Positions 1-64,000 of a DNA stretch of 64,000 nt are shown piece by piece (the stretch's first letter is position 1; every line of letters starts with the position of its first letter). The stretch covers positions 2,560,001 through 2,624,000 of the forward strand of contig CBDBCY010000004.1 of assembly GCA_965203555.1 (NCBI GenBank), read 5' to 3'. Source of the stretch: Acidimicrobiia bacterium (GTDB lineage: Bacteria > Actinomycetota > Acidimicrobiia > Spongiisociales > ZC4RG35). The notes under the pieces are model-generated. The model was not told the DNA's origin and did not search any database. It was given only the letters and a program-made list of their open reading frames with translations. The position numbers and the translations under genes are program-made.

Positions 1-1203
1 GAGAAGGTGCTGGTGTTCACCGAGTACAGCGACACCGCCTCCTATGTGGTCCGGTCGCTCGAACAACGAGGCGTGCAGGCGATCGCCATGGTGACCGGCC
101 AAGTCGGGAGCGCCAGCGAGTTGGCTCGCCGGTTCTCTCCCGGCTCCCATCGGGGAGTGGTGGGATTGGAGGAGGGCGATGAGGAGTTGCGGGTGCTGGT
201 CTCAACGGATGTGCTGTCGGAGGGGCAGAACCTCCAGGATGCCCGGGTCGTCGTCAATTACGACCTGCCGTGGGCAATAGTGAAGCTCGTTCAGCGGGCC
301 GGCCGGGTGGACCGGATCGGCCAAGCCGCCGAGCAGGTGGTGCTCTACACCTTGCTCCCGTCCGATTCGGTCGAGGACGAAATAACCTTGCGCGGACGTA
401 TCCGCGATCGCTTGGAGGAGAACGCCCGGCTTCTGGGATCGGACGAGCAGTTTCTCGGCGACGAAAGGGAGCGGGAGATGATCACGGGTCTCTTCGACGA
501 GCACTCCGACTGGGATCTGGGAGATGGGGAGGATGTCGATCCGGTATCGATGGCCTATGAGATATGGCGGACCGCCGAACAGGAGCATCCCGAGTTGACG
601 AGACGAGTGGAGACCATGCCGAACGTGGTCTACGCCACCCTGCCCGCCGCCTCGGACGGCGACCGGAATCCCCGTCGGCCGGGAGTGCTGGTCCACTCCC
701 AGACGGTGACCGGGTCGGACTCCTTCGCCTTCGTGCGCCGGTCGGGGGAGGCCCGCCGGATCAGTCCGCAGGAAGCGTTGCGGACAGCCCGGTGCCAGCC
801 CGACAGTCCGGCGCGCCCGCCGTTGCCGGATCACCACGACCTGGTGGCCGCGGCCTTCGCCGGGCCGCTGACCACCCCGCCGGAGAAGGTGGCCGTGAAG
901 CCCACCGGAGTGCGTGGCCGGTGTTACGACAAGCTGAAAGCCCACATGTCCAATCCGCAGCTCAATCTGCTGATCACCGATGACGACCTGAACGCCGCGC
1001 TGGAAGACCTACGCCGGTTCCCGCTGCTGGAGGGGGCAACCCAGACCCTCGCCAAGGCGCTCCGAGAGCGCAAGCCCCCGGACCTCGCTCACCTGATCGT
1101 CAGTCTCCACCGGGACGGGCTGCTCTCCGCCTACCCGGACACCGGGTTCGCCCGACTCGAACCCCGTGTGATCTGCTCCATGGGACTCAGCCCGGACAAC
1201 TGA
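1..1203 (+). CDS. SNF2/SF2 helicase, C-terminal part (5'-truncated by window edge); probably restriction/defence associated
   Basis: HELICc motifs KVLVFTEYSDTA, LVSTDVLSEGQNLQ, VVNYDLPW, QRAGRVDRIGQ; frame is open from base 1. Confidence 0.85.
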   Translation, partial: EKVLVFTEYSDTASYVVRSLEQRGVQAIAMVTGQVGSASELARRFSPGSHRGVVGLEEGDEELRVLVSTDVLSEGQNLQDARVVVNYDLPWAIVKLVQRAGRVDRIGQAAEQVVLYTLLPSDSVEDEITLRGRIRDRLEENARLLGSDEQFLGDEREREMITGLFDEHSDWDLGDGEDVDPVSMAYEIWRTAEQEHPELTRRVETMPNVVYATLPAASDGDRNPRRPGVLVHSQTVTGSDSFAFVRRSGEARRISPQEALRTARCQPDSPARPPLPDHHDLVAAAFAGPLTTPPEKVAVKPTGVRGRCYDKLKAHMSNPQLNLLITDDDLNAALEDLRRFPLLEGATQTLAKALRERKPPDLAHLIVSLHRDGLLSAYPDTGFARLEPRVICSMGLSPDN

Positions 1204-1785
1204 CCCGAGTTTGGCGGGTGGTGTGGTGTTTTGCCTGGTCAGGGGGCATGCGCGTGGATAGTGTTTCCACTACATTTGGGGGTTTGGACCCCTTTTTAGG
1301 GTTGGGTGATGGTGGCTTTGTCCCAGGTGCGGGTGTCGACTCCGACGGCGGTGAGGGTCCGGGTTTGTAGTGGGGTGCGTCGGGTGGTGAGGGTGATCTG
1401 GTGTTTGTTGGTGGTCAGGTTCACCCGGCGGATGCGGTTGAGCATCCTTAGTGCCCGGTTGGCGGTGAGGTGTTGGTGGTTGAGGTCGGGATCCCGTACA
1501 TCGGCTGTGGTGAGAGCGCGGGTGATGAGCGTTTTGCATGAGGGCGGCGTAAACACAGACTGCCTTCGTGCCCGCGGACCCGTTGTTCGGTCCAGTGTCT
1601 TACCGGTCGCAGTCGTAGGAAGTCTTTGAGGACCCGGACTGGTCTCGACTGTTTGCAACTGCCGGTAGGCGGCCACGATTTGGGTGGTGTCGGCTTGGGC
1701 GGTGGTGAGACTGGTGGTGAGCACGTAGCGACCGGCCAGCAGCTTTTCATAGTCATGGTTGTCTTCGTTGTAGTGGTAGAGAAAT
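1204..1785 (-). mobile_element. IS1634-family transposase 3' remnant (frameshifted, 5'-truncated) with probable right end
   Basis: Pieces in different frames read FLYHYNED..YEKLLAGRYVLTTSL..IVAAYRQLQTVE, RVLKDFLRLRPVRHWTEQRVRGH, AVCVYAAL and TLITRAL..DPDL..RRTPLQ..LTAVGVDT; the end CCCGAGTT at 1204 resembles IS1634 termini. Confidence 0.75.
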
Positions 1786-1955
1786 GGGTCATCGGAATTT
1801 AGGGGGGAGTTGGGGAATCCGCCGTATGTGAGGGGGGTCCTCCATAATCGGGTTCCGGAACTTCGCCAACTACCGGATCAGAGCCCTCCTCTACGCCGGC
1901 AAACCCAACTGGAACCTCCTCCCAACCATCACTCCCCACTGAATTCCGAAGTGCC
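1786..1955 (+). mobile_element. Internally deleted miniature ISL3-family element with imperfect terminal inverted repeats
   Basis: 1850-1942 encodes GFRNFANYRIRALLYAGKPNWNLLPTITPH* (ISL3 transposase C-terminus); IRs GGGTCATCGGAATTT (1786-1800) and GAATTCCGAAGTGCC (1941-1955). Confidence 0.75.
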
Positions 1956-2013
1956 AGTTTTGTGCTGTCGGGTGAGGATGAGCGCCGGGCCTCGCCTTTC
2001 TTTGGCTGTTCTA

Positions 2014-2059
2014 TACTGTCGGTCTATATGGTTGTTTACTGTCGGTTTGTATGGTTGTT
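2014..2059. repeat. Imperfect 23-bp tandem repeat (2 copies) upstream of the surface-protein gene
   Basis: TACTGTCGGTCTATATGGTTGTT / TACTGTCGGTTTGTATGGTTGTT, 2 mismatches. Confidence 0.8.
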
Positions 2060-2215
2060 GTGCGGCGAACCGCACGACGGCACCGGTTATGTGACGAACG
2101 GGTTTCTTCATCGAGACCGAGTCGGGTTTGGCGTCGCCGAATCCGGCGAAGGCGCTGGTCGGCAGGACGGTGTCGAGTTGCCCAGCCCGAATTGGTGGAA
2201 AAAGGCGGTCACCGA

Positions 2216-3898
2216 TTGAGCCGGTTTCTGTCTGACGTGTCGTCGAGTGTGTGGCGGGCTTGCCTCTGGGCGCTGTTGTTGTCGGCCTCGGTGGCGGTGT
2301 TGTGGCTGCCGGTGGGTGGCGGCGCTCGGGCCCAGTCGGTGGTCGCTCCAACGATCGCGCATGTGGCGCCGGGTGACACGGAGTCGAGGGTGGCTTGGAC
2401 GGCGCCTGCGGGGGCGTCCGGGGTGGTGGCCTATGACGTGCGCCATATTCTGATCGGGTTGACCAATGGTGTTTCCTATGACGTGTCGGGGGTCGGGAAC
2501 AGCCTCCCCTCCGGGGAGTGGTCGGCTACCGCTTTGGGGACGCCGGGCGATGCCAACGGTAGGCCGTTCTTCACCGAAGGCGACTTCGCCACCCGTACCG
2601 TGCCGGAGAACACCGGCCCGGGCGTCGACGTCGGCGCGGTGGTGGGGGCCAGCGACCCCGACGACGATCCGCTTTCCTACAGGTTGGACAGCTTGGGCAA
2701 GGCCTTGTTCGATATGGTGGCGTCCACCGGCCAGTTGCAGACGAAGGTCTCGTTCGACTACGAGACGAGGAGGGTTTACTATGCGAGGGTTTTCGTGACA
2801 GACGAAAAGGGGGACGACGGCACGGCCGACACTATGGTCGACGATGTGATCATTTTGACTGTCGAGGTCACCGACGTGAACGAGCCTCCGATGGTGAGCG
2901 GACCGGTCCGCCCTGACGTTGCGGAGGGCCGCCGGGTCGTGGGCAGCGGCTATTCGGCCACCGACCCCGAGGGATCCACACCCTCTTGGTCGTTGTCCGG
3001 CGACGACGCCGCCCGTTTCGTCACGACCGTCACGAACGGTCTGTACCACCTGACCTTCGCGATGCCGCCCGATTTTGAGTCTCCGTCCGACGCTGATGGT
3101 GACAATGTTTACGAGGTGACGGTGGAGGCGTCCGACGGTGCGTTGGTGGGGACGCTGGACGTGGAGGTGATGGTCACCGACGTGAACGAGGTACCGAGCG
3201 GAGGTGGTGGGGGCGGTCCCACCGGCGGCGGTGGTGGTGGGGGTGGTCCGGTTGATGATGGTGGTGGTGGGTTGGAGGTGGCGCCTCCGCGGGCTTCCGA
3301 GTTGTTCGAGGACGTTCCCGAAGGGGTGTGGTACGAGTCGGCGGTGTCGTGGATGATTCTGCACGAGGTCACCCAGGGATGTTCTCCGACCCTGTTCTGT
3401 CCGGATGAGAAACTGACCCGTCAGCAGTTCGTGACGTTTTTGTGGAGAGCGGCCGGTAAACCCTCGGGTGAGTACACGGGATCGGAAGCGTTCTCCGATG
3501 TTGAGGAGGGGGTGTATTCGGACCGGGCGATCGGGTGGGCGGTGGCAGAGGAGATCACCTTGGGATGCACACAGGGTTCGTTCGGTACCGAGGACTGGAG
3601 GTTCTGTCCCACCGACCCGGTCACCCGCGGTCAGATGGCCACTCTGTTGTACCGGCACACCGAAGCCGACTACGTTGGCGCTCCGCCTTCCTATACCGAT
3701 GTGGCGCCCGACAGTTTCTACACGCCCGGTGTGTCCTGGTTGACCGATTTCGAAGTGGTGCCCGGTTGCGGTCCCGACGTGTTCTGCCCAGAGCGGCCCG
3801 CTACCCGCGCCGAGGCCGCCCTGTTCATCAACGGAGTGGCCATCCGCCCCCACATCTGGGGCGAAGGAAACACCAGCTTCATACCCGCCCCCGGCTAG
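2216..3898 (+). CDS. Secreted cell-surface protein: signal peptide, eroded FN3, two cadherin-like domains, Gly-rich linker, three SLH-like repeats
   Basis: Hydrophobic leader ending GARA-Q; cadherin motifs VPENT..ASDPDDDPLSY, FDYET, VTDVNEPP, PDFESPSDADGDNVYEV; SLH motifs F.DV....Y..A..W and GC..FCP...TR.Q.A.FLWR; start TTG 2216 is inferred. Confidence 0.85.
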   Translation: MSRFLSDVSSSVWRACLWALLLSASVAVLWLPVGGGARAQSVVAPTIAHVAPGDTESRVAWTAPAGASGVVAYDVRHILIGLTNGVSYDVSGVGNSLPSGEWSATALGTPGDANGRPFFTEGDFATRTVPENTGPGVDVGAVVGASDPDDDPLSYRLDSLGKALFDMVASTGQLQTKVSFDYETRRVYYARVFVTDEKGDDGTADTMVDDVIILTVEVTDVNEPPMVSGPVRPDVAEGRRVVGSGYSATDPEGSTPSWSLSGDDAARFVTTVTNGLYHLTFAMPPDFESPSDADGDNVYEVTVEASDGALVGTLDVEVMVTDVNEVPSGGGGGGPTGGGGGGGGPVDDGGGGLEVAPPRASELFEDVPEGVWYESAVSWMILHEVTQGCSPTLFCPDEKLTRQQFVTFLWRAAGKPSGEYTGSEAFSDVEEGVYSDRAIGWAVAEEITLGCTQGSFGTEDWRFCPTDPVTRGQMATLLYRHTEADYVGAPPSYTDVAPDSFYTPGVSWLTDFEVVPGCGPDVFCPERPATRAEAALFINGVAIRPHIWGEGNTSFIPAPG

Positions 3899-3940
3899 AC
3901 GGTCGCTTCCAAGGGGGAGGACAGAATCCTCGCCGGAGAC

Positions 3941-4241
3941 CCAAAGAGGGTCTGGGAAAAAACCCGGCTACTGGATCGAGCCGGTGTGCACCACTACCAC
4001 TACCGAAGGCCGTTGGCGCCATCACAGGCGATGGGGCCGGTACTGGCAGCGTGGAACCACCACAACCCACTGCACCAAGCGTGAGTGGGTGCCTGCGCGC
4101 ACCATCTTCTACATGGTGACTGTCCCGGCCACGACGGTAACCAGAACCGAGTGGATCGGTGGCTACTACCAGGAGAACCGCGTGTGGGTGCCTGGCTACT
4201 ACCAGACTCACAGCCGCTGGGTCGCGGGCTGCTACCGATAA
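3941..4241 (+). pseudogene. Fragment of a WXXGXW/YXWGXW-like repeat protein
   Basis: Repeats PGYW, WVPA, WIGGYY, WVPGYY, WVAGCY; upstream KRVW is reached only by a shift in the A-run at 3957-3962; no convincing start. Confidence 0.45.
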
Positions 4242-4246
4242 CGATC

Positions 4247-4316
4247 CACGGGGCCGCTGGAGCGGCGCCGAGATTCCAAGGCTCGGCCTGGCGGGTTCGA
4301 TTCCCGCCCCTCGTGC
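4247..4316 (+). ncRNA. Non-canonical tRNA-like cloverleaf (CCA in anticodon position, Trp-like; possibly a pseudo-tRNA)
   Basis: Acceptor CACGGGG/CCTCGTG; D arm CCGC-TGGA-GCGG; anticodon stem GCCGAG/CTCGGC with loop ATTCCAAGG; T arm GCGGG-TTCGATT-CCCGC. Confidence 0.6.
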
Positions 4317-4389
4317 TGCAAAGCAACAGGATTCCGAGGTGGCCGTCTACGTAGCGAGGCCGTTGCTATGGGCGCCACCGAGGTGACCA

Positions 4390-4875
4390 ATGAAGGAGTT
4401 GGGCCGGACTTCCCCACCGGTCATCAAGGTAGGCCGAATACCCGGTCTCCGGGAATGGGTAACCGGGATCGTCACCGGTAGGCTCAGTGCAGATGCTCGC
4501 GAACCAGGTCTGTTTCAATGTCGAACCGGGCGGTTATTCCAACTGCAGGGAGACTGCATAGCCCCCTCGGAGGAGTTAGCTGCGGACCTGTATCCGGCCC
4601 GTAATCCACTCGATTCCCCGGTCGGGACGAGGTTGTCGCCCACCCCGGAGACCCTGGAAGAATTGGCGAAGATGGCCGATTCGCTGTTCGTTCAGATGCC
4701 CACCGAGGAGCAAGTGCATTTTCTGAACGTGATCGCCGTGGAAAAGGCAGTCAGGGTCTTCAAACGGCTGGACCCCGCGCTGAGAAGTTTTCTGTTGGAT
4801 CGGATTCCTTCCGAAAGGAGGAAGGCTCTGGATGCCCACTGGGGTGACCAGACCGGGGTGACGCTATCCGCCTGA
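4390..4875 (+). CDS. Hypothetical protein with helical MgtE-N/FliG-like C-terminal part
   Basis: ATG preceded by GAGGTG; C-terminal pattern MPTEEQVHFL..IAVEKAVRVFKRLDPALRSFLLDRIPSERRKAL. Confidence 0.4.
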   Translation: MKELGRTSPPVIKVGRIPGLREWVTGIVTGRLSADAREPGLFQCRTGRLFQLQGDCIAPSEELAADLYPARNPLDSPVGTRLSPTPETLEELAKMADSLFVQMPTEEQVHFLNVIAVEKAVRVFKRLDPALRSFLLDRIPSERRKALDAHWGDQTGVTLSA

Positions 4876-5132
4876 CCTTTTCCCGGTCCGCATTCAAACA
4901 TGGCTACACGAGGGGGGATATAGAATCCGTACTGTATTTCCCTATCGGGGGAGCCACTGATCACCCGCGGAAAGGCAGGCGAACGGTGATCGGCTTCAGC
5001 CTGGACAACAATCCGATTGTGGTGATGATCGACTAGGAACGTGAGCTTGTTCTTCACGTGTCCCGATTCGAGAAGAAACACGAGTGGATGCTATGGAGAC
5101 GGTGGGAGGATACTCTTGAGAACTTCAGATGA
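4872..5132 (+). pseudogene. Decayed type II toxin-like gene (BrnT/RelE-superfamily-like), interrupted by an in-frame TAG
   Basis: Frame reads LTFSRSAFKHGYTRGDIESVL..TVIGFSLDNNPIVVMID*ERELVLHVSRFEKKH; TAG at 5034-5036; no in-frame ATG/GTG start. Confidence 0.5.
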
Positions 5133-6348
5133 TTCTCCACCAGGGGACGGCGAGGACGTCGGGCGTTATCCATTCCAGGGTTTCTCCGGTGTGGAGCAGT
5201 AGACCGGTCCTGGCCTTCTCGGCGTACTGGGTGCGGAAGGTGCGCAGATGTGTGGCGTGCCGCAGGCGGGGCCGCTTGGTGGATTTGACTTCGATCGGCA
5301 GCAGGCTGTCCCGCGTTTCGATTACTAAGTCGACTTCCTCGCCGGTGGTGGCGCGCCAGTGGAAGATCTCGGCGCGGCTGGTGCGGCTGTCACGCCAGCT
5401 CAGCAGATCCTGCAGGACGAGGTTCTCCAGGTGCGCTCCCCGCGGCGTCTCCTCCCCGCAGATGTGCATTGCCAACCCGGTGTCGGCCCAAAAGACCTTG
5501 GGTGCCTTGATCAGTCGCTTGGTCCGGTTGACTGCGTATGCCGGCAGTCGCACCAGCAGATAGGACATCTCCAGAAGATTCAGGTACCGGTGCGCAGTGG
5601 GCTGGGACAGGGCGGCGTCGCGACCGAGTTTCGACTGGTTGAGCAGTTGGCCGGTGCGTAGTCCGGCGACCCTCATCAGGCGCCGGAAGTCGGGCAGGGC
5701 GGCAATGGAGGAGAGCCTCTGCAAGTCCCGCTCCAGGTAGGTGCGGAGATAGCCGTCGAACCAGATCGCCCTCTGACGGTCCGAGTCGAGGTGGAGCGCC
5801 GGATCGGGGAAACCGCCCCGGCGGGCAAGGGCGCGCCAGTCGTCCGGCCGATCCGGGTGGGCCGCCACCAGGTCTGCCCAGTCCCGGTCCTCGGCGTGGA
5901 GCAACTCTTCCCAGATTCCTCCTCGCCCTTCGCCCCCCTGCTCCCGGCGGGTCATCGGCCACAACGTCAGGTATCCGGCGCGGCCGGCCAGAGACTCTGA
6001 GACCTTACGCATCAGCAGCAGGTTGGCCGATCCGGTCAGCAGGAACCTTCCGGGTTGCCGATCCTCGTCGATCACCTGTTTGACCGCGTGCAACAGGCCC
6101 GGTTCACGTTGCACCTCGTCGAGGGTCACCGGCTGGCGGCCTTCCAGGAGAACTCGCGGATCGCGACGCGCAAAATGCAGCACGTCCAAGTCGTCCAGCG
6201 AGTGGAAACGACGTTTGTCCGGTGTCAGCTGTTTGGCCAGGGTGGTCTTTCCCGTTTGCCGGGCGCCGGTCACCACCACCGCGGGCATCACCCCGAGTTG
6301 GTCGGCAAGAGCGGACTGAACCAGGCGCGGTAGCGTAGGTCTATTCAC
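5125..6348 (-). CDS. AAA_14 ATPase with DUF4143 C-terminal (PD-(D/E)xK-like) domain
   Basis: Walker A GARQTGKTT, Walker B LDEVQR, FLLTGSA, SESLAGR, KRLIKAPK, EVDLVIE..PIEVKS; GTG start 6348 inferred (ORF extends to 6366). Confidence 0.9.
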   Translation of the reverse strand: MNRPTLPRLVQSALADQLGVMPAVVVTGARQTGKTTLAKQLTPDKRRFHSLDDLDVLHFARRDPRVLLEGRQPVTLDEVQREPGLLHAVKQVIDEDRQPGRFLLTGSANLLLMRKVSESLAGRAGYLTLWPMTRREQGGEGRGGIWEELLHAEDRDWADLVAAHPDRPDDWRALARRGGFPDPALHLDSDRQRAIWFDGYLRTYLERDLQRLSSIAALPDFRRLMRVAGLRTGQLLNQSKLGRDAALSQPTAHRYLNLLEMSYLLVRLPAYAVNRTKRLIKAPKVFWADTGLAMHICGEETPRGAHLENLVLQDLLSWRDSRTSRAEIFHWRATTGEEVDLVIETRDSLLPIEVKSTKRPRLRHATHLRTFRTQYAEKARTGLLLHTGETLEWITPDVLAVPWWRII

Positions 6349-6353
6349 CAGCA

Positions 6354-6368
6354 GAATGATAATCATTC
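6354..6368. promoter_or_regulatory. Perfect 7-1-7 palindrome overlapping the putative -10 (TATCAT) of the ATPase gene
   Basis: GAATGAT-A-ATCATTC; on the minus strand TATCAT lies 7 nt before GTG 6348. Confidence 0.55.
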
Positions 6369-6476
6369 ATCCTGTAGATAATCCAACAAAAAGCGGACGA
6401 CTGGGAAGGGGGATCCAGGCTGTTCCTGCTCAGGGAGACGACTCGGGCCGAGGGGGCGGCACAGGAGTCCAAGGGG

Positions 6477-6549
6477 TGGGTCGCCGGGGACTCGAACCCC
6501 GAACCTGCGGGTTAAGAGCCCGTTGCTCTGCCAATTGAGCTAGCGACCC
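6477..6549 (-). tRNA. tRNA-Lys(CTT)
   Basis: GGGTCGCTAGCTCAATTGGCAGAGC..CGGG CT CTT AA CCCG..GGTTCGAGTCC..GCGACCCA. Confidence 0.95.
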
Positions 6550-6636
6550 GAACTCCATGATAGTGGGTCGGAATCGGCCCGTGGTTGTATAAAGAACTGG
6601 CGCGGTGTCACTGTTTTGTGCCAAAATGGGACACTA

Positions 6637-6710
6637 CGGGCTGTGGCGCAGCTTGGCAGCGCGCCTGCTTTGGGAGCAGGAGGTCGTCGGTTCAAATCCG
6701 ACCAGCCCGA
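6637..6710 (+). tRNA. tRNA-Pro(TGG)
   Basis: CGGGCTGTGGCGCAGCTTGG..CCTGC TT TGG GA GCAGG..GGTTCAAATCC..CAGCCCGA. Confidence 0.95.
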
Positions 6711-6773
6711 CGGGACGCAAAATGCCGATGATCGTCAAGGCAGGGGGCCGCTACCCTTGTCGTGGTGTTACTG

Positions 6774-6846
<73 letters not shown>

Positions 6847-6873
6847 GAGGGACTTCCCTTGGTGAGCGCCAGA

Positions 6874-6946
6874 GCCCCCGTAGCTCAGAGGACAGAGCAG
6901 GAGCCTTCTAAGCTCTTGGCCGGGGGTTCGAATCCTCCCGGGGGCG
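6874..6946 (+). tRNA. tRNA-Arg(TCT)
   Basis: GCCCCCGTAGCTCAG..GGAGC CT TCT AA GCTCT..GGTTCGAATCC..CGGGGGCG. Confidence 0.95.
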
Positions 6947-6966
6947 CCGGGGAGGTCCCCCTGCAT

Positions 6967-7045
6967 GGCGACCGTAGCTCAGTCAGGTTAGAGCGCCAGG
7001 TTGTGGCCCTGGAGGACGGGGGTTCAAGTCCCCTCGGTCGTCCCA
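6967..7045 (+). tRNA. tRNA-His(GTG)
   Basis: G-1, CCAGG TT GTG GC CCTGG anticodon arm, GGTTCAAGTCC, C discriminator and encoded CCA. Confidence 0.95.
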
Positions 7046-7087
7046 CATATCTCGTCGCGAGGTCCGGATGAACGAAGAACCTATCTT

Positions 7088-8587
7088 GTGAACTTCGACG
7101 TTGCTTTCGCTGATGTCGGTCCCTTCGAGAAGATGGTCTCCTTCGAGATCTCTTCAGTGGACCTGAACCACGCCATGAACCGGGCTTCCCGCCGGATTTC
7201 CCGCGAAGTCAACTTCCCGGGATTCCGTCCCGGGCGAGCTCCCCGCCGATTGGTGGAGCGCCGCGTCGGCGTCGAGCGGTTGAAGGCCGACGCCTTGGAT
7301 GACCTGGTTCCCGCCCGGGTCGGCGCGGTGCTGGCCCAGACCGAGATCTCTCCGGTGGTGCCACCTTTATTGGAGTCGGTTACGGACACCGTGAACGGCG
7401 CGGTGAAGGTAGAGGTGAGAGTGACCACTTGGCCTCGACTCGAATCGGTGCCGACCTACCGCGGCAGGCAGATCCAGGTTCCGGCGCTTCCTCCGGTCTC
7501 CGAGGAGGTGGATGACCGCTTGACGCAGCTTCGCCACATGTATGCGCCGCTGCAGACGGTGGAGCGCCCTGTAGAGGAGGGAGATTTCGTGATCATCGAC
7601 ATGACCGTGAAAGAGGGTGAGCAACTCATCGAGTCTCTTGCCCTGGACGGCTTCAGCTATGAAGTTGGCTCAGAGAGGCTGACCCCCCACATCGATGAAA
7701 GCCTGCTGGGGCGGCAGGCGGGTGAGGAGATCCAAGTCTCCGCTCCCCTGCCTCATTGGCTCTATCCCGACCGCCAACTCGAGGACGGGTCGGCGCAGGA
7801 GGAGGAGTGGTGGTCGGACGATGACCCCGAGGATGGGTACGACGGGCTCTATGAGATCCGGGTTGCCGAGGTGCAGTCCCGTCTATTGCCGGAACTGGAC
7901 GACGAGTGGGCGTCGGAGTACACCGGCTACGACTCCCTGGAAGAGTTGCGGGAAGAAATGCGGGAAGAGGTGGAAGAGCAACGCAATGCCGCCCAATGGG
8001 AGATGTTGGTTGCTGAAACCGTGAAGGAGATGACCGACGATCTTGGAATGGACCTGCCGGAGCGATTGGAATCGGCGCAGACGGAGTTGCTGTTCCGCAA
8101 CCACCTCGATTCGCTGGAGAGATCCAAAACGGACTACGAGACCTACCTGGAGCGCACCGGTCTCAGCCATGAGCAGTTCCTAGAGGGCCTGAGAAGTCGG
8201 GCGGTGGCCGGATTGAAGGCCCGGATTCTCATAGAGGGGGTGATCGAATCCGAGGGTTTGGTGGTGGATGACATGCAGGTATTGGATGCCCTGCGCCAGA
8301 TAGCCCAGGATGCCGAGGATCCGGAGGAGCTCCGGCGGGAGGTGGAAAAAGGTGTCCACACCGAACAGATCCGAGCTGATATGCTCAGATCCAGGGCACA
8401 GGCTCTCATGGCCATGCAGGTGCAGCCCGTAGACCCCCAGGGCCGGCCGGTGCGGATTGAAGCACCCGCCTGGGTGAAAGCGTGGTTCAGCCCTGCGACC
8501 GTGCCGACCGAGATTTTGGAACCAGGGGCCGAGGTGGGAGAGGCCCTCTATGAAGCGGAGATAATTGATGAACCATATCCTGACTGA
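7088..8587 (+). CDS. tig: Trigger factor
   Basis: Ribosome-binding motif [28 protein letters not shown]; upstream of clpP-clpX; GTG start inferred. Confidence 0.92.
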
Positions 8588-9221
8588 GCCACCCTTCTCG
8601 ACCCCTCGCTTTGGAGGCTATGTCCCGGTCCCTCATGTGACGGAACAGACCAGCAGGGGAGAACGAACCTCGGACATTTACAGTCGGCTGCTCAAGGATC
8701 GCATAGTTTTCCTTGGCACTCCCATCGACGACACCGTGGCCAATCTGATCATGGCCCAGATGCTGCACCTGGAGAGCGAGGACCCCGACAAGGACATCTT
8801 CTTGTACATAAACTCGCCCGGTGGGCAGATGACGTCCCTTTTTGCCCTGTACGACACCATGCAGTATGTGAGGCCGGACATCAGCACCGTCTGTATGGGC
8901 ATGGCTGCCTCGGCCGCAGCGGTGTTGCTGGCGGGGGGCGCCAAGGGAAAACGGTATGCGCTTCCCCACGCCCGGGTAATGCTGCACCAGCCCCACGGCG
9001 GAGCTTCGGGCCAGGCCACCGACATCGAGATCCAGGCCCGGTTGATACTGCAGATGAGGGAGCAGACCAACAACATCCTTTCCCGGCACACCGGCCAGCC
9101 CTTGGAGAAGGTGGCCAAGGACACCGACCGGGACTTTTGGATGATGGCTGACGAGGCAGCAGACTATGGAGTGATCGATCGGGTCCTCAGCCGCCAGACC
9201 CTCTCCGCAGTGGGTAACTAG
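8565..9221 (+). CDS. clpP: ATP-dependent Clp protease proteolytic subunit
   Basis: [29 protein letters not shown] (catalytic Ser), MLHQP, DTDRD. Confidence 0.97.
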
Positions 9222-9228
9222 GTTTCCG

Positions 9229-10485
9229 ATGGCTCGGGAAGGAACGGATCTTCTCAAGTGCAGCTTTTGCGGGCAGTCTCAAAAGCAGGTCTTGAAGTTG
9301 ATCGCCGGTCCGGGCGTATACATCTGCAACGAATGCATCGATCTGTGCAACGAGATCATCGAGGAGGAGACATCCTCTGACGGATACCGGGTGGAGGAAC
9401 TTCCCAATCCCGCCGACATCTACAAATACCTCGATTCCTACGTGGTCGGCCAAGAGACAGCGAAGCGCTCTCTGGCGGTGGCGGTCTACAACCACTACAA
9501 ACGTTTGCGTCTGGCCGCTCGCACCCACTCGGAGGTCGAGGTGGAGAAGTCCAATGTGTTGCTGGTGGGGCCGACCGGGTCGGGCAAGACGCTGCTGGCC
9601 CGGACCCTCGCTCGCCAACTGAACGTCCCCATTGCCATAACCGACGCCACTGCTCTGACCGAGGCCGGCTATGTGGGAGAGGATGTGGAAAACATCCTGC
9701 TCAGGCTGGTGCAGGCCGCCGACTATGACATAAAACTGGCGCAGACCGGGATCGTCTATATCGATGAGATCGACAAGGTGGCTCGCAAGTCGGACAACCC
9801 GTCCATTACCCGCGACGTCTCCGGAGAGGGAGTCCAGCAGGCTTTGCTGAAGATTCTGGAGGGCACGGTTGCCTCGGTGCCTCCCCAGGGAGGACGCAAA
9901 CATCCGCACCAGGAGTTTCTGCAACTGGACACCACCGACGTGTTGTTTATCTGCGGCGGCGCGTTCGATGGTTTGGAGGACATCATCAGCCGCCGGGTGG
10001 GAAGCGGTTCGGTGGGATTCGGGGCTGACATAAAGTCCCGCTCTGACCAGGACAACGGAGACCTGCTGCGCCAGGTGGTCCCGGCCGATCTGATCAAATA
10101 CGGTCTGATTCCCGAGTTCATCGGCCGTCTGCCGGTGTTGAGCGCCGTCCATCCCCTTGATGTGGACGACCTGGTGAAAATCCTGCAGGAGCCTCGCAAC
10201 GCCCTGGTCAAGCAATATCGTCACCTCCTGGATCTGGACGATGTGGAACTGATATTCACTCCCCAGGCGTTGAACGAGATAGCCGAGCAGGCTGTTGCCC
10301 GCGGAACCGGGGCCCGGGGCCTGCGGGCGATAATGGAAGACCTGTTGCGCGACCTGATGTTCCAGGCGCCCACCCGTGCGGACATGCGTAGGGTGGTGGT
10401 GGACCATTTGATGGTGAGGGAGGGAAATGTGGCTTCTATCAGGGACGCTCGGTCCAGCAAACGCCAGCGGGAACAGACCGCCTGA
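9229..10485 (+). CDS. clpX: Clp protease ATP-binding subunit ClpX
   Basis: CSFCG..ICNEC zinc finger, [31 protein letters not shown]. Confidence 0.98.
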
Positions 10486-10500
10486 GTCGCTTGGGCGACC

Positions 10501-13101
10501 ATGGAAACATCCCTTGATCAAATGAAGTCCGCCTATGATCCGGCAGAGATCGAACCCCGCTGGTATTCCCGCTGGGAACAGGCCGGAGTGTTCAAACCCG
10601 AGTACCGGCCGGGAGGCGAGCCTTTCTGCGTCGTCATTCCCCCTCCCAATGTGACAGGGTCGCTCCACATGGGCCACGCTCTCAATCACGCTATCCACGA
10701 TGTGATAGCGCGCCGTCTCAGGATGCAAGGACATGCCGTGCTATGGCTACCCGGCACGGACCACGCCGGGATCGCCACCCAGAATGTCGTGGAAAAGTCG
10801 CTGGCGAAAAAAGGGCTGAACCGGTTTGATCTGGGCAGGGAGGCATTCATCGACCAGGTTTGGGAATGGAAAGATGTATACGGGTGGCGGATAACCCAGC
10901 AAATCCGGAGAATGGGCAACTCCTGTGACTGGACGCGGGAGCGATTTACCCTGGACGAAGGTCTGTCCAAGGCCGTCCTGGAAGTGTTTGTCCGACTCTA
11001 CGAGGACGGTCTGATCTACCGGGGCAAGCGGATCATCAATTGGTGCCCGCGGTGCGAGACTGCTCTGGCGGAGATAGAAGTCGAGCATCAACCCGAAGAT
11101 GGGGAGTTGGTGCAAATCTCCTATCCGTTCGTGGACGGATCGGGAGAAGTGACGGTGGCGACCACGCGGGCCGAGACCATGCTCGGGGACACCGGCGTGG
11201 CCGTGCATCCCGACGACGATCGGTTTCGGAACATGGTCGGCAAAACCGTCAGGCTGCCCTTGGTGGGGAGATTGATTCCTGTCGTGGCTGATCGGGAGGT
11301 GGATCCCCGGTTTGGAACCGGGGCAGTGAAAGTTACCCCCGCCCATGACCCCCTCGACTTTGACATTGGGGAGCGACACGGTTTGGAGAGTGTCCTGGTG
11401 CTGGACGACAAGGCGGTGATCACCGAGGCCGGCGGCCGATTTGCGGGACTGGACCGTTTTGCGGCACGGGAAGCCGTGATAGCTGCTTTGAAGGCAGAAG
11501 GCGCCTTGGTCGGCAGGGTGCCTTACCACCATTCGGTGGGCCTCTGTTACCGCTGCGACACGGTCGTCGAGCCTCTTTTGTCCACCCAATGGTTTGTCAA
11601 GGTTGCCGAACTGGCCGGTCCGGCGATCGAGGCGATCAGGTCGGCCGACAACCGTTTCATCCCCGCCCACTGGAAAAAAAGCTACTTCCATTGGATGGAG
11701 AATCTGCGGGATTGGTGTATCTCCCGCCAGATATGGTGGGGCCACCGGATTCCCGCCTGGTACTGCGCTTACGGACATATCACCGTGGCCCGTTCGTCAC
11801 CGCCGGTTTGCCAGGTGTGCGGGGTCGGCGATCTCACCCAGGACGCCGATGTCCTGGACACATGGTTCTCGTCGGCGTTGTGGCCGTTCTCGACCTTGGG
11901 ATGGCCGGAGGAAACCGAGGATCTGGCCAGGTTCTATCCGAACATGGTCCTGATCACCGGTTTCGACATCATCTACTTCTGGGTGGCCCGCATGATGAAG
12001 ATGGGGCTGAGGTTCATGGGAGATGTGCCGTTCCGGGAGACGGTCATCCACGGCTTGGTACGGGACAGCACCGGACGCAAGATGTCCAAGTCGTTGGGAA
12101 ACACCATCGACCCCCTGGTGGTAGCGGAGAAGTACGGCGCCGATCCTCTTCGCTTGGCGCTGATCCAGGCAGCCAATCCGGGGCAGGACGTGCCGCTCGA
12201 TATGGAATGGGTGGAAGGGGCCCGGCGGTTCGGGAACAAACTGTGGAACGCGGTGCGCTACACGCTCCGGCATGTGCCGGCCGGAAGCGTTCCCTCCAGC
12301 GGCGGTTACCCTGCCCGTCCCGGTCCGGTGGATCGCTGGATACTGGCCGGCCTGGGTGGAGTCACCGCCCGATTCGACGAGCTATCCGATGGATATCGCT
12401 TCTCCGACGCCTACGGACTCTTGTACAACTTTGCCTGGGCGGAGGTGTTCGACTGGTACCTGGAGATGTCGAAAGTGGCCCTGGCCGGGGCCGAAGAAGC
12501 CGAAGTAACCCGGCAGACACTGGGGGTGGTGATGCGGGACCTTCTCAAGCTCTTCCATCCCGCCATCCCGTTCCTGACGGAAGAACTGTGGTTTCACTTG
12601 GTGGGTGAGGAATATGTGGCCGGCGCCGATTGGCCGCGGGTTCCCGCCTACGATCAAGTTCCCCAGATGGAAGACCTGAAGGGTCTCATCTCGGGAGTGC
12701 GTCAATTCCGGGCCGCCCAGGGCTTGAGCCTTCGAAAGACCCTGCCTATGGGTATCACCGGCTTTCCCCCGGGGTGGGTGACCGATCTGCTGGAAAAGAT
12801 GGCCGGCCTACGGATCGACGAATGGACGGAGACGCCGGGCGCCGGTCATACCCATGTGCCGGGCGGTCACTGGGACGGCTTCATCCCGCTGGACGGGCTG
12901 GTGGACCCCGTAGCCGAGCGCCGGCGTATTGATCGGGCGATCGCTCGTCTGCAGATCCGGGTTTCCCGATCTTCGGCCAAGTTGGACAATCCGAATTTCG
13001 TGGCGCGTGCTCCTGCGGCGGTGGTCGAGCAGGAACGCGGCAAACTGACTGAGGCAACCGAACGCTTGGGCGCTCTTCGTCGCCAAAGAGAGGCCCTGTA
13101 G
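10501..13101 (+). CDS. valS: Valine--tRNA ligase
   Basis: PPPNVTGSLHMGH, DWCISRQIWWGH, KMSKS, C-terminal coiled coil. Confidence 0.98.
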   Translation: METSLDQMKSAYDPAEIEPRWYSRWEQAGVFKPEYRPGGEPFCVVIPPPNVTGSLHMGHALNHAIHDVIARRLRMQGHAVLWLPGTDHAGIATQNVVEKSLAKKGLNRFDLGREAFIDQVWEWKDVYGWRITQQIRRMGNSCDWTRERFTLDEGLSKAVLEVFVRLYEDGLIYRGKRIINWCPRCETALAEIEVEHQPEDGELVQISYPFVDGSGEVTVATTRAETMLGDTGVAVHPDDDRFRNMVGKTVRLPLVGRLIPVVADREVDPRFGTGAVKVTPAHDPLDFDIGERHGLESVLVLDDKAVITEAGGRFAGLDRFAAREAVIAALKAEGALVGRVPYHHSVGLCYRCDTVVEPLLSTQWFVKVAELAGPAIEAIRSADNRFIPAHWKKSYFHWMENLRDWCISRQIWWGHRIPAWYCAYGHITVARSSPPVCQVCGVGDLTQDADVLDTWFSSALWPFSTLGWPEETEDLARFYPNMVLITGFDIIYFWVARMMKMGLRFMGDVPFRETVIHGLVRDSTGRKMSKSLGNTIDPLVVAEKYGADPLRLALIQAANPGQDVPLDMEWVEGARRFGNKLWNAVRYTLRHVPAGSVPSSGGYPARPGPVDRWILAGLGGVTARFDELSDGYRFSDAYGLLYNFAWAEVFDWYLEMSKVALAGAEEAEVTRQTLGVVMRDLLKLFHPAIPFLTEELWFHLVGEEYVAGADWPRVPAYDQVPQMEDLKGLISGVRQFRAAQGLSLRKTLPMGITGFPPGWVTDLLEKMAGLRIDEWTETPGAGHTHVPGGHWDGFIPLDGLVDPVAERRRIDRAIARLQIRVSRSSAKLDNPNFVARAPAAVVEQERGKLTEATERLGALRRQREAL

Positions 13102-13104
13102 ACC

Positions 13105-14397
13105 GTGGACTACTCAGAAGCGGTCGCCTATCTCTTCTCTCACATAGGTCTGGGGAAGAAATTCGGTCTGGAACCCATGCGCGCCGTCATGGCTCGCATG
13201 GGAGATCCCCACAGGCGACGACGGGTGATACACGTTGCGGGCACCAACGGAAAGACCTCCACCTCCCGAATGGCCGGGCAAGTGTTGCTGACGCAGAGCT
13301 ACCGCGCCGGGGTCTTCACTTCTCCCCACCTCCAGCAGGTTGAAGAGAGGATTGCAGTGGACGGACGGCCCGTTTCGCGCAGTCACTTTGCACAGGCCTT
13401 GTCCGAGGTGGCCGAGGCCGTTGTGGATGAAGTGGCAGATGGCGGCAGGCCTCTCACCTATTTCGAGTTGACCACCGCAGCCGCCTTTGCTCACTTCATC
13501 CGGGCACAGGTGGACGCCATGGTCTTGGAGGTAGGTCTGGGTGGAAGGTTGGACGCCACCAACGTTGTCTCCGCAGAAGTAGCGGTGGTCACCGGTCTGG
13601 GATTCGACCACACCGAGTATCTGGGAGACACCATTCCCCAGATCGCCGAGGAGAAACTGGGCATTGTCGGGCCCGGCGCCAGGCTGGTGTGCGGCGCTAT
13701 CCCGTCCGAAGCCGCACCGGTGGTGGAGAGGAAAGTGCGTTCAGTGGGGGCCGACGTTATGTGGCTGGGCAAGGACTTCGGTGTCAGGTCGGTCATTCCC
13801 AGGTCAGAGGGCGGGTGGACGGTTTCCGTGGACGGATTGTACGGATCCTATGAGAATCTGCGGTTGCCCCTGCGAGGTCGCTACCAGGTGCGGAACCTGG
13901 CCGTGGCGATAGCGGCGGCCGAATCATGGTTGGATCACGGTCTGGATGCCGACCGGCTTCGGGCCGGGTTGTCCGCAGTGTCGGCGCCGGGAAGAATGGA
14001 ACTGGTCGACTACGAGTCGGCGCCTCTTCTTCTGGACGGGGCTCACAACCCCGAGGCTTGTCTGGTTCTGGCCAAGTCGCTCCTGGAGGAATTCGGAGAG
14101 AGAAAGTGGGTGGGCGTGCTGGGAGTGATGAGCGACAAGGACTTGGAATCGATGATTGCCGGATTGGCGCCGCATTTGACCGAAGTTGTGGCTTCCCGGT
14201 CGGATTCGCCTCGCGCCTTGCATCCGAGCCAACTCGCTGAACGGATCAAAGCGGTGTGTGACTTGCAAGTGGTGGAATACCCGGACCCGTCCGAGGCAAT
14301 TCGTCAGGCGCGGCGCATCGCCGGGGAGGGTGGCCGGGTTCTGGTGACGGGTTCGCTCTACCTGGTCGGGGAGGTGCGGACGTTGCTGGGATTGTAG
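13105..14397 (+). CDS. folC: Folylpolyglutamate synthase/dihydrofolate synthase
   Basis: HVAGTNGKTS, TSPHL, EVGLGGRLDATN, LDGAHNP, VTGSLYLVG; follows valS. Confidence 0.96.
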   Translation: MDYSEAVAYLFSHIGLGKKFGLEPMRAVMARMGDPHRRRRVIHVAGTNGKTSTSRMAGQVLLTQSYRAGVFTSPHLQQVEERIAVDGRPVSRSHFAQALSEVAEAVVDEVADGGRPLTYFELTTAAAFAHFIRAQVDAMVLEVGLGGRLDATNVVSAEVAVVTGLGFDHTEYLGDTIPQIAEEKLGIVGPGARLVCGAIPSEAAPVVERKVRSVGADVMWLGKDFGVRSVIPRSEGGWTVSVDGLYGSYENLRLPLRGRYQVRNLAVAIAAAESWLDHGLDADRLRAGLSAVSAPGRMELVDYESAPLLLDGAHNPEACLVLAKSLLEEFGERKWVGVLGVMSDKDLESMIAGLAPHLTEVVASRSDSPRALHPSQLAERIKAVCDLQVVEYPDPSEAIRQARRIAGEGGRVLVTGSLYLVGEVRTLLGL

Positions 14398-14424
14398 GGA
14401 GGATGACCTAATCTTGGCGGAAAG

Positions 14425-14498
14425 GCCGGAGTAGCTCAGCCAGGCAGAGCAGCTCACTCGTAATGAGCAGGCCAGGGGTTCGAATCCCCTCTCCGGCT
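14425..14498 (+). tRNA. tRNA-Thr(CGT)
   Basis: GCCGGAGTAGCTCAG..GCTCA CT CGT AA TGAGC..GGTTCGAATCC..CTCCGGCT. Confidence 0.95.
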
Positions 14499-14515
14499 CA
14501 ATAGAATCTTTCGGT

Positions 14516-14920
14516 ATGGCTTGTGAACAAACGTTTGTAATGGTCAAGCCCGATGGGGTGTCCCGTGGTTTGGTGGGCGAGATAATTCGTCGCCTGGAGC
14601 GAAAGGGCCTGCGTCTGGTAAAAGCGCGTCTGCAGACCGTCGACGACAGTTTGGCCGGTGAACATTACGCAGAGCACCGGGAACGTCCGTTCTTTGGGGA
14701 GTTGATTGCTTTTATCACCGGAGGGCCGGTCATGGCGATGGTGTGGGAAGGAGAGTCGGCGGTGTCGGTGGCGAGGTTGATAATGGGCCCGACCAATCCG
14801 GCTACCGCCCCTCCCGGCACCATTCGTGGGGACTTCGGCTTGGAGACGACCCGGAATCTCGTGCATGGTTCCGATTCTCCGACCAGCGCCAGTCGGGAAA
14901 TAGCTCTATGGTTCGGTTAG
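14516..14920 (+). CDS. ndk: Nucleoside diphosphate kinase
   Basis: [27 protein letters not shown]. Confidence 0.98.
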
Positions 14921-14959
14921 CATTCTAAAGAGTTCGCTTAGGTTGCGCTCGGAGATGAG

Positions 14960-15982
14960 ATGTTCTCCATGATTTTGGGCAGCCAGGCTATGGCAATAGA
15001 TCTCGGAACTGCCAATACCCTGGTTTATTTACGCGGCAAAGGGGTGGTGCTGGGAGAGCCTTCAGTAGTAGCCATAGATTCGCGCTCGGGTGAACTTCTG
15101 GCAGTGGGCGCCGAAGCCAAACACATGATCGGCAGAACCCCCGCGCAGATCAAAGCCATTCGACCGCTGCGAGACGGGGTGATCGCCGATTTCGACATCA
15201 CCGCCCGGATGATTCGATACTTTGTCAAGAAGGTCCAGCCCCGCTGGTTCTACCGCCCCGAAATCGTGGTGTGCGTGCCTTCGGAGAGCAGCACCGTGGA
15301 ACGGAGGGCGGCGGAGGATGCGGCTTTCAAGGCGGGGGCCCGCCGTGCCTATGTAATTGAAGAGAGCATGGCGGCCGCCATTGGCGAAGATCTTCCCGTT
15401 TCCGAGGCAAAAGGCTCGATGGTGGTGGATATAGGGGGCGGTACCACTGAAATCGGCGTTCTGTCACTGGGAGGGGTGGTGGCCGGCCGGAGTATCCGCA
15501 CCGCGGGATATGCCATGGACCAGGCGATAATCGAGTGGATCCAATATGAGAAGGGCCTACGGATCGGAACAAGAACCGCAGAGGACCTCAAAATCGCCAT
15601 CGGCTCCGCCTGGCCCCGAGAGAACCGGATGGCCGAGATCCAGGGACATAATCTTCACACCGGTCAGCCCGACAAAGTGGTGGTGACGACCTCGGAAATC
15701 CGGGAGGCGATCAAACAACCGGTGGATGAGATAGTGGATACCGTTAGGAAGAGCCTGACGGTGGTCAACCCGGACATAGCTTCCGACATCATAGGTCAGG
15801 GAATTGTGGTGACCGGAGGCGGCGCCTTGCTGCCCGGTTTGAAAGATCTCCTGGAAAAGGAGATCAAGATCAAAGTCAGGGTGTCTGCCAATCCGTTGCT
15901 GTCCGTGGTATTGGGCGCCGGCAAATGCCTGGAAGAGCGGCAGTCGTTCAAGAACGTGCTTTCTATCACGTCCAGCGTTTGA
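14960..15982 (+). CDS. mreB: Rod shape-determining protein MreB
   Basis: IDLGTANTLVY, RPLRDGVIADF, VDIGGGTTE, TGGGALL. Confidence 0.97.
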   Translation: MFSMILGSQAMAIDLGTANTLVYLRGKGVVLGEPSVVAIDSRSGELLAVGAEAKHMIGRTPAQIKAIRPLRDGVIADFDITARMIRYFVKKVQPRWFYRPEIVVCVPSESSTVERRAAEDAAFKAGARRAYVIEESMAAAIGEDLPVSEAKGSMVVDIGGGTTEIGVLSLGGVVAGRSIRTAGYAMDQAIIEWIQYEKGLRIGTRTAEDLKIAIGSAWPRENRMAEIQGHNLHTGQPDKVVVTTSEIREAIKQPVDEIVDTVRKSLTVVNPDIASDIIGQGIVVTGGGALLPGLKDLLEKEIKIKVRVSANPLLSVVLGAGKCLEERQSFKNVLSITSSV

Positions 15983-16001
15983 ACCCAGCGACGGGCTGGT
16001 C

Positions 16002-16823
16002 GTGTACGAGTTCAGGTCCAGAGGCCGGACCATGGTGCTAACCGTCCTGCTGCTGGTATCGGTCCTGTCGGCTACCTTGGAAGTTAGAGCAGGAGGGTGG
16101 GGAGTGATGCGAGTCGGAGTGGGCAGTTTGCTGGTTCCCTTGCAAAGAGTGGCGACCGAAATCTTCGATCCCATGGTCGACACGGTGGAAGGCTTGGTGG
16201 GGATCGCAACCCTGCGCTCCCAAAACGAGGCATTGCGCGCCGAGTTGGCCGAGGCTCTGGCCGAGATGGCGGCGGTGGAAGATCAACTGGCGCGACTGGA
16301 GTCATTGGAACGGCTGGCGGGTTTGGATCTGCCCGACGTGGAGCAGGCGAGGACCCTGGCCAATGTCGTCGGGCGACAGGTGGGGTTCGAATTCCATTTG
16401 AGGATCGACAAAGGCTTGGAAGACGGGGTGATTGGCGGGAATCCGGTCCTGGATGAAAACGGGTACCTGCTGGGGAGGATCGGCGCTTCAGCCCAGGATT
16501 TCGCCACCGTGATACCTATTACGGCCGATGTTGAGGGGCTGACGGTGCTGGTGGCGGGCAGCGTGGGAATTCTCCGACCTCGGGTCGGGTCGGACATTCT
16601 CAGCCTGGAGATCATCGACCGTCCCCCGATAGTGGCCGAAGGCGAGGAGGTGGTCACATCGCAGCTGTCAGTGAACTTTCCACCCGGTCTGCCGGTGGGG
16701 GCCTTGCAGGGTGAAGCGGAAGTTGTGGGGTCAGTCCTGCGTGGTTCGGTGAAGCCCTTTGCGGATCCCCAGCGGGTGAGAGCGGTACTGGTGGTGTCAT
16801 GGCCCCCCGGTCCCAATGAGTAG
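16002..16823 (+). CDS. mreC: Rod shape-determining protein MreC
   Basis: N-terminal TM, coiled coil (LRSQNEALR), IDKG..DGV, VVTS..FPPGLPVG; synteny. Confidence 0.9.
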   Translation: MYEFRSRGRTMVLTVLLLVSVLSATLEVRAGGWGVMRVGVGSLLVPLQRVATEIFDPMVDTVEGLVGIATLRSQNEALRAELAEALAEMAAVEDQLARLESLERLAGLDLPDVEQARTLANVVGRQVGFEFHLRIDKGLEDGVIGGNPVLDENGYLLGRIGASAQDFATVIPITADVEGLTVLVAGSVGILRPRVGSDILSLEIIDRPPIVAEGEEVVTSQLSVNFPPGLPVGALQGEAEVVGSVLRGSVKPFADPQRVRAVLVVSWPPGPNE

Positions 16824-17415
16824 TCGTTTTCGCTCTCGCCGTTACCGGGCCCGGAGGGAATCGGCTCGGACCCTGACCGGGTCGGTGTCGCGCCGTGCTT
16901 CTTTCTTTCCCTTGCAACGTTCTATCCGTTGGGGGCGGGGACTTGCCTGGTCGGGGGTGGTCGTGGTGGCAGTCGTCCTGCAGACTTCGGTGATGGGAAG
17001 GATCCAGATTGCCGGGGTGTCTCCGGATCTGGTGATGGTGGTGATAGCCTATGGCGCTTTTCGGATCAGAGACACCGGGGTTCTCTTCCTGGGGTTCTTG
17101 GGTGGACTGTTGCTTGACGCGTCGGGGACCGCGGTGTTGGGACTGTGGTCCTTCTCTATGACAGTGGTGGCGTGGGGCGCCATGCTCACCCGCGAACAGG
17201 GAGGGCGGGGAGTTTCGGTGAACGCTTTGCGCATGTTGCTCTTGACCCTGGCCGGCATTGTTGCCCATACGGTGATCAGCATTGCCTTTGGAGAGTGGTC
17301 TCTGGCTCTCTGGGAGGCTCTGCGACGGATAACTCTGACGCCGGTGCTAAATTTCCTCGTCGCCATGGCGTTGTTCCCCCTGTCCAGCCGACTGTGGGTG
17401 CCATCTCTGAAATGA
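16816..17415 (+). CDS. mreD: Rod shape-determining protein MreD
   Basis: Polytopic membrane protein with PDLVMV and GFLGGLLLD; between mreC and mrdA. Confidence 0.88.
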   Translation: MSSRFRSRRYRARRESARTLTGSVSRRASFFPLQRSIRWGRGLAWSGVVVVAVVLQTSVMGRIQIAGVSPDLVMVVIAYGAFRIRDTGVLFLGFLGGLLLDASGTAVLGLWSFSMTVVAWGAMLTREQGGRGVSVNALRMLLLTLAGIVAHTVISIAFGEWSLALWEALRRITLTPVLNFLVAMALFPLSSRLWVPSLK

Positions 17416-19400
17416 AGAGGCCTTATCGGATAGCTGTGGTGGCGGGTTTCTTCGCCCTGCTGTTCGGATTCTTGGGGATCCGCCTTTGGTTCCTGCAGGT
17501 GGGTGAGGGAGTGGCGGCGGCAGCCATCGTTGAAGAGGAGGGGCTGGTCTCGGTGAAGACGCCGGCGCCGCGTGGGGATATCCGGGATCGCAACGGGCAA
17601 CTGCTGGTGACCAGTCGAATCGTTCCAATGGTGGTGCTGGACAGGCAACTGCTGCAGTCCTCACAGAAAGAGGAGGCGATTGCGCGTTTGGCTGCGCGCC
17701 TGGATATACCGTCCGAGTGGATAGCTGCTCTTTATGACGAGGCGGGAGTCAACCAGCGGTTTCCGCTGGCGGTGGTTGATGCGGTGACCGCCTACCAATT
17801 GCAAGAACAATTGCGTTCCTTTCCGGGCGTGGTGGTGGAGAACTATCCGGAGAGGGTCTATCTGACGGGTGGCACGATGTCCCACGTGATAGGACATCTG
17901 GGTTACCCTTCCGACGAGGACTTGCAGCAGCGACCCTTTCTGGATCCCAACGTTCGAATCGGCAAGCTGGGGGTGGAGGGCTTCTATGACGAGTGGCTGC
18001 AAGGGATATCCGGCGAACGTGTCTATCGGGTCAATCGAGCCGGGAGGATCACAGAGGAGCGGGCTGAGGTTCCACCCGCCTCGGGAGCGACCGTCTACCT
18101 AACTGTTGACGAACGTCTCCAGAGGGTGGTGGAGAACGCCCTGTTGGAGGGGATTGAACTCTCCAACCTGATCAAGGATGAGGAGAGGGAACTGCCTTTG
18201 GCGGAGGGGGAAACCCGGGCGGCCCTCAATCCCACCGAGCGGGCCACAGCGGTGGTGATGGACGTCACCAACGGAGAGGTTCTGGCCCTGGCCAGCTCTC
18301 CCGACTTCGATCCCCAGCAGTTCGTGTGGGGAATCGATCAATTCGAATTTGCCCGACTTTCGGATGAGAAAGCCTTCCTCAACCTGGCGGTGGGTGGACT
18401 CTATCCGCCGGCTTCCACTTTCAAAGCCATTACGTACACGGCGGCCCTTCTCAACAACATACCCTTTGCGGCGGCCATCGAGGGAGTGGACAGCGTCAAC
18501 CGGAGAATCAACTGTGATGGGGAACTGGTACTGACCGAGATCGAGGAAGGAAGTCCCCAGGTCTTTCGCGACTGGTACTACCCGCGGGCATTGGGATGGC
18601 TCGACATTCACGGCGCATTCGAACATTCCTGCAACATCTACTTTTACAACCTGGCTCTGGGAGTCTGGCGCAATTGGCGCAACACCGATCGAGAGAATGT
18701 TCTTCAGGAAACGGCCCGCTCCATAGGCTATGGTTCCTTCACGGGGGTGGATCTCTCCGGTGATCAGGCCGGCATAGTACCCGACCGGGATCTATTCGAA
18801 AGCTGGAAACGGACTCAACTCGAGGACCCCGCCGCCCCTGTTCGATTGGACCCGGCTCGTCTCGCCCTGGCCAGTCCCTGGCTGGGGGGCGATCTGATGA
18901 ACCTGGCGATCGGACAGGGTGACATGCTTGCATCCCCCCTGCAGGTGGCTGTCTCCTACGGCGCGCTGGCCAATGGCGGGACGGTGTGGACTCCACGCGT
19001 GGTGAGTCAAGTACGTTCACCGGATGGGGAATTGTTGTGGGCAGCCATCCCCGACGCCAGAAACCAGATCGACCTTCCCGAATCGATTGTCGCCTCCCTG
19101 CTGTCCGACATGAACCGGGTGGTGGTCAGCGGTACCGCCCGGCGGGCCTTTTCGGGGTTCGGACCATCGTTGAATCAGGTGGGAGGCAAGACCGGAACCG
19201 GCCAGTCCTCGGCCAACCGGGACAGTCACGCCTGGTTTGTGGGGGTGGCGCCGGTCAACAGCCCCAAATGGGTGGTAGTGGTGCTGGTGGATGAAGGCGG
19301 CTCTGGCGGCAGGGTTGCGGCGCCCATGGGCCGGTACATTATGCAGCATCTGATGGGAGAAGAGTTGGATCCGATCGAGGCGGGGGAGGCGACCGACTGA
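17412..19400 (+). CDS. mrdA: Penicillin-binding protein 2 (class B)
   Basis: RLWFLQV, APRGDIRDRNG, SxxK (STFK), SxN (SCN), KTGT; ATG 17412 overlaps the mreD stop. Confidence 0.95.
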   Translation: MKRPYRIAVVAGFFALLFGFLGIRLWFLQVGEGVAAAAIVEEEGLVSVKTPAPRGDIRDRNGQLLVTSRIVPMVVLDRQLLQSSQKEEAIARLAARLDIPSEWIAALYDEAGVNQRFPLAVVDAVTAYQLQEQLRSFPGVVVENYPERVYLTGGTMSHVIGHLGYPSDEDLQQRPFLDPNVRIGKLGVEGFYDEWLQGISGERVYRVNRAGRITEERAEVPPASGATVYLTVDERLQRVVENALLEGIELSNLIKDEERELPLAEGETRAALNPTERATAVVMDVTNGEVLALASSPDFDPQQFVWGIDQFEFARLSDEKAFLNLAVGGLYPPASTFKAITYTAALLNNIPFAAAIEGVDSVNRRINCDGELVLTEIEEGSPQVFRDWYYPRALGWLDIHGAFEHSCNIYFYNLALGVWRNWRNTDRENVLQETARSIGYGSFTGVDLSGDQAGIVPDRDLFESWKRTQLEDPAAPVRLDPARLALASPWLGGDLMNLAIGQGDMLASPLQVAVSYGALANGGTVWTPRVVSQVRSPDGELLWAAIPDARNQIDLPESIVASLLSDMNRVVVSGTARRAFSGFGPSLNQVGGKTGTGQSSANRDSHAWFVGVAPVNSPKWVVVVLVDEGGSGGRVAAPMGRYIMQHLMGEELDPIEAGEATD

Positions 19401-20596
19401 TGGCGCTTCTTCCCCGACGGCAGGGCGGATGGTGGATCGGAAGGGGCGAGAGTGTTTCCCGGCCCGACCTGGGTCTGGTGGGTGCGGTAGTGGTGTTGTC
19501 GGGATTCGGTTTGCTGATGATCTATTCGGCTACCAGGGCCGCTTTGCAACGTCGGGAACTGTTGCCGTCGGCATCCACCGAGCGCCAGATGGTTTTCATG
19601 CTGATTGGCTTGGCGGTCATGTTTGTGCTCAGTTATCTCGACTACCGGGACTATCGGTTTCTGGGGCCCGTCCTGTATGTCGTCTGCCTGGCGGCTTTGG
19701 GGGTGGCGTTTCTGTTCGATCCGGTGAATGGGGTGCAAAGATGGATCAGTTTTGGGCCGATCAACATCCAACCCGCCGAATTTACGAAGCTGGTGTTGGT
19801 CATGGTGCTGGCTTCCCTGCTGAGCAGCGATCCTGACGAATCGTCCCAGCAACTGTCATGGAGGAGAGTCTTGTATGCGGTGATTCTGTCGGTATGTCCC
19901 ATGGTGCTGATCTTCCTGCAGCCGGATCTGGGCACCATGATGGCGTATCCGCCAATCCTCCTACTGATGCTATTTGTGGCCGGTGCTACGAGGGCCCAAT
20001 TGGCGACTATCGTGCTCACTGCTGTCGGGTCGGTGCTGGCTGTTTGGCGGCTCGGGTTCTTGGCGGGTCATCAGATCGATCGGCTACGGGTGTTCGTCGA
20101 TCCCGATTTGGATCCGCAGGGTCTCGGCTGGAGTATCAGGCAGGCCAGACTGGCCATTTCTTCCGGTCAGCTGACCGGCCAAGGTCTTTTCGAGGGTGCC
20201 ATTACCAACCAGGGATTGGTTCCCGAACAAGAAAGCGACTTCATTTTCACCGCGGTGGGCGAGCAGATGGGCTTCGTGGGCGGCTCGCTGGTGTTGGTGG
20301 CGTTTTGCTTTGTGATGTGGCGACTTCTCCGCATTGCGGTCTCCGCTGCCGATCAATACGGATCGCTAATCGCGACAGGAGTGGCGGCGATGGTAATGTT
20401 TCACGTCTTCATCAGCGTCGGGATGACCCTGGGATTGGTGCCCATTACCGGCCTTCCTCTCCCCTTTCTGAGTCAGGGAGGGTCTTTCTATTTGACGGTT
20501 ACGGCAGGAATTGGAATCTGCTTGGCGATCTGGAAACTCCGACCCAGCGCCTGGTTGGGTGGAATGTCCAGGGGCGGCGCCGGCATCACGGGATAG
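19400..20596 (+). CDS. rodA: Rod shape-determining SEDS protein RodA
   Basis: NGVQRWI..QPAEFTK, QPDLGT, SDFIF..GEQMG, TGLPLPFLS. Confidence 0.95.
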   Translation: MALLPRRQGGWWIGRGESVSRPDLGLVGAVVVLSGFGLLMIYSATRAALQRRELLPSASTERQMVFMLIGLAVMFVLSYLDYRDYRFLGPVLYVVCLAALGVAFLFDPVNGVQRWISFGPINIQPAEFTKLVLVMVLASLLSSDPDESSQQLSWRRVLYAVILSVCPMVLIFLQPDLGTMMAYPPILLLMLFVAGATRAQLATIVLTAVGSVLAVWRLGFLAGHQIDRLRVFVDPDLDPQGLGWSIRQARLAISSGQLTGQGLFEGAITNQGLVPEQESDFIFTAVGEQMGFVGGSLVLVAFCFVMWRLLRIAVSAADQYGSLIATGVAAMVMFHVFISVGMTLGLVPITGLPLPFLSQGGSFYLTVTAGIGICLAIWKLRPSAWLGGMSRGGAGITG

Positions 20597-20845
20597 GACC
20601 GGCCATTTCGGGGCCATTTCCTGCTCGTTCGCTCAATAGATTTCGTTTTGTGTTCAGGATCGCTTAAAATGGCAAAAGCAAGTGGGCGCGGCCGAGAAGG
20701 CTCCGCCCCACCGAGACAGAAGCTTGGGGTCGTTCTCTTTGATCTTGCCTGTGGGGGTGGTGTTCAGCCGGGGATAGGGGAGAGAAGCTGAGCCGGAGAG
20801 AGAGGCGCCGATTCCCATTGATGATTGCACAAAGGAGGGTTGTTT

Positions 20846-22414
20846 ATGGGTTGGTTAAAGCGCCGCCGAACGGAGGTGATCCGCCGGGTCGGTGGTGACT
20901 ATGTTGAAGAGCGGAGAAAACGTCAGGTAAATGGATCGGAAGTAGAGATCCGTCGCTTGGCGTCCAGGGATCTGCCCAAGCCCAAGTCCGCTCCCAGAAA
21001 GAAGAAGAAAAGCGAGTCTCGCCCGTCCGGTTCTCAAAAGACCCGCCCCGGCATTTCCACCAGTCGAGGGGCGGCGCCGGCTCGGGGTCGAGGGGTCGGC
21101 GCCCAGTCCGGGGGTAAAGCATCCAAGGTCCCGACCAAGACCTTGCGCAGCAAGATTCTGGTTAGCGTGCGGGAGGAGACCAGGGTGGCCATTATGGAGG
21201 GCTCCGATTTGGTGGAGTACTACTCGGAGAGTCCCGAGGGTGGTTCCCTGGTGGGCAATGTCTATCTGGCCGTGGTTCGCAATGTTCTCCCAGGGATGGA
21301 AGCCGCGTTCGTGGACATCGGCGAGGGCAAGAACGGCGTGCTTTACGCTGATGACGTGTATGTCGATCCCGGGCGGTTCGGCAAAGGTGTCCGGCCGCGG
21401 GTGGAACAGGTTATCTCGGAGGGTGATGAATTGGTGGTTCAGGTCAGACGGGATGCCATGGGGACCAAGGGTCCCCGTTTGCGGGGTCACATTTCGTTGG
21501 CAGGCCGTTTCCTGGTCCTGCAGCCGGGTCTTTCCAACGTGGCCATCTCCCAAAAACTGTCCAGGGCGGAACGCTCGAGGTTACGACAGGTGGTGTCGGA
21601 TTTGGTGCCATCCGGATTCGGAGTGATAGTCCGCACCGCCGCACGGCTGGCCACGGCCAAGGAGATCAAGTCGGAGGTGGACAAGCTCGCCAAGCAATGG
21701 AGGAGTATTAGCGAAGAGGCCGCCAAAGGTGGAGGGCCGAAGTTGCTTTACCAGGATTCGGACCTGTTGATCAGAGTGATTCGGGAGCACCTGTCGTCGG
21801 AGACTCGGCGGGTGGAAATCGATGATGCCAAGGCCCACAAGCGGGTTGTGAAATATCTCCGTTCCGCTGATCCAGACCTGGTTTCCCGGGTCCGGTGCTA
21901 TGACAATCCCATCGCTCTGTTCGAGAGGTTTCATGTTGACGATCAGGTCAAGAAGGCGTTGAAGCGAAGAGTGCCACTACCTTCGGGGGGTCATTTGGTG
22001 TTTGACACCACGGAGGCTTTGACGGTGGTTGACGTCAACACGGGACGGTTCGTGGGCCGTTCCAATCTGGAAGACACCATTTTGCAGAACAACCTGGAGG
22101 CCGCCGAGGAAATCGGCCGCCAGTTGAGGTTGAGGGACATCGGGGGCATCATCGTGGTGGATTTCATCGATATGAGCCGAGAGGCCAATCAGCGTAAGGT
22201 GCTGAATCGCCTGAAACAGGTGCTGGCCCGTGACAAGACCAGAACGGAGGCGTTTGAAGTCTCCCGCCTGGGTTTGGTGGAGATGACCCGCAAGAATGTA
22301 TCGGCAGGGCTGCTGGAGTCGTTTTCGAAGTCGTGCGACCACTGTGGCGGGCAGGGTCTGATAGTCCAGGACCCAACCATGTCGTCGCCGCCGCGGGTAG
22401 CGGCCGGTATTTGA
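20846..22414 (+). CDS. rne: Ribonuclease E/G family endoribonuclease with basic N-terminal extension
   Basis: VLPGMEAAFVDIG, TEALTVVDVNTG, RLRDIGGIIVVDFIDM, CDHCGGQG; SD AAAGGAGG before ATG 20846. Confidence 0.93.
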   Translation: MGWLKRRRTEVIRRVGGDYVEERRKRQVNGSEVEIRRLASRDLPKPKSAPRKKKKSESRPSGSQKTRPGISTSRGAAPARGRGVGAQSGGKASKVPTKTLRSKILVSVREETRVAIMEGSDLVEYYSESPEGGSLVGNVYLAVVRNVLPGMEAAFVDIGEGKNGVLYADDVYVDPGRFGKGVRPRVEQVISEGDELVVQVRRDAMGTKGPRLRGHISLAGRFLVLQPGLSNVAISQKLSRAERSRLRQVVSDLVPSGFGVIVRTAARLATAKEIKSEVDKLAKQWRSISEEAAKGGGPKLLYQDSDLLIRVIREHLSSETRRVEIDDAKAHKRVVKYLRSADPDLVSRVRCYDNPIALFERFHVDDQVKKALKRRVPLPSGGHLVFDTTEALTVVDVNTGRFVGRSNLEDTILQNNLEAAEEIGRQLRLRDIGGIIVVDFIDMSREANQRKVLNRLKQVLARDKTRTEAFEVSRLGLVEMTRKNVSAGLLESFSKSCDHCGGQGLIVQDPTMSSPPRVAAGI

Positions 22415-22416
22415 CC

Positions 22417-22446
22417 TTGGCAATATGGGTTCCCATTACATAGAAT
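22417..22446 (+). promoter_or_regulatory. Putative sigma-A promoter for rplU-rpmA-obg
   Basis: TTGGCA-N18-TAGAAT, 12 nt upstream of the rplU ATG. Confidence 0.5.
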
Positions 22447-22458
22447 GACTGTTTCAGC

Positions 22459-22797
22459 ATGTATGCAGTAATTGACAGCGGTGGAAAACAGGCCAGGGTC
22501 GCTCCGGGCGACGTGGTGAGTGTGGAACTGCTGAAATCCGATTCCGATCAGGTCAGTTTCACTCCGGTTCTGGTGGTGGATGCTGAAGGGCAGGTGCTTA
22601 CCGGGTCTGCCTTGCAGGGCGCCACGGTTTCAGCACGTCTCCTGGGTGAGGTGAAAGGGCCTAAGATACGCATCTTCAAATACAAGTCGAAGACCGGCTA
22701 TCGGCGCCGGATGGGCCACCGCCAGAAGTATTCCCAGATCGAGATCCTCGATATCGACTTGCCGGACAAGTCTTGGAAGGAGAGCCGAGATGTCTAA
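22459..22797 (+). CDS. rplU: 50S ribosomal protein L21
   Basis: [35 protein letters not shown]. Confidence 0.97.
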
Positions 22798-23041
22798 AAC
22801 CAAAGCAGGAGGCTCCAGCCGAAACGGACGCGAATCGCACTCCAAGCGGCTGGGTCCCAAAGTGTTCGACGGGCAGTCGGTCCATTCCGGGGCGGTGCTG
22901 GTCAGACAGCGGGGGACCCGTATCCATCCTGGCCTGAATGTTGGCCGGGGTAGTGACGACACGCTGTACGCACGCGCCTCCGGCGTGGTCAAGTACGGCA
23001 TGCGGAACCGTCGCCGCCTGGTGAGTGTGCTGACCGACTGA
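22790..23041 (+). CDS. rpmA: 50S ribosomal protein L27
   Basis: [33 protein letters not shown]. Confidence 0.98.
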
Positions 23042-23063
23042 TTATCTCCTCTGGCCGGTCGCG

Positions 23064-24320
23064 ATGTTCGTTGACTCGGTCAGGGTGCATCTTCGCGCCG
23101 GGGACGGGGGAAACGGCATGGTGAGTTTCGAGCGTCGCAGGGGAAAGCCGCGCGGCAAGCCGAGGGGGGGCTCGGGGGGCAGGGGTGGAGATGTGATCCT
23201 GCGTGCCGATCCCTCGGTCGGGACTTTGTTCCGTTATCAGCGCAGTCCGCACCATGTGGCTGGGAACGGTGCCAATGGCGATGATCGTCTTCGGGAAGGG
23301 CGGAGAGGCGATCCGTTGGTATTGTCGGCGCCATTGGGAACTTCGGTATACGACGAGGCCGGTGTGCTGCTGGCTGATCTGGTGGCGGAGGGTCAGCAGG
23401 TGGTGTTGCTGCGGGGCGGCAGAGGCGGGCGGGGAAACGCAGCCCTGGTCGGCCACCGGCATCGAGTACCGGCAGTGAGCGAGAGGGGAGAGCAAGGGAT
23501 GGGGAGTTGGTTCCGCCTGGAAATGAAACTGCAGGCTGACGCGGCCCTGGTAGGGTTCCCCAACGCCGGGAAGAGCACCCTGCTGTCGAGGGTATCCGCC
23601 GCCCGCCCCAAGATCGCCGACTACCCATTCACCACCCTCGCCCCCAACCTGGGAGTGGTGGGGATTGATGATGACGATTTCACCATGGCTGACGTTCCCG
23701 GATTGATACGGGGGGCCGCTGAAGGTCGGGGTCTGGGCCACACTTTCCTGCGTCATGTGGAGAGAGCGTCGGTGCTGGTGATCCTGCTCGACCCGTCGCC
23801 GATGGCCGAGGTCGGACCCGGGGTCCAGCTGGAAGCGCTGTTGGGTGAACTGGAAAGGTATTCGGGTCCGCTGGTCGAACGACCCCGGGTGGTTGCGGTC
23901 AACAAGGCCGACCTTCCCGAGGCTGCAGAGGCGTCGGCGGCGATCCCGGGATCCTTTCTGATCTCGGCGGTAACCGGGCAGGGTCTGACTTCCTTCCTGC
24001 GCCGGGTGAAGGAACTGGTTGGCGGGGTGCGGGACACCGCCGCCCCCCGCGAAGGGTTCATTTTGCATCGTCCCCACCAGCGGGGGTTCGTCGTTTCCCG
24101 CACGGATGCAGGGTGGTCGGTGACGGGAACTGCCGCAGAGAGAGCGGTGGCTCTGGGAGACCTGGACACTCCGGAAGCGGCCCGATTGGCTTCCACCCGG
24201 CTGGACAGGATCGGGGTGAGCCGGGCTCTGCGGGAGGCGGGCGCCCGCCACGGGGACGCGGTGCTGATCGGCGGAGTCGAACTGCAATTCCAGGATCCCG
24301 ATGTCGGAGGGTGGGAGTGA
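23064..24320 (+). CDS. obgE: GTPase ObgE/CgtA
   Basis: Gly-rich Obg fold, GFPNAGKST, YPFTT, DVPG, NKAD, C-terminal OCT domain. Confidence 0.97.
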   Translation: MFVDSVRVHLRAGDGGNGMVSFERRRGKPRGKPRGGSGGRGGDVILRADPSVGTLFRYQRSPHHVAGNGANGDDRLREGRRGDPLVLSAPLGTSVYDEAGVLLADLVAEGQQVVLLRGGRGGRGNAALVGHRHRVPAVSERGEQGMGSWFRLEMKLQADAALVGFPNAGKSTLLSRVSAARPKIADYPFTTLAPNLGVVGIDDDDFTMADVPGLIRGAAEGRGLGHTFLRHVERASVLVILLDPSPMAEVGPGVQLEALLGELERYSGPLVERPRVVAVNKADLPEAAEASAAIPGSFLISAVTGQGLTSFLRRVKELVGGVRDTAAPREGFILHRPHQRGFVVSRTDAGWSVTGTAAERAVALGDLDTPEAARLASTRLDRIGVSRALREAGARHGDAVLIGGVELQFQDPDVGGWE

Positions 24321-25405
24321 GGAAGCCTCTGCGCAGGGGAGGCGTCCTGGTTATAAAGATCGGCTCTTCCAGCCTGGTCCGGGTGGAAGAGGGGCTTGAC
24401 TCGGTCGCCCTGGAAAGAGTGGTCGAACAGGTGACCAACGCCCTGTCCTCGGGACACCCCACGGTTCTGGTCACCTCGGGGGCGGTGGCGGCGGGAATGC
24501 CGGCCCTCGGTCTTTCCGCCCGGCCGACCGATCTGGCCGGATTGCAGGTGGCGGCGGCCGTGGGCCAGGGCCGGCTGATGGGCCTTTATACGGCGGAATT
24601 CGCCAAACGGGGACTGGTAGCCGGCCAGGTGCTATTGACCAGGGGGGTGTTGGCCGACCGGACCCCCTATCTCAACGCTCGCATGGCCCTGCAGGGAATG
24701 CTGGATCGAGGGATCGTTCCGGTGGTCAATGAAAACGACAGTGTGGGAGTGGAAGAGTTGCGAGTGGGGGACAATGACCGCCTGTCAGCGTTGGTGTCCC
24801 ACCTGGTGTCGGCCGATTTGTTGATCCTGCTGACCGATACGCCCGGTCTCTACACGGCCGATCCTTCCTCTCGGGACGCGGAATTGATGGACGAACTCTC
24901 TTCGGATGATCCAAGACTCGATTCCATTGCGCGTCTACCCGGAGGACAGCTTGGATCGGGAGGAGTGTTCAGCAAAGTGGCGGCTGCCCGCATGGCGGCC
25001 TTTTCCGGTATCCCCACCGTGGTTGCCTCCTCCTCCCAACCGCAGGTAGTGGCCCGGATCTGCCGAGGGGACCCGACCGGCACCTGGGTGAATCCCAAAT
25101 CCCGCAAACTCAGCGCCCGCAAGCTCTGGATAGCCTTCGGCTTGGAGAACCGGGGACGGGTCACGGTGGACGAGGGCGCGGCGCGAGCCATCACTCGCCT
25201 CAAGAAGAGTCTCCTGCCGGTGGGAGTGCGGGACCTGGACGGGAACTTCGACGCCAAGGAGGCGGTGGAAGTGCTGGACCCGGGCGGGAGGATAATCGCC
25301 AAGGGGATCGCCAGGATCGCGGCCTCCGAGTGCCGCCGTCTGCAACGCAGCGGCCAACCCACCGTGGAACTCATCCATCGCGACGACTTGGTTGTGCTGG
25401 TCTAG
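24317..25405 (+). CDS. proB: Glutamate 5-kinase
   Basis: VIKIGSSSL, SGAVAAG, NENDSV, GDNDRL, C-terminal PUA domain; GTG start overlaps the obg stop. Confidence 0.95.
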   Translation: MRKPLRRGGVLVIKIGSSSLVRVEEGLDSVALERVVEQVTNALSSGHPTVLVTSGAVAAGMPALGLSARPTDLAGLQVAAAVGQGRLMGLYTAEFAKRGLVAGQVLLTRGVLADRTPYLNARMALQGMLDRGIVPVVNENDSVGVEELRVGDNDRLSALVSHLVSADLLILLTDTPGLYTADPSSRDAELMDELSSDDPRLDSIARLPGGQLGSGGVFSKVAAARMAAFSGIPTVVASSSQPQVVARICRGDPTGTWVNPKSRKLSARKLWIAFGLENRGRVTVDEGAARAITRLKKSLLPVGVRDLDGNFDAKEAVEVLDPGGRIIAKGIARIAASECRRLQRSGQPTVELIHRDDLVVLV

Positions 25406-25444
25406 TGGTAGCCAATCTGCCAAAGCCCCGGCGGCATCCGTGTT

Positions 25445-25650
25445 GTGAAGATCGGCGTCAGCCTACGTGATGAAGATGGCAACTACCTGGACGACTACGC
25501 AACAACCCACGGTATGTCCTCGCGCCTCGGTAGTGCATCGGGCGATCCGGCGCTCGCGAGCATTCGAGCTTGCAGATCACAGTGGATGCCCTGCCGGTCG
25601 ACCTGGTGGGTCTGCTCGACGATGCCCTGCGCCCGCATCTGCATCTGTAG
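25445..25650 (+). pseudogene. Collapsed mazEF-type toxin-antitoxin relic (frameshifted RHH antitoxin 5' part joined to the MazF 3' end)
   Basis: VKIGVSLRDEDGNYLDDYATTHGMSSR / SVVHRAIRRSRAFEL (MazE9-like RHH); 25591-25650 reads LPVDLVGLLDDALRPHLHL* (MazF-like terminal helix). Confidence 0.65.
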
Positions 25651-25663
25651 GCCCCACTCCCGG

Positions 25664-27157
25664 CTATTTCCGCCAGACGGAAGGGACGAACAGCACCAGG
25701 ATGGGCAGTATCTCCAGCCTTCCCACGATCATCAGCAGAGAAAGAAGCCATTTGCCGGGTGCGGACACCGCCGCGTAATTGGCCGTGGGGCCCACTTCGC
25801 CCAGTCCCGGCCCGATGTTTCCCAGGCTGGCCACCACCGCCGATACGGATGTGACCAGATCCGAGGACCCGAAGGCCATCTCTACGGTGGTGAACACCAC
25901 CATCCCCGCGCACAGGAGGAAGACGTACAGGGCGAAGAACGAGAAAATTCCCCTGATCATGTTGATGGTCAGGGGTCGGCGGTCGAGTCGTATCAGGAAC
26001 ATTCCCTTGGGGTGGATAACGCTGCGCAATTCGGTGAAAGCCGTGTTGACCAGCACTTTGAGTCGGAAGCTCTTTATGCCCCCGGCGGTGGATCCCGCCA
26101 TCCCCCCCAGGGTCATCAGAATGAGCAGCAGGACCTGTAGTGGGGGCACCCACAGTCCGAAGTCGGCGGTGCTGTACCCGGTAGTAGTCACCATCGACAC
26201 GGCGGTGAAGGTTCCGTCCCTCACGGCCTGTTCCCATTCGGTACCCTGGTTGGCAAGGGCGATCGCCAGCCATGCCGCCGCGGCCAGCACCACCACGAGA
26301 TAGACCCTGAATTCTTCCTGCCGCAGATACTCGGTGGGACGCAGCAGCGCCCGGTAGTGGAGAGAGAAGGAGATGCCGGCCAGAGTCATGAAGATGATGA
26401 TCACCCATTGGGTATAGGCGCCGAATTCGGCGATGGAGGTGGCTTCGGTGCCGAATCCCCCGGTGGACATGGTGGTGAGAGAGTGATTGACAGCCTGAAA
26501 GAGGTTCATGTCGCCCGCCCACAGCAGCAACAGGACTTCCAGGCAGGTCAGCATGACGTACACCATCCACAGGCGCTTGGCGGTGTCCTGGAATCGGGGA
26601 GTGAGGCGATCGGGATTGGCGCCGGGAGACTCGGCCCGGGCCAGTTCCACTCCGCCCACTCCCAGCAGCGGAAGGACGGCGACGAACATCACGATGATGC
26701 CCATTCCTCCCAGCCATTGGGTCAGGGACCGCCAGAAAAGTATGCCGTGGGCCATCTGACCGGGATCTGCCAACAGGGACGCGCCGGTGGTCGTGAAACC
26801 CGAAACTGTCTCGAAAAAAGCGTCGGTCACATTGGGAATAGCGCCGGTGAACAGGTAGGGGAGAGTCCCAAAGGCCGACATCATCAGCCAGGCGATACCC
26901 ACTCCCGCGAATCCTGCCCGGGTGGTCAAAGTGCTGGGCGTCTCCACCGACCACCACAGCAGTCCTCCTACGGACGCAGTTATTGCGGCGGCGGCGCTGA
27001 TTGCCCTGGCATCGGAGAATTCGCTGTAGAGCATGCAGACGCCTGCGGCAACGAACATCATCAGACCCACCGCCAGAAGGGTGACTCCGGTGACCAGCAG
27101 AAGGGAGGCCAGCATTCCACGGCGACCCAGCCAGCCCACCGCCGCGGTCAATCTCAC
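25664..27157 (-). CDS. trkH: Trk potassium uptake membrane protein
   Basis: FFETVSGFTTTG, WLGGMG, STGGF, TTTGY, GSTAGGIK, LGNIGPG, GRLE. Confidence 0.96.
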   Translation of the reverse strand: MRLTAAVGWLGRRGMLASLLLVTGVTLLAVGLMMFVAAGVCMLYSEFSDARAISAAAAITASVGGLLWWSVETPSTLTTRAGFAGVGIAWLMMSAFGTLPYLFTGAIPNVTDAFFETVSGFTTTGASLLADPGQMAHGILFWRSLTQWLGGMGIIVMFVAVLPLLGVGGVELARAESPGANPDRLTPRFQDTAKRLWMVYVMLTCLEVLLLLWAGDMNLFQAVNHSLTTMSTGGFGTEATSIAEFGAYTQWVIIIFMTLAGISFSLHYRALLRPTEYLRQEEFRVYLVVVLAAAAWLAIALANQGTEWEQAVRDGTFTAVSMVTTTGYSTADFGLWVPPLQVLLLILMTLGGMAGSTAGGIKSFRLKVLVNTAFTELRSVIHPKGMFLIRLDRRPLTINMIRGIFSFFALYVFLLCAGMVVFTTVEMAFGSSDLVTSVSAVVASLGNIGPGLGEVGPTANYAAVSAPGKWLLSLLMIVGRLEILPILVLFVPSVWRK

Positions 27158-28503
27158 GTATCTTCTCCGTAAAAGAGATTCTCGATCTCGGTTATGTGAT
27201 CGGGGAGCGTGAACACGACAATCCGATCCCTGGGCCGGATGACGGTGTCTCCGCGAGGCAGGATGGGAGTCATTCTCCGGACGATTCCCCCCACTATCGA
27301 ACCTTTGGGGATATTGATGTCCATCAGCCGGCAGCCTGCCGCAGGACTGTCCTGCGCCACATCCAATTCGATTGCCTCGGCATCGGAGTCGCTGAAAGTG
27401 ACGACCGAGTGCACCACCCCTCGACGGACATATCTGAGGATGGTGCTGGCGGCCAGCAGTCGAGGGGAAACGGCGCCATCGATTCCGCGCCCCTCCAGCA
27501 GGCCCACATAGTGGGGATTGGTGAGATTGGCCACTGCCATCGGGACTCCCAACGCCTTTCCCACCAGGCAGACCAGGGTGTTGGCGCCGTCTTCCTCGGA
27601 GAGCGCCAGCAGGGCATCCCGTTCTCCCAGATCCAGTCCCCCCAAGGTATCGGGATCGGCCGGGTCGTCACAGATCGCCAAGACCTTGGGATCGGCGTCG
27701 GCCACGGACCGGCAGAACATGTGGTCGTCACTGATGAACACCACCGAAAGCCATGCCTCCCGCATTTTGCGAATCGCCACTCTCGCCAGCCGGGAGTCAC
27801 CGGTTATCACCACCCGGTTGGCCAGGCGGGTTCTTATCCCCAGCAATTTGGCGGCGAACCGCACGTCGCGGGGCGTCACCATCATCAGGACGTGGTCGCC
27901 GGCCTGAATCTCGGTGGCGCTCTTGGCGACCATGGTGTCCCCGTCTCTGATGATTGCCACCACCAGAAAGTCCCGTTTCTTGTAAACGGCTGCCACCTGT
28001 CGCATAGGCCTGCCCAGAAGGGGAGAATCCGGTTGGGCGATGCCGCCCACCAGAATCAATCTCCCGCCGGCGAACTCCCAATGTTCCGACATGCCGCTCA
28101 GTCGCACCAGTCTCACCAGTTCGTCGCCGGTGGCCTCATCGGGGTCTATCACCACCTTCACCCCCATGTTGCGGAGTCCCGATCGCAGACTCGAGTCGGA
28201 GATCCGGGCCACTGTTTGCCTGATCCCCAGGTTGGTGGCCGAGTGGCAGGCCAGGGCATTCACTCCGTCCTGGTCGGTGACCGCGATCAGCAGATCCACC
28301 GGGTCTCCGACAGCCATTATGGCCTTCTTGAGCACTCCCTGGCTGGCGCCGTTGCCGATGATGGACAACACGTCCAACTGGGAGTTGAGAGTGTCAGATA
28401 GTTGTGGGTCTCTTTCGACGATTACAACGTTCTGGCCGTCGGATGAGAAACGCTCGGCCAAGTAGCTGCCGACCGCTCCGGCCCCCACGATAATGATCTT
28501 CAT
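27154..28503 (-). CDS. trkA: Trk potassium uptake regulatory subunit (two RCK domains)
   Basis: MKIIIVGAGAVG, AVTDQDGVN, PRGDTVI..DRIVVF; coupled to trkH. Confidence 0.93.
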   Translation of the reverse strand: MKIIIVGAGAVGSYLAERFSSDGQNVVIVERDPQLSDTLNSQLDVLSIIGNGASQGVLKKAIMAVGDPVDLLIAVTDQDGVNALACHSATNLGIRQTVARISDSSLRSGLRNMGVKVVIDPDEATGDELVRLVRLSGMSEHWEFAGGRLILVGGIAQPDSPLLGRPMRQVAAVYKKRDFLVVAIIRDGDTMVAKSATEIQAGDHVLMMVTPRDVRFAAKLLGIRTRLANRVVITGDSRLARVAIRKMREAWLSVVFISDDHMFCRSVADADPKVLAICDDPADPDTLGGLDLGERDALLALSEEDGANTLVCLVGKALGVPMAVANLTNPHYVGLLEGRGIDGAVSPRLLAASTILRYVRRGVVHSVVTFSDSDAEAIELDVAQDSPAAGCRLMDINIPKGSIVGGIVRRMTPILPRGDTVIRPRDRIVVFTLPDHITEIENLFYGEDT

Positions 28504-28616
28504 TGCTATTGATCCCAAGAATACCGAGATGGCGGAGGGGACAATCGGTCGCAATTGTTGTGAACCGTCGGCCCAGTTGTAAACTCGGTGACTCCTCGTC
28601 ACAGGGGGAGACCCCC

Positions 28617-29480
28617 ATTCCTGATCCACTCGAATCTGCACAGAAAATAGCTGCCGCCCTGGCAAACCAGGGTTACCTGGCCTCCGAGCGGATCTCCCAG
28701 GTCGTGTATCTGGCCGGCCGCCTGAACAAGCCGGTGCTGGCGGAAGGCCCCGCCGGGGTGGGAAAGACCGAATTGGCCAAGGCCGTGGCCGCCGCCACCG
28801 GTCGGAAGTTGGTGCGACTGCAGTGCTACGAGGGACTGGACGAATCCAAGGCGCTCTACGAGTGGAACTATCGAAAGCAGTTGCTGCGCATCTCTGCCGA
28901 CCCTTCATCGCAGTGGAGCCAGATGGAAGAAGACATATTCTCCGAGGGCTTCTTGCTGTCGCGCCCCCTGTTGACGGCTATCTCCTCGTCAGATCCGGTG
29001 GTGCTTTTGGTCGACGAACTGGACCGGGTCGAGATGGAGACCGAGGCTTTGCTGTTGGAAGTTCTGTCGGAGTTCCAGATCACTATCCCCGAGTTGGGCA
29101 CGGTCCGGGCCGGGTCCCAGCCCCTGGTGATCCTGACTTCCAACAACACCCGCGAACTATCCGAAGCGCTTCGGCGTCGCTGCCTGTTCCTGCACATTCC
29201 CTACCCCAGTCCCGAGCGAGAGAAGGCTATCCTGCTTGCCCGGTGCCCGGACCTTCCCGATGCCCTGGCGTCCTCGATCGCCCAGGTTGCCCGCAGCCTG
29301 CGTGGTATGGCTCTCAAGAAACCTCCCTCGGTATCCGAGACCATCGACTGGGCCAGGACGCTTTTGACCTTGGGAGTCGAGAGGATCGACCGAGAATTCT
29401 TCTCGGATACAGCCCACGTTCTACTCAAGTATCAGGCCGATATCGAACTGGCCTGCAAGGAACTTGCTGCGGGAGAGTGA
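28617..29480 (+). CDS. MoxR-family AAA+ ATPase (CoxD-like)
   Basis: EGPAGVGKTELAK, RLQCYEGLDESKALYEWNY, LLVDELDR, TSNNTRELSEALRRRC; start uncertain (ATT 28617 after a strong SD, or GTG 28560). Confidence 0.92.
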   Translation: MPDPLESAQKIAAALANQGYLASERISQVVYLAGRLNKPVLAEGPAGVGKTELAKAVAAATGRKLVRLQCYEGLDESKALYEWNYRKQLLRISADPSSQWSQMEEDIFSEGFLLSRPLLTAISSSDPVVLLVDELDRVEMETEALLLEVLSEFQITIPELGTVRAGSQPLVILTSNNTRELSEALRRRCLFLHIPYPSPEREKAILLARCPDLPDALASSIAQVARSLRGMALKKPPSVSETIDWARTLLTLGVERIDREFFSDTAHVLLKYQADIELACKELAAGE

Positions 29481-29486
29481 GAGTCG

Positions 29487-30953
29487 GTGCTGAGTCTCCT
29501 CACCGACTTCGTGGAGGAACTGCGCACCGCGGGAGTCCCCGTGTCAATGGTGGAAACCATCGACGCCATGGAGGCGGTGCCGATGATCGATCTGGCGGAC
29601 CGTTCGGCCCTGAAGACGGCATTGAGCGCCACAATGGTGAAATCCGCCCGACATCTGGAGGCGTTCGACACCGCCTTCGAGGTGTTCTTCGCTTCCGACC
29701 GTCCTCCACCCCCGGACGAACAGGAATCTCCTCCCCCGACCATGCCGTCGGAGGGTTCTTCGCAGGGGGGATCGGCGGGTGGATCCGGATCGCTGGCTGA
29801 GGCTTTGGCCGCGGCGCTGGGCAGCCAGGACTGGGGGGCTCTGAGCCGCCTGGTGAAACAGGCGGTGGAAGAGTTGGCCGGCATGACATCGGGACGGCCG
29901 GTGGGAGGCGCCTATTACTTGTATCGCACCCTGCGGCGCCTGGACCTCGACATGATGAGAGAGATGCTGGTGCAGATGATGGAAATGCAGGGGTCCCATC
30001 CCGGCTTGAATGAGGGGGCGCTGGCGGATCGTCTCCGCGCCGAAGAGATCGATGACCTGATGGAAAGGTTGAGAAGGGAGTTGATGGCGGAGATCCGTCG
30101 TCGTCTGGTTGCCGACCGGGGGAGACAGCCCGTGGCTGCCACTCTGAGGACCCCGCCGCTCGAAGAGGTCGATCTCATGCACGCTTCGGAATCACAACTG
30201 CGCCGGATCGAAAAGTTGATAGGACCGCTCACCCGCAAGTTGGCCGCACGGTTGGCCCGCCGCGACTTGCACCGTTACCAGGGCCGTCTGGACTTCCGCC
30301 GTACCCTTCGGGCTTCTCTTGGTTCCGGTGGCGTGCCGCTGGACCTTCGCTTTCGCGCCAAGCGGAGATTCCGTCCGGAGATCTTCCTGCTGTGCGATGT
30401 CTCTGGTTCCATGGCGACCTTTGCCCGCTTCACTCTTCAGTTCACCTACGCCATGTCGGCTCGGTTCTCCGGATTGCGGGCATTTGCCTTCGTGGACGGT
30501 GTTGATGAAATCACCCAACTCCTGTCGCCCGGTCTGCGTTTTGGGGTGGTGGCCCAGCGAATCTTCGCGGAAGCCGAGGTGGTGGAACTGGACGGCCATT
30601 CCGACTATGGGAACGCGTTGTCCCGGTTTTGGGATCGCTACGGGGGCGAACTGACTGCCCGGTCCACGGTGATCATCGCCGGGGACGCCCGTAACAACTA
30701 CAGGGACTTTGATGACGAGGCGCTTGCCGGGGCGGCGAACACCGCCGAGGCGATCTACTGGCTGAATCCCGAGCCTCGAGCCTATTGGAACACCGGAGAC
30801 TCCCTGATGTCCAGGATGGGGGCGTATTGCACCGAGGTGTACGAGGTGAGGAATCTCTCCCAGTTGGAAGGCTTTGTCGGCAAGCTCGCCGACCACCGTC
30901 GCAAGCCACCCGCTCGGTGGGTCAACCGGCCAGTTGCGCCAAGCGTTCGATAA
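29487..30953 (+). CDS. VWA-domain CoxE-like protein
   Basis: FVEELRTAGVPVS, LDFRRTLRASL, MIDAS CDVSGSM, GHSDYG, GDARNNY, WLNPE. Confidence 0.92.
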   Translation: MLSLLTDFVEELRTAGVPVSMVETIDAMEAVPMIDLADRSALKTALSATMVKSARHLEAFDTAFEVFFASDRPPPPDEQESPPPTMPSEGSSQGGSAGGSGSLAEALAAALGSQDWGALSRLVKQAVEELAGMTSGRPVGGAYYLYRTLRRLDLDMMREMLVQMMEMQGSHPGLNEGALADRLRAEEIDDLMERLRRELMAEIRRRLVADRGRQPVAATLRTPPLEEVDLMHASESQLRRIEKLIGPLTRKLAARLARRDLHRYQGRLDFRRTLRASLGSGGVPLDLRFRAKRRFRPEIFLLCDVSGSMATFARFTLQFTYAMSARFSGLRAFAFVDGVDEITQLLSPGLRFGVVAQRIFAEAEVVELDGHSDYGNALSRFWDRYGGELTARSTVIIAGDARNNYRDFDDEALAGAANTAEAIYWLNPEPRAYWNTGDSLMSRMGAYCTEVYEVRNLSQLEGFVGKLADHRRKPPARWVNRPVAPSVR

Positions 30954-31935
30954 GGTCGACCACCCGATTCGAGTATCCCCACTCGTTGTCGTACCAGGCC
31001 AGGACCTTTACCAGGTTGGAACCCAGCACCTCGGTACCCCCGGCGTCGAACACGCTGGAATGGGGATTGCCGATTATGTCGGAGGAAACCACCGGCGCCT
31101 CGGTGTATTCGACTATTCCGCGATAGGGACCCGCCGCTTCCTCCCGGACTGTTTCGTTGATTTCCTCGACGGTGACTTCCTCGGACAGTTCCACCACCAG
31201 GTCCACAATGGAGCCGTCGGCCACAGGTACCCGCATCGCCATTCCGTCGAGCTTTCCCTCCAACGCGGGAATGACCTTGCCCACCGCTTTGGCCGCTCCG
31301 GTGGTGGTGGGGATGATGTTCTCGGTGGCCGCCCGGCTGCGCCGCAGGTCTCGGTGGGGAACGTCGGCGAGTCGCTGATCATTGGTGTAGGCGTGAACGG
31401 TGGTCATCAGTCCCCGCTTGATTCGGTAGTGGTCATTGAGGATCTTGGCAATGGGGGCTAGGCAGTTGGTGGTGCAGGAGGCGTTGGAAACGAGGGCGGC
31501 ATCCGGTCCCAGCAGGTGATCGTTCACTCCCAGGACCACGGTCAGGTCCAGGGGATCTTTGGGAGGTACCGTGAGAACCACCCGCTTGGCCCCGGCCTCC
31601 AGGTGCCTGGTCAGGGCCTCACGGGTTCGAAAGACCCCGGTGGACTCCACCACCACGTCGACCCCGAGTTCGGTCCACGGCAGTCTGGCCGGATCGCGTT
31701 CGCACAGCATGTGGATCCGATAACCGCCCACCGCCATTACTCCGGCTGACAGGTTGACTTCTTCCTCCAAGGGCCCCATCACCGAGTCGTAGCGCAACAG
31801 ATAGGCCAACACGTCGTCGTCGGCAAGGTCGTTGACGGCCACCACCTCCAGGTCGGGGAGAGGGCGCTCGATCAGGATGCGCAGCACCGACCGCCCGATC
31901 CTGCCGAACCCGTTGATGGCCACTCTGAATTTCAT
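30922..31935 (-). CDS. gap: Type I glyceraldehyde-3-phosphate dehydrogenase (catalytically intact)
   Basis: INGFGRIGR, SNASCTTNCLAP, TTVHAYT, PTTTGAAKA, AMRVP, WYDNEWGYS. Confidence 0.97.
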   Translation of the reverse strand: MKFRVAINGFGRIGRSVLRILIERPLPDLEVVAVNDLADDDVLAYLLRYDSVMGPLEEEVNLSAGVMAVGGYRIHMLCERDPARLPWTELGVDVVVESTGVFRTREALTRHLEAGAKRVVLTVPPKDPLDLTVVLGVNDHLLGPDAALVSNASCTTNCLAPIAKILNDHYRIKRGLMTTVHAYTNDQRLADVPHRDLRRSRAATENIIPTTTGAAKAVGKVIPALEGKLDGMAMRVPVADGSIVDLVVELSEEVTVEEINETVREEAAGPYRGIVEYTEAPVVSSDIIGNPHSSVFDAGGTEVLGSNLVKVLAWYDNEWGYSNRVVDLIERLAQLAG

Positions 31936-32939
31936 GAGCCGCTCATCCTCTCCAGTACCTCCACGATGCGCTCCGAATACCCCCAACCGTTGTTGTACCA
32001 GGTCACCGTCTTGGCCAGGTGGTCGCCGATAACCATGGTGGCCAGGCTGTCAAACACCGCCGATACTGAGGCGCCGGTTACGTCGGAAGAGACGATGGGA
32101 TCGGTGGTGTACTCGACGATTCCCCGGTAGCGGGTCTCACAGGCCTGGTGGACAGCCAGGTTCACTTGATCGACATCCACCGGGGTCTCCAATTCGGCCA
32201 CCAGATCGACGGTTGAACCGTCCACCACCGGGACATTGAGGGCCAGCGAACCCAGTTTCCCTGCGAATTCGGGTCGGGCGGCCACCAGTATCTCCACGGT
32301 GTTGGTGGGCGAGGGAATGATGTTGTCCGCCGCGGCCCGGCTGGAACGAAATCCGGAGGTCGGCACATCCGCCAGGCGCTGAGCGTTGGTCATGGCATGG
32401 ACGCTGGTGAAAAAGCCCCGCTGCAATCCGAAGTTGTCGGCCAGGGTCCAAAGAATGGGCGCCAGCGCGTTGGATGTGTTGGAACCAAGGGAGATCACCT
32501 GCGTGTCGGGCTCAAGGAGATGGTCGTTCACTCCTCGCAAGAGAATCGGGATCTCACCCGGAACCTGGGGCGTTGAGGCCAGGACGACGCCCCGGGCGCC
32601 GGCGGCGATGTGGCGACGGCACTCTTGCATGGTGTGATGGCGTCCGGTGGATTGCACGACCAGTGACACGCCCAGGTCACGCCAGTCCGCATCTCCGGCG
32701 TCACGGGCAGCGATTAGGGGCGTGGACTTTTCACCAACCAATAGGGCGCCGTCCTGGTAGGTGACCGGTTCGGGAAACCTGCCATAGATGGAGTCATAGC
32801 GCAGCAGATAGGCCAAACCCACCGGGTCGGCCACATCCGCAACGGCGCCCACTTCCAGGGAGGGATGGCCTCTCAACAACCGAAAGACATTGCGACCCAC
32901 TCTGCCGAAGCCCATCAGAGCCACTTTGGTTTTTTGCAA
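31932..32939 (-). CDS. GAPDH paralog lacking the catalytic Cys (putative pseudoenzyme)
   Basis: Full-length and collinear with gap (GFGRVGR, YDS, QRLADVP, WYNNGWGYS), but SLGSNTSNALAP replaces SNASCTTNCLAP and ALNVP replaces AMRVP. Confidence 0.9.
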   Translation of the reverse strand: MQKTKVALMGFGRVGRNVFRLLRGHPSLEVGAVADVADPVGLAYLLRYDSIYGRFPEPVTYQDGALLVGEKSTPLIAARDAGDADWRDLGVSLVVQSTGRHHTMQECRRHIAAGARGVVLASTPQVPGEIPILLRGVNDHLLEPDTQVISLGSNTSNALAPILWTLADNFGLQRGFFTSVHAMTNAQRLADVPTSGFRSSRAAADNIIPSPTNTVEILVAARPEFAGKLGSLALNVPVVDGSTVDLVAELETPVDVDQVNLAVHQACETRYRGIVEYTTDPIVSSDVTGASVSAVFDSLATMVIGDHLAKTVTWYNNGWGYSERIVEVLERMSGS

Positions 32940-33079
32940 CGATTTCCCTCCGCCGGGTGTCTCCTGCCCTCAGAAAATTACCACATCCCGTTCAAATATC
33001 ACCATCGAAATCTTTCGCGGTCCGGCAGGAAACCGCCGTGACGCTTGAATCTCGCAAACGCGCCTTGCATCCTGAAGGG

Positions 33080-33619
33080 GTGAGGGCATTTCGGTACGAG
33101 ACCGTTGGAAGACGAGCGGCATGGTTGCTGCTCATGTTGGTGGCGCTTCCTGCCCCGGCTCGCACGGAGACCGACTGCCGACCGGCGCTCAGGCCACCGG
33201 TGCCGGGGATGATCCTTCGATCTTTCGCTCCAGCCGATCGCGGAGGCCATTGGGGAGTGGACCTGGCGTCGTCGGAGGCGGCGGTGGTGCGGGCGCCGGT
33301 ATCGGGCAGGGTGACCTACGCCGGAAGTGTCGCCGGAATCCGATCAGTGACCGTCGCTCCCCTGCCGGAGGTGAGAGTGAGCATCTCCTATCTATCGGAA
33401 ATATGGGTGACGCGCGGGCAGCGGTTGAAAGTCGGCCAGCCCCTGGGACGGTCGGGCATCGATCACGGAATCTCCGCCGTACATCTCTCGTTACGGGTAA
33501 AGGGTCGGTATCAGGATCCCCGCCCTGCTCTGAACTGCGGACCAGGACCCGGACCGAACGGAGGGCGCCTGAAGCTTCTTCCCCACGGATCGGGCGCCCA
33601 CCCGCGTGTGGATCACTGA
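33080..33619 (+). CDS. Secreted M23-family peptidase-like protein
   Basis: Signal peptide, GHWGVDL (HxxxD), VRAPVSGRVTYAG, VHLSLR..YQDP; start inferred. Confidence 0.8.
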   Translation: MRAFRYETVGRRAAWLLLMLVALPAPARTETDCRPALRPPVPGMILRSFAPADRGGHWGVDLASSEAAVVRAPVSGRVTYAGSVAGIRSVTVAPLPEVRVSISYLSEIWVTRGQRLKVGQPLGRSGIDHGISAVHLSLRVKGRYQDPRPALNCGPGPGPNGGRLKLLPHGSGAHPRVDH

Positions 33620-33644
33620 CGGCAGCCTGCATTGATCGTGCCGG

Positions 33645-34238
33645 ATGAGCCGGGCTAAGGTAGCAAATGTGAGGAGAGCATTGTTGGGTGGCACCTTCGA
33701 TCCCCCCCACCTGGCTCATCTGGTGTTGGCGGAAGCCGCCCATTGCCAACTCGGGGTCTCGGCGGTGGAATTCATACCGACCGGAAACCCGTGGTGGAAG
33801 TTACAGCCGCCTCCTTCCGCAGCACATCACCGGTTGGAGATGATCAGACGGGCTACGGCGGGTATTCCCTATTGGAAGGTCAACGATTGCGAGGTGCGCC
33901 GGGACGGTCCCAGCTACATGGCGGACACCTTACAGACCTTCGACTCCCGAGATGAGGTCTATCTGGTGCTGGGCGCCGACGCGGCCATCGGAATCCGCGA
34001 GTGGATGCGTTGGAGGGAAGTTGTCGAACGGGTCCGCCTAGTGGTGGCCGCGCGGCCGGGAACCGATCTGCAGCGGGTCGAGCAGGCGGTCGGACACTCA
34101 CCTACCTGGCTGGAGATCCCCCGGCTGGACATTAGCTCCGAGCAGATCAGGCGCCTGTGCCGGGCAGGTCAAAGCATCCGGTTTCTGGTTCCGGAACCGG
34201 TCCTGGAATACATCGCCGAAAACCGGCTCTACTCCTGA
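33645..34238 (+). CDS. nadD: Nicotinate-nucleotide adenylyltransferase
   Basis: GGTFDPPHLAH, GPSY, LGAD, ISSEQIR. Confidence 0.96.
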   Translation: MSRAKVANVRRALLGGTFDPPHLAHLVLAEAAHCQLGVSAVEFIPTGNPWWKLQPPPSAAHHRLEMIRRATAGIPYWKVNDCEVRRDGPSYMADTLQTFDSRDEVYLVLGADAAIGIREWMRWREVVERVRLVVAARPGTDLQRVEQAVGHSPTWLEIPRLDISSEQIRRLCRAGQSIRFLVPEPVLEYIAENRLYS

Positions 34239-34242
34239 GGGG

Positions 34243-34668
34243 ATGGCTTATGATGAGGATCACATTCGATCACCAGGGGGTGGTTTAGTAGAGACTCTGG
34301 AAGCTACTCGGCTCGCAGCCGACGTTTTGGCGGAGAAGAACGCCTCTGACATCGTGTTGCTGCAGGTGGGAGAGGCGATGGGCATCACCGAGGTGTTCGT
34401 GATCGCCACCGGTCGTTCCCGGCCCCACATCCAAAGCCTCGCCGAGGAGCTGAAGATCCGTTTTGGGGAGCACGGACGGCAGCGTTTCGGGGAGGAAGGG
34501 TTGGCGCAGTCCGAGTGGGTGTTGCTGGATTACGGTGATTTCATCGTGCACATCTTCTCTCCCGAGCATCGTCTCTACTACGGACTGGAACGTCTGTGGG
34601 GTGACGCGCCCCAGGTTCCCTGGACCCGGCCCGCCGCCCAAACCGCATCCGAGCTCAAATCGGCCTGA
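34243..34668 (+). CDS. rsfS: Ribosome silencing factor
   Basis: FVIATG, WVLLDYGDFIVHIF..YYGLERLWGD; follows nadD. Confidence 0.96.
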   Translation: MAYDEDHIRSPGGGLVETLEATRLAADVLAEKNASDIVLLQVGEAMGITEVFVIATGRSRPHIQSLAEELKIRFGEHGRQRFGEEGLAQSEWVLLDYGDFIVHIFSPEHRLYYGLERLWGDAPQVPWTRPAAQTASELKSA

Positions 34669-34687
34669 TATATACTCCTGGGAGCCG

Positions 34688-34761
34688 GGGGCTGTAGCTC
34701 AGCTTGGAAGAGCGCTTGCATGGCATGCAAGAGGTCACGGGTTCAAGTCCCGTCAGCTCCA
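34688..34761 (+). tRNA. tRNA-Ala(GGC)
   Basis: GGGGCTGTAGCTCAG..CTTGC AT GGC AT GCAAG..GGTTCAAGTCC..CAGCTCCA; G3:U70 pair. Confidence 0.95.
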
Positions 34762-34829
34762 CAGAAATAGGCCCATCTATCTGGTATCAATTGTTGGGTT
34801 GCTACCCAAATTCCAGCGGCCCTCAGCCC

Positions 34830-35267
34830 TCAGCCGGGACCTGAATCCCTTCCGCTCCTCACAGAGTCGCGTCCCCTCCGTTTGTTTTCCAGGCCGACAT
34901 CCTTGTCGGGTCGGGTGAGCACGTACCACCAAGCCAAGGCTGCCGCCGCGACCAGGATCACCCGAAGAGTGGTGTTGGTGGTCAGTATCACCGCGGAGGC
35001 CGTGATGGCGATGAGGGCGACGGTTTTGGCACGTACGGTTGGACCTGCCTGGTAGCTGCGGGTATCTTGCCGAACAGGGGATTGGTTGCGAAGCCACATC
35101 TCAAAACGCCGGGAGGACCGGGCGAAGAAAAGCAGCGCCAATATCACGAAGTCGACGGTCGAGATCCCCGGGAGCCGGCTTATGAAGCCGAACCCCAAAC
35201 ATGTAAACCGAGGATGAGATAGATCAAACGCAACAGGGGAAAGCGGGCCAACTGTGCACGGCGCCAA
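34830..35267 (-). CDS. YbaN/DUF454-family membrane protein (divergent, possibly decaying)
   Basis: LPGISTVDFVILALLFFARSSRRFEMWL..TVRAKTVA..; the N-terminal TM looks degenerate and the start is uncertain. Confidence 0.65.
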   Translation of the reverse strand: MAPCTVGPLSPVAFDLSHPRFTCLGFGFISRLPGISTVDFVILALLFFARSSRRFEMWLRNQSPVRQDTRSYQAGPTVRAKTVALIAITASAVILTTNTTLRVILVAAAALAWWYVLTRPDKDVGLENKRRGRDSVRSGRDSGPG

Positions 35268-35483
35268 GGTTTACGATCGGTTGCCTAATAAATCAAAGGC
35301 ACTTTGTGTTGTTCCGTTATTGGTCTTCCTGTTTGGTCTCCCACGCCGTCCGGAGACAGCGTTTTCCGGTGTGTGTCCCTACAGGAAGGCATTCAGTGAG
35401 GATTGGCCGCCCAAAGTGCGCTCAAGCCGGGACTGGGAGGCGGGGTCCCGGACACCTGTGAGAACAAAGATCGGTCGAACCGA

Positions 35484-35801
35484 TTAGCTCTCCGACGCGC
35501 GCCCCGGGGTGGCGAGGAGAGCCTCGTACAGTGAAACGTGCGGGGCCTCCGCCAGCACACTGCCGGTGAGGGGTCGGCCATGCGCGCGACGGAAAATGTC
35601 AGACTGCATCCAAGCCTCGAAGGCCTCGCGCGACTCCCAGGTGGAGTGCGAGATGTACTCTCCCGGCTCGTCGCTCCGCAGGAGCAGGAACATCTCAAAA
35701 CCAGGAGCGTCTGCGATGAAGGACTCCCGTTCGCTCCAACGGCGTTCGAACTCCTCCTCTTGTCCGGGCAGAACGCGAAACCGGTTCATTGCGATCAGCA
35801 T
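35484..35801 (-). CDS. ABM-family heme-degrading monooxygenase (IsdG/HmuQ-like)
   Basis: IAMNRFRV..FERRW..APGF..TWESREAFEAW..FRRAH (Asn/Trp/His set of the IsdG family). Confidence 0.8.
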   Translation of the reverse strand: MLIAMNRFRVLPGQEEEFERRWSERESFIADAPGFEMFLLLRSDEPGEYISHSTWESREAFEAWMQSDIFRRAHGRPLTGSVLAEAPHVSLYEALLATPGRASES

Positions 35802-36150
35802 GTTGGTTTCCCCTGGCTTGTCGGCGGGTTCAATTCTGCGGGCTTGTGCATGCCTTCAACATGGTTGCCCCCCATTCGGCCTTGCGAGTTGGAGTATACC
35901 CAAGGCTGTTCACCGGGTCTTGCTCTCAACAGGCGGGCCAGGTCTTCATAGACACAGCTTGCCATGCTTCTGTGTATACGTTGGCCCCTGGGTCCTGTGG
36001 GGATCGGTCAACTTCATCTGCTCCAGCAGATCGGCGCCCGCACGGTCAGGAGGCGAACAGCGACAGTCCGACATAAAACGGGCATATCCTGGTTCTTAAA
36101 CGGACCGGACAGTGGTGGTTCCCGGGTCTGGTCGGTAGGATTCCGGGCGG

Positions 36151-37245
36151 ATGACGGCATCGTATCGGGATCGTTATGTGGACCTTCTGCGCTCGTTCTC
36201 GCTGGTGGTGGTGGTGATATGGCACTGGGTGTTCACGATTCTGGTGGTCTCGCCGGAGACGGTGTCGCCTTCCAACCCGATCGGCTTCACCCGTGGTCTG
36301 TGGGTGGCCACCTGGGTGCTGCAGGTGATGCCGGTGTTCTTCTTCGTGGGCGGGTACACGCACCACCGGTCCTTCCGCAACTACACCCGCGGCACGTCCC
36401 GCCGGTTCCTCAGACGCCGGATGGGAAGGCTGCTTGCGCCGGCGGCAGGTCTGGTGGCGGTTTGGCTGGTCATCGGTTGGGTGTTGGAGATCACCCTCAA
36501 TCCGGCCTGGGTCTGGTCGGCCGTGATCCTGGTGCTGTCACCGCTGTGGTTCCTCATTGTGTACATCGTGATCGTCCTCATCGCTCCGATCGCGGTGCGG
36601 GTTCATCGGCGGTGGGGAGAGATTGCCCCGGTGTGGCTGCTGGGACTTGCGGGTGTGCTGGACGTGCTCCGTTTCACCCACGGTCAGGGCTGGGCGGCCT
36701 GGGTCAACTTCCTGGTTATCTGGGGACTGGCCCACCAGCTCGGGTTTTTCTACGAACGGCTGGTGGCCGCGCCTCCCCGCACCGGCTGGATGATGTTCTG
36801 GGCCGGCCTCTTTGCCCTCGTCGCCCTTACCAACATGGGCTTCTACCCGCGTTCCCTGGTGGGTGTACCCGGAGAGCGGTTCTCCAACATGGGACCGCCC
36901 ACCCTTGCAATTGTCGCCCTGACGTTCCTGCAGGTGGGGCTGGTGCTGGTGATCCGACCCAAGGTGCTGGCCTGGCTGGAGAGGGGCTCGCTGAAGCAAC
37001 GGGTGGTGGGTTGGATCAACGAGCACGCCATGCCCCTGTACCTCTTCCACTCCACCGGAATGGCCGTAATGGTGGCGATCCTGTACGGCTTCGGCTACGT
37101 GCCGCCTGCCGAACCCACCCTCCAATGGTGGCTGACCAGACCCCTGTGGCTGATCGGCCCCGCCATGGCTACCTGGCCCCTCCTGGTTCTCTACCAGGTG
37201 ACCAAACGCTCGCCGGTAACCGCCATTCCCAAGGCGGCCGACTAA
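36151..37245 (+). CDS. Acyltransferase 3 family membrane protein
   Basis: RDRYVDLLR..VVIWHW, QVMPVFFFVGG, LWFL, SNMGPPT, YLFH. Confidence 0.9.
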   Translation: MTASYRDRYVDLLRSFSLVVVVIWHWVFTILVVSPETVSPSNPIGFTRGLWVATWVLQVMPVFFFVGGYTHHRSFRNYTRGTSRRFLRRRMGRLLAPAAGLVAVWLVIGWVLEITLNPAWVWSAVILVLSPLWFLIVYIVIVLIAPIAVRVHRRWGEIAPVWLLGLAGVLDVLRFTHGQGWAAWVNFLVIWGLAHQLGFFYERLVAAPPRTGWMMFWAGLFALVALTNMGFYPRSLVGVPGERFSNMGPPTLAIVALTFLQVGLVLVIRPKVLAWLERGSLKQRVVGWINEHAMPLYLFHSTGMAVMVAILYGFGYVPPAEPTLQWWLTRPLWLIGPAMATWPLLVLYQVTKRSPVTAIPKAAD

Positions 37246-37381
37246 GCGGGGGTCTGCTCTTGCGGACCGCAGACCGCCGGCAACCCGTATCCTGCCTCAG
37301 TCCTTGAGAAGAGATTCTCTACATCCTGGAGGGCAGTATCTTTCGTGAAGTTGGAAGGTTATGATCTGGAGACACTGCAGA

Positions 37382-37699
37382 ATGGGAGTTCATAAGGTGA
37401 AGGCGGTGCATGACATGGGCGGCACGCACAGCGAGGCGCCCATCGACCGTTCGGAGCGCCCGCTGATGGAGTGGGAACTGCGGACCAGCGCCCTGGTGGA
37501 TGTGCTCTGTGAAAAACGAGTGATCAACCCGGACCAATTGCGCCGCGGCATCGAGTCGATCCCGGCCGACAAGTATCAGGTCCTGTCCTATTACGAGCGG
37601 TGGGCGGCGTCGCTGGAGTTGCTCTTGGTCGAGAAAGGGCTTCTCACCCCCGGGGAGATCGATGCGCGCACGGCTGCGGTCGGGGAGAGGTGGGGCTGA
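37382..37699 (+). CDS. Nitrile hydratase beta N-terminal half / thiocyanate hydrolase ScnB-like subunit
   Basis: VHDMGG, EWELRT, LRRGIESI..YYERW..LVEKG. Confidence 0.88.
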   Translation: MGVHKVKAVHDMGGTHSEAPIDRSERPLMEWELRTSALVDVLCEKRVINPDQLRRGIESIPADKYQVLSYYERWAASLELLLVEKGLLTPGEIDARTAAVGERWG

Positions 37700-37700
37700 G

Positions 37701-37997
37701 TTGGGGGATTTTCGTCCCGGAGACGCAGTGAGGGTCCTGTCCTCCATGGTCGAGACTCATCACCGGACCCCCGGGTACGTGAAGGGCAAAGTGGGACGGA
37801 TCAATGCCCTGTCGGGGAGCTTCTACGATCCTGAGACTCGGGCCTACGGAGGGAGTGGAATCCCCAAACGAGAGCTCTACCTGGTTGAGTTCGACATGAG
37901 GAGTCTTTGGGGAAATCGGTATCGGGGGAGGGAAGGCGACAGTTTGCTGGTCGATCTGTACGAGCAGTGGCTGGAACCGGCAACCGAGTCGAACTGA
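37701..37997 (+). CDS. Nitrile hydratase beta C-terminal SH3-like half / thiocyanate hydrolase ScnA-like subunit
   Basis: FRPGDAVRV, HHRTPGYVKGKVG, LYLVEF..LW, DLYEQWLEPA; start inferred. Confidence 0.88.
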   Translation: MGDFRPGDAVRVLSSMVETHHRTPGYVKGKVGRINALSGSFYDPETRAYGGSGIPKRELYLVEFDMRSLWGNRYRGREGDSLLVDLYEQWLEPATESN

Positions 37998-38011
37998 TAC
38001 CGAGGCTGGAA

Positions 38012-38668
38012 ATGGACTCAGATCACCAGCACCCTCACGGAGACCACGACGATCACGATCATCGGAGAGTGGACGAGGACATCCAATTGAGCGAACCCGC
38101 CCGGCGTCTGTTGGCCATGGAGGAGCTTTTGGTGGAGAAAGGGGTGATTCACCGCCACGACGTGCAAAGGCTGATGGACCTGACGGCCGCCATGTCGCCG
38201 GTGGACGGCGCCAGGGTGGTGGCGCGGGCGTGGACCGACCCGGCTTTCAAGGATCGTCTGCTGGAAGACCCGCGGGTTGCTCTGGCGGAGTTGGGATACC
38301 CGCTCGTCTCCGGCGCCAAACTGGCCGTGGTCGAGAATACCGAGCAGGTGCATCATCTGGTGGTATGCACCCTCTGCTCGTGCTACCCCAGATCACTGCT
38401 CGGACCTCCGCCCGAGTGGTACAAGAGCTTCGCCTACCGGTCCAGGGCAGTCGTGGACCCTCGGGGCGTCATGGGAGAATTCGGTCTCGAGTTGGGAGAT
38501 GAAGTCGTGGTCCGGGTGGTTGACAGCGCCGCCGATCTTCGGTACATGGTGCTGCCTGTGCGTCCCGAGGGAACGGACGGCATGACAGAAGCGGAGTTGG
38601 CGGCGCTGGTCACCCGCGACAGCCTGGTCGGGGTCGGCGTGGCCAACTCGCCGGCGTCCGGCGTCTGA
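38012..38668 (+). CDS. Cobalt-type nitrile hydratase alpha / thiocyanate hydrolase gamma (ScnC-like) subunit
   Basis: Metal motif VVCTLCSCYPR (Thr = Co type), GARVVARAWTDP, WYKSFAYRSR, RYMVLP; His-rich N-terminus. Confidence 0.93.
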   Translation: MDSDHQHPHGDHDDHDHRRVDEDIQLSEPARRLLAMEELLVEKGVIHRHDVQRLMDLTAAMSPVDGARVVARAWTDPAFKDRLLEDPRVALAELGYPLVSGAKLAVVENTEQVHHLVVCTLCSCYPRSLLGPPPEWYKSFAYRSRAVVDPRGVMGEFGLELGDEVVVRVVDSAADLRYMVLPVRPEGTDGMTEAELAALVTRDSLVGVGVANSPASGV

Positions 38669-38783
38669 CGCCCCTCCGACCAACCGGTCCCAACCCGGTG
38701 ATGTTGCTTGCCCAGGGTGTCCGGCGGTCTCTTCCGCTCCGGTCCGGTGGAGAATGTGAGGGGAACCAAGGATAGGGATTTAC

Positions 38784-38813
38784 TTGACACCGAAGGCTTC
38801 GTGTGTATAGAGT
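38784..38813 (+). promoter_or_regulatory. Sigma-A promoter of rpoBC
   Basis: Consensus TTGACA (38784-38789), N18, TAGAGT (TANNNT). Confidence 0.7.
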
Positions 38814-38932
38814 AAGTCTCGGAGGGTGGCCATGGCATGGTCATGAATACAGATTTGCTCGACAGGTGGATGCCTGTCTATTATTAGCTATTGCTCTGTT
38901 TCTGCACGCCTGTTTCTAAGGAGGACCGCGTC

Positions 38933-42376
<3,444 letters not shown>

Positions 42377-42403
42377 AAGACGGCCTGATTGGAGAGATAG
42401 CCA

Positions 42404-45400
42404 ATGACAATGACTGAATCCAAATTCCACGCCGCCAATCACCGGATCGCTTTCGACGAAGTACAGATAGGCCTGGCCTCCAGCGATCAGATTCGCTCTT
42501 GGTCTTTCGGCGAGGTGAAGAAACCGGAGACCATCAACCACCGCACCCTGAAGCCTGAGCGGGACGGTCTGTTCGACGAGCGGATCTTCGGTCCGCAGCG
42601 GGACTGGGAGTGCTATTGCGGAAAATACAAGCGGGTCAGGTACAAGAGCCTGGTCTGCGAGAAGTGCAATGTGGAAGTTACCCGCTCCAAAGTTCGCCGG
42701 GAGAGAATGGGACACATCGATCTGGCCGCTCCTGTGGCTCATATCTGGTTTTTCAAAGGTGTTCCTTCCCGACTCGGGTATCTGTTGGACATCTCGCTTC
42801 GGGACTTGGAGAAGATCATCTACTTCGCCGCCCATGTGGTCACTTCGGTGGATCGGACCCGTCTGATCCGGGATCTCCCCGAATTGGAAAAGGACTACCT
42901 GGAGGAGATCGGAGAGACCAGAGAGGCCTTTGAGGAGTGGCGCGGCAACCGGCTGGAGACCCTTGAGATCGAGTTGGCCCGCATGGAGGAAGGCGGCGCC
43001 AAGGCTGCTGAGATTCGGGCTGCCGACAAGCTGGCGCAGACTCAGATCGCCGACCGGCAGCGGAGGATGGAGGACGAATGCGAACTGGCTTCCGAGGCCT
43101 ATGAGACCATTCGCCGTCTGCAGGTGAAGGATCTGGTCGAGTACGAACAGCTGTGGAAGGCCATGCAGTACAGCTATGGGGATTATTTCGAAGGAGGGAT
43201 GGGCGCCGAGGCGATTCGCGACCTGCTGGCCAACATGGATCTGGACGCCGAGATGGAAAAACTCCGAGAGGACATGGAGTCCAATTCGGCACAGCGTCGC
43301 CAGCGGGCCACGCTCCGGATGAAAGTGGTGCGCCCCTTTGCGGAAGGGTTGAACAATCCCACCAACATGGTTCTTCACACCCTGCCGGTGATTCCCCCCG
43401 ATCTTCGACCGATGGTGCAATTGGACGGAGGGCGCTTCGCCACTTCCGACCTCAACGATCTGTATCGACGGGTTATCAACCGCAACAACCGGCTGAAGCG
43501 ACTGCTGGAGTACGGCGCTCCCGAGATCATCGTCAATAACGAAAAGCGGATGTTGCAGGAGGCGGTGGACGCCCTGTTCGACAACGGTCGCCGCGGCCGC
43601 GCCGTGACCGGCCAGGGGACACGGGCTCTGAAGTCTCTTTCCGACATGATCAAGGGGAAGGCCGGCCGCTTCCGCCAAAACCTGCTGGGAAAGCGGGTCG
43701 ACTATTCGGGCCGTTCGGTAATAGTGGTGGGACCCCAGCTCCAGTTGCATCAGTGCGGACTGCCCAAGGAGATGGCGCTGGAACTCTTCAAGCCTTTCGT
43801 GATGAAGGGGCTGGTCGACACCGACAAGGCGCCGAATATCAAGTCTGCCAAGAGAATGGTGGAGCAACAACGCGATGAGGTATGGGATGTGCTGTCAACC
43901 GCCATCTCCGAGCATCCGGTACTCCTGAACCGCGCTCCCACTCTTCATCGACTGGGCATCCAGGCCTTCGAGCCGGTCCTGGTGGAAGGCAAGGCAATCC
44001 AGATTCACCCCCTGGTCTGTGAAGCCTTCAACGCCGACTTCGACGGAGACCAGATGGCTGTGCATCTGCCGATCTCGCCGGAGGCCCAGGCAGAGTCTCG
44101 CATCCTGATGCTGTCCCGCAACAATGTGCTCTCACCGGCTTCGGGTCGTCCCATCGTCACGCCCAGCCAGGACATGGTGATCGGGATCTACTACCTCACC
44201 GAACTGGAGCCTGACGTGACCGGCGCCGGACGGGTGTTCGGCTCGGTGGACGAGGCGATCATGGCATACGAACTCGGCGATCTGAACCTGCATGCTCCCA
44301 TCAAAGTGCGGCTCGGTGACTTGGCGGGTAGTAAGGAGCGTCACGAAGAACTGGAAGACGAGTTGGCAGGTTTGATCGGTCCGGATTGGATTTCCGGCGA
44401 TGCGCTGGCGGAGACCACTGTGGGTCGGGTCATGCTGAACACCGCGTTTCCCGCCTCCTTCCCCTTTGTGAATGCGCCGGTTATCAAGTCCGGAATTCGC
44501 AGGCTGGTCGAGGTGGCGATCAACCGCTATGCCCGCTCCCAGGTGGTGGACACGCTGGACAGACTCAAGGAATTGGGATTCCGATACGCCACTGTCGCCG
44601 GTCTCACCATCGGTTTGGAGGATGTCAAGACGCCCAGGGAGAAGAAGAGCATCCTGAGGCGACATGCCCGCAAGGCCGCAAAGGTCCAGGACCTCTACGA
44701 GAAAGGCGTGATCCTCGACAGCGAGCGCCGCTCCGAACTCATCGAGATCTGGAGCGAGGCCACCGAGGAAGTCAAGAATGAGATGGAGAAGACCCTCAAG
44801 GCCGAGAGATTCAATCCTCTGGAAATGATGGTCGGCTCGGGGGCGAGGGGCAACACCATGCAGGTACGCCAGATCGCCGGTATGAGAGGATTGGTGGCCA
44901 ATCCCCGGGGTGACATCATCCCCAGTCCCATCACCTCCAACTTCCGGGAAGGTCTGTCGGTTCTCGAGTACTTCATCTCCACCCACGGCGCCCGCAAGGG
45001 TCTGGCGGACACCGCCCTGCGGACGAGAGACGCGGGATACCTGACCCGCAAGCTGGTGGATGTCTCCCAGGAAGTCCTGGTCAGGGAAAAGGAATGCGGA
45101 AGCGACCGGGGAGTGTGGTTCGATGTCGTCGAGGTGGTCGATCAGGGGTCTTCGGGGCTACCCGAAGGTAAGACTCATGACGAGTTATTGACTCCGGTCC
45201 GCCACCTGCGCAGCCACATCTTCGGAAGAATCCTGGCCGAGCCGGTCAGGATCGGGCGGAAGGTGGCGACCACCGACCGTGGACACAAGTTGGCGGCTGG
45301 GCGCCTGATCGATTCCGACGCCATGGGAACCATCGTCGGCCACGCGACGGAGATCAGGAGAGTGAAAGTGCGGTCGGTGCTCACCTGCGACACCCGCGCT

Positions 45401-46501
45401 TCCGTCTGTCAGCTTTGCTACGGAATGAGCCTGGCCACCGGGAAGATGGTCGAAGAAGGGGCGGCGGTGGGAATCATGGCCGCTCAGTCCATCGGCGAGC
45501 CCGGAACCCAGCTCACCATGAGGACCTTCCACACCGGGGGTGTGGCCGGATCGGACATCACCCAGGGTCTGCCCCGGGTTCTCGAGCTTTTTGAAGCGAG
45601 AAGTCCCAAGGGCAAGGCTCTTCTGTCACCGATCAGCGGGTCGGTGGAAGTGATCGCCGACGGGGGCCGCCGTATCCGCGTCACCGGCAAGGAAGTCGGC
45701 AGTCCCAGCGAGGTCGAGATACCGCTTTCCCGCCATTCGCGGGTGAGGGTGGACAATTCCAGTTCGGTGTTGGCCGGGGATCCTCTCACCGATGGGCCGC
45801 TCGATCCCAAGGAGGTGTTGATATACCGGGGTGTCAGAGACGCTCAGCAGTACCTGGTCAATGAGGTGCAGAGGGTCTACCAGTCCCAAGGTGTCGAGAT
45901 CCATGACAAACACATCGAATTGGTGGTCCGCCAAATGCTGCGCCGGGTGAGGATCGTCAAGACCAACGATTCGAGTTTTTTGCCCGCTGAACTGGTGGAC
46001 GGACAGGTCTTCCTGGAAGAGAACCAGCAACTGTTGGAGGAAGGTAGGACTCCGGCTACCGGTCGTCCGGAGCTGATGGGTATCACCAAGGCTTCGCTGG
46101 CTACCGAATCCTGGCTGTCGGCCGCCTCGTTCCAGGAGACTGCCCGGGTGCTGACCGATGCGGCCATCTTCGCCAAGTCAGATTACATGAAGGGCCTCAA
46201 GGAGAATGTGATCATCGGCAAACTCGTGCCGGCGGGTACGGGCGCGGTCCAGTACCACGACCACATTCCCGATGTGCTGGGTTACGAACGCCCGACTGCT
46301 TCGGAGGAACTGGAGTTCGGTTCTGCGATGACTCCTTCGGAACTGGGTGGCTCGTTCAATCCGGTTGACGATCTGACCCGCGGACTGGGTGTCAGCGAGG
46401 ATATATTGAGTGCGGTGTTTTCCGGTTCTTCCCCGGACAACGGCGCCCCGGCCAATAGCGGGTTATCCGCCGACGGAGAAGAGTCCGCCAAGCAAGGTTG
46501 A
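42404..46501 (+). CDS. rpoC: DNA-directed RNA polymerase subunit beta'
   Basis: Zinc finger [38 protein letters not shown]; actinobacterial coiled-coil insertion. Confidence 0.99.
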
Positions 46502-46535
46502 AGGCGCCTGCCGGGGGATCAGATTCGGTGAGGAC

Positions 46536-47510
46536 TCACGGTTGGCGGACCCGGCCCGGCCCGCCGACCAATCCGATGGCAATTCCCAATCCGTTGGACA
46601 GTTGCATGATGGCTGCGGCCGCCCATTGTCGCGGCCTGGCGCCGGTGACAATCCCCAGATAGCCCAGCCAGACCGCGGTCGGGAGAGGAAAGAGCCACCA
46701 CCATCCCCGGATGGGTGCCATCACCAGCGAGAGACTCAGGCCCAGTATCAGGCCGATGGGAGCAAGGGGACGGAGACTGGGAAATGCGCGGTTGGCGTAC
46801 AACATCTCCGCCTTGCCCTTGCCGTACAGGTAGAACTGCTTCCACAGTTTGGCCGGCGTTGAACGAGTCCGGTATCGAGAGGAGATGGCGGGATCCAGCA
46901 CCACGCTTCCTCCCTGTTTTCTCAACCGGTAGGCCAGATCGGTGTCCTCGGCCACTCCACTGGGAAACCTTCTGTATCTCAGTTCCAGCAGGCGCTTGCG
47001 TCGGATGGCGCCCAGATAGACGGTATCGGCCGGGCGCCGGACGCGGACCCGCCGATAGGGGGCGGGTCCCACTATCCAGGGGTTGCCCATTGCTGCAGCC
47101 ACTGCCCGGCCAAAAGGAGTTTCCCCCACCGGACACATCGGTCCTCCCACCAGGTCGGCGCCGGTTTGTTCTAGGGCTTCCACGTTCCGGCTGAGGTAGT
47201 CGGACCTGTAAACGGTATGGGCGTCCGCTCGGACGGCGACTTCTCCGGTCGCCGACCGCAGCGCCAGGTTGAGGCTCTCGGTTAGGTCCCTCGGTCCATC
47301 CGGGGAGAGGATCACTGTCAGGTGGGGCAAATTCCCACTCCAAGAGTGCAGCGTGGGTACGGTTCCGTCCGATGAGCCGCCATCCACCGCCACGAGCTCC
47401 CACTCGCCCGGGTAGGTCTGGCGTCGCAGCGATTCCATCACTTCGTCCAATCCTGACTCCTCGTTGAGCAGGGGCATGAGAACGGAGACGCTGGGCCACT
47501 GATTGGTCAC
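46536..47510 (-). CDS. GT2 glycosyltransferase (ExoA-like) with C-terminal TM helices
   Basis: VSVLMPLLNE, VDGGSSDGT, RADAH, AEDTDL..R, LWKQF..YG. Confidence 0.9.
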   Translation of the reverse strand: MTNQWPSVSVLMPLLNEESGLDEVMESLRRQTYPGEWELVAVDGGSSDGTVPTLHSWSGNLPHLTVILSPDGPRDLTESLNLALRSATGEVAVRADAHTVYRSDYLSRNVEALEQTGADLVGGPMCPVGETPFGRAVAAAMGNPWIVGPAPYRRVRVRRPADTVYLGAIRRKRLLELRYRRFPSGVAEDTDLAYRLRKQGGSVVLDPAISSRYRTRSTPAKLWKQFYLYGKGKAEMLYANRAFPSLRPLAPIGLILGLSLSLVMAPIRGWWWLFPLPTAVWLGYLGIVTGARPRQWAAAAIMQLSNGLGIAIGLVGGPGRVRQP

Positions 47511-47586
47511 GGGGTAATTGAACCATAGCCGTATGACGCGTCTCGTTGGCTGGACAACCTGCTCGAAGGCTTAGCATTCGTTTTCT

Positions 47587-48870
47587 ATGCGCAGCAGGTT
47601 CGTTCTGTCGATGGTGGTGATCGATCTGGTCCTATTGGTGGGATCGGTCGGGTTTTCATCGTTGATTCTGTACGGGACTCCTCTGCCCTGGGAGGCCCCG
47701 CAGGTCGGTCCGCAGGTGCTTCCCATGTTGGGATTCGTGCTGCTGGCCGCGGCGGGCGCCTCTACGGTCCTTTTGTCCATGTCGAGACCTGGGGTGCCGC
47801 GTCCCAGCTACGGCAGGGGCATGACGATGGTGGTGATCACCCTGTCCGCCGTGGCGCTCATGGTGTTGGCCACCCGAATATATTTTTCTCGCTCCCTCTT
47901 GCTGGTGACCATGGCGATGTGGGTTGTCGGCGTTGTGGCCCACCGGGTGGTGCGGCGCCGCCGTCCGTGGATCGAGCCGATGGTCGTGTTCTCTTCCGAT
48001 CTGCAGATGGTGGGGGAACTGCAACTGGCGCCGCACGCCGAGGTACGGGCGGTGATAGATCCCTCATCCCATCCCGACCACCGGCCCCTGGATCCGGGGA
48101 TCACCCTGGTGGTGGACATGGCGGCCACCCTTTCCCCCGAAGTGGCGCGGCTGGTGTCCGGGCATGATCTGGCCGGCCGGGTTGTGAAACCGTTGGCTTC
48201 CGTTTACGAGGAGCACACCGAACGGGTCCCGCTACCGCGCCTGGTGGAGGACTGGCAGATGACGACCACTCTGCACCGGGTGCGGAAGTGGTTGTGGGGA
48301 AAGCGGCTGTTCGATCTGGCGGCGGTGATCCTGACGTTGCCCATCTGGGTCGTCGTGGCCGGGGTGGTGGCCCTGGCGGTTAGGATGTCCTCCCCCGGTC
48401 CGGTGCTGTTCCGCCAGGTCAGAGTGGGAAGGGGGGGACGGCCGTTCACCATCTATAAGTTCCGGACCATGCGCAGCGACGCCGAAGCCGACGGTCCCCG
48501 ATTCGCCGAAGTTGACGACCCTCGCCTGGTCCGGGGAGGCGGGTTCTTGCGCCGGTACCGTCTGGATGAGATTCCCCAACTGTGGAACGTGTTGATCGGG
48601 GATATGAGTCTGGTGGGACCCCGCGCCGAACAAGCGCCCTTCGTCGAAGAGTTTTCTCGAGAGATACCTTTTTATTCGCTTCGACATCTCCTGAGACCGG
48701 GCGTAACCGGTTGGGCGCAGATCAACTCTGCTTATGCGGCCGATCTGGAAGGCACGGAGCGAAAACTCACCTACGACCTTTACTACATAAAGCACGTCTC
48801 CCCGATCTTGGACCTGCGTACCCTGTGGTCGTCGATCTGGACCGTCATCACCGGCTCGGGGTCCCGATGA
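47587..48870 (+). CDS. Polyprenyl-phosphate sugar-1-phosphate transferase (WcaJ/WbaP family, initiating EPS transferase)
   Basis: N-terminal TMs; KRLFD, YKFRTM, RLDEIPQLWNVLIGDMSLVGPR, RPGVTGWAQI. Confidence 0.93.
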   Translation: MRSRFVLSMVVIDLVLLVGSVGFSSLILYGTPLPWEAPQVGPQVLPMLGFVLLAAAGASTVLLSMSRPGVPRPSYGRGMTMVVITLSAVALMVLATRIYFSRSLLLVTMAMWVVGVVAHRVVRRRRPWIEPMVVFSSDLQMVGELQLAPHAEVRAVIDPSSHPDHRPLDPGITLVVDMAATLSPEVARLVSGHDLAGRVVKPLASVYEEHTERVPLPRLVEDWQMTTTLHRVRKWLWGKRLFDLAAVILTLPIWVVVAGVVALAVRMSSPGPVLFRQVRVGRGGRPFTIYKFRTMRSDAEADGPRFAEVDDPRLVRGGGFLRRYRLDEIPQLWNVLIGDMSLVGPRAEQAPFVEEFSREIPFYSLRHLLRPGVTGWAQINSAYAADLEGTERKLTYDLYYIKHVSPILDLRTLWSSIWTVITGSGSR

Positions 48871-50138
48871 ACGAAAGCCGGCGGCCGACCGGGCGCTCCG
48901 CCGAACGCGGCACCTCCATGATGGTGGTGGGCGCCGTGGCGGGAGGGTTGGCCGCCTACCTGTTCCATGCCATAGGGGGAAGGGGCCTGGGCGCGGACGC
49001 CTACGCTCCCATCGGCGTGATGTGGACCGCGGCTTTCATCACTGTTACGGTGCTTTATCTGCCTCTTGAACAGTGGGTTACCCGGGAAGTCACCGAAAGC
49101 AGGAATCCCATGTTGGGCGGGCGGAGATTGGTCTTGGTAGTGGTGGGGGTGGCGGTAGCGGCCTCCGCCGTTTCAACAGGGTGGGCGCTTCCCTCCCTGA
49201 CCGACCAGGTTGCAACCCATGTATGGCAGATGGTGCTGTTGATTCTCGGATACGGGTGCTTCTGGATCGGGAAAGGAGTGCTCCAGGGCAGGGGAAGATA
49301 CGGCCGCGTGGGTTGGATGCTCTGTACGGAAGGTTTGGTGAGGCTGGTGGTGCTGTGGGTGGTGCTGGTCACCGGAGGAGGGGCGGTGGGGCTTGGATGG
49401 GCGATGGCGGCTGCGCCCTGGGTGGTGTTCGTATTCGGTTTCTGGCGAGGACGGAGTCTGGATCATCCCCCCGCGGCCGGCCGGGTCTTCATGCAGCAAT
49501 ATGTGTTGGGGGCGGCGGCTGCCCATCTCCTGGTGGCGGCTGCCCCGCTGGCTGTCACCTATATGGGGGGCGCCGCCGCCCAGGTGAGCATGGTCTTTAT
49601 TGTTTTCGTTCTGTTCAGAGCCCCGCTCACTCTGATGTACAGCCTGCAGGGCCGGGTCCTCCCTCCATTGGTGCGAATGGTCGGCCGGGGTGAGGGTGAA
49701 TCGCTGCGCAGGCTGGGAGGAAGATTGTGGACGGGATCCGTGGGACTGGCGTTGCTGGCCGCTTTGCTGGGGTATCTGGTGGGACCGGAGGCGGTGGGAT
49801 TGTTGATGGGCTCGGACTTTGCTCCTCCGGCGGTGATGACCGCCCTGGTGGCAGGGGGGACCGTCATGGCGGCCGGTGTCCAACTCATGGCCCAAATCCT
49901 GGTGGCGGGATCGAGGACCGGCCGCCTGGCTACCGCCTGGGTGGTGGGATTGGCAGCCGCCGTCTTCGTCGTTTGGTTGAGCCCTTCAGGACCGGTGATG
50001 GCCGTGGCCACCGGGTTCTGTACAGGCGAAGCCATCGCTCTGATCGTGGTGGGGAGGATGGCCCTGTCCCGTTCGACTCTTCGCTTGTCCGGTTCTACTG
50101 TTCCCAGCGGCGATGATCGGAGCGTAGATAGGGGCTGA
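48867..50138 (+). CDS. Polysaccharide flippase/export-type (Wzx/MOP-like) membrane protein
   Basis: About 12 hydrophobic segments, RGLGADAY, PLEQWVTR, GVLQG; ATG overlaps the transferase stop. Confidence 0.75.
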   Translation: MNESRRPTGRSAERGTSMMVVGAVAGGLAAYLFHAIGGRGLGADAYAPIGVMWTAAFITVTVLYLPLEQWVTREVTESRNPMLGGRRLVLVVVGVAVAASAVSTGWALPSLTDQVATHVWQMVLLILGYGCFWIGKGVLQGRGRYGRVGWMLCTEGLVRLVVLWVVLVTGGGAVGLGWAMAAAPWVVFVFGFWRGRSLDHPPAAGRVFMQQYVLGAAAAHLLVAAAPLAVTYMGGAAAQVSMVFIVFVLFRAPLTLMYSLQGRVLPPLVRMVGRGEGESLRRLGGRLWTGSVGLALLAALLGYLVGPEAVGLLMGSDFAPPAVMTALVAGGTVMAAGVQLMAQILVAGSRTGRLATAWVVGLAAAVFVVWLSPSGPVMAVATGFCTGEAIALIVVGRMALSRSTLRLSGSTVPSGDDRSVDRG

Positions 50139-50475
50139 GCTGTGTGACCATGGACGAAGGCAGCAGGGGCACCCGCGACGGTATGCGGATGAGGTCTCCC
50201 CTCACCTCAACCAGACCGGCCGACAGCAGGACTCGCAGATAGAAGGGCTCCTGCACGGGTTTGTGCCGCAGTCCGGCCACGAATAGTTCCAGCAAGTCTC
50301 TGATCGCTCCCTTTCCTATCGCAGCCGCCCAGAAGCGGCGGACGTATTCGTGCCCTGGAGAGAACCCCTCCAAAGGGGGATGGAAGAGGTCGACTGAAAA
50401 GGAACGGGTGCGTGGAAAGCGGTTGACCGGCCGGTCGACCACCGGGGTTATACGGGGTACGGTTGTCACTGTCAT
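50095..50475 (-). CDS. Small conserved-looking hypothetical protein
   Basis: ATG start, protein-like composition (GFSPGHEYVRRFWAAAIG..VPLLP..L..DHRRW), AT-rich upstream region. Confidence 0.6.
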   Translation of the reverse strand: MTVTTVPRITPVVDRPVNRFPRTRSFSVDLFHPPLEGFSPGHEYVRRFWAAAIGKGAIRDLLELFVAGLRHKPVQEPFYLRVLLSAGLVEVRGDLIRIPSRVPLLPSSMVTQLSPYLRSDHRRWEQ

Positions 50476-50579
50476 GTGTTATATGATGCTCTTAAACGAT
50501 ATTCGATAGACGACATGGCGAACAGATTATTTCGCGTTGTACAAGAAAAAACCGCGAGGCGCGGGCGCAGTGCGATCGT

Positions 50580-53381
50580 TCAGCCTGAATCGGAGGTTTC
50601 GGGTTCAGGCGGCGGTTGCTCACCGTTGGAGAGAGTGATGATTACCTCGGCGCCGGTGGATATCTCGGCGCCGGGTGGGGGCTCGGTTCCGATCACTTGC
50701 TCGGCTTCCAACTCGGGATGTGGTGCATAGGTGACATTGGGGACCAAAGAGATGCCGGTCTCTTCCTGGAGTCGTTGAATATCCGCCAAGACTTCGGCGA
50801 TGGTGAGTCCGGTCCAGTCGGGGAGAGCGACGCTGCTGGGAGCTTCGCCGCTGGAAAGGGTTATGGTCACCTGGTCACCGGAAGTTATCTCGGCGCCGGG
50901 CTGGGGTTGGGTGCCGATTACCTGGTCGGACGCCAGTTCCGAGTGGGGGGCGTAGGTGATGTCCAGGATGATCAGCAGGTCGCTTTCCTGTTCCAGCCGC
51001 CGAACGTCATCGAGGACCTCCGTGATCGTCAGTCCCGTCCAGTCGGGCAAGGGTGCGGTTGGAGGTGTTCCGGTGGACACCTTCAGGGTCACGGGGTCGG
51101 CATGGAGGGCGGTAGCGCCGGGCAGAGGCTGCTGGGTGAGGACTTCTCCGGTGGGCGCCGAGGAGGCGACGTCGACGATCTCCCAGTTGAGGCGTGATCC
51201 GACCAGTGCGGTCTGGGCCGACCTCAGGTCGAGCCCGACCACCTGCGGCACCGATGTGGACGGTCGCAGCTGGTAACGAGCCAAGCCGGGAGGATCGGGC
51301 GGGAACCCGGTCACCTCTACGTCTTGAAGCATGACGTCCATGAATTCCGCCCAGATCGGGGCGGGAACCGAGCCTCCGTACACTCGCCTGTGGCTCTCGC
51401 CTCCGATCACCACGTTCTCGAGAGGTATTTGATTGTGCTCGTAGCCGACCCACACCGCGGTGGTGTGGGTCGGGACGAACCCCACATACCAGGCATCCCG
51501 GAATCCCTGATGGGTACCCGTCTTTCCTCCCTGCGGACGCCCGATTCCCGCCCGGGCCGCCGTCCCCTCCGGAGTCGGAACCTTGGCGAGCGGTATGCGT
51601 GCGGCGGCGAAAGCAGCCGGATCCCCGTTGCTCTGGTACTCCACCTCGTGCTCATACAGGATGCGGTTGTCCGGCGAGACCACCCGGGAAATAATGTAGG
51701 GTGCCGCCCACAATCCGTTGGTGGCGAAATTGGAGTAGGCCGAGGCCATCTCCAACGGGCTGACCGCTCCGGTGCCCAACACGATGGACAGCACAGTCGG
51801 GAGTTCGGACTGTATCCCCAACCGGTGGGCAACTTCCGCCACCTTGGCCGGTCCGATCATGTCAGAGAGTTGGGCGTAGACGGTGTTGATGGAAGCACTG
51901 GTGGCGTCGGCCAGGGTGAGGACCCCATAGTCTCGGGTTCCCACGTTGCGAACCGTCCATATGTCGGAGTCTTCCACACAGACCGTGGGGCACTGGATTT
52001 CCACCGTCGGCGGAGCGGGTATGGCAGTCCCCAGGGAGATGTTGCGTTCCAGGGCGCCGAGCAGGGCGAAGGGTTTCATGCTGGAACCCGGATTGCGCCG
52101 GCCCTGGATGGCCAGGTCGAACTGAATGAAGTCAAAGGGCAGACCGGAGGCCATCACCTTGACCGCCCCGGTGTAGTTGTCCACCGTCACGATCGATCCG
52201 GTGGGGGAGCAGGAGTGCTCGGTGGCGTAGGTCTCCAGGTAGGACAGGGGATCGGAGGGGAACAAAGCTTGACACAGCACGACGTTCTGTTGATATTCGG
52301 GGAGAGGCATCCAATGCTCCAGGACCCGGTAGGCCTCCCTTTGCAGGGCCAGATCCACGGTCGTCTCGATGCGAAGTCCCCCGCCTCCCTGACACTCGGG
52401 GTTGTCGGCGGCGCAACCGAAGATAGCCTTTTTTCGCTGTTCGGGCGTGTCTCCCAGGAAGGAAAAGCGGGGATGGTAGAGGAGTTGGCGGTTCACCTCC
52501 GCCACCACATGATCGGCCTCTCCCCGGAATGGGATGTGTTCCGCGATCTGCAGGGGAGAATTCTTCGCCTCCTCGGCTTCTTCGGGGTCGATCCACTCGT
52601 TTTGCGCCATCTGGTCGATAATCAGGTTGCGACGGTCTTCAACCCGGTCGGGGCGCGCCCGAGGGTTGTAGAAGGTGGGATTTCGAATCAGCACCGCCAG
52701 CGTGGCCGCCTCCTCGAGGGTGATCTTCTCCAGAGGCTTGGCGAAGAACTCCCGGGCGGCGGCGCTCACTCCGTATGCCCCCGATCCGAAGTAGACCGAG
52801 TTGAGGTAGAACTCCAAGATCTGGTCTTTTTCGTAGGTTCTCTCCAGGTCGGTGGAGACGAAGGCTTCCCGGATTTTGCGTTCGATGGTTATCTCGTCTC
52901 CCACAAAGTGGTTCTTCGCCACCTGCTGGGTGATGGTGGAGCCCCCCAGGTTGGTTTGGTACAGAAAGTTGTAAACAGCCGTCCGGGCGATGGCGGTGAA
53001 GTCGACGCCGTCGTGCTCATAGAAGTCGTCGTCCTCGGCCGCCAGGACGGCATAGATCACTATCTGGGGGATTTGTGCTATGGGTACGGGTTCCGACACT
53101 CGACCGTCGTGCAACTCGGCCAGCAGTTCCCCGTCGGCGGCATACACCCGGGAGACCCTGGAAAGGTCGGGTAGGGTCAGATCTATCTTGGAGACATCGG
53201 GATCGAGCCTTTCCCGGACCTCCTCGAACAGCCCGAATACGGCCGTCACGCCCAGGAATGCAAAGAGCACTCCCCACCCGGCGGTGATGACCATGATCGC
53301 CAGCAGGCCGGCCAGCGACGGCATCCAGCGGTCCCTTCGGTCCTGGGACTCGGCGCGGTGGAATGGTGAGGGGCGCAACAT
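50580..53381 (-). CDS. ponA: Class A penicillin-binding protein (PBP1A/PonA-like) with three PASTA domains
   Basis: Transglycosylase [35 protein letters not shown]; transpeptidase SSMK, SIN, KTGT; C-terminal VP.VVG and LPDWTG repeats. Confidence 0.92.
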
Positions 53382-53439
53382 AGGTAAAACAGTGGGGAAT
53401 GGGTACGATTCCCCTTACAACCGCGAGCATATAGGGTTT

Positions 53440-54996
53440 ATGGACAAAACCGTCACCACCCCCGGCGGAATAGTCACCGAAGAGGTCTACACCGATCCGG
53501 TGGACGTTGCACGACTGGGCTTGCCCGGGGAATACCCCTTCACCCGCGGGCCTTATCCCTCCATGTATCGACGCCGTCACTGGACCATGCGGCAATACGC
53601 GGGGTTCGGCACCGCCGAGACCTCCAATCAAAGATTCCACGCGCTGTTGGCGGCAGGACAGACCGGGCTGTCCGTGGCTTTCGATCTGCCCACCCAGATG
53701 GGCCTGGATTCCGATCACCCGCTGGCCCGGGGCGAAGTAGGTCGAGTGGGAGTCGCCATCGACACGCTGGATGACATGAAGCGGCTGTTGCGGGGCATCC
53801 CCCTGGAGAAGGTGTCCACCTCCATGACTATCAACTCGACCGCTCCCATCCTGCTCCTGTTCTATGAGTTGGTAGCCGAATCACAGGGAGTGGCCCCCCG
53901 GTCTCTGCGGGGGACCGTGCAGAATGACATGCTGAAGGAGTACATAGCCCGGGGCACCTATATCTATCCCCCGGGCCCCTCAATGAGGCTGGTCACCGAT
54001 CTGATTGCCTACGCCGCGGATCGTCTCCCTCATTGGAACCCCATCTCCGTCTCCGGATACCACATCCGGGAAGCGGGGGCGACGGCTGCCGAAGAACTCG
54101 CTTTTACCATCGCCAACGGCGCCGCCTACGTCCGGGCGGCGATGGACGCAGGGTTGGCGGTGGACGACTTCGCTCCCCGCATCTCGTTCTTTTGGAACAG
54201 CCACAGTCATCTTTTCGAGGAGGCGGCCAAGTTCCGGGCGGCGCGCCGGATCTGGGCCCGAGTGATGAAGGAGGTTTTCGGCGCTCGGGCGCCGGCGTCC
54301 CAGCGTATGCGCTTTCACGCCCAGACCGCCGGAAGCAGTCTTACTGCCCTGCAACCGGAGAACAACATCGTCCGCACCACCGTCCAGGCGCTGGCGGCGG
54401 TGCTGGGAGGCACGCAGTCCCTGCACACCAACGGCTTCGACGAGGCTCTGAGCCTGCCCACCCGGCATTCCGCCACCCTGGCTCTGCGTACTCAGCAGAT
54501 CCTTGCTTTCGAATCCGGAACCACCGACACGGTTGATCCTTTGGCCGGCTCCTTCTACGTGGAGGCTTTGACCGAGGCCTTGGAAGATGAAGCCACTCTG
54601 TTGTTGGAAGAGATCGAGGGTATGGGCGGCGCCGTCAAGGCTGTGGGGTGGATGCAGTCCCGGATCGAGGAGTCGGCATACCGGGCTGCCCGGGGTATCG
54701 AGGAGGGTTCGATTAAAGTGGTGGGCGTGAACAAGTTCAAAGACGAAGAATCCGCGGAACCCTCCATCAGCAGGGCCGATCCACAACTGGAGGTCTCTCA
54801 ACTGCGGCGACTTGCGGACCATCGCGCCGGCCGCGACCAGCGGGCGGTGGGGGGCGCACTGCGTACCTTGAAACGGGAGGCGGGCGGGGATGCGAATCTG
54901 CTGCATCCCATGAGGGGCGCCTTGGCGGCGGGTGCCACCCTGGGGGAGGTTTCCGGTGTCCTGCGTAGTGTTTTCGGCGCGCACCGGCTGAACTGA
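53440..54996 (+). CDS. Methylmalonyl-CoA mutase, substrate-binding (large) subunit
   Basis: [18 protein letters not shown] (Tyr specificity residue), [29 protein letters not shown]; no B12-binding DxHxxG domain. Confidence 0.93.
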
Positions 54997-56369
54997 TGAA
55001 CCGATTCCTGAGTTCTGCCGGTCCCACTTTCGTGATCGTGGGAGGCGGTCCCGGGGGCGTGATGGCCGCCACCACGGCGGCTTCTTTGGGCGCCCGGGTG
55101 ATCCTGGTGGAGGATTCAGTGGTGGGAGGGGGCGCTCACCTGTGGGATTGCATACCCTCCAAGACCATGGCGGCGACGGCCGCCACCAAGGATCTGGTCG
55201 ACCGGGCTGAGCGCCTGGGATTGGTGGGCGCCTCTGCAGACGTGGACCAGAAGCGGCTCTCGGAACGGATCAAGAACATCTGGAGTGACATCAATATTGG
55301 ATTCTTGGAGTTGCTGCTCTCCCAGGATGTCCGCATCATCAGAGGCCGGGGACGTTTGATCGGTTCGGATCGGGTGGCGGTCAATACCGCAGAGGGAACC
55401 ATGGAGTTTGGGTTCGACTTCTGCGTCGTCTCCACCGGCTCAGCACCCCGGGTTCCCGATTGGGCGCCGGTGGACGGAAAGCGAGTGCTGACCACTCGTC
55501 ACGCATACGACATGAAGGAAGCGCCCGAACACCTGGTGATAGTGGGTTCAGGCGTCACGGGCGTGGAATTCACCCACATCTTCAAGTCTTTGGGCAGCGA
55601 AATAACTTTGATCGTCAGTCAGCAGCAGATACTTCCCCATCGTGATCCGGAAGTGGCGTCGGTGCTGCAGAACGACTTTCTCAAAAGAGGGGTGAAGCTG
55701 GTCATCGGCGCTTACGCCAGTGGCATAGAAGTCACCGACGACGGAGTGTTGGTGGAGTGCGACGACGGGCGGCGGGTGCTGGGCAGTCATGTGTTGCTGG
55801 CGGTGGGTTCTTATCCTCTCACCCGGGGGATCGGCCTGGAGGAAGTGGGGATAGAACTCAGCCGCAGCGGGCACATACGGGTGGATTCCTTCCAGCGCAC
55901 CAGTCTTGCCAATGTGTACGCCGCCGGGGACTGCACGGGCCGGATGCCCCTTTCCTCCGTTGCCTCTCTGCAGGGCCGCAAGATTGCGCTCCACGCCCTG
56001 GGATACCCGGTTACTCCCCTTGATTATTCGAATGTGGCGGCTGCAGTGTTCACCTCCCCCGAGATCGCCTCGGTGGGGCTGGAGGACGTGACCGCCGCCG
56101 CCAAGGGCCGCAAGGTCCGCACCACCAAGGTGCCCTTTGCCGCCAATCCTCGCAGTGTCCTGGAGGGAAAGGAAGAGGGATTCGTCAAGGTCATCTCCGA
56201 TCCGGCGACCCGGGTGGTGCTGGGGGGAACCATCGTCGGCCACCGGGCCTCCGATTTGATCGGCATCATTGCTTTGGCAGTTCAGGCGGACGTCACCACC
56301 GACAACCTGTTGGAAGCCCTGATGGTGCATCCCTCACTGTCGGAGAGCATCAGCGAAGCCGCCGAGTAG
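54996..56369 (+). CDS. lpdA: NAD(P)H-quinone dehydrogenase, LpdA-like flavoprotein disulfide reductase family
   Basis: GGGPGG, GGAHLWDCIPSK (single Cys), GSGVTGVEF, YAAGDCTG. Confidence 0.85.
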   Translation: MNRFLSSAGPTFVIVGGGPGGVMAATTAASLGARVILVEDSVVGGGAHLWDCIPSKTMAATAATKDLVDRAERLGLVGASADVDQKRLSERIKNIWSDINIGFLELLLSQDVRIIRGRGRLIGSDRVAVNTAEGTMEFGFDFCVVSTGSAPRVPDWAPVDGKRVLTTRHAYDMKEAPEHLVIVGSGVTGVEFTHIFKSLGSEITLIVSQQQILPHRDPEVASVLQNDFLKRGVKLVIGAYASGIEVTDDGVLVECDDGRRVLGSHVLLAVGSYPLTRGIGLEEVGIELSRSGHIRVDSFQRTSLANVYAAGDCTGRMPLSSVASLQGRKIALHALGYPVTPLDYSNVAAAVFTSPEIASVGLEDVTAAAKGRKVRTTKVPFAANPRSVLEGKEEGFVKVISDPATRVVLGGTIVGHRASDLIGIIALAVQADVTTDNLLEALMVHPSLSESISEAAE

Positions 56370-56814
56370 GCCACTGTCCGCGGCCAGTGAAGGGGGCGCG
56401 GAACCGGCGGAATGGGAAAAAACGATGACTGCCGCGGTTGCAATTGTCGCAGGGCCCGCCCCATATTGGTATGACCGTATCACCTCCGGGTCTGATCAGA
56501 CGTCGCTCGGACCACTGGAAGGGATCATATCCGGAAACCGAATCCGCGGCCACAGTGGCTGATTCGCGTTCCCGTACCGGCAGGGTGGTAGGTGGGGGAG
56601 GGGCCCCGGAGGACGAAGTGTCGGGACGCATTTTCGCGAGATAGTGATTGCGAGGATGGTTTTCCTCCGAGGACGACCACATGAAAGGGGACGATGAGCG
56701 TTGGCCGACCGGCTTGATTGGGGATCTGCTGCGGCTATCGGGAAGCGTCGAGCGGTATTCGCTCCTGCGTTCATCTTGCGCATGGGTCTTCCATCAGGGG
56801 TAGAGTTGCAGCCC

Positions 56815-58170
56815 ATGGATCGTCGCATCTTCGGCATTGAAAGTGAATACGGTGTCACCTTCACCCTGAGGGGGCAGCGGCGGCTGAGTCCCGACGAGGT
56901 GGCGAGATACCTGTTCAGGAGGGTGGTGAGTTGGGGACGCTCCTCCAATGTCTTCTTGGAGAACGGCGCCCGGCTGTACCTGGATGTCGGCTCCCACCCC
57001 GAATACGCCACGCCCGAGTGCGACTCCATAGAAGATGTGATCGTCTATGACCGGGCGGGAGAGCGGTTCTTGGAGAGTCTTATCAACTCGGCGGAGGAGC
57101 GTCTTTCCGCAGAGGGGGTCAAGGGCCAGATCTTCTTGTTCAAGAACAACACGGACTCGGCAGGCAACAGCTACGGCTGCCACGAGAACTATTTGATCAC
57201 CCGCGCCAAGGACTTCGAGCAGACGGTGAACATCCTCCTCCCCTTCCTGGTGACCAGACAGATCTTCCTGGGGGCCGGAAAGCTCCATCAGAGCACCAGG
57301 CAGGTCACCTATTCGATAGCCCAGCGGGCAGATCACATCTGGGAGGGAATCTCGTCGGCCACCACCCGCAGCCGACCGATCATCAACACCCGCGACGAGC
57401 CCCACGCCGACGCTGAGCAGTACCGTCGACTGCACCTCATCGCCGGTGACTCCAACATGAGCGAGTACGCCACATTCGTCAAGATCGGGACGATGCTGGC
57501 GCTTCTGCAGATGATCGAGAGCGACGCGATGTTCAGGGACCTGACACTGGAAAACCCCATCAAGGCGATTCGTCAGATCTCCCATGATCTGACTTGCTCC
57601 ACCAATGTCCGGCTTCAAAACGGCCGACTGATGTCCGCCCTGGACATCCAATGGGAGTACTTCGATCGGGTCACCAGGTACGCTCAACAGCCCGGTTTCC
57701 CGCCCGAAGTGCAGCGGGCGGTCGACCGTTGGGAGCACCTGTTGACCGGCTTGGAGAAGGATCCGCTCAGTCTCGACCGAGAGGTGGACTGGGTTATAAA
57801 GCACCGGTTGCTGGAGGAGTACCGAGAGCGGAGAGGGGTCTCCGAAAAAGACGCCAGACTGGCCCTGGTCGACCTTTCCTACCACGACGTGGACACCAGC
57901 CGCGGTCTGTATTACGTCTTGGAGAGGCACGGCCTGGTTGACAAGGTCGTCACCGACGAACAGGTATCGAGGGCGCAGACCAGGCCGCCTCAGACCACCC
58001 GGGCCAGGCTGCGGGGAGCGTTCATCAAAGCGGCCAAGGCCCGGCGCCGGGACTTTACGGTGGACTGGATGCACCTCAAACTGAATGACCAGACCCAACA
58101 GACCATGTTGTGCAAAGACCCTTTCCGCTCCCACGATGAACGGATCGAGCGGTTCATCGACTCGCTCTGA
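56815..58170 (+). CDS. pafA: Pup--protein ligase
   Basis: [62 protein letters not shown]. Confidence 0.97.
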
Positions 58171-58182
58171 GAGGAGGTTTCA

Positions 58183-59118
58183 GTGAAAAAAAGGGAACGG
58201 CTTCTGAATCTGCTCTGTTTGCTCTGGTCAAGCAAACGCAGGTTCACTCGCGAGGATATATTTCGTCGGATGGCCCCCTACCGAAGTTACGCCAATCCCG
58301 AGACTGCCCGAAGGACCTTCGAGAGAGACAAAAAGACCCTGCGGCAGGCTGGTTTCGAGATTCGGACCAGTCAGCCGGATGAGGGACCGGCCACCTATAC
58401 GCTCGCCCAGCCGAACAACGCCCTGGGGGAGATGGAGCTGTCCGACTCCGAGCGGATGGCGTTGGCGGTTTCGGTGGCGATGGTGAAACTGGGCGGCGCC
58501 TTTTCAGTGGATCGCACCCTGGTCAAGCTGGGCGCCGGGTCGGTGGGGGGGATGTCGACCATGAACCTGGATGTGGGTGACCTGGAGACCGAAAAGGTGC
58601 ATGACCTGCTGAGAGCCGTACAGTTGCGCTCCCACATATTCTTCAACTACAAGGGGAGGCGGCGTCGGCAGGTGGAGCCGTTGCGGATTGTCAGCCGACG
58701 CGGACATTGGTATGTGCAGGCGCGGGAAGACGAGATCGTCAAGACTTTCAGGATCGACCGGCTCAGCGGCCTGTACGTTTCTTCCCGAGAGGACATGTAT
58801 GACCTCACGCCCTTCCCCGAGGGGCCGAACATTCTGACCGCCGAGCCATGGGAGTTCGGGGAGGAAGAGGCGGTGGAGACCACCGTCCGTTTCGACGCCG
58901 ACGCAGCCTGGTACGTGCGGCCTCGCCTTCCCTCCTCGGTCAGGATCAGGGAGGAGAGCGACGGTTCCCTGACGGTGCATGCCACGGTCACCAACCGGGC
59001 CGCCTTCTTCTTCTGGATTCTGGACTTCGGGCCGGACGGAGAAATCGTGGCGCCCGATTCGATGCGACGGAGTCTGATCGAATGGGTAGAGGAGTCTCGG
59101 GCGGGAGGAGGCTCATGA
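58183..59118 (+). CDS. pafB: WYL-domain transcriptional regulator PafB
   Basis: ERLLNL, RRTFERDK..LR, VEP..GHWYV, FRIDR; follows pafA. Confidence 0.9.
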   Translation: MKKRERLLNLLCLLWSSKRRFTREDIFRRMAPYRSYANPETARRTFERDKKTLRQAGFEIRTSQPDEGPATYTLAQPNNALGEMELSDSERMALAVSVAMVKLGGAFSVDRTLVKLGAGSVGGMSTMNLDVGDLETEKVHDLLRAVQLRSHIFFNYKGRRRRQVEPLRIVSRRGHWYVQAREDEIVKTFRIDRLSGLYVSSREDMYDLTPFPEGPNILTAEPWEFGEEEAVETTVRFDADAAWYVRPRLPSSVRIREESDGSLTVHATVTNRAAFFFWILDFGPDGEIVAPDSMRRSLIEWVEESRAGGGS

Positions 59119-60056
59119 CATACGTGCAGCCTTTGGGAGGGCTGGGGCGGCTCTTGATGGTGATCCCCTGGCTGATAAAGGAGAGGGAGGCGCCTATCGG
59201 GGAGATGGAAAGGCGTTTCGCCATCAAGCCGGAGCAACTTGTGAAAGATATGGCGGCGCTCAACGAGGTTGACTTCTTCGTCAGTCCCGAGCAGCGTTTC
59301 TCGGTGGAGATAACCGGCGAACGCGTCAAGGTGCTGGAGGCGCCCGACTTTCCCTCCACTCCCGGGTTTCTTCCCTTTGAGGCCCTGGCCTGCCTGGTAG
59401 CGGGCAAGGCCGCCCTGGAGATGAACCCGGATGCGTCCGATCTGAGTTCGGCGGTGGAGAAACTGGAAAGGGCCATGATCCCCCACGATGCCAGGGCGCT
59501 GCGGATCCTGTCCGGAACCGGGGTTCCCTGGGTGAACGAGTTGCGGGAGTGGGCGATGGCGCGCCGAGTGGTCCGGTTGCGGTATCGATCCACCGACAAG
59601 GGGGAACTCTCCGACCGGGAGGTGGAACCCTGGCAGGTGTACCAATGGATGGGTACCTGGTACCTGTGGGGATACAGCCGCACCAAGCACGAGCCCCGCC
59701 GTTACCGGGTGGACGGCATCCAACGGGCCAAACCCATCCGGAAGATCTTCCGTCCCCCGCGGCGGGTCCCCCCTCCGCCCACCACCTACCGTCCGTCGCC
59801 CGGTGACCACCGGGTCGTCTTTTCGATCCGTCCTCAGGCGCGTTGGATCACAGAGCTCTACTCCATGGAGATACTTTCCGAGGATGAGGACGGGCTGCTC
59901 CATGCCGAGTTCTACACACGGGATCCGCGGGTGGCCGCCCGCCTGGCGCTGCAACTGGGCCCCGATTTGCGGATCGTGGAAGGTGACGCGGCCCGCATGA
60001 TGCTGACCGAGCAGGCCACCGCAGTGCTGGCTCGTTACGGAGAGCGGGCCGGCTGA
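59115..60056 (+). CDS. pafC: WYL-domain transcriptional regulator PafC
   Basis: RLLMVIPWL, REVEPW..TWYL, YRVDGI, ARWITE; ATGA-coupled to pafB. Confidence 0.88.
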   Translation: MTYVQPLGGLGRLLMVIPWLIKEREAPIGEMERRFAIKPEQLVKDMAALNEVDFFVSPEQRFSVEITGERVKVLEAPDFPSTPGFLPFEALACLVAGKAALEMNPDASDLSSAVEKLERAMIPHDARALRILSGTGVPWVNELREWAMARRVVRLRYRSTDKGELSDREVEPWQVYQWMGTWYLWGYSRTKHEPRRYRVDGIQRAKPIRKIFRPPRRVPPPPTTYRPSPGDHRVVFSIRPQARWITELYSMEILSEDEDGLLHAEFYTRDPRVAARLALQLGPDLRIVEGDAARMMLTEQATAVLARYGERAG

Positions 60057-60194
60057 CGGCGCTTTCGATCCGTACTGTCCGGTGGATGGGGCGATAGGAC
60101 ATGGAGTCGTTGTGACCGTCGCCGCAGGGTAATCAGCGGATTGCCCTTACCACTTCGACCAACGGCTCATTTAGCATGGAGACGGCGGCGTCGG

Positions 60195-60578
60195 GTTGGT
60201 CACGGTAACGTCGAGTTGATCCCATTGGTCGACCCGGACGACGGCCTCCCTATCGAGATAGGTCAAACAATCGTCGGAGTCGTCGACTATCCCTCGGATG
60301 CGGACTGGTATTGGATCCACCTGCGGGAGGATGAGACGGTGAGAATCAGCACCGACTCCATCACGGTGGACACCGTCGTCTTTGTCAACGGCGCCGACGA
60401 CTGGCTGGAGTCGTTTGAATTCGATGACGACAGCGGCGAGGGACTGTTCGGGTTCAACGCCGAACTGGTTTATCAGGCGCCGCGCACCGGCGAGTTTCTG
60501 ATCGCGGTGGCGGAGGTGTGGGGCGAACAAGTCGGCGGTTACTACCTGACCGTGGAAAGAGTCTCCGATAGCGGGTGA
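60195..60578 (+). pseudogene. Orphan C-terminal pre-peptidase (PPC)-like domain fragment
   Basis: DPDDG..GQTIVGVVDYPSDADWY..DDDSGEGLFGFNAELVYQAP.TGEF..GGYYLTVE; no credible start or catalytic domain. Confidence 0.6.
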
Positions 60579-60672
60579 ATGACGCCCGGCCCACAGGAGG
60601 ATTCTGCTCCGCGGTCTTGCCGTACAGGGAGCGGGCTTTCGGGTCATTCGCTGACGGGCTAGGATTTCCAAC

Positions 60673-61281
60673 ATGAGCGTTATGTCCCGATTGCGTAAGT
60701 CCCTGCCGGATGGGGTTGATCCCTCTCGGCTCCCCCCCGGCCAGTACAACACCAAGCGGTTTCCGGTGCTGCATGTGGGATACACCCCCAAAGTGAAGCT
60801 GGACAAGTGGGACTTCAAAGTGGAAGGCCTGGTCAAGAACCCTCTTACCTGGTCATACGAGGAGATGACCTCCCTTCCGCAAGCCGAGAGGGTGTGCGAC
60901 ATCCATTGCGTCACCAAATGGTCGAAGTTCGACACTCGGTGGGAGGGAGTAGCCGTCACCGATGTGCTGTCGCAGTTGGAACTTCTGCCCGAGGCCACCC
61001 ACGTGCTGGTCCTGGCCGAGCACGGCTTCACTTCCAACCTGTCACTGGAGGACTTTTCCAGGCCAGAGAACCTCTTTGCCACCAGATTCGACGGGAAGCC
61101 GTTGGCGCCCGATCATGGATGGCCGATGAGACTGGTGGTTCCGCATCTGTATTTTTGGAAGTCTGCCAAGTGGGTGCGGGGCATTCGGTTCATCGACGCC
61201 GACCAACCGGGATTCTGGGAGAGGAACGGCTATCACATGCGGGGAGACCCCTGGGCCGAGGAGCGCTACTGGGGCGACTGA
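60673..61281 (+). CDS. Sulfite oxidase-like molybdopterin oxidoreductase (YuiH-like)
   Basis: RLPPGQ, FPVLH, DIHCVTKWS, HGWPMRLVVPHLYFWKSAKW, GFWERNGYH. Confidence 0.93.
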   Translation: MSVMSRLRKSLPDGVDPSRLPPGQYNTKRFPVLHVGYTPKVKLDKWDFKVEGLVKNPLTWSYEEMTSLPQAERVCDIHCVTKWSKFDTRWEGVAVTDVLSQLELLPEATHVLVLAEHGFTSNLSLEDFSRPENLFATRFDGKPLAPDHGWPMRLVVPHLYFWKSAKWVRGIRFIDADQPGFWERNGYHMRGDPWAEERYWGD

Positions 61282-61303
61282 TCCCTCACCCGGGATCGGA
61301 CGA

Positions 61304-62740
61304 CTAGATGTCCGCCAGGGCAGGCCGCCGGTCGAACCAGGGCCGGGCCTCCTCCAGTTGGGCTGCCAGCATCAGGAGAGTGGTCTCGTCACCGTAGCGG
61401 CCCAGAAAATGCACTCCCACCGGCACTCCGGTGGAGTCTTGGTGCAGGGGAACCGACATGGCGGGCTGTCCGGTCATGTTGGCCACGGAACAAAACGGGC
61501 TGAACCTTCCGATTCGAGACCGGAAGCGGTCGGTGTCTTCCGAATCGGTGTCGAAGGTGCCCAGCGGTGGGGGAGGCGACGCGGCGGTGGGAGTGAGCCA
61601 CGCATGTCGGGTCGAGAAGAAGTCGGAGACCTCCCTGCCCACCCGGTGGATGGTGGCCAGTGCTTCCAGGTACTCCACCGCATCGGTCCGGTCGCCATGC
61701 TCGACCCGTTCTCTGATTCCGGCTTCCAAGTCGTCGGTTCGGGGGCGCCGACCCAGTTTCCGGGCGCGGTCCGCCACGGTTCGGGCGACGTTTGAGTTGA
61801 CCACCGTCGTGTAGGCCAGACCTGCTTCGAGCAGGCTCCAACGGGGTGAGGCTTCCTCGACGATGTGCCCCATGTTCTCGCACAGTGCGGCGGTCTCTTC
61901 AACCGCCCGTCTGCACTCCGGATGCACCTCATGACCGCGGGGGGTGTGAACGGAATAACCGATTCGCAACCTGCCCGGGTCGGCCCCGACACCGGAGAGA
62001 AACGATCTCCGCGGCGGCGGCGGGTAATAGGGTGCGCCGGGATCGGGCCCGGAGGTGAGATCCAGCAGCAGCGCCGAGTCCCGAACCGACAGGGTGACGG
62101 CGTGCTCCACGCTCAGACCCCCCCAGCCCTCTCCCTGGTCCGGTCCGGCGGGGTTGCGGCCCCGGGTGGGTTTCAGTCCGAACAGTCCGCAACAACTGGC
62201 CGGAATCCGGATCGATCCCCCTCCGTCGGTGGCGTGGGCCAGGGGGAGCACCCGGGCGGCCACCAGCGCCGCCGCCCCACCGCTGGAACCACCCGGGATG
62301 AGGCCGGTGTCCCAGGGATTGCACGCCGGACCACCGAATCGGGGTTCGGTGGCAAGATTGCACCCCAATTCGGGAGTCTTGGTCTTTCCGAAGACCACCA
62401 ATCCCGCCGCCAGATGCCGTCGGACCGTCTCGGTGGAGTAGTCGGACACCGACCCGGAGAAGAACCGGCTTCCCTGGGTGGTCGGCGTGCCCGGATACTG
62501 TGCCCGCAGGTCTTTGAGGACAAAAGGCGTTCCTCCAAAGGGTCCCCGGGTTCTTCCCGCGGCAATTTGGCGACGTGCCTGGTCCTCCATGTCCAGCACC
62601 ATGGCGCCCAGAACCGGATCAACTTCCCCGGCCCGTCGAAGAGCCTCATCCAGCACTTCGGTGGGATGCACTTGTCCGCCGGCGATCAACTCGGCCAGTC
62701 CGATCCCGTCGTAACGCAGATACTCGGCGCCCAGGGTCAC
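61304..62740 (-). CDS. Amidase (amidase-signature family)
   Basis: PFVLKDL, GKTKTPE, PGGSSGG, ATDGGGSIRIPASCCGLFGLKP. Confidence 0.95.
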   Translation of the reverse strand: MTLGAEYLRYDGIGLAELIAGGQVHPTEVLDEALRRAGEVDPVLGAMVLDMEDQARRQIAAGRTRGPFGGTPFVLKDLRAQYPGTPTTQGSRFFSGSVSDYSTETVRRHLAAGLVVFGKTKTPELGCNLATEPRFGGPACNPWDTGLIPGGSSGGAAALVAARVLPLAHATDGGGSIRIPASCCGLFGLKPTRGRNPAGPDQGEGWGGLSVEHAVTLSVRDSALLLDLTSGPDPGAPYYPPPPRRSFLSGVGADPGRLRIGYSVHTPRGHEVHPECRRAVEETAALCENMGHIVEEASPRWSLLEAGLAYTTVVNSNVARTVADRARKLGRRPRTDDLEAGIRERVEHGDRTDAVEYLEALATIHRVGREVSDFFSTRHAWLTPTAASPPPPLGTFDTDSEDTDRFRSRIGRFSPFCSVANMTGQPAMSVPLHQDSTGVPVGVHFLGRYGDETTLLMLAAQLEEARPWFDRRPALADI

Positions 62741-63687
62741 TTCTCACCTGCCAGGTTGATGGCCTCCAAACAGTGTTCCCACCCCTTCCGGTCATTAAGG
62801 CCCCCGGTGAGGGGAAAGACCATGACTTCGCACCAGGAGGCCAGATCCGACAGTCGAGTCGCCACATCCTCAACCGAGCCGTGCACCACCAATTCATTCA
62901 CCAGGGCGCCGGGCAGCGGTCCGTCCCCCGGCGGGTACCCGGCTTTGGTGAACATCTCCCGGTAATACTGGAATCGCGTGTACATGGCGATATGCTGCTG
63001 AGCGGCTTGTTTTACCGCACGGGTGTCCTCGCTGACCAGGGTTGGCACGCACAGGACGACTGGAGGCGAGTTCCGATTCATGGAAGCGGCGCCGCTGTTC
63101 AGGGCCTGCAGACCCGTGCTCTTCACATAGCGGGGCGGGCACACCCAGGTGATGGCGCCTTCTGTTACCTCTCCGCAGAACCGGAAAGCGCCCTCTCCAA
63201 GGGCCGAGGCGAGCACCGGAGTTGGAAGGGGATCGGGGATACTTCCCTTGGCTCTCAGGAATTCTCCCCGGAAATCCACCCTGCCTGTCCTGAACAGAGT
63301 GCGCAGGACGTTCACATACTCCCGCAGATGCCTGAGGGGACGGCGAAAGTCGGCGCCGTAGGGAGACATGGCGGCGGCGGTGCTGGGACCAACCCCCAGA
63401 CGGATCCGGCCCGGGGCCAGGGATTCCAGGGCCTTGACCTGCTGCGCCAAAGCCAGGGGGTGGCGGGGCCAGATCGGGATCACGGCGGTTCCCAGTTGAA
63501 CCCGAGACGTGGTCTGGGAGGCGGCCGCCATGATCGTGAGAGCGTCCGGCCGAAGCCGTCCGGCCGTGAGCCATACGGTGTCGACTCGGGCATGATCGGC
63601 CTTTTTGATCATTTCCAGGGTGGCAGAAGTCTCATCAGGTTGGACGACCATTCCGATCGAAGTTCCGTTCGGCCGGGTGGGAGGCAT
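62737..63687 (-). CDS. LLM-class flavin/F420-dependent oxidoreductase
   Basis: LGTAVIPIWPRHP, GRIRLGVGPS, LREY, ALG; overlaps the amidase start. Confidence 0.9.
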   Translation of the reverse strand: MPPTRPNGTSIGMVVQPDETSATLEMIKKADHARVDTVWLTAGRLRPDALTIMAAASQTTSRVQLGTAVIPIWPRHPLALAQQVKALESLAPGRIRLGVGPSTAAAMSPYGADFRRPLRHLREYVNVLRTLFRTGRVDFRGEFLRAKGSIPDPLPTPVLASALGEGAFRFCGEVTEGAITWVCPPRYVKSTGLQALNSGAASMNRNSPPVVLCVPTLVSEDTRAVKQAAQQHIAMYTRFQYYREMFTKAGYPPGDGPLPGALVNELVVHGSVEDVATRLSDLASWCEVMVFPLTGGLNDRKGWEHCLEAINLAGEK

Positions 63688-63740
63688 CCTTCGAGATTAC
63701 CTGTGGAGGCGCCCTCGAAGGTGGCGGTAGATTGACTGCA

Positions 63741-64000
63741 ATGCCGGCAGGGTTGTCCCGATACCGATACACAGGAGGGCCTCTGTGGTGGGTGTGGATG
63801 ATCGGCTTGGCGATCTTGTGGATGGTGATGACGGCGGCGCCCGCCGGCGCGACGGTCGCCGAGTCGGATCTGGTGTGGATCGTCGAGGACGAGGTGGTTT
63901 CGGAGGATCTGTACGCGGTGGGAAACGAGGTCCGTATTGCTGGCCGCGTGGAGGGGGATCTGGTGGCGGTGGCGACGGATCGGTTGTTGGTGGAGGGAGT
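63741..64000 (+). CDS. Secreted/membrane protein with bactofilin-like beta-solenoid repeats (3'-truncated by window edge)
   Basis: Signal-like IGLAILWMVMTAAPAGA, then EVVSEDLYAVGNEVRIAGRVEGDLVAVA..VEG. Confidence 0.65.
   Translation, partial: MPAGLSRYRYTGGPLWWVWMIGLAILWMVMTAAPAGATVAESDLVWIVEDEVVSEDLYAVGNEVRIAGRVEGDLVAVATDRLLVEG

Follow-up and report, generated by a model that had tools for sequence, protein, structure and literature searches.

A conserved GAPDH paralog lacking catalytic residues is encoded directly upstream of gap in bacteria: a candidate non-catalytic subunit

Described GAPDH paralogs and dead partner subunits

GAPDH is among the best studied enzymes, and its homotetrameric structure, its cooperativity and its redox-sensitive cysteine are textbook knowledge; the enzyme also displays half-of-the-sites behaviour. 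In land plants, the chloroplast enzyme is an A2B2 tetramer of GapA and GapB, in which both subunits are catalytic and GapB carries a C-terminal regulatory extension. In trypanosomatids, dead paralogs termed prozymes are described as forming an active complex with AdoMetDC or PRMT1 (PMC6221367; bioRxiv 10.1101/776112). TbGAPDHL, a protein of the trypanosome paraflagellar rod, is described as inactive by prediction, with an adenosine site that was perhaps kept for ligand binding (PMC4106842). In two further sources, Cys149 and His176 are given as the catalytic dyad of GAPDH (bioRxiv 10.1101/2022.05.03.490436), Arg195, Arg231 and Thr179 as the Ps site, and Ser148 with Thr208-Ala210 as the Pi site (bioRxiv 10.1101/2022.05.03.490436; PMC12041015).

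We analyzed a 64,000-nucleotide stretch of an Acidimicrobiia genome (the window), in which a GAPDH paralog, A, is encoded next to a canonical GAPDH, Cp. The paralog shares both Pfam domains, full length and the predicted fold with type I GAPDH (GapA; TIGR01534; EC 1.2.1.12), but it differs in its sub-cut-off score, in the absence of Cys149, Arg195, Arg231, Gly209 and Glu314, and in its position in a separate clade (100/100). The arrangement resembles the chloroplast enzyme in that two GAPDH paralogs would form one heterotetramer (as proposed here), with one of them serving regulation; in contrast, A is catalytically dead by its residues, has no extension (335 versus 337 aa) and belongs to a bacterial overlapping operon. 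Like the prozymes, A would be a dead paralog kept as the heteromeric partner of an active sister. The prozymes belong to other enzyme families and to eukaryotes, are described with no operon coupling, and have had complex formation and activation shown experimentally, whereas the A-Cp heteromer is a proposal. TbGAPDHL is likewise a GAPDH homolog that is predicted to be inactive and may retain its cofactor site; however, it is a eukaryotic cytoskeletal protein that is described neither as encoded with an active GAPDH nor as a proposed partner of one. The conservation reported there among TbGAPDHL orthologs is also much lower (PMC4106842), whereas the A clade is bacterial, strongly conserved and always coupled to gap. 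Epd (erythrose-4-phosphate dehydrogenase) and the ArsJ-associated GAPDH are specialised, active members of the GAPDH family; like A, they are paralogs whose phosphate sites have changed, but the catalytic Cys is kept in both (for Epd, as described in PMC12041015). The preliminary description of this DNA had held that no bacterial system of this kind was described, and our literature searches likewise found no description of a gap-coupled dead GAPDH in bacteria.

Gene pair and active-site residues

The gene pair and the altered codons were located as follows.

31932 to 32939, minus strand: gene A, a 335-aa GAPDH paralog without the catalytic residues (open reading frame and translation); start TTG at 32937-32939, stop TGA at 31932-31934
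30922 to 31935, minus strand: gene Cp, a canonical type I GAPDH of 337 aa counted from its ATG (open reading frame and translation); start ATG at 31933-31935, stop TGA at 30922-30924
31932 to 31935, minus strand: ATGA stop/start overlap of A and Cp (translational coupling), read directly
32946 to 32951, minus strand: putative Shine-Dalgarno-like motif GGAGGG, 6 nt upstream of the gene A TTG, seen in the sequence only
32478 to 32480, minus strand: codon AAC, Asn154, replacing the nucleophile Cys149; Asn in 75/75 species-genome orthologs
32343 to 32345, minus strand: codon TCC, Ser199, at the Arg195 position (Ps site), by alignment with Cp R199
32235 to 32237, minus strand: codon AAT, Asn235, at the Arg231 position (Ps site); Asn in 74/75 orthologs
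31986 to 31988, minus strand: codon GGT, Gly318, at the Glu314 position; Gly in 75/75 orthologs

Gene A sits immediately upstream of Cp on the same strand and overlaps its start codon. The reading frames and translations bore out what had first been described here, namely two same-strand, full-length GAPDH homologs joined by ATGA, an intact upstream frame of 335 aa, and a locus without the usual pgk-tpi; those two genes are on the same contig but some 2.1 Mb from the pair. The two proteins were 48% identical (159/334; E 5e-104) and colinear across 334 alignment columns. Across the 3.4-Mb genome, the A and Cp loci alone passed the Gp_dh_C cut-off, and Cp is its sole GAPDH.

The family membership of A was examined with profile models. 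The two-domain architecture of GAPDH was found in A (Pfam Gp_dh_N, 87.6 bits; Gp_dh_C, 143.3 bits), and Cp carries the same two domains. Against TIGR01534, with its curated equivalog cut-off of 367.2 bits, Cp passed with 438 bits and A failed with 288.1. Two other family assignments were rejected. As an Epd, A scored 231.5 against a cut-off of 539 (NF010058) and 221.6 against 530.55 (TIGR01532), and it has no Cys at 149; as an ArsJ-associated GAPDH, it scored 239.3 against 450 (NF033735), again with no Cys149, and no arsJ-like neighbour gene was found at the A locus. An AlphaFold 2 (AF2) model of the A monomer (pLDDT 79.5, falling below 50 in the S-loop and two other segments) had the GAPDH fold, with Foldseek TM scores of 0.84-0.85 to the solved structures 1nq5, 3zcx and 1hdg.

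The residues of catalysis and phosphate binding were compared between A and Cp. Cp has S-C-T-T-N-C, His181, R-R-S-R, Arg235 and Glu318 all present. The replacement of the nucleophile Cys and of a substrate-phosphate Arg by Asn, on which the preliminary description had built its case for a dead upstream copy, was read directly in Asn154 and Asn235, and the list of losses proved to be longer than it had given: Arg195 and Glu314 are also missing, replaced by Ser199 and Gly318. Ser199 aligns with the middle Arg of the Cp R-R-S-R, a column which we take to be residue 195. Of the Ps site, therefore, Arg195 and Arg231 are gone and Thr179 (Thr184) is kept. The Pi segment does read P-T-N-T-V-E-I for T-T-G-A-A-K-A, as first noted, with the refinement that Thr208 (Thr212) is kept, as is Ser148 (Ser153), while Gly209 has become Asn213 and Ala210 has become Thr214. 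The catalytic His, which had been counted among the retained features, is indeed present in A (His181) beside the Asn that replaces Cys149, but that premise was weakened by the finding of Lys at position 176 in 28/75 Acidimicrobiia orthologs.

These losses extend well beyond the window. Among the A homologs listed (120 sequences, 57-99% identical), Asn149 was found in 120/120 and Asn231 in 119/120, and a 25-sequence alignment of the A family held no invariant Cys. The Arg195 column of the 75 orthologs contained T40, S15, Q12, M3, A3 and L2, with Arg in 0/75. Arg231 was present in 107/107 other canonical GAPDHs and in 0/50 members of the non-canonical clade; Glu314 was likewise Glu in 107/107, and its column in the 50 non-canonical sequences read G46, S2, Q1 and A1. 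Because the same changes recur in 75/75 (N149, G314) and 74/75 (N231) orthologs, the substitutions in A are not a matter of chance. Since Cys149, Arg195, Arg231 and Glu314 are all gone, A is, judged by its residues, unable to run the thioester mechanism, and it is almost certainly a pseudoenzyme that can no longer oxidise glyceraldehyde-3-phosphate.

The nucleotide site was also investigated. The features that had been reported as retained were confirmed in the A sequence: GFGRVGR (GxGxxG), the His, the S-loop and W-Y-N-N-G-W-G-Y-S, to which Asp32 (Asp35), Asn313 (Asn317), Tyr317 and Thr150 can be added. In the non-canonical sequences (n=50), the GxGxxG glycines were kept in 50/50, position 32 was Asp in 46 and Glu in 4, and Asn313 was kept in 45/50; in the A orthologs, Asp32 and Tyr317 were each found in 75/75 and Asn313 in 72/75. 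A therefore probably still binds NAD(H). Two Asn by the nucleotide loop (100/107 and 102/107 of canonical sequences), presumably Asn6 and Asn31, are Met and Ala in A, and because their loss spans the whole non-canonical clade, NAD binding by A may be altered.

Linkage to gap and shared history

The gene neighbourhoods of A relatives were examined, at least 584 of which were confirmed in species genomes. A Cys-less GAPDH adjoining gap was found repeatedly in the genome search that had been suggested for this locus: among species-genome loci, 78/80 had A immediately ahead of a canonical gap, both genes on one strand, and the other 2 were at a contig edge. A distant sister subfamily was examined at 80 loci from metagenomes (44-75% identical to that subfamily's own query), and the dead copy was directly upstream of a canonical gap in 74/80; 5 of the remainder end no more than 264 nt past the leading gene, and the last one begins within the pair. 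Wherever the sequence allowed the check, in both subfamilies, A was not seen apart from a partner-type gap. Across 77 junctions (the window and 76 loci), the genes overlapped by 4 bp in 61 and by 1 bp in 1, and were 1-3 bp apart in the other 15, so that 3 bp was the widest separation. No other neighbour gene family was common to the species-genome and metagenome sister locus sets. A fused A-Cp protein was looked for and not found, which is weak evidence.

The pair was present in 46/121 sampled genomes of the class, which shows that GAPDH can work without the dead partner. Its carriers form a part of Acidimicrobiia, including a genus with genomes of roughly 1 Mb, and further relatives came from records labelled Acidobacteriota or Planctomycetota or from marine metagenomes.

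Selection on the two genes was compared in close pairs. The dN/dS of A was about 0.05-0.17, comparable to that of gap, with A/Cp values of 0.105/0.087 (window and L004), 0.106/0.140 (L005 and L006), 0.049/0.065 (L044 and L050) and 0.111/0.031 (L038 and L039). The preliminary description would have been contradicted by a dead copy unique to this genome with a dN/dS near 1, which is clearly not the case. We regard gene A, on these ratios, as conserved under purifying selection and not as a relic; judged from the loci, it has been preserved over a very long period as the leading gene of a translationally coupled two-gene cassette, the second being an active GAPDH.

The history of the pair was analyzed with trees. 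In a careful, unrooted IQ-TREE tree (LG+C20 PMSF, 86 rows), the non-canonical rows formed one side of a 100/100 branch, 39 solo or other GAPDHs formed one side of a 100/98 branch, and the partner Gaps lay between these two groups. In FastTree the non-canonical clade took a different position and its monophyly was weakly supported (0.246), while the partner Gaps came out as a clade (0.975); because the two programs place the clades differently, the tree-based history is model-dependent. The main groupings of a quick tree were mirrored in its two halves, the dead copies and the partner Gaps. Four states in the S-loop region, A190, V192, S200 and E205, were found in 90-100% of partner Gaps and 62-88% of the non-canonical clade, but in just 3-13% of 107 other GAPDHs. 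A bolder possibility, which the unrooted IQ-TREE tree allows, is a duplication so old that the ancestors of some present solo GAPDHs may have carried the pair and lost the dead copy.

A proposed mixed oligomer and its alternatives

We consider it rather likely that A co-assembles with Gap as a subunit without catalytic function, one that probably still binds NAD(H). We infer the co-assembly of A and Cp from the gene arrangement and the shared history, and A may also regulate Gap; an NAD(H)/redox sensor, the tuning of flux or a moonlighting function, as first suggested, are candidate roles. One mRNA would yield A and Cp in fixed proportion, and the two would assemble together into an oligomer of the GAPDH type, in the simplest case an A2Cp2 tetramer, with catalysis confined to the Cp subunits. 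The contribution of A would be structural or allosteric: its subunits would supply interfaces and S-loops to the tetramer and, probably, a site for NAD(H). In the predicted A-Cp heterodimer, the median ipSAE was 0.59 (runs 0.59, 0.59 and 0.72; best of three controls, 0.00), the partner pLDDT was at least 91, and the runs shared at least 99% of contacts. The ipSAE mark was reached by 58/80 solved complexes and 2/110 mismatched pairs, and just 7 of the 80 solved complexes, plus both passing mismatches, were at 0.60 or lower, counts that apply roughly here, the heterodimer runs having used custom alignments. The heterodimer score weakly supports binding and may simply reflect the solved GAPDH homo-oligomers.

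A could instead work on its own, as an NAD(P)-dependent enzyme or a ligand-binding protein of new activity that forms its own homo-oligomer and uses a remodelled pocket (Asn149, Asn209 and Asn231 with Thr179, Arg194 and Arg197 kept); it would be co-transcribed with gap merely because both act on related metabolites. Within the Acidimicrobiia family this would fit the near-invariant pocket replacements (N149 and G314 75/75, N231 74/75, N209 70/75) and their surroundings (S148, R194 and R197 75/75, T150 74/75), the retained dinucleotide-binding motif with Asp32, and a dN/dS as low as that of a working enzyme. However, across the clade with the same arrangement, residue 149 takes eight states (A, C, G, N, P, S, T or V in 28 non-canonical rows, a spread that requires 10 or more changes across the tree), the Gly209 column is Trp in 14/50 and Asn in 19/50, and the Arg195 position is variable. 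The states at residue 149, together with Lys for His176 in 28/75, argue against a new catalytic chemistry, as no common catalytic constellation is left. Shared metabolism also fails to explain why 77/77 junctions overlap or are spaced by at most 3 bp, and why A was never apart from a partner-type gap wherever this could be checked. We therefore consider an independent activity unlikely.

The same linkage and shared history would serve a protein that binds Gap non-stoichiometrically, as a transient regulator, assembly factor or decoy, for example by capping or sequestering Gap dimers or by protecting them under oxidative stress through its want of an oxidisable Cys149. The absence of that residue, described as redox-sensitive (bioRxiv 10.1101/2022.05.03.490436), is in keeping with such a role. 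The overlap coupling, however, suggests near-equimolar synthesis and not the catalytic amount expected of a factor, and A has no extra domain or tail, being 335 aa long and colinear with Cp; we judge this role quite improbable. Finally, that A is a duplicate in decay, without function, or an error of assembly or annotation, as its failure at the curated GAPDH cut-off and its missing catalytic residues might suggest, is refuted by the intact 335-codon frame with a Shine-Dalgarno-like motif, the conservation of its many homologs, the low dN/dS in close pairs and the substitutions shared among orthologs.

Returning to the reading of A as a subunit, a broader form of it, in which GAPDH across a wide but patchy range of bacteria is an obligate hetero-oligomer of catalytic and dead NAD(H)-binding subunits and not the textbook homotetramer, is put forward only tentatively. 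Public sources, where they name A-type proteins at all, call them (type I) GAPDH, and metabolic models built from genomes therefore list an additional GAPDH isoenzyme where almost certainly there is none. The pair also offers a bacterial case for the origin of pseudoenzymes from paralogous heteromers, by dependency or constructive neutral evolution. If the broader reading is true, half-of-the-sites behaviour would be hard-wired into two genes, and the dead subunit would set how the enzyme responds to oxidative stress or to the NAD+/NADH ratio. A conserved, operon-coupled non-catalytic subunit would be a novel quaternary arrangement for a core enzyme of glycolysis in many uncultured bacteria, and a natural system for the question of why oligomeric enzymes retain 'silent' sites.

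The tandem GAPDH-family locus and the product of its upstream gene

Two overlapping GAPDH-family genes on the minus strand make up the locus:

31932-32939, minus strand: gene A, GAPDH family, 335 aa, with a TTG start and GGAGGG six bases upstream
30922-31935, minus strand: gene Cp, GAPDH family, 337 aa
31932-31935, minus strand: ATGA overlap, four bases common to the A stop (TGA) and the Cp start (ATG)

The products, the upstream paralog A and the adjoining canonical type I GAPDH Cp, were 48% identical over 334 columns, and both Pfam GAPDH domains were present in each. Cp passed the NCBI curated type I GAPDH model with 438 bits (cut-off 367.2), and A failed with 288.1 bits. A also scored far under the Epd and ArsJ-associated GAPDH models, and it was rejected as an Epd and as an ArsJ-linked GAPDH. 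A and Cp were the only two loci in the 3.4-Mb genome (95% complete) to pass the Gp_dh_C cut-off; since no further locus passed, Cp is the only GAPDH of the genome. The usual pgk-tpi is not at the locus, as the preliminary description had stated, and these two genes sit together about 2.1 Mb from the pair on the same contig.

The neighbouring genes were unrelated. Upstream lay a divergent M23 peptidase gene, a nadD-like cytidylyltransferase gene (NAD biosynthesis) and rsfS, the latter two at 33645-34668 (plus strand), with a tRNA-Ala gene (anticodon GGC; 34688-34762, plus strand) immediately 3' of rsfS. Similar upstream ORF families were found at other Acidimicrobiia loci (50 nadD-like, 45 rsfS-like) and at none of the sister-subfamily metagenome loci, and this neighbourhood is probably plain synteny. 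Downstream, the interval 25664-30953 held a TrkH/TrkA potassium-uptake pair (minus strand) and a convergent MoxR-type AAA ATPase and VWA/CoxE-like pair (plus strand); the end of the VWA/CoxE-like gene (30953) runs into the 3' end of gap (30922) with an overlap of about 30 bases. Scans of 30600-33300 gave no promoter-like sites and two terminator-like sites, an uninformative number with 1.8 expected. No RNA dataset was listed for 30800-33100: the matching datasets were three of unspecified type, all from one study, and almost no sampled words were present in the three RNA runs listed.

The middle arginine of the R-R-x-R motif was presumably Arg195, by a numbering that skips one position after Pro188, and the labels Asn6, Asn31, Arg77 and Ser119 follow conventional numbering. 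In the passages on the active site in bioRxiv 10.1101/2022.05.03.490436 and PMC12041015, the catalytic dyad is Cys149/His176, the Ps site is formed by Thr179, Arg195, Arg231 and the NAD ribose hydroxyl, and the Pi site by Ser148, Thr208 and the backbone of residues 208-210. The main changed positions in A are listed below.

Active-site positions (conventional GAPDH numbering) and the residues of A (own numbering)
Cys149: Asn154
Arg195: Ser199
Gly209: Asn213
Arg231: Asn235
Glu314: Gly318

Arg231 was present in 107/107 other canonical GAPDHs aligned and in 0/50 sequences of the non-canonical clade, that is, A and its wider relatives, and the same counts were obtained for Glu314. Catalytic-region residues retained in A were Ser148, Thr150, His176, Thr179, Thr208 and both outer arginines of R-R-x-R; on the nucleotide side they were G-F-G-R-V-G-R, Asp32, Asn313 and Tyr317. 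The nucleotide-binding motif and the S-loop, which closely resembles that of Cp, were the best-kept parts. Cofactor specificity in GAPDH is determined by Asp32, Leu187 and Pro188. The title of PDB entry 1dbv names these three as its mutated residues.

ORF translation and the A/Cp alignment bore out the residue description made at the outset. Its list of active-site losses was right in the substitutions given and had overlooked Arg195 and Glu314; it had also described the Pi site as replaced, which holds for Gly209 but not for Thr208, which A retains. Judged by its residues, A is incapable of thioester catalysis.

Linkage of the dead copy to gap and selection on it

A word-indexed protein search with A scored 8000 candidates and gave 4044 proteins at E <= 0.001. 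The best 120 of these 4044 were 57-99% identical to A, nearer than Cp (48%), with Asn149 in 120/120 and Asn231 in 119/120. Scanning a single genome for each species confirmed at least 584 relatives, the best 80 of which were almost all MAGs labelled Acidimicrobiia; the nearest named relative among the matches listed was a Candidatus Spongiisociaceae MAG (69%). A sat immediately 5' of a same-strand canonical gap in 78/80 species-genome loci, and in the remaining two the contig stopped just past A. Among 77 junctions (the window and 76 loci), 61 had a 4-bp ATGA/GTGA overlap, one had a 1-bp overlap and 15 had spacers of 1-3 bp. From this gene order, A would always be made from the same message as active Gap, in tight translational coupling.

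Two adjacent same-strand GAPDH matches were found in 46 of 121 genomes drawn evenly from Acidimicrobiia. The pair was present in 14/14 genomes of the window's family, in 5/5 and 1/5 of two further families within the order, and in 26/27 of a genus of roughly 1-Mb genomes, where the dead copy was upstream in 3/3 fetched pairs. The remaining genomes of the sample had canonical-type matches only, and no remnants of A turned up near 14 solo gap genes of Acidimicrobiia (those without a dead copy beside them), out to about 1 kb. Four genomes of about 4-5 Mb from another Acidimicrobiia family (G014, G055, G063 and G067) had two canonical-type GAPDH matches, distant or on separate contigs, an arrangement unlike the tandem dead/active pair. 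Eight loci with the Acidimicrobiia-type pair (L019, L023, L026, L029, L032, L033, L039 and L066) came from MAG records under the labels Gammaproteobacteria, Acidobacteriota or Acidobacteria; mislabelling of the bins or transfer of the cassette may account for them.

Complete A/Cp pairs numbered 75 among the species-genome loci. In these the A orthologs had N149 in 75, G314 in 75, N231 in 74 and N209 in 70, with Arg absent from the 195 position throughout; Cp was intact at the seven catalytic residues checked in 75/75. For dN/dS (Nei-Gojobori), only the closest pairs were relied on, and the values were low and alike for A and Cp: 0.105 and 0.087 for window-L004, 0.106 and 0.140 for L005-L006, 0.049 and 0.065 for L044-L050, and 0.111 and 0.031 for L038-L039, respectively. 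Non-synonymous changes overall were about 1.9 times as many in A as in Cp. The median omega over 1984 'unsaturated' of 2775 pairs was 0.31 for A and 0.17 for Cp, figures that were not relied on because most of the 2775 pairs were saturated at synonymous sites. The check proposed in the preliminary description, on Cys-less copies beside gap and their dN/dS, found Asn149 in 75/75 pairs and low values for the closest of them. A is a gene under purifying selection and no relic. A pseudogene and an assembly artefact were rejected on the intact frame, the relatives in species genomes, the low dN/dS and N149 in 75/75 orthologs.

The wider non-canonical clade and its history

An all-against-all search of cluster representatives gave 14106 proteins at E <= 0.001, and the best 150 of these included more GAPDH-like clusters without Arg231, in which residue 149 was Ser, Val, Ala, Pro, Gly or even Cys. 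Named members came from records labelled Acidobacteriota, Planctomycetota or 'bacterium' and from a Tara marine sample. Metagenome contigs were scanned with the most distant of these subfamilies, which gave 80 loci. In 74 of them the gene without Arg231 was directly followed by a gene compatible with canonical GAPDH, and in 61 of the 74 pairs this second gene had C-H-R-R-E at all five checked sites; of the other six loci, five contigs ended within 264 nt past the first gene and one started inside the pair. Residue 149 of the first gene was S in 65 pairs, T in four, C in three, and A and I in one each. Because the Acidimicrobiia and metagenome loci had no flanking gene family in common besides the pair, the two-gene cassette itself is the conserved unit.

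Longer proteins were also searched, and the only one obtained was a canonical GAPDH-PGK fusion. Long representatives either had Cys in every unit or had an A-type unit over-extended at the N-terminus, and none was an A-Cp fusion, which argues weakly against a partnership. Two putative single-polypeptide gene models contained several GAPDH units: P0124 (2089 aa) had four and a PGK domain, and P0159 (1455 aa) had two and HEAT repeats. A pattern search found four and two S-C-T-T-N-type motifs in them, respectively, every one with Cys. The ESM Atlas search returned generic GAPDH clusters only. The best 60 of 140 PDB sequence matches were all named GAPDH, several being engineered active-site or cofactor mutants, and no natural Cys-less relative was among them.

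An unrooted tree of 86 rows (IQ-TREE, LG+C20+F+G4 by PMSF) separated all 28 non-canonical rows from the rest at a branch with support 100/100, and a second branch (100/98) did the same for all 39 canonical GAPDHs classed as solo or other. Between these two sets lay, as a grade, the partner Gaps (18 rows), the canonical products paired with A-type copies; they were a single group in 0/200 bootstrap trees. FastTree (LG+G) grouped the partner Gaps as a clade (0.975) inside the canonical GAPDHs and placed the non-canonical clade elsewhere, with a monophyly support of only 0.246. We gave more weight to the site-heterogeneous IQ-TREE result, though the two trees still disagree. In a quick tree the main groups were the same in the non-canonical and partner halves, which fits co-divergence of A and partner Gap. 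Four states in or just after the S-loop (A190, V192, S200 and E205, Cp numbering) were common to partner Gaps and the non-canonical clade and infrequent (3-13%) among 107 other GAPDHs; they may stem from common descent, from co-evolution at the tetramer core or from gene conversion between the tandem copies. Cys149-retaining members of the non-canonical clade were scattered and basal, and among 28 rows position 149 required at least 10 changes, three or more of them between Cys and another residue. The pattern points to an initial loss of Arg231 and Glu314, after which Cys149 was dispensable and was lost several times.

Candidate assembly with Cp and comparison with known systems

The most likely reading is a mixed oligomer of GAPDH type built from A and Cp, to which A would contribute a non-catalytic, NAD(H)-binding structural or allosteric subunit. 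The predicted A/Cp heterodimer gave ipSAE values of 0.59, 0.59 and 0.72 against 0.00 for the best control, with a partner pLDDT of at least 91 and agreement between runs in at least 99% of contacts. In calibration, the ipSAE mark was reached by 58/80 solved complexes and 2/110 mismatches; values of 0.60 or less were those of only 7 of those 80 complexes and of both passing mismatches. Because GAPDH homo-oligomers are solved, the pass may reflect no more than resemblance to these, and the prediction lends the assembly weak support. The monomer model of A had the GAPDH fold (pLDDT 79.5, TM 0.84-0.85) with a low-confidence S-loop, which is expected because the S-loop is ordered through tetramer contacts.

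The main alternative is that A has a remodelled ligand or active site. The near-invariant replacement residues within the Acidimicrobiia family are as this would predict, but across the clade eight residue types occurred at position 149, Gly209 was replaced by Asn or Trp, and the His176 position was Lys in 28/75 Acidimicrobiia orthologs (the window's A has His). There is no replacement chemistry that the whole clade shares.

For the proposed non-catalytic partner, the preliminary description knew of no bacterial system of this kind, and full-text literature searches, with most subscription journals outside their coverage, likewise found no bacterial Cys-less GAPDH partner. The nearest cases in print are an inactive, GAPDH-like protein of the trypanosome paraflagellar rod (PMC4106842) and the trypanosomatid prozymes, which are dead-paralog partners. 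Also near is a 2025 review of the GapDH superfamily, in passages of which 'pseudoenzyme' is applied only to ALDH16. Where the dead copies have a name in public sources, it is 'glyceraldehyde 3-phosphate dehydrogenase' or 'type I GAPDH', and automated annotation therefore counts them as isoenzymes. A dead paralog kept beside its active sister is a kind of arrangement already known, and the A/Cp pair falls within it.
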